Counted from the stretch's first letter, positions 1-64,000 are shown. The stretch is 64,000 nt of DNA from Macrostomum lignano (GCA_002269645.1 NIVC01000106.1:62001-126000), one strand, 5' to 3'. Translations and numbers: made by a program. The notes: generated from the letters alone by a model not told the origin.

Positions 1-108
1 GTCTCTTAATTTGGGTGTTTGTGTCCAAATACAAAATATGGGCCAGGTCGTGCGGGCAAAAACCCAGGGCTCAACATGCAGTGGCTCATGTATGTACAAT
101 CTAGGACC

Positions 109-1618
109 TGTGGTGGCTCGCGATCGCGGTGCCAGAAAGAAAAGGAAAAGTGCGCTCGTATATTTCTTATTTCTCTCAGCCCGTGGGCTCCTCAACTGTA
201 ACGAGAGGCGTAAAAATCAGATGTGGCCATAGACAACTGATGCGTTGTTAATTATAGAACTCCTTGGTCTGTCTCTGGCCGCCACACAGCTCCCCCCCCA
301 GCGTCAAGCTGCATGCCGAAATGCGCCGGTCGGCACTGCCGATGTGGCTGACGGCGACTGGGAACACTGGCTGGCTGTACTGGTGGCTGCTTGGTGCCGA
401 GTGGACTAGCATGCAGGTTGCGCTGGTGGTGTGGCAGACACGCACCGGGGGTGACCCCGTGGGCGGAAAGCCGCGGCTGTGGAACAGGGTCGGTGGTGTC
501 GAGAATGGCCGGCCGGCTTTAACCTGTCAACGCTCGGACCCGATCGCGCCGGGTGCCCAGGTCTAACAGGAAAGTCTTGGCCTCCCTCTGATGACTCTGA
601 ATGGCCCGGCCCATTGTATGGCCTCTGGAGTAGAGAGTGGTAGCCGTCCCGTCGCACAAAAAACAAATTTTCAGGTTTCGAGGGCTAAGGGCCAGGCGGA
701 TGATATGGTCGTCTGACATTGTGCGACGTGGGCACCGGCCGAAAAACTTGCACGGCTGTGCGCAACTGAGCCAGGAACTGGTCTTGGCTGCCAGCTACGG
801 TGGTGCTACGCAGCAGGCACTCTCCAGGCACACTGAGCGGCGCCCCGTACACCAGCTCAGCCTATGAGGCCGGCAGGTCCTCCTTGGGAACTGAGCGGAT
901 CCCTAGCAACACCCAGGGCAACTCGCTGACCCCCCAGGCTGGTCCTGTCAAGTGCGCCATCAATGAAGCCTTGAGCTGCAGGTGAAATCTCTCCACTAAA
1001 CCGTTCGCTTGCGGGTGAAAAACCGTTGTCCGGTGCAACTGCATGCCAAGGAGGCGAGCGATAGCGGTCGCGCACGGCTATGATGGCAGAGTATGCAATG
1101 TCAGTGCCTTGCGGAGATCTTATGCCCACTGCACTACAGTTGTCCATGTGCACTACTACGAGCGTAAGGACGGACCAACTGGGCGGTGGCGGTCGCACGC
1201 GAGTCTGTGGCCGAGCAATCGGCTACACAGCCGTGACAGAGGCGAAAGCAATTGCCGGGCAGAAACGCTGGACCCGCAGTGGCCCGGCGTGTGCGTCGTG
1301 GAGCTGGTGGTGGCAGCGCCAGCGTTGAAAGCCAGATGGAGGCTGCAGCGGTGCTCAAAGGGTCGCAGCTGGCAATGGATGGCCGTATGATCTGATGGGC
1401 GCTGATTTCCTCTGTGTTGCGGGCCGTATCTGCAAGGTTTGACCCACCGCAAGCGGCGGCGGGAGTCGGGCTCACCAATTTGGTGGCTCGCGATCGCGGT
1501 GCCATGCAGTAAGAAAAGGAAAAGTGCGCTCCAGTCCGTGGGCTCCTCAATTGTAACGAGAGGCGTAAAAATCAGATGTGGCCATAGACAACTGATGCGT
1601 CTGTCTCTGGGCGCCACA
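109..1618 (-). mobile_element. Internally deleted Gypsy/Ty3-type LTR retrotransposon (non-autonomous, ~1.5 kb)
   Basis: Direct repeats at 109-286 and ~1479-1618 (LTRs, TG...CA ends, one end degenerate) flanked by a 4-bp TSD GACC (105-108 and 1619-1622). On the minus strand a PBS-like TGGTGAGCCCGAC follows the 5' LTR and a polypurine tract (287-300) precedes the 3' LTR. Frameshifted integrase remnants: TTVFHPQANGLVERFH, ELPWVLLGIRSVPKEDL, AELVYGAPLSVPGE, VRRDG..LQRPYNGP, SVDRLKPA. Confidence 0.9.
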
Positions 1619-3012
1619 GACCACTGCATGTACCTGTATGTAAGCTAATACATGTATGTGGTCCTTGTGTACAATTTGTACGCCGTCAAGCGGTAAACAA
1701 ACAAACATACTGTATATCGACACTACACTATTGTTAGTAAAGCTTTAAGCTTTAATCAGTACATGTGTATTTCGATCTTAATCCATAAATTTAACAGACT
1801 TTCATTATTCATGTAAGTGCCTACTACAATGTTTTGTCGCAAAGTTGTTAATTCTCATTAGCAGCTGCAGCTTTTAATTAATAAAAATTCGAAACAAGAG
1901 GTTTAAACTGCATAGCCGAACTTCAAGACCTTGATCAGTACAATGAAATAATAATCACATGAGTAGATTCACATCCGCCGTTTTCTGGCAGTGCTCTTCA
2001 CTCAGTTATTAAAGACTCAAGGGAAATCAAACAATCCCTCGTTTCCCCGAGGGAATGAAGAAGCTCTTGACGAAAAAAGAGCAGCAAATCAGAGGCGCAA
2101 TACAACAATCGCTAGCTACTACAGTGTTATTGCCCCATTGTTACAGAATCAAGGCTGCTCTGCACAATTAATTGTCTGAGAGCTGCTGGTGGGCTCAGAG
2201 TAAACCTTAAGCATCCATCTCTAGCCCCCATTGTTAAAATTATTCTCGGGGTACCATAATTGACGAAAAAATATTTGGGTAGAACAATTTCCGCCAAATT
2301 CTCACGCGACACTTTCTCGCTAATTGATCCACTTCAAAGGCTCCGTCCGCTATAAATGGTTTTACGCGCGCGCCATTTTTCGATTGGCCCTGCAATTGGG
2401 CACAAAAACTGATAAGAACAGTTCTCAGGAGGCGCGCACCTAGCCCTCTATAACTGGTGGTGGGTGCTTTTATATGGCACCGATTAGCAATTTAATTAAG
2501 CTGTTCAAACTGGAAGTGACTGAAGATTAAATTTTCCTTAATTTCTTTGATGCGTTGTGTTGAAATCCATTAAGAGAATTGAGCAGCCAGGTGAATGAAT
2601 AGAAATTTATTGGTTTCAGCTGTTGTGTAGGATCAAAATTAGCACTTCGGATCGATGTTTTGATCAACTTTTGGAATTATGTTTTTTTTACCGCAAATCA
2701 GAAGTCAAGGACTTGCCAACTATGTGCACGCACTTGAATTTCATTGAAGACCTGACATTGGTCGATAAATTGACTTCTGTGCGTTACGTAGGTAGGGAGA
2801 CTGTTAAAATTACGTACACATTACATTACATTAAATTAAATTACATAGGAATGAAGTTTTCCGGGAGTTTTGGCTGCAGAAGGGGGCTGGCGGCCCTCTA
2901 TCAACCCCACATAGAGTGTCTCCACAAAAATTTCGTTCACCAAGACAGGGGCGCCAAAAAGGCCAAATATTGGCGCCCCTAAAGGTTGCGGCCCACCAAT
3001 TAATATTCCCCT

Positions 3013-3760
3013 GGGAGCCTTATGTGTCGGTAATGGGAGCCTTATGTGTATGATGGGGGAGCCTTATGTGTCGGTAATGGGAGCCTTATGTGTATGATGG
3101 GGGAGCCTTATGTGTCGGTAATGGGAGCTTAATGTGTCGGTGATGGGAGCTTAATGTGTCGGTGATGTGGGAGCCTTATGTGTCGGTAATGGGAGCCTTA
3201 TGTGTCGGTAATGGGAGTTTTATGTGTATGATGGGGGAGCCTTATGTGTCGGTAATGAGAGCTTAATGTGTCGGTAATGGGAGCCTTATGTGTATGATGG
3301 GGGAGCCTTATGTGTCGGTAATGAGAGCCTTATGTGTCGGTAATGGGAGCTTAATGTGTTGGTGATGGGAGCCTTATGTGTCGGTAATGAGAGCCTTATG
3401 TGTCGGTAATGGGAGCTTAATGTGTTAGTGATGGGAGCCCTATGTGTTGGTGATGGGAGAGCCTTATGTGTCGGTGATGGGGGAGCCTTATGTGTTGGTG
3501 ATGGGAGCCTTATGTGTCGGTAATGAGAGCCTTATGTGTCGGTAATGGGAGCTTAATGTGTTGGTGATGGGAGCCCTATGTGTTGGTGATGGGAGAGCCT
3601 TATGTGTCGGTGATGGGGGAGACTTATGTGTAGATGATGGGGGGCTTTATGTGTCGGTGATGAGGGAGACTTATGTGTAGGTGATGGGGGCTTAATGTGT
3701 CGGTGATTGATGAGCTTTATGTGTCGATGATGGGGGAGCCTTAAATGTATGTGTCGGTGC
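3013..3760. repeat. Minisatellite, ~22-25 bp unit GGGAGCCTTATGTGTCGGT(A/G)AT
   Basis: Tandem copies read directly; degenerate at the right end. Confidence 0.9.
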
Positions 3761-4420
3761 TGGCCATGGAGCTTTATTTTTGGTTTTGTGAGCTATAGAA
3801 CTCAATCAAATATGAATAAAAAAGACCTGATTTAGACAGATGTCTGCATCAATGAAGCCCAAGAAAAGTACAATAAAAATTGCATTATTTTTATTTTTTA
3901 CGCTGAGAGTATAGTTTCAATGTCTGGCGTAACTATGTGCAGTGTACGCTTTTTTAAGCTCCAAAAGTGTGACTAGTTTAACAAAACAAATGTTTTCATT
4001 AAGTACAAGTGAAGAAACGGCATGATAAAACTTTAACACTGTAAAAGAATGGTACCTGGACAAGCTAATTGAGTGAAGCTTACAGTTGGAGAATGAATAG
4101 AACATTAAAAATTTACACAGGACAGGACAGTCAGCGAACCACATAGAGGTAGGCAGGTAGAAATAGGGCAGGCAGGCAGAGACAGACAGAAAGAGAGCAA
4201 ATGAAAAGATTGTAAATGTCTAACAGGAAGATAAAAATAAAACTGATACATTACAACTACTACAACAGTAAGTAGTCTACAATATGAAACAAAACAGTCT
4301 ATTCTTATTAAATTTGTTGTCTTTCATGACACTTTGTTTAATGTAAAAACATATTATACCTACAATTTTCGTGCACAACAGGTTATGCGGTGTGAAATTC
4401 TTAAAACTTATTTGTTTAAA

Positions 4421-4606
4421 TTACAGGTCAGTCAGCCTCTCCATCCAGTTGTGCGACTTGAAGAACTCTGGCACCTGTTGGTCCATGCGAGCGATCACTT
4501 TGTAGATTGGCTTTTTCCACGACTGCTCCTGGTCTTTGTTGGCTGACAGGGCTTTGAAAAACTCGCGCAGCGTAGCCTCAATGACTGTTCGAAAATGGGA
4601 CGGCAC
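4421..4606 (-). CDS. pros: prospero/PROX coding exon 5 of 5 (Prospero domain C-terminus and stop)
   Basis: VPSHFRTVIEATLREFFKAL...SWKKPIYKVIARMD..VPEFFKS matches the Prospero domain. Acceptor TTTCAG at 4607, TAA at 4421-4423. Full CDS = complement(join(4421..4606,4794..4938,7007..7161,14465..14908,15553..17139)), 2517 nt, phases consistent. Confidence 0.95.
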   Translation of the reverse strand: MPSHFRTVIEATLREFFKALSANKDQEQSWKKPIYKVIARMDQQVPEFFKSHNWMERLTDL

Positions 4607-4793
4607 CTGAAAATTACAAGAACGAGTTTTATCTAAGTTGGAGTGTCACTGGATGTGCAGGTAGTCCCGGTCAGAGAAGACCCGGTCAGTGGAGTCCCAG
4701 TCAGTGGAGTCCCGGTAACTTCTGACCAGTTCCTCTTGGACTAAAGCAAAGCCAAAGCCATGCATTTGTAACAGTTGCTTCACTTGGACTCAC

Positions 4794-4938
4794 CTCGATC
4801 TGGTTGTTCCTGTTGTAGTGCAGATTGAGCACTCGATAGATCTCCGAGTCGGCTGTCACAGTGATTCTCTCGGCCGATCTGACGCCCTCAACGATTGCCT
4901 GTCGAGCGTATTTCTCCATTTGAATGTAGAAAAACTCG
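4794..4938 (-). CDS. pros: prospero/PROX coding exon 4 of 5 (homeodomain end and Prospero domain start)
   Basis: (R)[14 protein letters not shown]...[19 protein letters not shown]. Acceptor CCACAG, donor GTGAGT; phase 2 in, phase 0 out. Confidence 0.95.
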
Positions 4939-7006
4939 CTGTGGAAAACGGGGACGCGGATGGGAGAAGAATTTTGTTATAGTTTCACATTCCAATAATT
5001 TCCCTGGGTTTGATTCCCAGCTTGCAATGGGGGTTTGTTGTCTGATTCACACCTGTTAGCACTAACCCCCCCAAGGCACAGGCTGTGTGCCCTGCCTGAA
5101 GATGATCGGTGTCAGGGCAGCCGTACACCCCGTGAGAGCATGTGAGAACTGTTTCTCACAGTCTGCCTATTAATTTGGATACTCAGGCGTCCATCTTCGA
5201 TGGGTTCCTTTTTTCCTCGTCGATAATCATACTCAAGATTTAAATTTTGAGACCACGGACTAGCTAGCCGATACGTGAAATAAAGTTGCTTGGGGTTCTG
5301 ATTCTCCCCGGGATGTGCTCTCTCTCTGGGGCATTTTACTTTGAGAAGGATCATTGAAATCAGCGTCGAGCCTCTTCAAACTACAGTTGACAAGATGGCC
5401 TAACTCCCCTGGGGAATGCCAAACAAAATTCCATTTCTATTACAGTCCAGCCGCGGATTAATTGAGAATCTGGCCCGCCCCACCCTACAAAAACAAGTGA
5501 GCAGTATAAGACAAAATGGAGAAGAGAGACGGGTTCGAGTGAAAGTCCGTCAGAGACTGCTCCGGCGCGCAGGAGGCGGAAAAGGTTTCCTTGAAGGGTG
5601 TCGCTTTTAGAAAGTTGACAAGTTAATCCGGGAATCACGCGACATCAGGCCTTATCTACTCTGCTCCTGGCTATCTCTGTCTATCCATCCTCTTCCACTC
5701 TTCTTCTCGTCTCTTTAAAAAGGACCGCCACCAGAGTTTCAGCCGCCCCCCTCCCGCCCGGGGCGTGTCGTCTTCTCCTGTCAGCTTTTCTCAATATATA
5801 CGCAAGGGCCAGGGTCAACAGCCATGCGCGTCGGGGATTTCGGATTTCCATGCAAAGCTCCCCTTTTTCCCTCTCGTGTATTCCGTGTATGTCGGCGGGA
5901 AAGAAAATTAGAGGGCTAGCAGAAGATCGTTCGATCAATTCGTTGGGATGCTACAGCAGGGTCGCGGTGCTCCCGGGCGGTGGATTTCTCGCAGCCTTGA
6001 GGCTTTTGACACGTCTCTCTAGTCTCTAAATCTTCTTCGGGGAAGTGACGTCTGCCGGGTGGATTTACAGCCCGCGTTTTCCTTTTAAATCCATCCCATC
6101 GACACCGAGGCTCTCTAAGAATTCAAAAAGGCGACAAAGACGTCACCAGCTGTATCGTGTGCCAAACAGAGATCAAGATGTCAACCTTGCAGGCTTTTCA
6201 TTTCAAGCGCTGTTGCCTCTTGTGTAAACATTAACAGGCCAAAATTGGTTGTCCTAGATAGTAGAATTTATTTTTTAAAAGACGTGCCAAAAACTTTGCG
6301 AGTGTAAAAAATGGATGGACCACCCGCTGTTCATGGAGGTCAGCCGGTGTTCACGGGAACGAAGATTTTCGACGCGCAGAATTCATAATTTCAGCTGTCA
6401 ATGATGATTGCACCGACGATTTTTAATAGTAGAAGAGAAGCATCTCCCAAGAGGGACTCCTTGCCGTCGGTTCTGTCCTAGCCTCTCATAGGAGGTTGGC
6501 ATTCAAATTAAAACGCTGCCGCAGTTTGAGTAACTTAATTTTCTCCGCTCCCGTTCAGGCAGTAATAGTCGGTGCGGGTCACTTAAGACAACTCGGCAAG
6601 CGAGAAAAAACTCCATTATAACCCCGCTTGGGCTTTCTAAATTCTACAACGGGCCAGCGCTCGTCAGAAATTCTGCCTCCAAAGATCGAAGCTATCAGCG
6701 GGCCGCTTTCTGAAGTCCCATGCAGCAGTCTCTTTGCGCATAATAATGATTTCAATGCGCATTAATATCGCAGAGGCTTTGATCTGTGACGAATTAGCCG
6801 TCTAAAACCTAATTACCGCATATTTTGCCAGCAGCGGAAGCTGTCGCTCTCCCCCAGGATCCGTTGGGAATATGTTTTTGAGGAAATTCTCCCCCCTCCC
6901 CATCCCGAAAGGAGAGTCGGAGTGAAGCTTAAACCGTGCATACGAGTAAATTCAACGAACATCATTTGACACAGTAGAGCGTACAAATACTTAATTATAT
7001 ACTTAC

Positions 7007-7161
7007 CGAAAGTTTGAAAACCACTTCACTAATTGTGCGGTGTTGTTCTTGTTGAACTTCACGTCCGGGAAGTAGGCCTTCAGCACGGCCGAGCTGGGAT
7101 AGCGATTGTAAAAGAACAGCAGCTTCGCTTTGCGCAGGTGGATCGGTGTCAGCGTGGTGGT
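7007..7161 (-). CDS. pros: prospero/PROX coding exon 3 of 5 (atypical homeodomain)
   Basis: [52 protein letters not shown] is the Prospero homeodomain. Acceptor CTTCAG, donor GTAAGT. Confidence 0.97.
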
Positions 7162-8924
7162 CTGAAGGCAAATTGACGTATGGAACAATTGTTTAAGAGA
7201 GTTTATCGAAATTGAGAGTCAACCTTTTCTTGGAGATTTGTTTTACTTTGATGCAAAGTAATCAAAAAGATTTGAATATTTAGCAACGGATACTTAGAAT
7301 ACAGAACTACAGTCAGTGGCTGTTTGGGGTCTCAGCGAGCGTTACGCAATGTTGCGTTACGAACCAGTCGCTTTATACAGCGTTATGTGCTGGTGCGAAT
7401 TTGCGCGCGCTTCGCAAGACTTAGTTGATGTGTATAGCTAAAGTTTTTAATAGTCAACACACAATTTGTTGAGCGAAACCATTCGTCAAACCATTGACGA
7501 ATGCCCCGAACGCAAAAATTTTGTATATAGCTATGCAATTTCAGTGCAAATTAACTAGAAAGCAGAAAAGCAAGCGCTGCATGGTTGAAAGCAAAAAAAA
7601 ACTGACATCACTGCTGCAGGCGTATTTCTGTCGTTTACAAAGCGGTTCAGGGCCGCATTCAACCGGATATAAACTTGAAATCCTCTCTTCTATGTTTTAC
7701 TGCGCAATCCTCAGATTGCAGGCGAAAAGAATTTCCAAAAGAGCCAATTTTGTCCTCCTCAAGCTGGCAAATTTTCACGTCTCCCCAGAAAGTTTTTTAA
7801 ACGCTTCGACGAATGACGATCGCTTCAGTGCAGTTCCGCCCCGGAAACTCGACAAGGGGCGGAGGGGCGGGGGCCAAGTTACGACCCGAAGTAAACCCAG
7901 CGCCAGATGTAGGAAGAATCGCATTAAAAGAGTTTCAGATTCTCCGATCATAGCAACTCATCATCGCTTGCTACCCAACCAGTTTTGATGACCAAGGAAT
8001 GAATAAACAGTGATAAACACCGGAGGACAAGAGTGGAAGGGGTTGGTAGGCTGCAATCGCTGCATTGAAACTTACAAGAATTATACTCGTACGTCTCTTC
8101 CGACATTCCAGAGCCGTTGTGCCTTCCTCAAATCCCTCTTACCGAAGGGCAATTTCTGCCGAAAAAAGAGCCTGCCAGACCTTAACCTACAACGATACCA
8201 AAATTTGTTTACGCACTGAGTGCTGCTTTCAACGCATCGGGTTGTGTGGCGCACAGACTACTGGCGGTATCATGTGACTTGATAGTTGCCTATGCCTGCC
8301 CCCCCCCAACCTCAGCTGCACCGTAACTTACTGGGTTAGCTTATAACTGACTTTAGTCAACGCGTTCAATCAGCAGCTAACTAAACTGATCACCTGGATG
8401 TGGGTGCGTGCGGTCTTGTATAATGCAGCCAGGCAACCAAATGCTTTAGCTATGATTGCTGGGTATATTATACACAAACATGCAAACAAAGACGGAGCCA
8501 CTGTCAAGTTGTGAGACAGCAAAAGACAAGCAAGGCAAGCAAAAAATACTGCCCCGCCAGAGACACGCAGAAAGATAGATGGCCGGCTAAGATTAAGTTC
8601 AAAGAGGCTGCTGCGAATGAGGAAGCAATCACTTCTTCCCTGATATTCGGCTACAACAGAGCAGGCCTGAGGAACTATTTATGCAAAGGTGTTTTTGTCA
8701 CACTGTGCCGAACGAAAGGTGTCCGCGAACTATAAACAAACGAAAGTTTATTCTAGTTGTAGCTGTGGAAATTTTCTGGTCACTTTTTTAGACTTTGTCC
8801 AGGATTGGTGAAGACGCACGAGCTTCGATTGCGAGAGTGCGAGATCTCACGAAGTGGTAGGCCAAGCGAATAAATTATAAATGTTGAAATGGCGCTCTTA
8901 GAAACCGAAACAGCCACTTCCTTA

Positions 8925-9860
8925 GACATCGAAATGGCACTTCATCAGACATTGAAATGGCACTTCATCAGACATTAAAATGGCACTTCATCAAACATCG
9001 AAATGACACTTCATCAAACATCGAAATAGCACTTCATCAGACATCGAAATGGCACTTCATCAGACATCGAAATGGCACTTCATCAGACATCGAAATGGCA
9101 CTTCATCAGGCATCAAAATGGCACTTCATCAGACATCAAAATGGCACTTCATCAGACATCGAAATGGCACTTCATCAGGCATCAAAATGGCACTTCATCA
9201 GACATCAAAATGGCACTTCATCAGACATCGAAATGGCACTTCATCAGACATTGAAATGGCACTTCATCAGACATCAAAACGGCACTTCATCAGACATCAA
9301 AACGGCACTTCATCAGACATCAAAATGGCACTTCATCAGACATTGAAATGGCACTTCATCAGACATTGAAATGGCACTTCATCAAACATCGAAATGGCAC
9401 TTCATCAGGCATCAAAATGGCACTTCATCAGACATTAAAATGGCACTTCATCAAACATCGAAATGGCACTTCATCAGACATCGAAATGGCACTTCATCAG
9501 ACATCGAAATGGCACTTCATCAGACATCGAAATGGCACTTCATCAGACATCGAAATGGCACTTCATCAGACATCGAAATGGCACTTCATCAGACATCGAA
9601 ATGGCACTTCATCAGGCATCAAAATGGCACTTCATCAGACATCAAAATGGCACTTCATCAGACATCGAAATGGCACTTCATCAGGCATCAAAATGGCACT
9701 TCATCAGACATCAAAATGGCACTTCATCAGACATCAAAATGGCACTTCATCAGACATTGAAATGGCACTTCATCAGACATCAAAACGGCACTTCATCAGA
9801 CATCAAAACGGCACTTCATCAGACATCAAAACGGCACTTCATCAGACATTGAAATGGCAC
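8925..9860. repeat. Minisatellite, 23-bp unit CATC(G/A)AAATGGCACTTCATCAGA (prospero intron 2)
   Basis: About 40 tandem copies; explains the MALHQTSKWHFIRH ORFs in three frames. Confidence 0.95.
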
Positions 9861-11116
9861 ACTTTCTTCAAACATCGAGTTGACACTCGGTAGAAATCGA
9901 AATGGCAATTCCGATGAAAAATGGAACACTTTGGAATCAAATAGAAGCGACGATCGTAGGCCGCACTAATCAGACAAAAATGGCATTTTTATCTCACTGA
10001 ATTGAAAATAATCTTTCAAGATCCCAGGAGCCGTTGGGAATCGAAGACCAGTCATACTGCCCCTTCCCATGCACAAAAGAAATGCAACTATGCAAGCATT
10101 CACTCTCGCGCCATCGGGTGTACTTGAGCATTAGCCGTTCCATTAGAGATCCGACCCAAGCCCACAACCTGAATTCTTCGCCTCGGCTGCACGTCTGTTC
10201 AATGCTTAATTGCAAGCCGCTGCGACATCTTAGGAAATCCGATAAGAAGGAAATTGTGTCCGGGCGATCTGGAATCCACAAAGAGAGACCCGCGCTGTTC
10301 CCGGACACAAAAGAAGTCAGCAATAAAAAATAGCGAGAAAGGCATCCGCGGTGAATTTAGCTTTCAGAAAAAAATTTCTTCCCAGAAAACAAGGCTTATT
10401 ATAGAGGCTTGGAGCTCAGTTTTTTATCTACGGCCAATAGGAACTCCTAGGCCAAGCCATGGTGGCCAGCAAACAGAACCTGGTTTGGTTTTTGATTATT
10501 GTTTCGACTGGGGGCTTGCTATGAAGACTGTACTGACTGAAGTTGTCTCAACATGGCTTGAAAATGGGACGATGAGTTGTCAGGCTGTGGTGTCAGGCCT
10601 CCTTGGCTTTATCCATAATAGCGAGACTCACAAAAAGTGTCGTATCCTGCTCAGGATTTCTCAACCTCTTCCCGACGCGCCCGATCCCCGAGTAAAAGGA
10701 GAAGACGATGGTGAGATCGGATTTCAACACCTCATCCCACTCCCGGACCCACCATCTGCGTTAGTTTAGCATTGCCTTCCATTTCCAGTTTCCTCCATCA
10801 TTCTAATCGTCAGTTGCATGCCTTTAGATTTTGTTAGAGAAAGCAGGATGTGCCCGGCAAGTTATCAGATAGGTAGGATGCATTCAGGTCTTTTGCGTCT
10901 TGTGTATTCTGTTGAACCAATATTGTAGCTGGGTCTGTAAACTGTATCGCAGTTTTTCTCTATTCTTCGGTATTTCACTTTGACTTCCGGTGTTTGATGG
11001 AAGCCAGCAGGTATTAGTTGATCCGCTGTGCCGTTTTCAGACTTTTCATTCTTTGACTTTTTGTATAAGAATTCTAGTTAACTTCGCAGCTTTCTCTAAT
11101 AGAGTAGAGTAGAGTA

Positions 11117-12242
11117 GGTCCTACAGCATGTCTCTGAGAGGTCCTATACAGCATGTCTCTGAGAGGTCCTATACAGCATGTCTCTGAGAGGTCCTACAGC
11201 ATGTCTCTGAGAGGTCCTACAGCATGTCTCTGAGAGGTCCTACAGCATGTCTCTGAGAGGTCCTATACAGCATGTCTCTGAGAGGTCCTATACAGCATGT
11301 CTCTGAGAGGTCCTACAGCATGTCTCTGAGAGGTCCTATACAGCATGTCTCTGAGAGGTCCTACAGCATGTCTCTGAGAGGTCCTACAGCATGTCTCTGA
11401 GAGGTCCTACAGCATGTCTCTGAGAGGTCCTATACAGCATGTCTCTGAGAGGTCCTATACAGCATGTCTCTGAGAGGTCCTACAGCATGTCTCTGAGAGG
11501 TCCTACAGCATGTCTCTGAGAGGTCCTATACAGCATGTCTCTGAGAGGTCCTACAGCATGTCTCTGAGAGGTCCTACAGCATGTCTCTGAGAGGTCCTAC
11601 AGCATGTCTCTGAGAGGTCCTACAGCATGTCTCTGAGAGGTCCTATACAGCATGTCTCTGAGAGGTCCTACAGCATGTCTCTGAGAGGTCCTACAGCATG
11701 TCTCTGAGAGGTCCTACAGCATGTCTCTGAGAGGTCCTACAGCATGTCTCTGAGAGGTCCTACAGCATGTCTCACGGAGGTCCTATACAGCATGTCTCTG
11801 AGAGGTCCTACAGCATGTCTCTGAGAGGTCCTACAGCATGTCTCTGAGAGGTCCTACAGCATGTCTCTGAGAGGTCCTATACAGCATGTCTCTGAGAGGT
11901 CCTACAGCATGTCTCTGAGAGGTCCTATACAGCATGTCTCTGAGAGGTCCTATACAGCATGTCTCTGAGAGGTCCTATACAGCATGTCTCTGAGAGGTCC
12001 TATACAGCATGTCTCTGGGAGGTCCTACAGCATGTCTCTGAGAGGTCCTACAGCATGTCTCACGGAGGTCCTATACAGCATGTCTCAGGGAGGTCCTATA
12101 CAGCATGTCTCTGAGAGGTCCTACAGCATGTCTCTGAGAGGTCCTACAGCATGTCTCTGGAGGTCCTATACAGCATGTCTCTGAGAGGTCCTACAGCATG
12201 TCTCTGGGAGGTCCTACAGCATGTCTCTGAGAGGTCCTACAG
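11117..12242. repeat. Minisatellite, 25/27-bp unit GGTCCTA(TA)CAGCATGTCTCTGAGA (prospero intron 2)
   Basis: Highly homogeneous tandem copies with two length variants. Confidence 0.95.
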
Positions 12243-12883
12243 TACACGGCTCTCATACCGCCTAAAATTGGTCTTTCGATGGTAACCACGAACTCTTAAA
12301 TCGTAAAGTCGGCCTCACAAAAGTTGTTTCAATGGTTTTTTCAGGCCGAATTTAGCCTGACCAACGAAGCACCACCAGTCCTTGCCCTCTATTTCTTCAT
12401 TCTTTGCATAAACTCACAATTGTTTAAAACAGACATTCTCGGGGCTGTCAATGTCAACAAGGCAAGAATCAAATCAATTCAAAGGCTTCGAACTGGAATT
12501 CAGCGCTAACCCCCCCCCGCACCAGACTATGCAGTGCACAAACTTCAAATTTGATCAGCCGACTTTAAAAAAATCCCAAAAGCAGAAAAAGCGAAGGTCC
12601 CTGAGCAAGGCAGGAGGGTACGAGCTGACTTCAATTTCGATTTCAGAGATTGTTGTCTCGAGAAAAAAAGCCCGGACCGACTTTTGGCCAGATCGTTTTG
12701 AGTCAAAAAGACAGAAACAGGCTGGCAGAAGAGCACACACACACACACACACGCACGCAGACACGAGAAACAGGCGCCCTTTGGAACAAACACAGCGCGC
12801 AAGTTCCACCAGTGTTTTTTCAGGCCTCTTTTTCCGAGAATAATTTCATCTCAAGGTAGTTTTCTGCTCGCATAGCAAAATCA

Positions 12884-12887
<4 letters not shown>

Positions 12888-12958
<71 letters not shown>
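12888..12958. repeat. (GA)n microsatellite
   Basis: Read directly. Confidence 0.95.
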
Positions 12959-12961
<3 letters not shown>

Positions 12962-14249
12962 GACTCTTGTGTGCTCAGCTTATCTTGAGTCCAAGTGAGG
13001 CGACTACACAGGTTAGATCAAGCAATAACACACACGATTCAAAAAGTGAGAGTGGACAAAGCCGAAAGAGACCGAGGAAATCTTGCTTAGCAAGTGCCAC
13101 AGAAGCTCAAGTTTATAAGCAGGTAAGGCAGCAGTTGTGTGCACAGCTTCATGCGATCTCCTATCCTAGTTGAAAGGCTAGTTAGAATAGGTTGATGGGC
13201 ACCTCAGACTGAAAAAAAAACTTTTTTTACCTGTACAACTTTTGCTCAACGAAATGGTAGGACATGCAGGTTCGCACAGGTCCGTACAATGAATTTGATT
13301 GTTAAGAGAGTGAGGAATGTTTTTAAACTGCACAGTCATAGTTAATTTTGTTATAATCTAAAGAAACTTGGATGAACTACAGAGGGAGAAGTGTAGAGAG
13401 GGAGAGGATAGAGAGGAAAGTAGTGTAGAGAAGGAGAGTGATAGAGTGAGAAGGGAGAGGATAAACAGGAAAGTAGTGTAGAGAGCGAGAGTGAGAGAGT
13501 GACAAGGGAGAGGTGGAGGGATTGAGTAGGAGAAGAGAGGGAGAGAGTGAAGTGGGGTAGACAGAGGGATCCGTAAGCAGATCTATAGGGGAGGAACAAA
13601 AGCAGGTAAGACGGAAGCGGCTCAGACGGAGAGCCAGACCGAGCGACTCCAGTTCCAACGGAAAAAAAGGTGAATCCGCAGACGCCACGCTTCGCAACTG
13701 CAAAGAATGGCTGAAGAAAAGCGGGGCGACCCTAAAGAAAAAAGCAGGCAAACCCGAGGGGGCGAGCCTTGCCCGATCATCCCAGAAATGGGAGAAGTGA
13801 AAAAATCTGCGGCATCAATAAACGCGGATGGAGGGAGGCAGCCTCCCCAGTCTCGAAAAGCAGCAGAGCAGAAGGCTAAAAAAAGCACTGAGCTTCCTCT
13901 CTTGTCTTTGCGAACTGCTTCTGCAGCAATGAGGAAATTAAAACTGAGAGTAGGATTAATAAAAAAATTAAATCTAAAAAAGTCGTTGATCCGCCAGAAG
14001 CAAGAGTTGAAGACAAAATGCCTCTGTTGCTTCTGCAGAGATGCAGAAAGTAAAATTCTTTGTTAGGATCCTTAAATAGCAATGAGTAATGAAACTTGAG
14101 TGAATGAGCTCTCCTGCATTGAATCCCTATTGTGAAAATTGATTTTTTAAGCTTAGCTCAACGCTTTGTTTGTTGTCGTCAAGTCAATTGAGAATGTTGT
14201 TTACGAAAAAGTGAATTGATGGCTTTTGACAAGATCTTTTAAAATTGAG

Positions 14250-14452
14250 TTGATTGATAGACTTGATTTCTATGATTGATAGACTTGATTTCTATGATTG
14301 ATGGATTTGATTTCTATGGTTGATACTCGTAGACTTAATTTCTATGATTGATAGACTTGATTTCTATGGTTGATAGACTTGATTTCTATGATTGATAGAC
14401 TTGATTTCTATGATTGATAGATTTGATTTTTATTATTGATAGACTTGATTTA
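14250..14452. repeat. Minisatellite, 22-bp unit GATTGATAGACTTGATTTCTAT, next to the prospero exon 2 donor
   Basis: About 9 copies ending ~12 bp from the exon boundary. Confidence 0.85.
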
Positions 14453-14464
14453 AAAAATTCAGAC

Positions 14465-14908
14465 CTGCGAAATTCCGTCGTATGCTGACGCCGTTATCTC
14501 GTTGCCATTGGCAACGCCGCTCACGGAAGATTCGGGACTCGCCACTCTGACGACTCCGACGCTGCCGCCCCCGCCGCCTCTGGAAGCGCCGCGAGGTGAG
14601 CGGCTGACTTCGGCAGCAGCTGCCGAGGCTCGTCCGTTGATGTTGGCGAACGGCTGCGAGTGCGGAAAGCCCGCGGCGGCGGCTGCAGCGGCTGCGGCGG
14701 CGGGGTGACTCACCGCCGGGCAGAAAAAAGGCGGGAAGCCGACGACCGAGCAGGATGATGAAGAGGAGGTCGCTGAAGAAGTCGGCGGCAGTTGTGGCGG
14801 TCCCTCAACGCTCATGAGGGCAGCAGCGGCGGCGTGATGTCGACTGGCGGCGGCTGCGGCGGCAGCGGCAACAGCAGAGCGTGCTGGGGACAAACGGGTG
14901 TCCGTGAC
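14465..14908 (-). CDS. pros: prospero/PROX coding exon 2 of 5
   Basis: Begins VTDTRLSP, continuing the conserved PKKKRTKV/TDTR motif from exon 1. Acceptor CCCCAG at 14909, donor GTCTGA at 14464; phase 0/0. Confidence 0.88.
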
Positions 14909-14939
14909 CTGGGGTTGGGCAGCCGGGACAGGGGGGGCA

Positions 14940-15505
14940 GATAGATTTCTACTGTAGATTGATAGATTTCTACTGTAGATTGATAGATTTCTGCGGTAGA
15001 TTGGTAGATTTCTACCGTAGATTGATGGATTTTTACCGTAGATTGATAGATTTCTGCGGTAGATTGATAGATTTCTACCGTAGATTGATGGATTTTTACC
15101 GTAGATTGATAGATTTCTACTGTAGATTAATAGATTTCTACTGTAGATTAATAGATTTCTACTGTAGATTGATAGATTTCTACTCTAGATTGATAGATTT
15201 CTACTCTAGATTGATAGATTTCTACTGTAGATTGATGGATATCTACTGTAGATTGATAGATTTCCACCGTAGATTGATAGATTTCTACCGTAGATTGATA
15301 GATTTCTACCGTAGATTGATAGATTTCTACCGTAGATTGATGAATTTCTACTGTAGATTGATAGATTTCTACTGTAGATTGATGGATTTCTACTGTAGAT
15401 TAATAGATTTCTACCGTAGATTGATGAATTTCTACTGTAGATTGATAGGTTTCTACCGTAGTTCAACCGTAGATTGATTGATTTCCCTGGTAGATTGATA
15501 GATTT
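14940..15505. repeat. Minisatellite, 21-bp unit TAGATTGATAGATTTCTAC(T/C)G, filling prospero intron 1
   Basis: About 26 copies; source of the RLIDFYC ORF. Confidence 0.95.
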
Positions 15506-15552
15506 CTACTATCCGTCTACCGGCGCACTGTCGGCAATTCAGCCCCAATCAC

Positions 15553-17139
15553 CTTTGTTCTCTTCTTTTTCGGCGGTCCGATCGGCATCGCCAGCTCGTT
15601 GCCATGCGTGTGCATCTGCCGGTTGCCGCCGCCAACACCCGCATGCTGCTGCTGCTGCTGATGATGATGATGGTGATGATGCATCTGATGCAGACTGTGA
15701 TGCTGCTGCTGCTGCTGCTGCTGCTCCTTCTTTCGAGCCTCATGCTGATGGTGCTGAAACAGTGCGGCCGCTGCTGAATAATGCGGCGGCGGCGGGGGCG
15801 GCGGTGGCGGCGGCGGGTGAAAGGGCAGGTGCGGTGGAGGCGGCGGCAGGAAGTGTCCTGGACCTCTGGAGACCGCCGACGAGGGCAACGGCAGGGGCGG
15901 AGGCGGCATCTGCGACGTCTGCTGCGAAGTCGACTGGGGAGGCAGCGGATGCGCAGGCGGAGGCGGAGGCGGCGGCCTCCAGTGCTCGTCGAACAGAAGC
16001 CGGCGTCCGAAATCGCCGCAAAACTGATGATGCTGGGAATGCGGATGCTGGGGCATCGGTGGCGGTTTCGGGAAGCCTTCAGGCAGCATTGGGAAGGAAT
16101 AGAGACCGAACGGCGGCCGCTGCTGCTGCTGTTGTAGGAAATGCTGGTCATGAGCAGCTCGAGCGGCTGCTGCCAGCCGCATTTGAGTTTTCACGCCATC
16201 GCGAATTTTGCCAACCAGCGAGTCCACCATGCGCCCGACATCGTCGCTCATCTGCTTCTTCAAGGCGTCGGCGAGGCTGCGCAGCTGCGGCTCTGTCAGG
16301 AATGGCGGCAGAGGCAGCGGCAAAGTGGTTGGAGGCTGTGCCGTCTGGTTTGATTGGCCTTCATCTTTGTCTTTATTGTTATTGTTGTTGCCGCTGCAGC
16401 TGTCGGGTTTGCTGGTCTCAGCCTCGGCGCCAGCTGCCGATGAAGCGCTGCTATCCATGAGTCTGGCGTAGTGAGTCTGCATCGCGCTGAGCTCAGCGCG
16501 AACTCGACGGATTTCAGCACGCACCTCTATTGAATCTTCTTCCGGAAGCTGCTGCTGCTGCTGCTCGGCTTCGGTGCTGTCAGCCTGCGGCGTCTCAGCG
16601 TCCAAGTCGGCATCTTCGTCGGGGTCTTCTTCTTGGTCTTCGACGTCGTCTTCATCGGAGTCGGCAGTCAGCGGCTGCGGCGTGCTCTGTTTCCGTTTGC
16701 GACGTCGACGGCACAGTTCGGCGCGTGTGTCGTTGAACTCTTCTGGCTCCGCTGGTGCCGCTCCAGCTTCCTCGTCCTCCATCGCGAACTCTTCCTCGCC
16801 GACGTCATTGTCGTCAACTTCGTCGTCATCCTCGACAACTCCGTCGAATGCGGCGGCAGCGACGTCGGCGTCGTCTGCGTCGATGACACCGCCGATGCCG
16901 ACTTCGCATTCGTCGTCAATTTCGTCCAACTCGTCGAGTTCGCGGTCGTTTTGAACCGGCTTCAGGATGCTGCGCACGTAGTAGTCGGCCAGCTTCCGGT
17001 TGGCAGCAGTTCCGGTAGCAGATTCGTCGGAAGCTGGCGGCGCGGCTGCCGGAGTGACGTCAGAGGCCGTGTTGTTGACGACGGTGGTGGCGTCGGAGGA
17101 TTTGCTTTCGATAGCCGGCATGGCAGCGAGAGCGCTCAT
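15553..17139 (-). CDS. pros: prospero/PROX coding exon 1 of 5 (acidic, poly-Q/H/P N-terminal region)
   Basis: Long ORF from ATG 17139 with an in-frame TGA just upstream. Contains PROX-like helices (EIRRVRAELSAMQTHY; LADALKKQMSDDVGRMVDSLV) and ends PPKKKRTK at donor GTGATT. The start codon is uncertain if an upstream exon exists. Confidence 0.88.
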
Positions 17140-17569
17140 GGTCTGGATGGTGACGGGTTTAAGGCTCAATTTTCAAATCTCCAACTTGAGTCATTAATCT
17201 CATATAGAAAATTCTAGTTTTGAATACAAACTTCACGAAAATTGTTGACTTCCGGTTTGCTTAAATTTCTTGAAAGATGGATAAAAAAATATTGCTACAA
17301 GTTTGTGTATCGGATCCATTGCCTGTTTTTTTAGAATAGATCTTTATCTAATATTTGAGATTCGAATTCACTTCCGGGCTATGGATTTTGCTGCTGGTGG
17401 CTTCCTGCGAATCAGTTTATCTATCAATGCTGCTTCTTATCAATCGGCCATTTGGTTGGTTAGTCAGGTTGTGCAGACCGGTCTGTTGCTCCCGCAGAGG
17501 ACAAGGACGCCCAGAACGAGAGACTGGGTAGACTGGGTCGGTGAACAGTCTAGCGCATGGTCGCGGGCC

Positions 17570-18120
<551 letters not shown>

Positions 18121-19734
18121 GAAAAAAGAAAAAAAAGAAGACACACAAACCTTGAGCGGGCGGCATGCATAGCCGAGTTAGTGAACAGTTTAACAAAGGC
18201 CAAAAGAATCCATATAAACGGCGATTTGAATTGAATTTTGAAACTGCTCAGTTCAGTTACAGTACACCAATAGTCTCAACTATTTGCATTTAAGAAAGAG
18301 CCGCGCTCACAGCATCAACACTGTGAGGCATCTTCGAGAGTCTATAAATGGCCCAGAAAGACAAGACAAGCCACTGGTTGCTCAAACAAGACTCAGCATA
18401 AAAACGGGGGTCCTTTCCACCTTCTAGGTCAGCTTATTCAACTCTTAACATCTATTCTGCATTCAATATTCTCGCATAAAAGTGAGCAAAAAAAGATCGA
18501 AAAAACACTAATTAGCATATGGATAGTCTGAGAACTCGGGGAGCTGGCAAGAGAAAGTCCCCTAGTGTCACGTGACCCAGTTTTGTGGACACCATTTTTT
18601 GCCGTTTTTCAATAATCCCATCCGTAGGAAGGCGTCCTGAGGAAGGTTATCTTATAATTTCGAGGAGTCATGCCGATGATTCTGTACATATGGATGACGT
18701 CATACAGAGGATTCTATTTATACAGATGATGTCATACTAGTACAGAGGATTCTACTGATATAGATGACGTCATACAGAGGATGCTAATATGGATGACGTC
18801 ATACGAGCACAGGGGATTCTATATATAGTGTAGATAGCACCATAAACTACAGAAAACTGCAGTGCACTATTGTGTCAACTCTATAGGAAAATATTAAATT
18901 TGACCAACTCAAACTCTGAAATAAGCCTGTGTGCAACAGGAGTTCAGTAGCGCACCTGCGCCACTCCCAAACCTCCGCCCCAGTTGCTCCATCCATCTCC
19001 TTATCAGTTTGAACTTGCCGCGCGCAAACCAGCAGCAATTACGAGTACCTTGCCTCAAAAATTTCAGTTTCGTGTGGCACAGGTTCGCAAAAAATAGGCG
19101 AGACAAGTGAAAGTTAAAGAAGGAATTCTATATAAAGGTGGCGTGGCTATCTATATAGGTAGGCATGGGTAAACACACTTCAAAGCCTCTCTGGCGGTAC
19201 GATTCAAAAGAGAAAGGCGCCCCCATAGGAACTGCAGAATTTCCTCTATTTTCTCTTTCCCCTAGAAGAAGACACTTCGGGCTTCACAGAGGCCAGCCGC
19301 ACAGAATTGATCCTAATTTATCAGGCGATCTGCAGGTTAAAGTCTTATAGTAGTATTCTAGTCTGTTGAGGAAGATGGAGCAATCAAAACCGGGGGAGGA
19401 AAACCTTTGCGGGAAAGAGGGTCCTCTTAATGTCAATTTTTCCATGGGAACTGGGAGCGGCTGCCGAAGTTGCCATCAATAATATAAGCTTTAAAAGTGT
19501 CTCTTTATTTTTACCGGTGCTGTTTGATAAATGTAAATCGTAAAATTCAGTGGGGCCAAAACCTTTACTATGAATGCGAATGGACAAGTTTTTAGTAATC
19601 CATGGATGGCTTTCTCGCAAGTCGGGACCAGGTTGTCCTAGCAGCAACATACTTCTTAATATTGGGTACTGAGGGCTTCCGACTGCTTGAATACATGAAG
19701 GAGCTAATGACAGAGATGAGATATACAGGCAGAC

Positions 19735-20085
<351 letters not shown>

Positions 20086-20850
20086 ACAGGAAGGGAGAGA
20101 CCAGACAGGAAGGGAGAGACCGGACAGGAAGGGAGAGACCAGACAGCAAGGGAGAGACCAGACAGGGAGGGAGAGACCAGACAGGAAGGGAGAGACCAGA
20201 CAGGGAGGGAGAGACCAGACAGGAAGGGAGAGACCAGACAGCAAGGGAGAGACCAGACAGGAAGGGAGAGACCAGACAGGAAGGGAGAGACCAGACAGGA
20301 AGGGAGAGACCAGACAGGGAGGGAGAGACCAGACAGGAAGGGAGAGACCAGACAGGGAGGAAGAGACCAGACAGGGAGGAAGAGACCAGACAGGGAGGAA
20401 GAGACCAGACAGGGAGGAAGAGACCAGACAGGGAGGAAGAGACCAGACAGGGAGGAAGAGACCAGACAGGGAGGAAGAGACCAGACAGGGAGGAAGAGAC
20501 CAGACAGGGAGGAAGAGACCAGACAGGGAGGAAGAGACCAGACAGGGAGGAAGAGACCAGACAGGGAGGAAGAGACCAGACAGGGAGGAAGAGACCAGAC
20601 AGGGAGGAAGAGACCAGACAGGGAGGAAGAGACCAGACAGGGAGGAAGAGACCAGACAGGGAGGAAGAGACCAGACAGGGAGGAAGAGACCAGACAGGGA
20701 GGAAGAGACCAGACAGGGAGGAAGAGACCAGACAGCAAGGGAGAGACCAAACAGGGAGGAAGAGACCAGACAGGGAGGAAGAGACCAGACAGGGAGGAAG
20801 AGACCAGACAGGGAGGAAGAGACCAGACAGCAAGGGAGAGATCAGACAGG
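20086..20850. repeat. Minisatellite, 19-bp unit CCAGACAGGGAGGAAGAGA
   Basis: Tandem copies grading out of the (CAGA)n tract. Confidence 0.95.
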
Positions 20851-21584
20851 AGCAGTAAAGGCAGACTTGCTCAACTCTTAAACCAATTCACTCACCGCTT
20901 GACAGACGGCAGACAAACTGGAAGCCACTTGCAGTTCTCCGAAGCAAAACAAGTCGATTAGCGATTCGCAGAGACAATCGGGAGATTTTTGTTGCTGCTA
21001 GCAGGATTTCGGAGGCGGAGCGGGGCTCTTAAAAAATCCCCAGAAGGGGGATGAGGAAGGAAAAGGAGGGGAGGCGGGGATCTCCCACCGGATTGGGGAG
21101 AATGGCGGTGAGGAGGCTATCCGGGATTGGGCGCCAACCGGGGGCGGAGCGCAGAAGGGTGAGGAATTGACTTAGAAGACGTTTTTAGGGGAGCAATTCC
21201 CGCGACCCCAATAATGGAGTGGCATTTTCAAGAAGGGTTTGAGGAAATTTGTTTTCCAGCTAATGGGGAGGCTGGTGATCGGAAGCTGCGACTGCTGCTT
21301 GCTCATTGGAGGAACTGCAGGGATCAGGGATTATAGAGATCTGGAAATGACACACAGCCAGTATTGCTTTTCAACTTCTATTCTGTCACCTGTTAGTCAC
21401 GTCGCGTCTCTGTAACATAGCCAGGCATCGCGGTCTAACTTTTTGCCAGTGTTTTTCTTAGTTTTTTAAGTTACATATACTTGTACGTACCATCATATTC
21501 GTGTTGAAAATTGTAAAAGTAAGAATTCAATTTTTAATAGTCATCATGCCGTCTGGGAAGCCATGACTCCCGTAACAACTCATA

Positions 21585-21805
21585 TGACCCCATGACTCCC
21601 ACAACCCCCATGACTCTCATGAACCCCCAATGACCGGATGACAACCATCCCATGACCCCTATGACCTTCATGACCTTCATCACGGCTTGATGAATCTCAT
21701 GATTCCCATGACCCTCGTGATCCCCATGACCCTCATGATCCCAATGACCCTCATGGTCCCCATGACCCTCATGATCCCCATGACCCTCATGATCCCCATG
21801 ACCCT
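21585..21805. repeat. Minisatellite, ~18-bp unit CCCCATGACCCTCATGAT
   Basis: Read directly; degenerate on the left. Confidence 0.8.
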
Positions 21806-22167
21806 CAGTACGAGTATATTACGAGTATATGTACACGACGAAATTAGAAGTTTATACGAAGTGGCTATACTTTATAGATGATGTAATAATGCAATATTGC
21901 TATAAACTTGTTCAGTGTCTCTAAGTCTGTCAGCCAATCCAATTATCAAATATAGGAAGCTCGGCCCCTGATGCTGGTATCATTATACCGACATACAGGT
22001 ATGAACTATGAATTGAGTATGTCACGTGCTGCAGGAGCCCCTGGACAATGTTTTATCACTCAGGCCAATATGGCAAACAATTTAAGCTGTACAAAGGGCC
22101 TAGACAATTAGGATCTCCTTGTTGAAGGGGCACAATATCTTGAATTGAAGCCTCGGCAGAGTCCATA

Positions 22168-24870
22168 AAGGGGGCGCCATGGACAGCTGCTGATGAAGGG
22201 GGCGCCACAGCTACAGCTACTGATGAAGGGGGCGCCACAGCCACAGCTACTGATGAAGGGGGCGCCATGCACAGCTGCTGATGAAGGGGGCGCCACAGCC
22301 ACAGCTATACTGATGAAGGGGGCGCCATGCACAGCTACTGATGAAGGGGGCGCCACAGCCACTGATGAAGGGGGCGCCACAGCTACTGATGAAGGGGGCG
22401 CCATGCACAGCTACTGATGAAGGGGGCGCCACAGCCACTGATGAAGGGGGCGCCACAGCTACTGATGAAGGGGGCGCCATGCACAGCTACTGATGAAGGG
22501 GCGCCACAGCCACAGCTACTGATGAAGGGGGCGCCACAGCCACTGATGAAGGGGGCGCCACAGCTACTGATGAAGGGGGCGCCATGCACAGCTACTGATG
22601 AAGGGGGCGCCACAGCCACTGATGAAGGGGGCGCCACAGCTACTGATGAAGGGGGCGCCATGCACAGCTACTGATGAAGGGGCGCCACAGCCACAGCTAC
22701 TGATGAAGGGGGCGCCACAGCCACAGCTACTGATGAAGGGGGCGCCACAGCCACAGCTACTGATGAAGGGGGCGCCACAGCTACAGCTACTGATGAAGGG
22801 GCGCCACAGCTACAGCTACTGATGAAGGGGGCGCCACAGCTACAGCTACTGATGAAGGGGGCGCCACAGCCACAGCTATACTGATGAAGGGGGCGCCATG
22901 CACAGCTGCTGATGAAGGGGGCGCCACAGCTACAGCTACTGATGAAGGGGGCGCCACAGCTACAGCTGCTGATGAAGGGGGCGCCACAGCTACAGCTACT
23001 GATGAAGGGGCGCCACAGCTACAGCTACTGATGAAGGGGGCGCCATGCACAGCTACTGATGAAGGGGGCGCCACAGCCACTGATGAAGGGGGCGCCACAG
23101 CTACTGATGAAGGGGGCGCCATGCACAGCTACTGATGAAGGGGCGCCACAGCTACAGCTACTGATGAAGGGGGCGCCATGCACAGCTACTGATGAAGGGG
23201 GCGCCACAGCCACTGATGAAGGGGGCGCCACAGCTACTGATGAAGGGGGCGCCATGCACAGCTACTGATGAAGGGGGCGCCATGCACAGCTACTGATGAA
23301 GGGGGCGCCACAGCCACTGATGAAGGGGGCGCCACAGCTACAGCTACTGATGAAGGGGGCGCCACAGCTACAGCTACTGATGAAGGGGCGCCACAGCCAC
23401 AGCTACTGATGAAGGGGGCGCCACAGCTACAGCTACTGATGAAGGGGGCGCCACAGCTACAGCTACTGATGAAGGGAGCGCCACAGCCACAGCTATACTG
23501 ATGAAGGGGGCGCCATGCACAGCTACTGATGAAGGGGGCGCCATGCACAGCTACTGAGATGAAGGGGGCGCCACAGCTACTGATGAAGGGTGCGCCACAG
23601 CCACAGCTACTGATGAAGGGGGCGCCATGCACAGCTGCTGATGAAGGGGGCGCCACAGCCACAGCTATACTGATGAAGGGGGCGCCATGCACAGCTACTG
23701 ATGAAGGGGGCGCCACAGCCACTGATGAAGGGGGCGCCACAGCTACTGATGAAGGGGGCGCCATGCACAGCTACTGATGAAGGGGGCGCCATGCACAGCT
23801 ACTGATGAAGGGGCGCCACAGCCACAGCTACTGATGAAGGGGGCGCCACAGCTACAGCTACTGATGAAGGGGGCGCCACAGCCACAGCTACTGATGAAGG
23901 GGGCGCCACAGCCACAGCTATACTGAAGGGGGCGCCATGCACAGCTGCTGATGAAGGGGGCGCCACAGCTACAGCTACTGATGAAGGGGGCGCCACAGCT
24001 ACAGCTACTGATGAAGGGGCGCCACAGCCACAGCTACTGATGAAGGGGGCGCCACAGCCACAGCTATACTGATGAAGGGGGCGCCATGCACAGCTACTGA
24101 TGAAGGGGGCGCCACAGCCACTGATGAAGGGGGCGCCACAGCTACTGATGAAGGGGGCGCCATGCACAGCTACTGATGAAGGGGGCGCCACAGCCACTGA
24201 TGAAGGGGGCGCCACAGCTACTGATGAAGGGGGCGCCATGCACAGCTACTGATGAAGGGGCGCCACAGCCACAGCTACTGATGAAGGGGGCGCCACAGCT
24301 ACAGCTACTGATGAAGGGGGCGCCACAGCCACAGCTACTGATGAAGGGGCGCCACAGCCACAGCTATACTGAAGGGGGCGCCATGCACAGCTGCTGATGA
24401 AGGGGGCGCCACAGCTACAGCTACTGATGAAGGGGGCGCCACAGCTACAGCTACTGATGAAGGGGGCGCCATGCACAGCTACTGATGAAGGGGCGCCACA
24501 GCCACAGCTACTGATGAAGGGGGCGCCACAGCTACAGCTACTGATGAAGGGGGCGCCACAGCCACAGCTACTGATGAAGGGGGCGCCACAGCCACAGCTA
24601 TACTGAAGGGGGCGCCATGCACAGCTGCTGATGAAGGGGGCGCCACAGCTACAGCTACTGATGAAGGGGGCGCCACAGCTACAGCTACTGATGAAGGGGC
24701 GCCACAGCCACAGCTACTGATGAAGGGGGCGCCACAGCTACAGCTACTGATGAAGGGGGCGCCACAGCTACAGCTACTGATGAAGGGAGCGCCACAGCCA
24801 CAGCTATACTGATGAAGGGGGCGCCATGCACAGCTACTGATGAAGGGGCGCCATGACAGCTATTGATGAA
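22168..24870. repeat. Compound minisatellite with core CAGCTACTGATGAAGGGGGCGCCA plus variable CAGCYA/TGCA linkers (~2.7 kb)
   Basis: Variant units of roughly 24-30 bp with recurring higher-order blocks; source of the many MKGAP/APPSS ORFs. Confidence 0.95.
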
Positions 24871-25814
24871 GGGGTTTTTGCCAGCCTATATTGCCCCCTG
24901 CCTATGCGTCTGTAACGGTGAAGCGCAGCAGCAATAACTTAGAACTCACCCCCTTTGTCTGCAATTGAGCTGATACCTGATTGCAGGTAGACCAGACATA
25001 CAGGCGTCCAGTCACGGTGCAGGTATTCTCAACAAGTGATGGAGTTATTTGTGACAGTCGACACCAGGGACAGCCTTGTGCAAGAATCTGGAAGCAGCTT
25101 CTTCCTAGTGATTGCCATGCCACAACACGTGCCTACGTCAACAAGGCTCCACAAACTCTCCAGACGTCTCGTTCAAAAGGGTCTCCATGGCACACAGATT
25201 ATGAACCTGATATTAGAAGCTAAGAGCCGCATTCAGCTATATAGCAGAAGTTTCTACAGAGCCTGCAACAAAAGCATTTTTTGTTTTTTTCGCTGCATCT
25301 GACAACAGCGCAACTCGGAAAAACTTACATGTAGCAGAGCAAAAAATCAACATTCGAGACTGGAGCAGCAGCAGAAGTGTCTTGCAGCAGTTTGTCAGCA
25401 AGCAGACAATCATGGAGCATGTTTTGAAGACTGCCTGACATCGGGCAGATTCACTGATGCAGATCTGTTTCACTCTTTATTTTACAGGCACCCCTATACA
25501 ATATCTGCGTTTTTTCTCACCGTTACGCGCTGTTTCGCTTTCACAGCCAGTTGAGCAAAGTGAATTGAATTGACTTTGCGAGCAGGAGGGACGCTGTGCA
25601 GTGAGCTGCCGGAGGCTTGTGTCAAGTTTTGTTTTACTGCAGAGTGAAATATTTCTGAGAGAGAGCTGCAGGATTTTACCTGCTTTCGCTGGCGTTGTTC
25701 TGCTTGATTGAGTTTTGCTTGCGGCTGCTGCTGCTTCTAGGAGAAAAGGCTGGGGACAACAGTAAACTTTAAACTGCAAATACGCGGCTGTATTTTAACT
25801 CTTCAGAGTTATTT

Positions 25815-25874
25815 TCTGTCTGTCTGTCTTAGTGTTTGTCTGTCTGTCTGTCTGTCTGTCTGCCTGTCTATCTA

Positions 25875-25937
<63 letters not shown>

Positions 25938-25938
25938 T

Positions 25939-26005
<67 letters not shown>

Positions 26006-26010
26006 ATCTA

Positions 26011-26041
<31 letters not shown>

Positions 26042-26042
26042 T

Positions 26043-26117
<75 letters not shown>

Positions 26118-26150
26118 ATCTATCTGTCTGTCTGTCTGTCTGTCTATCTC

Positions 26151-26212
<62 letters not shown>

Positions 26213-26246
26213 AGTCAGTCAGTCAGTCAGTCAGTCAGTCAGTCAG
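25815..26246. repeat. (GTCT)n / (GTCA)n microsatellite
   Basis: Read directly. Confidence 0.95.
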
Positions 26247-27464
26247 ATAAGAACCCAGTCAGCGAAAGCTGATCACAATCGAACAATCAGGGAAGTGAGT
26301 GGCACAGCACTGCAGCACAGCCATGATCAGTGAGCTGAACACAAACAGCCCTCGCATCAGTCTGCACACAGCATCTGAAGCATTTGCATAGCAAAATTGG
26401 CACAATTTAGCCCAGTAAACAGATGGGTAGCTCACCGAATCTCAATTATTGTTGAAGTGTATTTGACTTCAATCTTCCTCAATAGCGGCTCACACCCCTG
26501 ATCCTCATCATCTCCTCATCCTGAATTCTCAGCTTCACTCCCTGATAGACTTCCCGGGCGCACTCAAGCGAATGTGAAGTGTGGCAAGAGGAAAGTCAAT
26601 ATGAAAAATTTCTATATACATGTGCGGGGCACTTGTGCATTCCATCTTGGACTGGTGGGCTCTTCTTGTCAAGTGCTCAAGTATACAAGGAATACTAAAA
26701 TTCAAACGTCCTTAGCTATAGAGTTCTGGAGTGGAAACTGTTGCAAATAGTGTGTTTGTGTTAGGAGTAATACTCGTACGCTTTTAGTTGGAGAATTAAG
26801 GCGGGAATCTTCGGGGGAATTTAGGCGGCAATCTTTGAGAGAATTTAGGCATTAATTTTCAGGGGAATTTATTTGAGAATCATTCAGAGAGAATTTAGTT
26901 TTCAAGCCAGTCAATTATAAATCTCGTTTATAAGCCTGATTCACTCCAGAAAGTGGATGATTTGCACAAGCATTGCGTGGCCACTCAGGTTAATCCCCAA
27001 AGCCAGCCCGGGGTCACAAGACAATGGTCCCGGGGAGGAGAGACAAGGTTGAGAAGTGGGACACAGAAAGCGAGTTTGGAGAGGCCACTTAAAAGCAGAG
27101 AGGGCCACCTATCCGGCATATAAAACTGGCTAAGTGCTGGGCCATAAAAATCAGTTTATGGACAACAGAAGCTGCAGGGAGCTCGCAGTGAGAGAAAGCT
27201 TTGAGCAGAAAGAAGCAAAAACTTTTTGAGATGAGCAAGAGTATAGCAATTTCTGCTCCATAGACACCGAGTGCAAGGACTCTATTATAGAGACATGGAT
27301 TGCAGCAATGATTGGCTGAAATTAATTATATTTATACATAATTATCGATCACTTCAATCGATATTCAATCCAAACCCATGGATTAACCCAGACATCCAGG
27401 CGCTTTTATCGCAAGACAAACATTTAGGTCTAATCAAATTAAGTTTTTATAAAATTTGTGTCCT

Positions 27465-27718
27465 ATGAAATTTAGATCTTACGAAAATTAGGTCTTATAT
27501 GAAGCTTACGTTTCATGAAAATTAGCTCCCCTGAAATTTAGGTCTTTTGGAGTTTGGGTCCTATGAAATTTAGGTCTTATGAAGCTTAGGTTTCATGAAA
27601 ATTAGCTCCCCTGAAATTTAGGTCTAATGAAATTTAGGTCCTATGGAATTTAGGTCCAATGAAATTTAGGTTTACTGAAATTAAGGTCTTTTGAAGTTCA
27701 TGTCTAATGAAATTAAGG
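27465..27718. repeat. Degenerate ~16-bp tandem repeat ATGAAATTTAGGTC(C/T)
   Basis: Read directly; includes a duplicated sub-block of about 64 bp. Confidence 0.75.
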
Positions 27719-28005
27719 CAGCCGGCTTCGCTGTTAAATGGTATTTAGAAATCCCAAAGCTCTGACATCAGCCATCCACCGCGGGATGCCTCTTGGCTAC
27801 TGACTGAGACACCATAAAATCACGCAGATCCCGTCCCATGCAACCCGAGTGCCCCACATGCGAGCACCAAAAAACTTTTCAATCCTTGATCCCGGATCCT
27901 GCAGGAATCGTTGATTCTACCCAACACACGACAGACTCAAAATTACCCAAATTCAATTAGCTGAGAGCACTAGATTAACAATCATCTGTCCTGCTAATAG
28001 TAAGC

Positions 28006-28036
<31 letters not shown>

Positions 28037-28244
28037 TCCTAAACAACAATAATCCCAAGTGGAAGCGGGAATAGAAGTCAAACCATATGAAATTATACGC
28101 GTTATATGCTTGCAGCACTCGGTAATATGAACATATAGATATTTTTTAGATAACTGATTTCCTGTCGCGTGCTCATCCAGGACCTGACTTGACTGGCCAC
28201 TTGAGACCGGCGAGGTATGGGGATTTCGATTAATTCACCCTCTG

Positions 28245-28775
28245 ATCCTTCTCATTTACCCTCCGATCCTTCTTCCCATTTACCCTCCGAGCCTTCTTCC
28301 CATTTACCCTCCGAGCCTTCTTCCCATTTACCCTCCGATCCTTCTTCCCATTTAGCCTCCAATACTTCTTCCCATTTACCCTCCGAGCCTTCTTCCCATT
28401 TACCCTCCGAGCCTTCTTCCCATTTAGCCTCCAATACTTCTTCCCATTTACCCTCCGAGCCTTCTTCCCATTTACCCTCCGATCCTTCTTCCCATTTAGC
28501 CTCCAATACTTCTTCCCATTTAGCCTCCAATAATTCTTCCCATTTAGCCTCCGATCCTTCTTTCCATTTACCCTCCGAGCTTTCTTCCCATTTAGCCTCC
28601 GATCCTTCTTCCCATTTACCCTCCGAGCTTTCTTCCCATTTAGCCTCCGATCCTTCTTCCCATTTACCCTCCGAGCTTTCTTCCCATTTAGCCTCCGATC
28701 CTTCTTCCCATTTACCCTCCGAGCTTTCTTCCCATTTAGCCTCCGATCCTTCTTCCCATTTACCCTCCGAGCCTA
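28245..28775. repeat. Minisatellite, 24-bp unit CTTCTTCCCATTTACCCTCCGA(G/T)C
   Basis: The unit is a multiple of 3, which produces the PSEPSSHL ORF. Confidence 0.9.
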
Positions 28776-29403
28776 TGTCCCAATTACCCGGTTTACCATA
28801 TCAAAAAACGTCAATTTTCAGTGGAACAATACTGGTTGATATTCGAATGGATTTCCTCAGGTAGGTTTGCAAAGACAAGTATAATTATGAAAACAAACAA
28901 CAAATCATACTACTTAACACAGCGTAGAGAATGACATCAAAAGGCAAAACAAAAGCCGCATAGCTATATATATGCAACTCATGGAAAGATTTTTTTAATT
29001 TGAAAGTCGCTTCTCAAATTAAGCTACTCACATCTCCAAACATGCTACTGAAGATAGAAACACGGGAGCATGATCAATTTAGTTTTAAATATTATAAGTT
29101 AGATACTCAATGAAAGCAAAACAATTATAAACTAATCACATACTTTGAAGTTCTCTTTATGTAGCTCTATTGAAGGAGTGATGTAAAATTAGGACTTATA
29201 CTACTAATTAGCAAAAGTAGTACTTACTTTTTTATTGATTCGAATTTCGAATATTTTATATTTCTAACTTAAATTGGACAAGTAGATAACTCTTAAGAGA
29301 ACTGCTAGATTTTAATTCATACTTAATGCTTCAATATTCAATATTGTAAAGAATTCATGGGTCGATTGAGTCCAGTTAGCAAGCGGACCAAGTCAAGCAC
29401 AAT

Positions 29404-29607
29404 TCAACTATCATAAATAATATCGTAATGGCCAGGCCGGTACAGCAGGGTGAGCACAGGAACAGACTGGCCGTCATCCGGGAACGTGTGCCGACTGATG
29501 CCGGCGCCATCGCGGTGCATGTACTCAACCGCGATGCAGGTCTCCAGGGTTTGAGTCAGAGCGATTATGTGAATATGATCGGATTCGTGACGCATTGGCT
29601 CCACTTC
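29404..29607 (-). CDS. OTUB1: Otubain OTU deubiquitinase, exon 2 of 2
   Basis: EVEPMRHESDHIHIIALT...LLYRPGHYDIIY contains the catalytic His motif. Acceptor CCGCAG, stop TGA at 29404-29406. Confidence 0.95.
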   Translation of the reverse strand, partial: EVEPMRHESDHIHIIALTQTLETCIAVEYMHRDGAGISRHTFPDDGQSVPVLTLLYRPGHYDIIYDS

Positions 29608-29754
29608 CTGCGGGGATTCGAGTTCGAGATGGCAGGGTCAGAGGTGGTTAGCTGCGCTTTGAAGGCGGGCAATAAAATTAGGCGACTGACAAGACCACAA
29701 AATCATTCATTAGAACCGACATTCTTAAGCATCCATTCCTAAAGATTCCCACAA

Positions 29755-30540
29755 AATCGACATTCCTAAAGACCCACCAAAGCCGACATTCTCAAAGACA
29801 AATCAAAACCGACATTATCAAGGATCCATCAAAACCGATATTCCAAAAATCCCTATCAAAACCGACATTGTCAAAAATCCCCATCAAAACCGACATTCTC
29901 AAAGACCCAACAATACCGACATTCTCAGGGATCCTACAAAACCGACATTCTCGAGGATCCATCATAACCCGACATTCTCAAGGTTCCATCAAAAACCGAC
30001 ATTCTCAAGGATCCATCAGAACCGACATTCTCAAAATCCCTATCAAAACCGACAATGTCAAAAATCCCTATTAAAACCGACATTCCCAAAATCCCCATCA
30101 AAACCGACATTGTCGAAAATCCCCATCAAAACCGACATTCTCAAAGACCCAACAATACCGACATTCTCAAGGATCCACCAAAATCGACATTCTCGAGGAT
30201 CCATCAAAACCCGACATTCTCGAGGATCCATCAAAACCGACATTCCCAAAAATCCCTATCAAAACCGACATTGTCAAAATCCCCATCAAAACCGACATTC
30301 TTAAAGACCCAACAATACCGACATTCTCAAGGATCCACCAAAACCGACATTCTCAAGGATCCATCAAAACCGACATTCTCAAAGATCCATCAAAACCGAC
30401 ATTCTCAAGGATCCATCAAAACCGACATTCTCAAGGATCCATCAAAACCGACATTCTCAAGGATCCTTCAAAACCGACATTCTCAAGGATCCATCAAAAC
30501 CGACATTCTCAAGGATCCTTCAAAACCGACATTCTCGACG
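29755..30540. repeat. Minisatellite, ~26-bp unit AAAACCGACATTCTCAAGGATCCATC, filling the OTUB1 intron
   Basis: Tandem variant units occupying ~80% of the 957-bp intron. Confidence 0.92.
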
Positions 30541-30564
30541 ATCCTCCACCACTAAACCACTAAC

Positions 30565-31176
30565 CGTAGCACAGAAGTCTTTAATAGTTTGCTCTCCGTC
30601 CAGAAAGCTCTGAAAGAAGTCGGCATGTGTCTGCAAATGACCGCTGACTAGTAAGCGCAAGAACACAACAACATAATCGCTTTGACCGGGATTGTTAAAC
30701 ACGGACTCCAAATTGGCAGTAGAGCATTCTCGCCTCTCAACAGTCTCAACTAGTTCGGAGAAAGCGTCGTAAAAATCGTCAACCGTAACGGATGAATAGC
30801 CCAACTCTATAATGGCGTCTTTTCTTTGTCGACAGATTTCTTTAAGTTTGGCAGCAGCTTCTGGCGGCTGTTGAAGCAGCTGGTCCAGATAAGCGAATCC
30901 GAAGCCTCGATAAAAACAGTTGCCATCGCCTCGGGTTCGTCTCAGACGAGGATACCGAGCGCATAGTTGCTCGCATTTGGCTAAGAATACGGGGTCGTCT
31001 GTGTACTCTTGCTTCAGGTTGCTAGTTGGTATAGCTGGCGTGATGAGGGCCTGAGCCATGGCTATCTCATTTTCAATGTCCTGCTGCTGTTTCTGATAGG
31101 CCTCGTACAAACTGCCTGGATCTGCTGAGGAATTCTCCTCCGATTGGGGAGGCTTCTGTTCTGCCTGTTCGGACAT
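30565..31176 (-). CDS. OTUB1: Otubain OTU deubiquitinase, exon 1 of 2
   Basis: YEAYQKQQQDIENEIA N-terminal helix, RRTRGDGNCFYRGF (catalytic D/C) and DYVVVFLRLLVSGHLQ. Donor GTTAGT at 30564. The spliced product is 271 aa, the typical otubain length. Confidence 0.96.
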
Positions 31177-32429
31177 TACCGCTGAATATAGCTACTGTCA
31201 GTAACAAGTTGAGTAAACAATCTTTAATTATGCTCATGCAATATAAAAGTAATTTATTTTGTTTAATAGTTAGTTTGTAATCTCGATTGCACAAAAAGCA
31301 GTAAATTGTTGTTGCCAAACCACTTGAGACGAGGAGAGAGTAAGAGAGAAGAGATCTCAGAAGGCATAAACCTTAATAAAGCTTGGATTGCAATTGTAAA
31401 GTTTCAAAGGACCCAAAGGTTAGATAGACAGGCTTTGTAGGCTGTCTGTGGCCTGTGGGTTGAAGTTTACTGACCCCCTGACTTAGAGTGCAGTGTTAGA
31501 CAAGTTTATTAGTAACTAAATTGATTACAATTGTGACTATGATTATTTGAATTCGTGACCTTATTCATCATTGAATAAAGATTTCCTAGAGTTTGTTTAA
31601 AAGGTTGTGAATGAGGGTTTGCTTTTTCATTTCTTCCACTTTAAATTTGATCTACCACTTCTATCATAGCAAATACAGATAAATAAAGCATGTACAATGA
31701 TAGAACTACTATCATAGCAAAATTGCTGCTTTAAAAGTTTTGTAACTTTTGCATTAAGTCTGGGGATATAACTTTCCCAATTTTTATTACCTTAGAAAAA
31801 ATTTTCTAGCTAGATAAAGCATAAACAATGATAGATTTTTTTTGAAAAATTTAAGTTTTTCCTTTCATTAAATTTCTACCTTGGACTATACTGAATTAGG
31901 CTCTTAAGCCTAACAACTTTTTGACCCCTATTTGAGTTGCTAAAATCTTGTCTTTCTTATCTTAAATCTAAAATATTAAGAAATTAGAGAATTTAAACCA
32001 TTAAATTTGAGCTCCTATTGCAGCTAAGGTCTGAACTGCACTGGATGCCCTCCTTTGTCATGCTAAATCATGTCAGTGCTAGACCCCAATTGCACTGCCA
32101 AGGGCCAATCTGTGCTAGACATTGTAAACAATATGAACCATTGGCTGCAATAGAGACATAAGTTTATTTATTTTTTGAGATTTTAAACAGCTAAAAATCA
32201 CTTCAAAGATTTATTATTTGATTGTTTAAAAGCTAGCACAATCTAAGTGGAAACAAATCCAGGCCATTTGCATGTAGAATATAAGACATAATATAAAATA
32301 GCTTTTATATATAAGAAATCTAATTAATAGTAAGATATTTTTTTAAATAATTAATTACTTATTAATTGTTTTTTACTTGATTATATCCTGTTTTAAAGCT
32401 CCTAATAATGGGATAAATAGTCCCACTTC

Positions 32430-32745
32430 AATGAGACCATGCTGCTAAGCTGCCATTATAATAGCAAGCTATGCAGTCATAAGAACTTTTTGCTTGTCTA
32501 GACCAGCTGGTTCTAAAAATGCTGAACTTTCTATCTAGACCTAGGGCAGTTACCCAGCAGTCTTAGGACAGCAGAACCAAGTTGAACATGGTGTACTTCA
32601 CTGATAGCTATGTTAAACGGCATGGAAGCCTTTTTAATATAGCAATTACAAAATTGTATAGTTGGCCTATTGGCTATATCTTTTGCATATTCTCAATCTT
32701 ATGTAGCAAAGCCATTAAACAGCTACTATAGAACAATTAGCTTTA
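32430..32745 (+). pseudogene. Partial second copy of a DEG/ENaC extracellular-domain segment (paralogous to ~33307-33620)
   Basis: Aligns by eye to 33307-33620 (GACCATGCTGCTAAGCTGCCA...AATATAGCAATTACAAAATT) and encodes ETMLLSCHYNSKLCSHKNF followed by stops. Confidence 0.75.
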
Positions 32746-32822
32746 GTCTACTATATATTTTTTAAGTAAATCTTAAGTAGATTTTATAAATTCTACAGCA
32801 TTCTATTAAACAGGATACAAAA

Positions 32823-34450
32823 ATGCAAGCCCAGCTCTATACAATGACTAGTGCCACAAAGGAGCTGGCTGGTTTCACAAGAACCCATGGGTTGTTGCAT
32901 ATCTTCCTGTCCAGATGCACAGCTTAATGGCTTTTTTGGCTGGTTTTATTTGTAACTGCCTTGATTGGCTGCACTATCCACTTGACCAAGTTGTTGCAGA
33001 AGTTCACCAAGCACTCTATTGAGTTGCAGCTGAAGTTGAAAAGCAAATGAGCCCAGTCTAGATTATAATAGGTTGCAGGTTATAATCTGCAACTTCAAGC
33101 CTGCTTCTATATATTTGACTCTATATGATGATTATCATGATTACTTGAAAACTATTGAGGAAACTTTGACAACTGGTTCAAATAGGACACCAAAAAGTGC
33201 CTGCAAGAATTGGATAAAAGCTACTAACCCAAATCAACTTAAGAAGATATGCAAGCTCCTAGATGTGATATAGGTGTTGGATGACACCATAGATATCTCC
33301 CACCTCAATAAGACCATGCTGCTAAGCTGCCACTATAATAGCAAGCTGTGCAGTCACAAGAACTTGTTGCTTGTCTAAACTAGCCAGTTCTAGAACTGCT
33401 ACATATTCACCTGGACCCAGGACAATTGTCCAATGGTCCTAGGGACAAGACAGCCAAGAGCTAGACATGGTGCTTTTTACTAATGGCTACTTTGAATGGC
33501 ACAGAAGCCTTCCTAATATAGCAATTACAAAATTATATAGTGGGCCCATTAGCTAAATCTCTTACATATTTTTATGTAACAAAGCAATCAACTAGGCAGC
33601 TGCTATATAACCTAGGTTTATTTTTGTGCAATAGGAATGCTATATATATTGACTTTCCAAACTGCATCCTTAAATTGGACCTTGGATGCCATGCAGTTTT
33701 ATATCTTAGTAGGCCTATTAGCAAGGAACCCAGTGCAAAAAAATTAGCCTCAGTCTATTGGATGGCGCATTTTCTTTCACAAGTCAAAAAGCTACCTAAT
33801 GAATCAGACTAGGTTTGTAGACATGGTCTCAGGCATATTTATAAAGACTTTAGGACAAGATAACTGTATTGATTCTGGCTAAAAAAAGCTTGCACCTAGC
33901 TAGTACAAATCAACTAGTACCTATGGCTATTCCATTTGCCACTGACAAGGAGGAAGGTTATGAAACTGCATCCTTAAATTGGACCTTGGATGCAATTTTA
34001 TATCTTAGTATTAGCAAAGAACCCAATGCAAAAAATTAGCCTCAGTCTATTGGATGGCACATTTTCTTTCACAAGTCAAAAAGCTACGTCCTAATGAATC
34101 AGACTAGGTTTATAGACATGGTCTCAGGCATATTTCAATGACTTTAGGACAAAATAACTATATTGATTCTGGCTACAAATAAGCTTGCACCTAGCTAGTA
34201 CAAATCAACTAGTACCTATGGCTATTCCATTTGCCACAGACAAGGAGGAAGGTTATGAAACTGAACTGATTCTTCAGTTCCAAATATCAACAAAGAATCA
34301 AGAGACAAAGATCTAGGTACCATTGCTATAGAACAAGGTCTAAACCAAGAGCATATGGCTATGTTGGCCTATCATAGCACCTATACATGCTATGCACTTG
34401 ATCACTTTTTACTTTGATTGACTATAGACAATTCTTGACCCTATTGGAAT
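32823..34450 (+). pseudogene. DEG/ENaC (amiloride-sensitive sodium channel family) pseudogene, apparently intronless over this span
   Basis: Collinear family motifs: pre-TM1 HG motif (GFTRTHGLLHIF), hydrophobic TM1 (WLFWLVLFVTALIGCTIHL), post-TM1 VIICNFKP (cf. FPxVTxCNxNP), TMLLSCHYNSKLCSHK..V*TSQF*NCYIF (cf. MLxxCxFxGxxCxxxDF..T..GNCYTFN), LDMVLFT, and a late WP...FYFD segment. Multiple stops, frameshifts and a ~300-bp tandem duplication. TM2 was not confidently located and the 3' limit is approximate. Confidence 0.8.
33659..34257 (+). repeat. Direct tandem duplication of ~300 bp (33659-33962 / 33963-34257) inside the ENaC pseudogene
   Basis: Both copies start AAACTGCATCCTTAAATTGGACC and end CAAGGAGGAAGGTTATG. 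Confidence 0.92.
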
Positions 34451-35879
34451 AAATTCTTAGTGTTTAGCATGACACAAACACACTTAGTATACTATTTGTA
34501 TACTGCAATCTAGGGGGCAAATGGGTAAATAGCAAGAGTAACTATAAATAAGTTACTTTATCAGCTAATAAATAGTTTAATCTTACATAATTTGTCTAAT
34601 TTTTATTAAACAAATGATAGTATTGACTATGACCAACTTGCCTAAGACCTCTTATAAGTTAAGAGTCTTATAAGTTTTTTAATTTAGCTAGGCCTAATAA
34701 GCAGCTTATTATTTTCACTTAGGCCTAGTAGAATTTTATAAAAATATTAAACTTTGCATATCTTCTCACCTTGGCCTGCAGACTAACTATTATTAAAATG
34801 TTTTTTGAACTAAAATTGCTATGAAAAATTGGTAGCTTTTCAAGACTATGAAGATGATAAAAGCCTTCTGCAATTTGGTGTAGGGCCTAGCTAGAAGGAT
34901 AACATAAGTTATATTTGTTACAGGTCCTCCAATATGCTATTACTTTTATGTGCCACTTTTCCAACATATGCTACTTTTTGGAGTGCTGCCCCTTAGCCCA
35001 TCTGGTATATCATCTTTTAACCCTTTTGGTATACCATTCTACATTAGAAAGGTGCACTTTTTGAAGTATAGAAGAATCATTAGATAGGCCTAGCCACTTA
35101 TAAAATGCCAATTTTTCCAAAAAGGATCCTTGAGATAACCAAAAACTATTTGACTTAATTAGGTACTTAATATAATACTCTGGCATAGGCCCTAGTCATT
35201 TCCAATAGTTTAAACAGTTTTTTCTATGATTGTTATTATTGTGTATGCATGAATATTGGCCCTATGCTATTTGTTCCATAAAAAGACATTATATATTATA
35301 CTTATACATTAGACTTAGAGCTCAACCTAGAGCTTTAATGTATTATTGTTTTTCTGTATTTGTTATATATTATGTGACTTAAGCTCTGTTTAACTTTTAT
35401 TCTATTATTGTTTAGTAAGTCTATGACATTATATTCTTTCTTTTGCAAAGTTTCTCTTTTAGTTTTATTCTACCTTTCCCTTAAGACTCTACCTATAATA
35501 CAGCTACATACTCAGGATTCCTATTGTAACCATCAAATACAAATGATAACCTTGTATTGCTTATCACTATAGTAGTCATATCAAAAAGCTAAGGCCTATT
35601 AAAAGCAACTTGGTTAGCCATGTTGTCTAAAATGATTTAAAGATGCTTTTTCTAAATAGAATTTGACAAATATTTGATAGGGCCTATTGTAATAAGAATC
35701 TATAATTTGATTGAATATATATAGATGCTATCTTCAAAGCGTTAAGGTATAAAAAGTAGGTCTAGGTCTAGTAAGCTAGCTAAGCCTAAGCCACAGCTAT
35801 TGCATGGCACATCTACAGACTGCACTGCTGCACACAGCTGTTTCTGTTTAGTCCAGAACTGGAGGCGGGGGGTCGACAC

Positions 35880-36055
35880 ACACCCATAATTACCCCAGCT
35901 AATGCTGGTAGCTACCCATTTGATAGCTGTGTCGGTGTCGTCGGTAAACTGAAGCAATGCAGCTCAGACAGAGTTGCGCCCTAGGCCCTAACGCCTAAGT
36001 GTCTTGCTCAAGGACACAAATTGTTCCAGTGGGATCGGGAATTGAACCCCACTTT
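35880..36055 (+). mobile_element. Probable SINE body/3' tail fragment
   Basis: TACCCATTT..AGCTG...AAGTGTCTTGCTCAAGGACACAA...GGGAATTGAACCC resembles the conserved 3' segment of widespread animal tRNA-derived SINEs. Recognised from memory; no tRNA head identified. Confidence 0.5.
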
Positions 36056-36818
36056 GAATCATAAAGGCATCATCATTTCATTCTCAAATAGAGGCTTATT
36101 ATTAATAAATGAACCCTGCAAAGCTCATCTGTCATCAGTCATCACTCATCAGCAAACAAGACGAGCCATTGACTAAGTCATTATGAAGTGCCCGCAGTTG
36201 GGTGGATAGTTAGATGATGATCTTGGATTTCTAACAGCAAATTTTATAGATACTAAGATAGTCATCAATAGTCAATAGGCATGCCAAACCCCCACGATGT
36301 GAATCTATCCAACTCAGGACTAGGCACTTAGCACAATTAGCCCGTTAGCCGCCGCGCTGTAAACGTCGTCGGTTGAAAAACCGTTTAAATATGGTTCGCA
36401 AAAATGACAAAATCGCAAGCGAAACTTCTTCAAACACCTCAAAAAGCAATTCTTACTTAATTTATTTAATTAAAGAGTAAGTAAGTACTTTTAGCTTATA
36501 TTGCATAATAAAATTGAAGTAATTTTTTGAAGTAGTTTATTAGACTAGTGCACCTTTTGGCGCAAATTTGAACTGAAATTTTGATTAAAGGTATCTATTT
36601 ATATGGAATCTGGATGGATTGATCGTCACAACATCCTTAGACAGCTGATTTTTTTTTGTTTTTTAACAACTATTTCGCAAATTCATTACAAAACCCTACC
36701 CGAGGCTATATAGTCGAGGCGATTAATTTTGAGTTGACAGCTGACAGCATGTACACTGTACACATATACACGTCACACAGCTAGCTGCTGCAGCTGCAGC
36801 AATACTAGCCCACCTACT

Positions 36819-40782
<3,964 letters not shown>

Positions 40783-41345
40783 TAGCCCACCTACTCATCA
40801 GCAAAAGTGCACTTGCTGTAGAAAAAATTCACTGAAGACAGAGTAAAATAACTGTGATAACGGACTAGCTATATTAGTGCCTTTTAATTAAATCTCGTCG
40901 AACTGTCAAAGCCAATAACATGTACATGCACATGTACTGATGTACATCAGTACATGTAAGCTGGAACCAAAAGCTTTAATGACACTCAAACACCAGGCTG
41001 CGTTAGACACCGATCTGCATGTGTCGAACTTCAACAAATTTCCGATTCTGGTCCGGCTTACTACCTGTGTACTATTATATCTTTATACTCTGTGTAGACA
41101 AGATACGAGTTGACATGTACTATATGTACGTGCAGTTAAGAGCATTGTAAACTCTTTATTCAGGTCGTGACACAAACGCACACGAAATTTTACAAATTAA
41201 TTCTTTACAAGTAAATTTGTATATTTTGTCATTGTCATTGAGACAGGCATTAATAATAGCTCTAATACTTTTAAATTTTACTCGTTTTATGTTTGCCTTT
41301 CTTAGAAAAACCTTTATTCAAATCTGCGCGAAATATTTGTTTGAA

Positions 41346-41909
41346 TGTTGTGGTTTGCAAAAATATTTCTGCAATTATTATTTTGTTTAAACCATAACGA
41401 ATTTTGGGTATAAATAGACACGCTGAGCAGACTTGAGGAAGCACCGTTTGCTACCTCTCGGTTTTCGATAAGCAAATTTAGTTCGTTCTAAATATTGAAA
41501 TCGCTTAAAGACTTAATCATTTCTTAGAGTATAAGAACCCCAATTGGGAGTATCAGAAACCGCTACAAGCGAGAAACCGCCTCAGGGCAGTAAATTGTAA
41601 ATTCGCCTCAGGGCAGGAGAACCGCCTCATAACGAGAGAAGATCGCCTCAGGGCAGAGAAAGAGCATAAGCTGTGACCCTCTGATCCAGGGAACGCCCAG
41701 GACTGAGAGAATAATATTAGGGGAAGCATAGGAATAGAATAGACAGTGCTATTAGACCGCTCAGGCTAGAAAGTACAATAGAAGTACATACGCTACCAAT
41801 AGAAGTACATACGCTACCGATAGAAGTACATGCGCTACCAGTAGAAAGACAATTAATAACCAGTAGAATTATTAAGGAGAAATAGCTTTATTACAACTTT
41901 GGTGGCAGC
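41346..41909 (+). mobile_element. Possible LTR plus primer-binding-site remnant
   Basis: Starts TGTTGT, has TATAAATAG at ~41408 and short internal triplicated motifs, and ends ...TTACAAC followed by TTTGGTGGCAGC (PBS-like). No second LTR, TSD or coding remnant was found. Confidence 0.3.
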
Positions 41910-43113
41910 TAGTAAGGCTAGCAAAAGGAATAATTAAGAGCCCTACGACATCATTTTACCTGTGAAATCGGTTTTTAATAAAATTTATTATCGAATACGT
42001 GTAAACTTATTACAGCAATTTAGCGGTAAGCAGACAGAAAACCACAATGTTTTCTCGTTGAAAAAAAAAGCCGGCGAATGCAGTTAAACTACAACTTCGA
42101 TGTTCACTGTATAGTGTATGTTTGACAGCAGGTCAACGACAAGTTCAAAGTGTACTTACATGAAAGTGGATATTAGCTGTTAAAAACACTGTTTAAAAGA
42201 ATTCCACGAAGCTGGACAGCACATACACTGCACAGACTTATACAGCAGTGCAAAAGCAAAGTTAATTGTTAAAAGCATAGATGAAAAATCGATATCTATC
42301 ATGAATGTACATTTACAGTAAAATCTGAATGTGAATAATTTTAATTACACCTTGCAAATTTGCAAACTGCAGCTGTTTTGCACAAAGATTAGAAAGTATA
42401 CACGTTACATGTGCACGGGGAGTATAGGTTTAAGTCATACAATGCACTCAAGTGTACGGTATTTGTTCGAGGTATGACCAGAAAGCCGGATAGGGTTTAA
42501 TATTTACTTGTGTGTACGCGACAAAATTTTACAGCTGAAGAAACAAATCAAATATTTAACTCAATCTAAATTATAAGAAATATAAGGTTAACACCATAAT
42601 CAACAAAATTATGAAATCAAAATGCTGCAAGTGTAAATTAAATCCATCACAGAGCTACGCCAGAGATCAAGGATCAGTCCATTGGTTAACAAGAGTTGAC
42701 CTTAGTTAATTTGATTTAAATGATAGATTTAATATGAGCCACATATAACATAGATGTTAACTTCAACACGCCTTTTTAATTGTTTGAATTCGTTTCGATA
42801 CATATCGGCGCAGTCTAGTCTGAACTTTTAGAATCAACTATAAATGCTTCGAAACATCTCGGTAGAATCTATATTTGAATTTTAAAAGTTGAATTATTCA
42901 GTTCTTACAATATTACTAATTTTAAGAAGCCAATTTACATTTTTTCGATACATATCGGTAGAATCCTCACCAGAAAACTGTAATTGAAATTTATATCAAT
43001 CTTTATCCTATCGGTTCATTGCATTCTGGATATTAAGAATTCAATTTATAATTGTTTCCATACATATCGGCAGAAAAACGATATCGCACACCCATATACA
43101 CAGTGTGTATTAA

Positions 43114-43320
43114 TCAGTCTTGCCAAGGAACAAAGCAGGCTTGCCGTGTGCAAATTTCTGCTCGACAGATCGGGCAGGTCTCCAGTCGGTTGGCGCAGCC
43201 GCCGCAAGCCATCATGTGACCGCAGGGCAGGAATACAATTGAAACGCTGGCATCTGAGCAGATTTGGCATAGGCGCGACTGCTCTAGTCGACGAATTCGT
43301 TCGAGTAGACTGGCGCGAGT
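43114..43320 (-). CDS. MYLIP: MYLIP/IDOL exon 5 of 5 (C-terminal C3HC4 RING); not shown in this frame in the ORF track
   Basis: TRASLLERIRRLEQSRLCQICSDASVSIVFLPCGHMMACGGCANRLETCPICRAEICTRQACFVPWQD*. Acceptor TTCCAG. Full CDS = complement(join(43114..43320,43407..43576,44369..44628,44949..45521,45902..46272)), 1581 nt, phases consistent. Confidence 0.93.
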   Translation of the reverse strand, partial: TRASLLERIRRLEQSRLCQICSDASVSIVFLPCGHMMACGGCANRLETCPICRAEICTRQACFVPWQD

Positions 43321-43406
43321 CTGGAAATATGCATTTTTTAGTTCATTCTATTAATCAGTTTAGTTTTAGCGAAGCACAGAAGTTAATATAGAGATTGTAA
43401 AATTAC

Positions 43407-43576
43407 CTCGTCGTTCCCTTTGTCTGAAATTCTGTCCACATCTTCCACTTTCTTAGCCTCGGCACCGGAAATGCCTGGAGCGGCGGAAGCGGCAGACAGG
43501 CACTTGTGCAACTGCCGCCTCGCATTGTCGTGCACCTCCTTCGCTGTGCGTCGCACGTCGAACACAAAATTGCGAA
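43407..43576 (-). CDS. MYLIP: MYLIP/IDOL exon 4 of 5
   Basis: VRNFVFDVRRTAKEVHDNARR matches the IDOL YVFDIKRTSKEVYDHARR motif. Acceptor TTTCAG, donor GTAATT. Confidence 0.9.
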
Positions 43577-44139
43577 CTGAAAATGTTGGATATATTTTTA
43601 GATTATTGTGTAAATAAAAAGCATATAAGCTACTTTTTCTACTGTTAGTAGACTGTTGACGAAAAAACCTACTTACTAGCCATAGCGTAAGCAGCGAAGG
43701 TTAGGAAAACACAAGTCAAAAAAGCTTTGAGAACTATTTTCTGATTAAGTAAAATTTATCACACGGTCCAAAGAGCAGATTTAAACAGAATAATAGACTG
43801 GACAGAGTGACACATAATTTACGACTCCCAGCAGCTGTGACAACTTTTTACTTTAACACAAGTTCAAAGCCTGCAGCAACAGTTTAGAGGCTCATATAGA
43901 TTCACATCTAGCCTATTGTCAGAGTCAAGAAGATACACACAATGAGAGACACACCCCTTTTGGAAGGGCCAGCTATCAGCTCTACTATTCTGTTGGTATA
44001 GCCTTTGCTACCATAACCTCTAAAAATTCTGCAAAGAATAATAACTGCAGCTCAAAAAGGCTACGAAACATTTTCACCCTGGTAAGCTTAATGACGTCAG
44101 TAGCTCAGCTGGCTAATAAGTAAACTCCTGGAGATGAAT

Positions 44140-44358
<219 letters not shown>

Positions 44359-44368
44359 ATAAACTCAC

Positions 44369-44628
44369 CAGACGAAAGCTCCCGTTCAACAAAGAGCGAC
44401 ACAAACGCGCCCTTCACATCGCGGCAAGTCTTTGTAGCCACATTGTTTCGAACCGTGTCGCACCGAAAAAAGCTGTGCGTCTCCGTGACGCACCGGTACA
44501 GACAGTTCGCCGCTTTGGGGCTGGCCAACCGGAATCCCATTTCTCTGATGCTGCCGTTCTCTTGGCTCAGCGACAGGTAGAGAAATCGATCGCTAATTGT
44601 CACCTGTTGCACTCTCGGATAAGGATGT
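44369..44628 (-). CDS. MYLIP: MYLIP/IDOL exon 3 of 5 (FERM F3 lobe)
   Basis: [10 protein letters not shown]...[21 protein letters not shown]...[11 protein letters not shown] matches IDOL LYRAITETHAFYRCDTV. Acceptor TTGCAG, donor GTGAGT. Confidence 0.93.
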
Positions 44629-44948
44629 CTGCAATGTACAGATTTAATAGATTTTTGTTTAAAAGAAAACGAAGTTAGCTAATTTAAACATGCACATTTA
44701 AAGTGTTTTAAAAACATTTACTTTCGATACATATCGGCAAGAAATTATGACGGACACTAAAACTATTTTCGATACATATCGGCGTGAAGTTATATCGATA
44801 TGTAATATCGATGCATTGATTATTTTCTATACATATCGGCAAGACATTATTTCAGACGCTATTATCTATTTTCGATACATATCGGAGATATAAATTTCGA
44901 GTAAAAAAACTTATAAGAAACATATCGGCCCCCGAAAAAACACCTTAC

Positions 44949-45521
44949 CTTTCGAATGCAGTTTTAGCATCCGGGCGGCACAGCCAAACAGCGTCGGGAC
45001 CAACGGCCACATTGAGTCTGGACTCCAAATGATCCTTAGCCTCGTGATAGTGACTGCCGTACATTGACAAGCCAGCTGATGCTGTCTGTAACAGCCTGTA
45101 CTCTGCCGCCGTTGGTGACAACTCCAACAATTTATTGTGATACTCCACGGCAGATTTGCACAATTCCAAGAATTCCTCCCTGAAACTGTCAGTCCCGCAG
45201 CTGCCGCCGCTGCTGACGCTGCTGTCATTGTCGTTGTAGCAGCTGTCTTCATCGTTGAAGTCAAGCAGACGACTCAAGATTTGTCGGCATAATCTGTTGC
45301 TGCTGCTCAAGGATCCGCTGCCAAAATCTGCTTGGACAATTAAAGCGGCCAGTCGGGCTGCCAGAGGCTCCTGCTGACTGTCGTCCTCTGAGTCGAATGA
45401 TGACGAAGCGTCGCTGCCCGAATCTGGACTCCGAGATCCTTGACCTTGTTGAAGGTCCTTGTCCAGCAGCCAGTGATGTCTGTCCAGTAGTCGACTCCGG
45501 ACGTCCAGGTAAACTTGATGC
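44949..45521 (-). CDS. MYLIP: MYLIP/IDOL exon 2 of 5 (FERM F2 lobe and start of F3)
   Basis: HQVYLDVR...ARLAALIVQADFG...AEYRLLQTAS..LSMYG..YHEAKD. Acceptor ACACAG, donor GTAAGG. Confidence 0.9.
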
Positions 45522-45601
45522 CTGTGTCAGCGGGGCAGACGTTGTTGAATAAATTTAATAAGAGTCAGGACTCAGAGCTCTTCGGTGGGCGACGCACCAT
45601 A

Positions 45602-45832
45602 GGGGCGCCCTTTTTTTGTGGGGGCGCCGTTTTTTGTGGGGGCGCCATTTCAACTGTGGGGGCGCCATTTCAATTGTGAAGCGCCATTTCAATTGTGGGG
45701 GCGTCATTTCAACTGTGGGGGCGCCATTTCATTTTTGGGGACGTCGTTTCAATTGTGGGGGCGCCATTTCATCTGTGGGGGTGCCATTTTAATTTTGGGG
45801 GCGCCATTTCAACTGTGGGGCGCCATTTCAAT
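45602..45832. repeat. Minisatellite, 20-bp unit GGGGGCGCCATTTCAA(C/T)TGT (MYLIP intron 1)
   Basis: Read directly. Confidence 0.85.
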
Positions 45833-45901
45833 TGCACTATCCCCGGCCTGGCTACTGATTTAAAAACCGAATTGTATGGTTAAGTATGCTTTGTTTCTTA
45901 C

Positions 45902-46272
45902 CTGGTCTCCTGGTGGAGCATCATGTGAGGCGGCACATAGAATTTGACTCTTAGATAAAGCCGATAGACGCCGTTAAGCGCCAGGGTCGTTGGCAATTGC
46001 TGGTACAAACGGTTGCGCATATTAACCCACAGCTCCTCGCGTTTGGCGCCGAAGTAGGTTAAGCCGAAATAATCGACTTCGTGGAATACGCCCAAACACT
46101 GACAGACTTTGTCCAAGCAGTCTTGGCCGTTGGCTCGGTAATCTAGGCACACCTGGCATTGAGTTCCGTCTAGTAGAATTACGTCAATGCGAATAGTTCG
46201 CTGACGACCTCGATTGCAGCTTGGCGATGATGAGAGCGATTCATCGTCTGCTAGGACTCCCGTTGAGGCCAT
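45902..46272 (-). CDS. MYLIP: MYLIP/IDOL exon 1 of 5 (FERM F1 lobe)
   Basis: VILLDG...ANGQDCLDKVCQCLGV..EVDYFGL...LWVNMRNRL...LYLRVKFYVPPH. First ATG at 46272 with an in-frame stop further upstream; donor GTAAGA. Confidence 0.9.
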
Positions 46273-48132
46273 TGTCGATGCTTGAACTTGCGACACTTGC
46301 CTCCTTGCTTGCTTCAGAACTTGGAATGAGGAATTCCTCCCGAGTGTTTCGTTGCTTTATATGTTTCACTGTAGTACAGTTTAGTCAGTTCTCAGCCGCG
46401 TGGTCTCTTGGCCTCTTGAAGGGAGAGAGGGGCCTGCTTTGAATATTTGTGACCCTTCCTGTCTATTTTGGGCGTTAACTTCATGCACACGCTTGTAAGT
46501 GCACATTGAAGTGTACATTACCCAAAGCTTTTCCTTGCTTCTCGCGCTCGGGCAAGGGGTTTTCCCAAGGTCATTTAGGCACGCGTGTGTCTCGTGTGGT
46601 GGCGTAAAGAGCGTCAAAATCACTCAATCAGCGAGTGACGGCATGATTGCATGCTCCCCCACTGTTTGAATCATTAGGATTCCTATGTAGCGGAACCAAA
46701 GTAATTTTCTCACCTGTTATCCACCACGTGCTTGTTTTTTTGAAATCGCACCAAGCAAACTCACTGATTCTATTCCGATGGTAAATTTCCATTCGTAAAT
46801 AGGAAATCGTGGAGCGAGCGAACTAGAAAAAAGACTAGAAAGTGTAGCGAAGCCGCCAAGCAAAGGGCGAAAAGAAAAGTATATAATTCGTAAAAATAAC
46901 CTTATTACTTTCGGGAAAATACTGAGGTTAATTTTGTGTACTGTTTGGCAAATAATTAAGTTCCTACAGTTGCAACTCGCTAACTTGAGCATTTTCTGAC
47001 TTTTTTGTAAGACTCGTGAGTAAGAGCACTTTTTTCTTAAAATAGCAATTACGAAGCTAGCAAGCAATTCCAGTGCAAATTTAGCTCGTATAATACAGGA
47101 AACTTTGGCTTCACTTTTATTTTAGTCGAAATTCGAAAACATCAACAAAATAGAAATTCTACGAATTTGAAATGTTTGTGCCTTGAAATACTGTACTGTA
47201 TTGTATGTACACCGACGGGAATCTAGATTAAGATTAATTTCTGCTACCAAAATAGACAACTGGTCTTAATAACACTACTAACAGTAGCAATCAAATGATT
47301 TTTTCAAGCGCTTTACAGTCACTTTTCCGATTAAATTGCTTTGCCTTGGAGAGAATAACCGAGAGGAAAGTGTTCTTACAAGCAATCTATAAACCCTGGC
47401 AGGTTTTTCTCAGCCAAATACAAAAATTGGCTTTTCCTGCTGAATGCAAATATTGAGCAAGCGAAAAAATATCGCTGCAACTTGTATAAGCGAGAGGGAG
47501 GGTAAATATTGAGCAAACACCCCCAGTTTGCGGGGTGGCAAAAAGTCATCAAAAATTTCTTTGGCCAATTTCAACCAAAAGATGAAAAAAAAAGAAATTC
47601 TGATCGCGGAAGGAAGAAACTGCAGAAAGCTGGAGAAATCGAAATGTGCCACTTCCACAGCTGCAGCAATATAATCATCGCTTGTTCAAATTCTAACAAA
47701 GTTAATCGTCATTTCTGCCTGAGAATTATGCATGCATTTTGAGCGGAGGCAGAGAGAAATGAGAAAAATTAGAGTCAAACACTGGCTCAGCAACAATGAT
47801 TCAAGGCTTTGTTAGCTGTTCCGTTTATTGGCAAACAGACAGACAGCCAAATACTGCAGTCACCGTGTATTCAGTGACTGTACATGCATTTCTGAATGTT
47901 GTATTTATACAAAATGCAAGAATTTTAATCCCACTAAACAGGGTCGATCTGCCGCACCTTGAGCTGCAGCACCTTTAACAATTGTTGCTTCAGGTAAATA
48001 CTGAGCTCACACGGTGAGGCCAAGACCCATAGCACACATAGTCCGCGTAACATAATCAAGCGCCCTTGAATGTCCTCATAATTCCAAGTCACAGAGCAAA
48101 ATATTTCCAGCACCAGGGGCGCCAGCACCTGA

Positions 48133-49410
48133 AGCAATCAAGAAGCAATCAAGAAGCAATCTAGAAGCAATCTAGAAGCAATCTAGAAGCAGTCTGGAAG
48201 CAATCTAGAAGCAGTCTGGAAGCAATCTAGATGCAATCTTGAAGCAATCTAAAAGCAGTCTGGAAGCAATCTAGAAGCAATCTAGAAGCAATCTAGAAGC
48301 AATCTAGAAGCAGTCTGGAAGCAATCTAGATGCAATCTTGAAGCAATCTAAAAGCAGTCTGGAAGCAATCTAGAAGCAATCTAGAAGCAATCTAAAAGCA
48401 GTCTGGAAGCAATCTAGATGCAATCTTGAAGCAATCTAAAAGCAGTCTGGAAGCAATCTAGAAGCAATCTTAAAACAATCTAGAAGCAATCTAGAAGCAA
48501 TCCAGAAGCAATCTTGAAGCAATCTAAAAGCAGTCTAGAAGCAATCTTGAAGCAATCTAGAAGCAATCTAAAAGCAATCTTGAAGCAATCTAGAAGCAAT
48601 CTAGAAGCAATCTAGAAGCAATCTTGAAGCAATCTAGAAGCAATCTAAAAGCAGTCTGGAAGCAATCTTGAAGCAATCTAGAAGCAATCTTGAAGCAATC
48701 TAGAAGCAATCTAAAAGCAGTCTAGAAGCAATCTTGAAGCAATCTAGAAGCAATCTTGAAGCAATCTAGAAGCAATCTTGAAACAATCTTGAAACAATCT
48801 AGAAGCAATCTTGAAGCAATCTTGAAGCAATCTAAAAGCAGTCTAGAAACAATCTAGAAGCAATCTAGAAGCAATCTAGAAGCAATCTTGAAGCAATCTA
48901 GAAGCAATCTTGAAGCAATCTTGAAGCAATCTAGAAACAATCTTGAAACAATCTTGAAGCAATCTAGAAGCAATCTAGAAGCAGTCTAGAAGCAATCTAA
49001 AAGCAGTCTAGAAGCAATCTTGAAACTATCTAGAAGCAATCTTGAAGCAATCTAGAAGCAATCTAGAAGCAATCTAGAAGCAATCTAGAAGCAATCTTGA
49101 AGCAATCTTGAAGCAATCTAAAAGCAGTCTAGAAACAATCTAGAAGCAATCTAGAAGCAATCTAGAAGCAATCTAGAAGCAATCTAGAAGCAATCTTGAA
49201 GCAATCTTGAAGCAATCTAGAAACAATCTTGAAACAATCTAGAAGCAATCTAGAAGCAATCTTGAAGCAATCTAGAAGCAATCTAAAAGCAGTCTAGAAG
49301 CAATCTTGAAACTATCTAGAAGCAATCTTGAAGCAATCTAGAAGCAATCTAGAAGCAATCTAGAAGCAATCTAGAAGCAATCTTGAAGCAATCTAGAAGC
49401 AGTGTAGAAG
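48133..49410. repeat. Minisatellite, 11-bp unit GAAGCAATCT(A/T)
   Basis: More than 100 tandem copies read directly. Confidence 0.95.
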
Positions 49411-49984
49411 AAATCCAGACTTTTTATGGAACCTTCAGAAAACAATAATTTTTCAGAAAATGAGATGAGAAAGAAAGCAAAAGAAAAGACAAAAACGCCT
49501 TGAAAGCAAACAAACCGAGTGACTTGAAGCGACACTTTGGCCAACAATCTCTCGACAAATTTTCCAAGTCAGTTGAACACTTTGCAGGCACCGCTGAGTC
49601 AACCTCATATTCCAATATCAATATCAAATAAGTCAAAACTCTGGTCGGCCTGCTCATGCGGGCGAACTAACAATTCTGTCCGAAGCGACATAAGGATTAA
49701 ACATTTCTTTTGAATTCTATTGACTTATAAATTGACTAACTCCGCCGAAAAGTTTACACAATACACTTGTTCATAATCTTTGCGGCAACAGATGCCATGA
49801 GACTTATTTGCCAGCAAGTTATGAGGATTTTCCCATGAATTGAGTCTCCTATGGAAGGGTAGCTTTAAAAGGCCGGATTAGGTGAGAGATTTTGAGAGAC
49901 AGCTTTTTTTGGTCAGGTCCCTGTGAGATCGACGAAAACTCAGTTACGTTCCAGTTCAAGTGCGTGAGATTTCCATTGTGTATT

Positions 49985-50585
49985 TGTAGTTATAGGGTGA
50001 GACTTCCATTTGTGTAGTTTCAGTTCAAGGTTGAGATTTCCATTTGTGTAGTTTCAGTTCAAGGTTGAGATTTCCATTTGTGTAGTTTCAGTTCAAGGGT
50101 GAGATTTCCATTTGTGTAGTTTCAGTTCAAGGTTGAGATTTCCATTTGTGTAGTTTCAGTTCAAGGTTGAGATTTCCATTTGTGTAGTTTCAGTTCAAGG
50201 TTGAGATTTCCATTTGTGTAGTTTCAGTTCAAGGGTGAGATTTCCATTTGTGTAGTTTCAGTTCAAGGTGAGATTTCAATTTGTGTAGTTTCAGTTCAAG
50301 GTTGAGATTTCCATTTGTGTAGTTTCAGTTCAAGGTTGAGATTTCCATTTGTGTAGTTTCAGTTCAAGGTTGAGATTTCCATTTGTGTAGTTTCAGTTCA
50401 AGGTGAGATTTCCATTTGTGTAGTTTCAGTTCAAGGTTGAGATTTCCATTTGTGTAGTTTCAGTTCAAGGTTGAGATTTCCATTTGTGTAGTTTCAGTTC
50501 AAGGTTGAGATTTCCATTTGTGTAGTTTCAGTTCAAGGTTGAGATTTCCATTTGTGTAGTTTCAGTTCAAGGTTGAGATTTCCCT
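49985..50585. repeat. Minisatellite, 34-bp unit GAGATTTCCATTTGTGTAGTTTCAGTTCAAGGTT
   Basis: Nearly identical copies with no spacers. Confidence 0.95.
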
Positions 50586-50614
50586 TTGATGATTAGTTTG
50601 ATAGTTTTGATGAT

Positions 50615-50700
50615 ATAGATTATAGATATAGATATAGATATAGATATAGATATAGATATTGATATAGATATTGATATAGATATTGATATTGATATTGATA
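50615..50700. repeat. (ATATAG/ATATTG)n hexamer repeat
   Basis: Read directly. Confidence 0.9.
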
Positions 50701-51499
50701 GAGACATGGCCGCAATCAATTGCAGAGTGAAAAAAAGAGAATATTGAATTTCTACAGGAACTGGATTGACTGTACAATATATAGATATCCAGCATTTGCT
50801 GCTGACAGAAAAAGCACTGAAGTAGAAACCCCCCTGTCCGTGTGGCATCAAAACCAGTGGTTGTTTTATCCGGCTTATGCCACATCACGAGCTGAACACG
50901 AGCCTCGTGTAATAATATATACATTTCGAACTTCCGCCTTTCGTTTATAAAGAGCGAAAATTTGTTTACACAGATTAACAAATTGCTGATTTTTTGGAAA
51001 CAGAAAAAAATTCTCTCCGAGGGGGACCTCCGACTGTGCCGCCGTGACAGCTCTCCGCGTTCATCCATCAACTAATCTATTTCTGAGGACAGCTCTGTCT
51101 CAGTCAGACGGAAAAATGACTGACTGACTGACTGACTGGCATTCCTAGCCCAGGCTTCAAATAAATTCCAGATCAAGTAAAATCCATGTCGCATTGTGTG
51201 ACCGAGAGAGCTTCCACTGGGTGTTGATCAGCATTCCATCCGTGTGTTGTATCAACAACCAGCTTTAGTTTAGTTGGTTTATTGTTGACAATGCAGCTAT
51301 ACGAGCATATGCCTTTTCAAGTACGTTGCAGATTGCTCTTTGTTTGGCTGTGCGCTGCAGAAACTGATGATTTGTGTTGAAGCGCAGTTAGACACCTGCA
51401 TGCACTCTCTTATCATCTCTTCGATCTCTCTGCATCTCAGTCTCTACCTACCTCTTCATATCTTATCTCACTTCTCCCTTCTCTACCTTCGATTCATTC

Positions 51500-52360
51500 C
51501 CTTCTCTACCCTCCACTCCTTCCCCTCTCTACCCTCCACTCCTTCCCCTCTTTACCCTCCACTCCTTCCCTCTCTACCCTCACTTCTTCCCCTGTCTACC
51601 CTCCACTCCTTCCTTCTCTAACCTCCACTCCTTCCCATCTCTACCCTCCACTCCTTCCCATCTCTACCCTCCACTCCTTCCCCTCTCTACCCTCCACTCC
51701 TTCCCCTCGCTACCCTCCACTCCTTCCCCTCTCTACCCTCCACTCCTTCCCCTCTCTACCCTCCACTCCTTCCTTCTCTACCCTTCACTCCTTCCCCTCT
51801 CTACCCTCCACTCCTTCCCCTCTCTACCCTCCACTCCTTCCTTCTCTAACCTCCACTCCTTCCCATCTCTACCCTCCACTCCTTCCCCTCTCTACCCTCC
51901 ACTCCTTCCCTTCTCTACCCTCCACTCCTTCCCCTCTCTACCCTTCACTCCTTCCCTTCTCTACCCTCCACTCCTTCCTTTCTCTACCCTCCACTCCTTC
52001 CCCTCTCTACCCTTCACTCCTTCCCCTCTCTACCCTTCACTCCTTCCTTCTCTACCCTCCACTCCTTCCCCTCTCTACACTCACTTCTTCCCCTGTCTAC
52101 CCTCCACTCCTTCCCCTCTCTACCCTCCACTCCTTCCCCTCTCTACCCTTCACTCCTTCCCCTCTCTACCCTTCACTCCTTCCCCTCTCTACCCTTCACT
52201 CCTTCCTTCTCTACCCTCCACTCCTTCCCCTCTCTACCCTTCACTCCTTCCCTTCTCTACCATCCACTCCTTCCCCTCTCTACCCTCCACTCCTTCCCCT
52301 CTCTACCCTCCACTCCTTCCCCTCTCTACCCTCCAATCCTTCCCCTCTCTACCCTCCAGT
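51500..52360. repeat. Pyrimidine-rich minisatellite, 23-bp unit TCCTTCCCCTCTCTACCCTCCAC
   Basis: Read directly. Confidence 0.93.
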
Positions 52361-52891
52361 TTTTCCCTTCCCCCCTCGTTTCCATTTAAGATCCTTTCTC
52401 TCCCCTCTCAGAGTCACTCTTTCGTTCTGCCAAAAGCAAGATGACATCCTGTGAACCCTTGATGGCAAGACTGAACCCCTTAGTATAGTAACACGTGTAG
52501 AAGATGGCAGTTAGCACACTCCTGTCTGAATTCATCATTTCTACACCAGCTGGTGAATCAATGAAACGGCATACAAATTATGGAATTTCAGCAAGTTCTC
52601 CATCAATAGACAGGCCTCATACCATCAATACCATCAATACAATCTATCGAGTTCAGATCCTGTGCATAAACTGGGGACCAAAAAATCGCTTTCTTGATAA
52701 CCTTACAAGGTCAGGCATATTGTCAGAATGATGTAAATGTGCTTCTTACGATCGTATAGCGCTGAAAGTAAAGGATGATATAATTAATAAAAACAGATGA
52801 GGTCAAATTGTTGCGCATCAAGTTTTGATGGAATTTGCCCTTTGTTATAAAATTAAGATTGATATTGCCTATGGATAGGTCATGCTAGAAA

Positions 52892-53680
52892 TCAGTGGAT
52901 CATACTGCAAGTCAGTGGGTCATATTGTGAGTCAGTGGGTCATATTGTGAGTCAGTGGGTTATATTGTGAGTCAGTGGATCATACTGCAAGTCAGTGGGT
53001 CATATTGTGAGTCAGTGGGTCATATTGTGAGTCAGTGGGTCATATTGTGAGTCAGTGGGTCAGGCAGCGATTCAGTGGGTCATATTGTGAGTCAGTGGGT
53101 CATACTGTGAGTCAGTGGGTCATATTGTGAGTCAGTGGGTCATACTGTGAGTCAGTGGGTCATATTGTGAGTCAGTGGGTCATATTGTGAGTCAGTGGGT
53201 CATATTGTGAGTCAGTGGGTCAGGCAGCGATTCAGTGGGTCATATTGTGAGTCAGTGGGTCATACTGTGAGTCAGTGGGTCATATTGTGAGTCAGTGGGT
53301 CATACTGTGAGTCAGTGGGTCATATTGTGAGTCAGTGGGTCATACTGTGAGTCAGTGGGTCATATTGTGAGTCAGTGGGTCATACTGTGAGTCAGTGGGT
53401 CATATTGTGAGTCAGTGGGTCATATTGTGAGTCAGTGGGTCATATTGTGAGTCAGTGGGTCATATTGTGAGTCAGTCATATTGTGAGTCAGTGGGTCATA
53501 TTGTGAGTCAGTGGGTCATGCAGCGATTCAGTGGGTCATATTGTGAGTCAGTGGGTCATACTGTGAGTCAGTGGGTCATATTGTGAGTCAGTGGGTCATA
53601 TTGTGAGTCAGTGGGTCATACTGCGAGTCAGTGGGTCATATTGTGAGTCAGTGGGTCATACTGTGAGTCAGTGGGCCATA
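52892..53680. repeat. Minisatellite, 20-bp unit GTGAGTCAGTGGGTCATA(T/C)T
   Basis: Read directly; most units contain TGAGTCA. Confidence 0.95.
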
Positions 53681-53906
53681 ATCAGGTGAACTAGTGGGTC
53701 ATCAGGTGAACTAGTGGGTCATCGGGTGAACTAGTGGGTCATCAGGTGAACTAGTGGGTCATCGGGTGAACTAGTGGGTCATCAGGTGAACTAGTGGGTC
53801 ATCAGGTGAACTAGTGGGTCATCAGGTGAACTAGTGGGTCATCAGGTGAACTAGTGGGTCATCAGGTGAACTAGTGGGTCATCAGGTGAACTAGTGGGTC
53901 ATCAGG
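53681..53906. repeat. Minisatellite, 20-bp unit CAGGTGAACTAGTGGGTCAT
   Basis: Abuts the previous array and shares AGTGGGTCAT with it. Confidence 0.93.
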
Positions 53907-54359
53907 TTCTTGGTTCCATTCAGTATATTGCATTGTGCATTACTTTAGGCGTTAAATTCCAGTATATACTATAAATAAACGGCTGTATATAAATATATAT
54001 AAGATATACTCTGTCGCTGGGCGGTTGGTGAAAGCAAAATAAGTTTGTTTAATTCATGGGCTGCAAGCTTTTATTTTATATATATATTTACATATTTATA
54101 TGTTGGCTCCTATGTGCTTCCAGCAGCGCGACCTCCTGGAGTTTGAAATTGTTTGCTTATATAGTATGTGTGCGGTGGTTGCCCAGCTGAAGGGTAACTC
54201 CAAACACTGCAGCACTGTACTGGCGTGTGTTGATGGCGTTTTAGAAAATGCAAGGACCTCCCCTGCAGAGACCTGGACTGTGCCAGTTTTGATTCTTCCT
54301 GATGTCAGCGAGGATCCACTTTTTGAACGTCGAGACCAACAGCTCGAGCAGCAGGCCGG

Positions 54360-55212
54360 CACCCCCTCGAAGGAAATGGCACCACACCCTCGAAGGAAAT
54401 GGCACCACACCCTCGAAGGAAATGGCACCACACCCTCGAAGGAAATGGCACCACACCCTCGAAGGAAATTGCACAACTCTCAAAGGAAATGGCACCACAC
54501 CCTCGAAGGAAATTGCACAACTCTCAAAGGAAATGGCACAACTCTCAAAGGAAATGGCACAACTCTCAAAGGAAATGGCACCACACCCTCAAAGGAAATG
54601 GCACCACACCCTCAAAGGAAATGGCACCACACCCTCAAAGGAAATGGCACAACTCTCAAAGGAAATGGCACAACTCTCAAAGGAAATGGCACCACACCCT
54701 CAAAGGAAATGGCACAACTCTCAAAGGAAATGGCACAACTCTCAAAGGAAATGGCACCACACCCTCAAAGGAAATGGCACAACTCTCAAAGGAAATGGCA
54801 CCACACCCTCAAAGGAAATGGCACCACACCCTCAAAGGAAATGGCACCACACCCTCGAAGGAAATGGCACCACACCCTCGAAGGAAATTGCACAACTCTC
54901 AAAGGAAATGGCACCACACCCTCAAAGGAAATGGCACCACACCCTCAAAGGAAATGGCACCACACCCTCAAAGGAAATGGCACAACTCTCAAAGGAAATG
55001 GCACCACACCCTCAAAGGAAATGGCACCACACCCTCAAAGGAAATGGCACCACACCCTCGAAGGAAATGGCACCACACCCTCGAAGGAAATTGCACAACT
55101 CTCAAAGGAAATGGCACAACTCTCAAAGGAAATGGCACCACACCCTCAAAGGAAATGGCACCACACCCTCAAAGGAAATGGCACAAAGGAACTGGCAACC
55201 CTTTGAAGGAAA
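54360..55212. repeat. Two-variant minisatellite, AAGGAAATGGCACCACACCCTC(A/G) (23 bp) and AAGGAAATGGCACAACTCTCA (21 bp)
   Basis: Read directly; source of the KEMAPHP/KGNGTT ORFs. Confidence 0.95.
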
Positions 55213-55694
55213 TGGCTCCCCTGAAAAAAGAAAAATTGATTTCATTACACTTCATCATTTCAACACAGTCATTGTCCTTATTCAGCAAAAAGTCAGCTTT
55301 CGAATCCAAGCAACAGCTGCGCTGAAAGGTCCCTGAAAGAGACAACTATTTTTCGGCTTGCTTGACTTTCGCTTTGCTGCTGCCAGAAGATTGTGGGGGA
55401 AAGTGGGGGAGGGGACACTTGAGAGAAAATTCTTTTTTTCAGTTTCCATATTCAGGGCTTCAAGCTGTGAAATCTTTATTCTTATGTTTATTAACTGTTT
55501 TGTTGTAAAATTCGTCGCATATTTTGTTTAAGTTGACTTATTCAACAATACCGGAAATTTAAATAGCTTAGCTGGTTTCATGTTTATTTTTAAACAGAAT
55601 TAAACTCTGACTGCTGCAACAATTGCCAAATGTTTAACGGAACGTGTGAATTTTTTATTTTATAAGAAATACCTCACATTGTCGGCAGGTTTTT

Positions 55695-56570
55695 CATGAG
55701 ATTATCTGTAGGATTCTCATGAGATTATCTGTAGGAGTCTCATGAGATTACATGTGAGATTCTCACGAGATTATCTGTGAGATTCTCATGAGATTTTCTG
55801 TAGGATTCTCATGAGATTATCTGTAGGAGTCTCCTGAGATTACATGTGAGATTCTCCTGAGATTATCTGTAAGATTCTCATAAGCTTTTCTGTAGGATTC
55901 TCATGAGATTATCCGTGAGATTCTTATGAGATTACATATGAGATTCTCACGACATTATCTGTGAGATTCTCATGAGATTATCCGTGAGAAACTCATGAGA
56001 TTATCTGCAGGATTCTCCTGAGATTATCTGTAGGATTCTCATGAGATTATCTGTAGGATTCTCATGAGATTATCTGTAGGAGTCTCATGAGATTATCTGT
56101 AGGAGTCTCACGAGATTATTTGTAGGATTCTCATGAGCTTATTTGTAGGATTCTCATGAGATTATCTGTAGGATTCTCATGAGATTATCTGTAGGATTCT
56201 CATGAGATTATCTGTAGGATTCTCATGAGATTATCTGTGTGGATTCTCACGAGATTATCTGTAGGATTCTCATGAGATTATCTGTAGGATTCTCATGAGA
56301 TTATCTGTAGGATTCTCATGAGATTATCTATATGATTATCATGAGATAATATGTGAGATTTTCATGAGATTATCTGTGGGATTCTCATGAGATTATCTGT
56401 GGGATTCTCATGAGATTATCTGTGGGATTCTCATGAGATTATCTGTAGGAGTCTCATGAGATTATCTGTAGGAGTCTCACGAGATTATTTGTAGGATTCT
56501 CATGAGATTATCTGTAGGATTCTCATGAGATTATCTGTAGGATTCTCACGCGATTATCTGTGAGATTTCT
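55695..56570. repeat. Minisatellite, 23-bp unit GAGATTATCTGTAGGATTCTCAT
   Basis: Read directly; unit junctions form the palindrome TCTCATGAGA. Confidence 0.93.
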
Positions 56571-57094
56571 CACAATATTATCAATGGGATTTCTAACGAG
56601 TCTATTTTTAGCTTAAACTCATTTATTAGCATGTGAAACTTCAAACACGTAAAATTCAGCACAGAAGTCAGCCGCTCTATGAATCATTCGGATAGATTTA
56701 TCAAAGTTTATTCAATCAACACCCGAATGCAGCCTTTTATACTGTAGCCTACCGGAGATAGAGTTAAAGGTCCGTATCTTATCAGTTATTACGCAATCAA
56801 ATAACATTTTCAACTTTTATGGTGACTGAACTAAGCAGTTTATTTAGTTACATCCACAATTAATACGTTAAAAGGTTTACTGGAATATTTGTTTTAAATG
56901 TGCAATTTGTAACCCAAGATTAAAAATTCGCATTACGCAATCGCGGCTCTCGCTGATAGTCGTAACTACAGACGTCAGGTGACTAAAATTTGTTTAAAAC
57001 AAAAGCATTTCGATTTTAATCCGAGAATTTTTGCTGAAACTCAAACCTGAAATCTCTAACAGCCGAATACCTCAGAATCCTGAATTTCCGAGAA

Positions 57095-57990
57095 ACCCAA
57101 ATGTCTCAAAACCCGAATATCCCCGAGACCCAAATTTTCCTAAACCGAATTTCCCCGAAACCCGGTTATCCCCAAAACCCGAATATCCCCAAAACCCGGT
57201 TATCCCCAAAACCCGAATATCCCCAAAACCCGGTTATCCCCAAAACCCGAATATCCCCAAAACCCGGTTATCCCCAAAACCCGAATATCCCCAAAACCCG
57301 GTTATCCCCAAAACCCGAATATCCCCAAAACCCGGTTATCCCCAAAACCCGAATATCCCCAAAACCCGAATTTTCTTATACACGAATTTCCGAGAAATCG
57401 AATTTCCCTAAAATCCGAATTTCCCCGAAACACAAGTTTCCCCAAAGCACGAATTTCCCGAAACCCAAATTTCCCCAAAACCCGAATTTCCCCGAAACAC
57501 GAATTTCCCGAAACCCAAATTTCCCCAAAATCCGAATTTCCCCGAAACACAAGTTTCCCCAAAGCACGAATTTCCCGAAACCCAAATTTCCCCAAAACCC
57601 GAATTTCCCCGAAACACGAATTTCCCGAAACCCAAATTTCCCCAAAATCCGAATTTCCCCGAAACACAAGTTTCCCCAAAGCACGAATTTCCCGAAACCC
57701 AAATTTCCCCAAAACCCGAATTTCCCCGAAACACGAATTTCCCGAAACCCAAATTTCCCCAAAATCCGAATTTCCCCGAAACACAAGTTTTCCCAAAACA
57801 CGAACTTCCCGAAACCCGAATATCTAAAAAACCCGAATTTCCTTGAAACCCGAACTTTCCCGAAACCCGAATTTCCCCGAAACCCGAACTTCCCGAAACC
57901 CGAATTCCCCCGAAACCCGAACTTTCCCGAAACCCGAATTTCCCCGAAACCCAAATTTCCCGAATCCGAATTTCCCCGAAACCCGAATTG
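57095..57990. repeat. ~17-bp minisatellite (CCCGAATTTCCCCGAAA type) with 34-bp and 117-bp higher-order units
   Basis: Alternating GAATAT/GGTTAT monomers (34-bp dimer) at ~57170-57370, then a 117-bp block repeated about three times (the 39-aa repeat in the ORF track). Confidence 0.9.
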
Positions 57991-58473
57991 ATCCACCGGA
58001 AATGAAATAAACACAAGGAGACCAAACATAAATAGAATGCTGTTGCTGGACAGACATGCCCAATGCAGTTTCCAGCCTGACGAGCAAAGTTTATATTTAA
58101 ACAATTTTTACAACTTCCAGTCCGATAAAATTTCACCTTCGATTTTTAGCTTGAAGGCCATAAATAATCATTTTAAAAGTCGAATTTCGATATTTTGTCG
58201 CTCTCTTCCCGTTCGTTCATAGAAGGCCAGCCTTGTGTGGAAATGCTTGACAATCAAGTGGATTGGATTGGATCTGCGTCACCACCACCCCATTCCGCCA
58301 GCCAATAGGAAGCCAGCAGTCCTGGGGGGGTTGGCGGTGGAGGGACGAACCCCCACCCAGCTCTGGTTGATCTATTATTGCTTAAAATCGCAATTAAAAT
58401 CGCAATCGCAAATCTCGTTTGGCGTCGCAACTTCTAGCGAGTTTCACAAAAAAATTAATTGTTATCATTAAAA

Positions 58474-58696
58474 ATGGATCCTTTCGTAGCTTTTCCGCCA
58501 GCCTACCTGGGTCAGCAGCATCAGCCGCATCAGCCAGATCCCGCCGCCATGGCCAGCTATTATCGAGCTCTGATGGCTGGTGAGCTGACCAGCGTCACCT
58601 CCGGGATGGAAAGTCCGCCAAAACCGCCCTATTCTTACATTGCTCTAATTGCCATGGCAATTAAAAGCGCTCCGGACAGGAAGATCACCTTGAATG
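58474..58696 (+). CDS. FOXL1: Forkhead box L1-like transcription factor, exon 1 of 2
   Basis: MDPF...[26 protein letters not shown], donor GTGAGT at 58697 (phase 1). CDS = join(58474..58696,61462..62456), 1218 nt, 405 aa. Confidence 0.9.
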
Positions 58697-58714
58697 GTGA
58701 GTAGTGATGGGTAT

Positions 58715-59910
58715 TCACGCTGTTTAAGTTTGGGATTCACGTCTGTTTGAATTTGGGATTCACGCTGTTTGAGTTTAGGATTCACGTCTGTTTGAGTTTA
58801 GGATTCACGCTTTTTGAGTTTAGGATTCACGCTGTTTGAGTTTAAGATTCACGCTGTTTGAGTTTAAGATTCACGCTGTTTGAGTTTGGGATTCACGCTG
58901 TTTGAGTTTGGGATTCACGCTGTTTGAGTTTGGGATTCGCGCTGTTTGAGTTTAAGATTAACGCTGTTTGAGTTTGGGATTCGCGCTGTTTGAGTTTAAG
59001 ATTAACGCTGTTTGAGTTTGGGATTCACGCTGTTTGAGTTTAGGATTCACGTCTGTTTGAGTTTAAGATTAACGCTGTTTGAGTTTGGGATTCGCGTCTG
59101 TTTGAGTTTGGGATTCACGTTGTTTGAGTTTGGGATTCACGCTGTTCGAGTTTAGGATTCACGTCTGTTTGAGTTTGGGATTCACGCTTTTTGAGCATAG
59201 GATTCACGCTGTTTGAGCATAGGATTCACGCTCTTTGAGTTTTGGATTCACGCTGTTTGAGTTTTGGATTCACGCTGTTTGAGTATAGGATTCACGCTGT
59301 TTGAGTTTGGGATTCACGCTTTTTGAGTTTGGGATTCACGCTGTTTGAGTTTGGGATTCACGCTGTTTGAGTTTTGGATTCACGCTGTTTGAGTTTAGGA
59401 TTAACGTCTGTTTGAGTTTAGGATTAACGTCTGTTTGAGTTTAGGATTCGCGCTGTTTGAGTTTAAGATTAACGCTGTTTGAGTTTTGGATTCACGCTGT
59501 TTGAGTTTGGGATTCACGCTTTTTGAGTATAGGATTCACGCTGTTTGAGTTTGGGATTCACGCTGTTTGAGTTTGGGATTCACGTCTGTTTGAGTTTGGG
59601 ATTCACGCTGTTTGAGTTTGGGATTCACGTCTGTTTGAGTTTAGGATTCACGTCTGTTTGAGTTTGGGATTCACGCTGTTTGAGTTTGGGATTCACGCTG
59701 TTTGAGTTTAGGATTCACGCTGTTTGAGATTAGGATTCACGCTGTTTGAGTTTAGGATTCACGCTGTTTGAGTTTCGGATTCACGCTGTTTGAGTTTAGG
59801 ATTCACGCTGTTTGAGTTTGGGATTCACGCTGTTTGAGTTTGGGATTCACGCTGTTTGAGTTTAGGATTCACGCTGTTTGAGTTTTGGATTCACGTCTGT
59901 TGAGTTTAGG
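58715..59910. repeat. Minisatellite, ~22-bp unit GGATTCACGCTGTTTGAGTTT(G/A) (Fox intron)
   Basis: Starts ~15 bp after the splice donor. Confidence 0.95.
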
Positions 59911-60839
59911 ATTAACATTGCTAATTGATGGTATTCACAATGTTGGTAAAATTCACATTTAATATTCACACTAATAAGAAAACGATCAAACTACCTTTTC
60001 CCCCATTCACGTTGGTAACTAATGCGTTCACACTTTCTATTTTAATTTTGTTCACGCTGTTTCACCGGCAAAATTCAGTTTAGGGAATTATAGCGCCGGA
60101 AACTCCTCAAGGCGTTTTGCATTTTTAGTCCCGGATACGAAAATCCTGACTTGCTGATCTTGAAAATCGGGATGTGGCATTCCGCACTGCCAGAGGGTGT
60201 TTGAGGAAGATAGAATTCAGGCTATGGGGGCTTCATACAGTTTAGATTGACATGTTTGACTGACTAATTGAAAATAACGAACGAATCTGGTAGGGGTAGG
60301 GGGAGGGGATTTATCGGACTGTCAACATGTAATATGGGAAGATTTGCGGCATGCAGGAGGCTGCATGGGTGATGGGATAACCATTTGGCCTCAGGGTTAG
60401 TTTTGCCGGCGTTCGTTGATATATTTAACAGGGATTATCCCGGCTTGGGGATTTAGATTATGGAATCGAGATTCTTGTTTATACCAACGCATAATCCCAT
60501 ATCAGGTGGATCCCTACAGACCGCGGGCTTTGGAGGGGGGTTGCCAGGCCACTTGACAACCTGCAGGGGGATTTGCAATTCCTCAATGGACTTGTGCCCC
60601 CCACATTGGGCAGTTCAAGTGTCACTGTGTAGTCTTAATGCATGCAGATGTGTGCAGATAGAACCGAATGACTGGATTCAAACACGGCTGGGTTATTTTT
60701 GTGTTTCCTTATGGGATATTTCATCCACTTGATTCCTGATGCAGTCGCTGCGGGAGTAAACTTTTAATTAAAATTCAAGACTTCGTTTTGAAATTTAGTT
60801 TGGCAAACACGACACACGCATTATGGGCGTCCTCGCCTA

Positions 60840-61340
60840 CTGACACCTGGAGTTGGCGCCCCCCTCACAACTGACACCTGGAATTGGCGCCCCTGTCCAA
60901 ACTGACATCTGAAATTGGCGCCCCCTCACAACTGACACTTGGAATTTGCGCCCCCTTGGACACCTGGAATCGGCGCCGCCATCTACTGACACCTGAAATT
61001 GGCGCCCCCATCTATCGACACTTGGAATTGGCGCTCCCCTCACAACTGACACCTGGAATTGACCCCCTATCCAAACTGACATCTGGAATTAGCGCCCCCC
61101 TCACAACTGACACCTAGAATTGGCGCCCCATCTATTGACATCTGTAATTGGCGCCCCCATCTACTGACACCTGAAATTGGCGCTCCCTTCCCAACTGATA
61201 CCTGAAACTGGCGCCCCTATCCAAACTGGCACCTGGAACTGGCGCCCCTATCCAAACTGACACCTGGAATAGGCGCCCCTATCCAAACTGACACCTGGAA
61301 TAGGCGCCCCTATCCAAACTGACACCTGGAATTGGCGCCT
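60840..61340. repeat. Minisatellite, ~30-bp unit ACTGACACCTGGAATTGGCGCCCC+ (Fox intron)
   Basis: Read directly. Confidence 0.88.
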
Positions 61341-61461
61341 TTTGACAATCGAAGTGTCTGAAGCGCCTGAGGATGAGGAGCATATGAAAAAGTCAGGCCC
61401 ATAAAATTGTTCAAAAGAAACTCAACACCACAAAAATCCGTCACACCGCCTTCATGCGCAG

Positions 61462-62456
61462 GGATCTACCAGTTCATCATGGACCACTTCCCCTACTACC
61501 ACGAGAACAAGCAGGGCTGGCAGAACTCCATCCGGCACAACCTGTCACTCAACGAATGCTTCGTCAAAGTCCAGCGCGACAAAGGCCGCCCGGGCAAGGG
61601 CAACTTCTGGACGCTGGCCGAGAACTGCGAGGAGATGTTCGAGAACGGCAACTACAGACGGCGGAAGAGGCGCCAGAAACCGGCCGAGTCTGCGGGATCG
61701 ACAGCCGATGCTGAAGCTGCCGGTCAACAGTTTGATGAAGATGGGACTGGATCCTCAGCTGCCGAGATGCAGAAGCGGCCGCGACTGTTTGCAGCCGCCA
61801 CCGCAAGCATGTCAGCGGCGACAACCGCTCGAAGCAGCTTCCGTATTGACGATCTGATGTCTTCTGGGAGTCCCAGAGCCTCGGCTGATCCCTACCAGCA
61901 CCCCTACCAGCACCCCTACCAGCATCAGTGCCGGCCTTCTCGAGACGACTTCCCCGCATGCACACCGGATGCCGGCAGCAGCAGCCGCTCAGCGAAGCAG
62001 AAAGTCTTCGACAACATCCCCAACCCGCCAACCCGGCCGGGAACAATGCCTGCTTCTTCTGCAACAACTTCGGCTGCTGCTTCTGCTTCTGGTGTCCTGT
62101 TTGCTGCTGGCGGAGCTTCAATGCCGCTGCCGCCTCCGCCGCCTCCGCCGCCGCCGCCTCCGCCACCACCGTCGCTGCCTCTGGACTTCAGCGGTCTGTA
62201 CAGTCAGTATGCCGCTCTGGCGCTCCTGGCCAATCAGCTGAGAGCAACTTCGACTTTGCCTCCGCTGCCGGGGCTGCCGCCGCTGCCTCCGCTGGCGTCG
62301 CAGCTTCAACAGCAGCTGCATCAGATACAGCAGCAGCAGCAGCAGCAGCTACAGTACACAGAAGCCATCACCGTGACAACAGCAACTGCCATTGATGCAA
62401 CCAATTCAACAACTTCATCGCCATCGGAGTCGCCTAATTCAACCAAGACGAGATGA
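61462..62456 (+). CDS. FOXL1: Forkhead box L1-like transcription factor, exon 2 of 2
   Basis: [51 protein letters not shown]...[13 protein letters not shown] closely matches the FoxL1 forkhead ([29 protein letters not shown]). Acceptor GCGCAG. Subfamily assigned by motif recall, not by phylogeny. Confidence 0.88.
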
Positions 62457-62604
62457 AACTGTAAAAACAAGAAATTTAATTGAATTTGCTGGCGTAATTG
62501 ATTGCAAAATATTTCTGTTTTATCTGCAAATTTGTTTGTTATTTACTTCAAAATAATGATAGCTATAGAGTAGATTCTGGGTGACAGTGGGACAGAAAGT
62601 CCAC

Positions 62605-63160
62605 GGAAAGTAGGGGCGGAAAGTAGGGATGGAAAGTAGGGGCGGAAAGTAGGGGCGGAAAGTAGGGGCGGAAAGTAGGGGCGGAAAGTAGGGGCGGAAA
62701 GTAGGGGCGGAAAGTAGGGGCGGAAAGTAGGGGCGGAAAATAGGAATGGAAAGTAGGGGCGGAAAGTAGGGGCGGAAAATAGGGGCGGAAATTAGGGGCG
62801 GAAAGTAGGGGCGGAAAGTAGGGGCGGAAAGTAGGGGCGGAAAGTAGGGGCGGAAAGTAGGGGTGGAAAGTAGGGGCGGAAAGTAGGGGCGGAAAATAGG
62901 GGCGGAAATTAGGGGCGGAAAGTAGGGGCGGAAAGTAGGGGCGGAAAGTAGGGGTGGAAAGTAGGGGCGGAAATTAGGGACGGAAAGTAGGGGCGGAAAG
63001 TAGGGGCGAAAAGTAGGGGCGGAAAGTAGGGGCGAAAAGTATGGTGACAGAGGGGCGGAAATAGGGGTGGATTTTTGACAAGGGGTGGGAAATAGTGACA
63101 GAGATGGCAAGGTGACAGTGGGAGTCGGAATAGGGGCGGAAATAGGGGCGGAAACAGGGG
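62605..63160. repeat. G-rich minisatellite, 13-bp unit GTAGGGGCGGAAA
   Basis: Read directly, ~150 bp downstream of the Fox stop codon. Confidence 0.92.
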
Positions 63161-63919
63161 GCGGATACCTAATTATAGTGACTATAACAGTCACAGTGAG
63201 TGCAGACTGCAACTACAAGCAATTACTAAAAATATGATAGTTGTAGATCTTCATAGCATCAGCTCCCACTGTTTACACTTGCACTAAGGTTTCTTTTTCT
63301 GTCTGCAATTGCAAAGCAACTGTTGCTAGCGTTGTTGACTTTACTTTTACTTAATTTTCTGTTCTGTACACTCATGCCTTCTACTGCCTATAGTTGTTAG
63401 TTGGTGTTGCCCTGCATTCGTGTTGATATACCAGGGTACTATATAATCTATAGTATAGTTTTAGCAACACAGCTTATTTATAAGAAGTTTCTTTTTTAAA
63501 CAAAAATTTGTCACCCATGTCGCTTATGCCTATAATTGCACCTTGACTTCCTTCCGTCTGTCGAGCTACTGCTTCTACCTAATCATAATCATATTCGAAT
63601 TATAACATAAGACCTTTATTCGAACCCAATTGTCGAAGTTGAAGTCTGCTTATTTCCATCATCAAGTGCTGGCCCTAGTGCAGCTTCTATTAATTATATT
63701 GACTCTATTTAAGTTGAGCTTAGTCTGACAAAAATAATCTCAATTCACTGAACTGTTTATACCAAATATGATACATTCTAACACTAATATTTAGATTTGC
63801 CAATTTCAATTTTGGTCGCACTTCATTGGAACTGTGCGAAATTTCAGCATGTTTTGACTTTGTTTGACTAAAGTGCATTGGTGCGAACGCATCTAGATGC
63901 AGTAAAGTATCCAGATGCG

Positions 63920-64000
63920 CCCTCCGTTCACACAGAATTCCATCTGTTCACACAGAATCTTATCTGTTAACACAAAATCCCATCTGTTCACACAGAATCT
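63920..64000. repeat. Start of a ~21-bp tandem repeat CATCTGTTCACACAGAATC, truncated by the window edge
   Basis: Three to four copies visible. Confidence 0.7.

Follow-up and report, generated by a model that had tools for sequence, protein, structure and literature searches.

Near-complete CpG loss in a 4.5-kb DEG/ENaC pseudogene domain of Macrostomum lignano: a finished mutational episode with cytosine methylation as its possible source

INTRODUCTION

For free-living flatworms there is essentially no description of how DNA methylation is patterned (PMC9246332). Macrostomum lignano has kept both DNMT1 and DNMT3 and carries 5mC at a low level (PMC11292947, PMC9246332, PMC10658182). Despite the two enzymes, the species shows little 5mC and has lost few CpGs genome-wide.

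How did one segment of this genome lose nearly all of its CpGs between neighbours that kept theirs? We address this question at a locus of contig NIVC01000106.1, in a 64-kb stretch referred to here as the window (record coordinate = window coordinate + 62000). A preliminary description had proposed a RIP/MIP-like silencing of a duplicated host gene.

RESULTS

Composition and edges of the domain

The domain was delimited from dinucleotide counts and compared with two homeologous contigs, NIVC01000424.1 (L003) and NIVC01000423.1 (L005), which belong with the window contig to one long-read assembly.

31332–35865, no strand assigned: CpG-erased domain (NIVC01000106.1:93332-97865; 4534 bp)

Its GC content is 33.9%. 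It contains five CpGs (at 31554, 32618, 33766, 34087 and 35740), where about 130 are expected from composition alone and about 90 from the flank values. The observed/expected ratio (o/e) is 0.038, compared to 0.68 and 0.74 in the left and right flanks, respectively. There are 38 CTAG sites where 14.2 are expected, whereas CTAG is under-represented in the remainder of the 64-kb window (82 versus 224 expected). TCGA and CCGG are absent and ACGT and GCGC occur once each, while AGCT (45), TGCA (41) and GGCC (16) are common; GpC o/e is 1.66. All counts given previously, namely five CpGs at these sites, 38 CTAG against roughly 14 and one-third GC, with GC, GGCC and AGCT still frequent, were reproduced. 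The edges had both been called abrupt. This is correct on the right, where the CpG at 35740 is followed by others at 35866, 35874 and onward, but the left edge is less exact: the final flank CpG lies at 31330 and the preceding 150 bp are AT-rich with only two CpGs.

As judged by a 500-bp profile, the genes, LINE, other repeats and AT-rich intergenic DNA of the window retain their CpGs, in line with the preliminary description, and no other non-satellite CpG-free stretch occurs in the 64 kb. A CpG-free, CTAG-rich candidate at 48131–49419 was rejected as a second erased domain, being an 11-bp satellite, (GAAGCAATCTA)n.

One could ask if an old pseudogene has simply decayed neutrally, the usual AT-biased mutation of the genome being sufficient. 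Under the ordinary mutation spectrum derived below, GC should settle at about 35%, close to the 34% of the domain, and TpA o/e near 1 with GpC o/e above 1.2 is also found in the AT-rich intergenic DNA at 41–44.5 kb. However, the AT-rich intergenic DNA of the window has a CpG o/e of 0.8–1.4, unmethylated equilibrium DNA retaining its CpGs, and the CTAG density of the domain is about 4 times that of other AT-rich DNA in the window.

A dead, rearranged DEG/ENaC fragment

The following features were identified in the domain and its flanks:

29404–31176, minus strand: OTUB1 gene, CpG-normal left flank; two exons, with a 26-bp minisatellite inside the intron
31326–31443, plus strand: segment homologous to positions 8541–8656 of paralog locus L001 (blastn 71% identity, E 2e-12)
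32421–32734, plus strand: displaced duplicate, 76% identical, of pseudogene segment 33298–33611, upstream of the pseudogene start
32823–33541, plus strand: DEG/ENaC (Pfam ASC) pseudogene, N-terminal part (profile match; tblastn with P0001–P0003)
33659–34263, plus strand: 295-bp tandem repeat in two copies, 91% identical
35866–36817, no strand assigned: CpG-normal right flank; tRNA-like/SINE-like piece (about 35866–36053) and unclassified DNA
36817–40742, minus strand: LINE (endonuclease-RT-RNase H), CpG-normal; present in the window and L003, absent from L005

The pseudogene encodes a start codon, the FxxxTxHG motif, TM1 and the beginning of the extracellular domain, with in-frame stops and two frameshifts. 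It matches Pfam ASC (PF00858) with 24.7 bits (cut-off 23.6; E 1.5e-5) over profile positions 5–187 of 455 and shares 45–56% amino-acid identity with three M. lignano ASC proteins. No more than the N-terminal 40–60% of the ASC domain is present. At DNA level it is 72–73% identical to L001 and L002, two DEG/ENaC paralog loci of M. lignano, and 90% identical in a purine/pyrimidine alphabet. The next ENaC segment, corresponding approximately to P0001 residues 252–288, is carried by each copy of the 295-bp repeat (33721–33831 and 34034–34126). Further upstream, the segment 31326–31443 falls at the domain's left edge. Its transition-tolerant local score against L001 is 113 (shuffled maximum 49), and its distance to the gene is 1.50 kb in the window and 1.46 kb, upstream of the paralog ORF, in L001.

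Outside these parts homology fades. Purine/pyrimidine-collapsed BLAST of the remaining domain gave noise beyond the ENaC parts, the score of the upstream region aligned globally to L001 with transitions tolerated did not reach significance (302 versus 295 +/- 26), and a local match of L001 9740–9958 to window 32161–32372 was marginal. In the roughly 128 kb of genome available for comparison, no second copy was detectable for most of the 4.5 kb. A search of the erased domain for terminal inverted repeats, LTRs and target-site duplications found none. Together with the ASC match and the paralogs, this agrees with the earlier view of a duplicated DEG/ENaC fragment plus flanks and not a transposon.

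The domain lies upstream of OTUB1, with 155 bp between its edge and the OTUB1 start codon at 31176; the spliced OTUB1 product is 100% identical to BOX15_Mlig001358g4. On the other side, the right flank adjoins the domain in the three homeologs; its SINE-like piece gave no tRNA or Rfam match and no second copy among the M. lignano sequences compared. The domain boundary is not due to the LINE, which is absent from L005.

The erased domain and both boundaries recur in three of three homeologous subgenome copies, between the same neighbours, and the block is therefore not a mis-assembly, a possibility that the preliminary description had left to long reads. The sharp contrast in composition with the neighbours might still point to an artefact or foreign DNA in a wider sense, including contamination or a RIP-mutated fungal insert. 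Against this stand the independence of the three homeologous contigs, with mutual divergences of 2.6–3.6%, and the ENaC piece itself, which differs from the M. lignano paralogs by 4.3% (25 of 582 sites) once C>T changes are removed; moreover, DEG/ENaC is an animal gene family. Such an origin, already thought unlikely for a fungal contaminant, is for practical purposes refuted, and we attach almost no probability to it.

Alternatively, the segment may have been mutated elsewhere, in a compartment made mutagenic by heavy methylation or otherwise, for instance pericentromeric heterochromatin, and moved already erased upstream of OTUB1 by transposition or segmental duplication. This would explain the sharp edges, with CpG-normal neighbours just 0.1–0.2 kb away, and the ENaC fragment family is indeed dispersed: at least three further copies lie at loci unrelated to this one. 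Nevertheless, transposon termini and target-site duplications are absent and all three homeologs are filled, leaving no empty site. We regard such a transfer as distinctly improbable; it would in any case alter the place of mutation, not its cause.

The substitution spectrum against paralogs

Substitutions were assigned to the window lineage at sites where L001 and L002 agree and the window differs. Both paralogs look intact and are CpG-normal (o/e about 0.9; GC 52%) and thus do not share the CpG poverty of the domain, as the earlier interpretation required. Their low-CpG stretches were rejected as erased complex DNA, being minisatellites.

Among 120 lineage-specific substitutions, C>T (49) and G>A (46) make up 95, compared to four reverse transitions (T>C 2, A>G 2) and 21 transversions. 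Near-exclusive G:C to A:T transitions, as in RIP, are thus observed, and 27.5% of G:C pairs have been changed. None of the 35 CpGs common to L001 and L002 was kept: 16 became TG, 12 CA, 6 TA and one GC. The predicted dominance of C>T/G>A was therefore found, and it is strand-symmetric.

The 3′ neighbour strongly influenced C>T (G 0.57, A 0.23, T 0.20 and C 0.13), and a 5′ G protected cytosine (0.17, compared to 0.29–0.37 after other bases). The most mutated trinucleotide was TCG (14 of 18). In the aligned part, CTAG derives from CTGG, CCAG and CCGG; a CHG preference (CAG/CTG) as its source was not significant (0.21 versus 0.16, P = 0.35).

Non-CpG cytosines were also hit, as had been suggested. 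Their per-site C>T:T>C ratio is about 12:1, compared to about 1.85:1 in the ordinary genome spectrum. Non-CpG C>T reached 0.20 per site, about 2-fold above the 0.09 or so expected from the ordinary regime scaled to the 0.036 transversions per site on this branch, and T>C fell about 3-fold below expectation. Under the same regime about 28 of the 35 CpGs should have survived. Taken together, the fate of the CpGs and the comparison with the baseline in the main refute neutral decay, which we consider very improbable.

With all events pooled, C>T and G>A changes were interspersed between strands (51 runs versus 48.4 expected). Non-CpG events alone formed 19 strand runs versus 25.9 expected (P = 0.035), a marginal tendency to coordination.

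The erasure is finished

The order of events could be established from copies inside and outside the domain. The displaced duplicate at 32421–32734 has its own independent C>T changes and CpG losses: in the two internal copies, the same ancestral CpGs were lost in different ways, and non-CpG C>T changes comprise 8 and 15 private to each copy and 10 shared. The erasure therefore postdates the internal duplication. It ended before the whole-genome duplication (WGD), the erased state being common to the three homeologs.

The post-WGD spectrum was obtained, properly polarised, from the L003 and L005 lineages. GC>AT changes amount to 0.0238 per GC site and AT>GC to 0.0129 per AT site, a ratio of 1.85 that matches the minisatellite-variant baseline (1.77), with 0.0096 transversions per site. 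CpG turnover was sparse, with two losses and about five gains. The process is thus finished, not active, and post-WGD mutation of the domain is ordinary. A C>T cluster at 32532–32582 was dropped as evidence: among the three homeologs the window is the outgroup, and the changes of the cluster can therefore not be polarised. Similarly, a 1.9-kb duplicate in L003 shows no difference from its partner (100% identity) and is therefore uninformative.

DISCUSSION

The explanation that we favour, at a probability of about one half, is a self-limiting episode in which cytosines were densely methylated in the germline via the retained DNMT1/DNMT3 and then deaminated; we infer the methylation at the domain, its targeting and its enzymes. 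The domain would represent a truncated DEG/ENaC gene fragment, present as a dead and rearranged copy with accompanying DNA, long among few densely methylated germline segments, at the present locus or before arrival there. Methylated CpGs, and less so non-CpG cytosines, would have deaminated to thymine on both strands, turning every CpG into TpG, CpA or TpA and CCGG, CCAG and CTGG into CTAG, while the relative sparing of cytosines after G would have raised GpC, AGCT and TGCA. Exhaustion of the CpGs would have left methylation maintenance with no substrate, making the process self-limiting, and after the whole-genome duplication the segment would have behaved as ordinary neutral DNA at the equilibrium GC of the genome.

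That methylated DNA loses its CpGs is well established for animals, and a novel system is therefore unnecessary. For all CpGs to be lost, their cytosines must mutate at least about 9 times as fast as the non-CpG cytosines of the domain, an excess of the same order as the classical hypermutability of 5mC (about 15-fold); given the age of the copy, ordinary 5mC deamination could account quantitatively for the CpG loss. It counts against this explanation that the neighbouring LINE, repeats, genes and intergenic DNA keep their CpGs, since methylation would have had to single out one segment.

CpGs turned symmetrically into TpG/CpA on both strands, as in methylated invertebrate domains and in vertebrate methylated pseudogenes and repeats. 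The confinement of the loss to a domain with edges, in an animal with DNMT1 and DNMT3, is likewise reminiscent of mosaic invertebrate methylation. However, the erasure (o/e 0.04) is far more complete than in typical invertebrate methylated domains (CpG o/e about 0.4–0.5), and these are transcribed gene bodies, whereas here an intergenic, dead gene fragment was the target. Also unlike methylation-driven decay, neighbouring TEs and genes were spared and the episode is over. The mutation excess is not confined to CpG as in 5mC decay: the non-CpG C>T excess and the T>C deficit are unexplained by pure CpG methylation, and the marginal tendency of non-CpG events to strand-coordinated runs fits a processive deaminase better than methylation.

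These runs and the non-CpG excess, with 5′ T, C or A favoured over G, would accord with an active, enzyme-driven hypermutation burst, which we hold as a tentative and rather unlikely alternative. In a RIP-like form, a DNMT-like or deaminase activity would have been directed at duplicated germline DNA; in an AID/APOBEC-like form, both strands of a duplicated or extrachromosomal segment would have been edited before or after integration. Several traits recall RIP of Neurospora and other Ascomycota: only G:C to A:T transitions, stop codons destroying the gene, and a self-limited episode now over. The proportion of G:C pairs changed, about a quarter, corresponds to the yield of one or a few Neurospora RIP passages. 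Both internal duplicates were independently mutated, and their present 76% identity is near that at which Neurospora RIP ceases. The edges are sharp, the left one coinciding with the onset of paralog-locus homology. TCG, the top target here, is, like CpG, also targeted in the RIP-like hypermutation of some fungi outside the Ascomycota. Such hypermutation occurs in some basidiomycetes (PMC3318451).

On the other hand, the RIP indices disagree. TpA/ApT is raised in the domain (1.11; RIP threshold above about 0.89), but (CpA+TpG)/(ApC+GpT) is 1.40 where RIP gives values below about 1.03; the whole window has 1.37, and there is therefore no CpA depletion. CpG and not CpA was the main target, unlike in Neurospora RIP, and the specificity of AID/APOBEC enzymes for the 5′ neighbour, as in TC, CC or WRC, is not seen, the 3′ G effect being strongest and the 5′ G sparing only 2-fold. 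In the roughly 128 kb examined, both internal copies are mutated, yet the same-family paralogs L001 and L002 are duplicated and unmutated, and for most of the domain no second copy is known. RIP acts premeiotically and depends on a RID/Masc1-type cytosine methyltransferase homolog, whereas the organism here is an animal, and passive 5mC decay suffices for the CpG loss. Moreover, RIP is considered fungus-specific (PMC9246332, PMC2621366), and in the literature searched we found no report of RIP-like mutation in Metazoa or of APOBEC-like genes in Macrostomum.

Comparison with AID/APOBEC hyperediting (retroelement editing, kataegis or foreign-DNA editing) is similarly divided. C>T changes clustered in one segment and the sparing of cytosines after G are shared, and the non-CpG events give a weak hint of strand-coordinated runs, whereas the pooled pattern here is strand-symmetric and interspersed, with a dominant 3′ G (CpG) preference. 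Ascobolus MIP resembles our case in affecting a specific duplicated, silenced segment with edges at the segment ends, and dense methylation is what we propose here; however, MIP does not itself mutate, and at this locus the mutational outcome alone is visible.

The RIP/MIP-like silencing initially proposed is thus partly supported, by the C>T spectrum and the non-CpG changes, but the unmutated paralogs speak against its link to duplication. That M. lignano or its pre-duplication ancestor had a homology- or duplication-triggered germline defence, a CpG-first counterpart of RIP/MIP of which this locus would be a fossil, appears improbable to us. We grant as little to its expected mode of action, in which the whole duplicated segment would be methylated and/or deaminated until the copies lose their resemblance.

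The erasure of a 4.5-kb island with its neighbours spared suggests that cytosine modification in this lineage was directed, with great selectivity and density, at certain silenced segments. NIVC01000106.1:93332-97865, with its three subgenome copies, offers a concrete, datable locus at which to study the targets of flatworm DNMTs. If such islands coincide with duplicated sequences genome-wide, they would represent the first animal RIP/MIP-like genome defence; if there is no duplication link, the domain would be an extreme yet ordinary fossil of local methylation.

A CpG-depleted domain upstream of OTUB1

The preliminary description reported a CpG-erased, CTAG-enriched domain at 31332-35865, and its counts were reproduced exactly on recount, confirming the observation. 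Only five CpGs (31554, 32618, 33766, 34087 and 35740) occur in this domain, which has a GC content of 33.9% and a CpG o/e of 0.038, against 0.68 and 0.74 in the left and right flanks, respectively. CTAG is present 38 times versus 14.2 expected; in the remainder of the window it is below expectation (82 versus 224). The domain carries no TCGA or CCGG, AGCT (45), TGCA (41) and GGCC (16) exceed expectation, and GpC o/e reaches 1.66. The right edge is sharp, at 35865/35866, and the left edge lies at ~31330 inside an AT-rich 150 bp.

No other non-satellite CpG-free stretch was seen within the 64 kb at 500-bp resolution. Minisatellites are extraordinarily dense in the window (dozens of arrays in the TRF list, with 11-34-bp units and 0.5-2.7 kb each), including one within the OTUB1 intron (29752-30544), and the other low-CpG bins are due to several of these arrays. 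Region 48131-49419 was considered as a second CpG-free, CTAG-rich example and rejected, being an 11-bp satellite (GAAGCAATCTA, ~117 copies). It is CpG-free and its ~60 CTAG come solely from the unit junction; the satellite resembles the domain in composition but is unrelated to it.

The domain contains a fragment of a dispersed ENaC family

A locus of the window's own contig, NIVC01000106.1, aligns at 100% identity with window 19404-41176, so that the record coordinate is the window coordinate + 62000. After splicing, the OTUB1 protein matches BOX15_Mlig001358g4 at 100% identity. Since the gene runs on the minus strand from 31176, a distance of 155 bp separates the OTUB1 start codon from the domain upstream of it. 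In the list, L001 is the locus of an M. lignano ENaC (ASC) paralog.

Features of the domain and OTUB1 (window coordinates)
31176 to 29404, minus strand: OTUB1
31326-31443: left-edge piece of 118 bp, matching L001 1.46 kb upstream of the L001 ORF, with similar spacing
32421-32734: displaced duplicate of part of the ENaC pseudogene
32823-33541: DEG/ENaC pseudogene, N-terminal part (Pfam ASC positions 5-187 of 455, E 1.5e-5)
33659-34263: two 295-bp tandem units with the next ENaC segment

The pseudogene at 32823-33541 bears stops and frameshifts. No recognisable homology, transposon termini or RNA family was found in the remaining domain DNA. Its right-hand part (34660-35800) shows a repeated GGCCTA/TAGGCC motif (GGCCTA 9 times versus 0.4 expected) and four copies of TAGGCCTA (~0 expected); a short repeat that has since decayed may have left this recurrence behind. 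Two neighbouring genes are CpG-normal: one with FERM and RING (zf-C3HC4_3) domains at 44948-46356 (minus strand), so annotated in the homeologous contig L005, and a forkhead-domain gene at 61377-62453 (plus strand).

Only three truncated M. lignano ASC proteins were found as homologs of the ENaC fragment. The loci of two of them, L001 and L002, are CpG-normal (o/e ~0.9, GC 52%), lie in unrelated genomic places and have only ~1.4 kb in common before a minisatellite begins. The family is therefore dispersed, and the domain's fragment is a member of a small dispersed gene-fragment family rather than the product of a tandem duplication of a functional gene. Both L001 (10001-10909; 11040-16000) and L002 (10001-10432; 11031-11185) consist of a truncated ENaC ORF, of 302 aa and 143 aa respectively (frameshifted in L002), followed by a related CCAAACCAGTCTCAC-type minisatellite. 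Because this arrangement recurs in unrelated places, the N-terminal ENaC fragment and its minisatellite together have the look of a dispersed repeat.

Substitutions are dominated by C>T, with CpG as the main target

The pseudogene was aligned with L001 and L002, and sites were counted where both paralogs agree and the window differs. Among 120 such substitutions, 49 are C>T and 46 G>A, with only 2 T>C, 2 A>G and 21 transversions. All 35 CpGs common to both paralogs are gone (now TG 16, CA 12, TA 6 and GC 1). The C>T rate depends on the 3' neighbour (G 0.57, A 0.23, T 0.20, C 0.13) and on the 5' neighbour (T 0.37, C 0.31, A 0.29, G 0.17); this sparing of cytosines after G accounts for the domain-wide excess of GCN trinucleotides, AGCT and TGCA. 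The ancestors of CTAG were CTGG, CCAG and CCGG. No CHG preference was found among C>T events. Events on the two strands are interspersed along the pseudogene, and same-strand runs are marginally in excess among non-CpG events alone (P = 0.035). When C>T changes are set aside, just 4.3% of sites differ from the paralogs, indicating that the copy arose within the M. lignano lineage.

The ordinary spectrum of this genome was taken from two internal baselines, minisatellite-unit variants and the comparison of three homeologs. The former gave, per site, 0.028 non-CpG C>T, 0.019 T>C (ratio 1.77) and 0.018 transversions, and two properly polarised homeolog lineages gave 0.0238 GC>AT per GC site, 0.0129 AT>GC per AT site (ratio 1.85) and 0.0096 transversions per site. 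Scaled to the 0.036 transversions per site of the pseudogene branch, this regime predicts survival of ~28 of the 35 CpGs, whereas none survived; non-CpG C>T was 0.20 versus ~0.09 predicted, and T>C 0.017 versus ~0.05. The main anomaly is thus CpG-specific, and the shift towards C>T at non-CpG cytosines is real but moderate. To account for the CpG loss, the rate per cytosine must be at least ~9 times that at non-CpG sites of the domain and at least ~17 times the ordinary one, an excess of the classical order for 5mC.

The ordinary AT-rich intergenic sequence at 41-44.5 kb matches the domain in GC, with similar TpA and raised GpC. However, CpG is normal there and CTAG ~4-fold less frequent, which excludes plain neutral decay as anything but a very improbable explanation.

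Erasure followed pseudogene rearrangement and ended before genome duplication

Of the non-CpG C>T changes, 10 are common to the internal duplicate and its source, and 8 and 15 are private to one or the other; the same ancestral CpGs were destroyed in different ways in the two. Rearrangement of the pseudogene thus took place while its CpGs still existed, and erasure came after.

The M. lignano assembly holds three subgenome copies of the species (PMC10733133). All three were recovered for the OTUB1 locus, namely the window, L003 (NIVC01000424.1) and L005 (NIVC01000423.1), and all three carry the erased domain between the same neighbours. This, together with the closeness of its sequence to M. 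lignano paralogs, rules out for practical purposes an assembly artefact or foreign origin. Divergence is 2.6% between L003 and L005 and 3.5% between the window and either of them. Homeolog divergence is alike in domain (3.4%, ts/tv 1.9) and flank (3.9%, ts/tv 1.7), and the polarised post-duplication spectrum of the domain is ordinary. Since the erased state is common to all three homeologs and later mutation is ordinary, the episode was over before the whole-genome duplication. The domain is now at ordinary compositional equilibrium (GC 34% versus ~35% predicted).

At the node of the duplication the domain had ~4-5 CpGs; 2 losses and ~5 gains followed. At the turnover sites examined (window 31554, 32618, 34291, 35740 and homeolog equivalents), one CpG is common to three homeologs, two or three to two, and ~5 are private gains, all small numbers; the CpG at 32618 is one such gain, made by T>C in the lineage of the window.

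The LINE to the right of the domain (endonuclease-RT-RNase H, 36817-40742, minus strand) has the same junction in L003 (1901-4381) and is missing from L005, so it did not cause the domain boundary. The L003 and window LINEs are 99.6% identical in surroundings differing by ~3.5%, a contrast suggestive of a recent gene conversion, of subgenomes that diverged patchily or of a chimeric assembly. L003 also has two 100% identical copies of a 1.9-kb stretch of the erased domain (1-1902 and 5480-7381), one on each side of the LINE fragment. The layout resembles a tandem duplication of window 34096-39297, which would be either very recent or an artefact of assembly.

Methylation decay is proposed as the simplest explanation

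The preliminary description proposed RIP/MIP-like silencing of a duplicated DEG/ENaC gene in an animal, a reading that gains partial support here. The likeness to fungal RIP/MIP holds for the outcome but not for the CpA signature defining Neurospora RIP, the CpA index being unchanged (1.40). An active RIP-like or deaminase burst would fit the magnitude of the change, the sharp edges, the sparing of cytosines after G, the marginal run structure of non-CpG events and the independent mutation of two internal copies, now 76% identical. Nevertheless, CpG is the dominant target, the L001 and L002 paralogs are unmutated and, for the greater part of the domain, no second copy was detected in the ~128 kb of the M. 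lignano genome sampled; we regard such a burst as possible but rather unlikely.

Judged from sequence, germline methylation followed by 5mC deamination would be the simplest explanation fitting all observations, with a probability of about 0.5. The segment would have been densely methylated in the germline and its 5mC deaminated until, with no CpG left, maintenance methylation lacked a substrate and the process stopped. The symmetric TG/CA outcome and the 3'-neighbour order G>A>T>C are as expected under 5mC deamination. M. lignano keeps DNMT1 and DNMT3, and its 5mC is low-level (PMC11292947, PMC9246332, PMC10658182). The methylation model gives no reason for the targeting of this one segment, and it accommodates the non-CpG excess only if some methylation at CpH sites, or a chromatin state generally prone to deamination, is assumed.

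In its likely chemistry, the domain resembles the well-known CpG decay of methylated animal DNA. It differs from ordinary invertebrate mosaic methylation in the completeness of CpG loss, in the added non-CpG bias and in its target, which is a dead gene fragment here and the gene body there.
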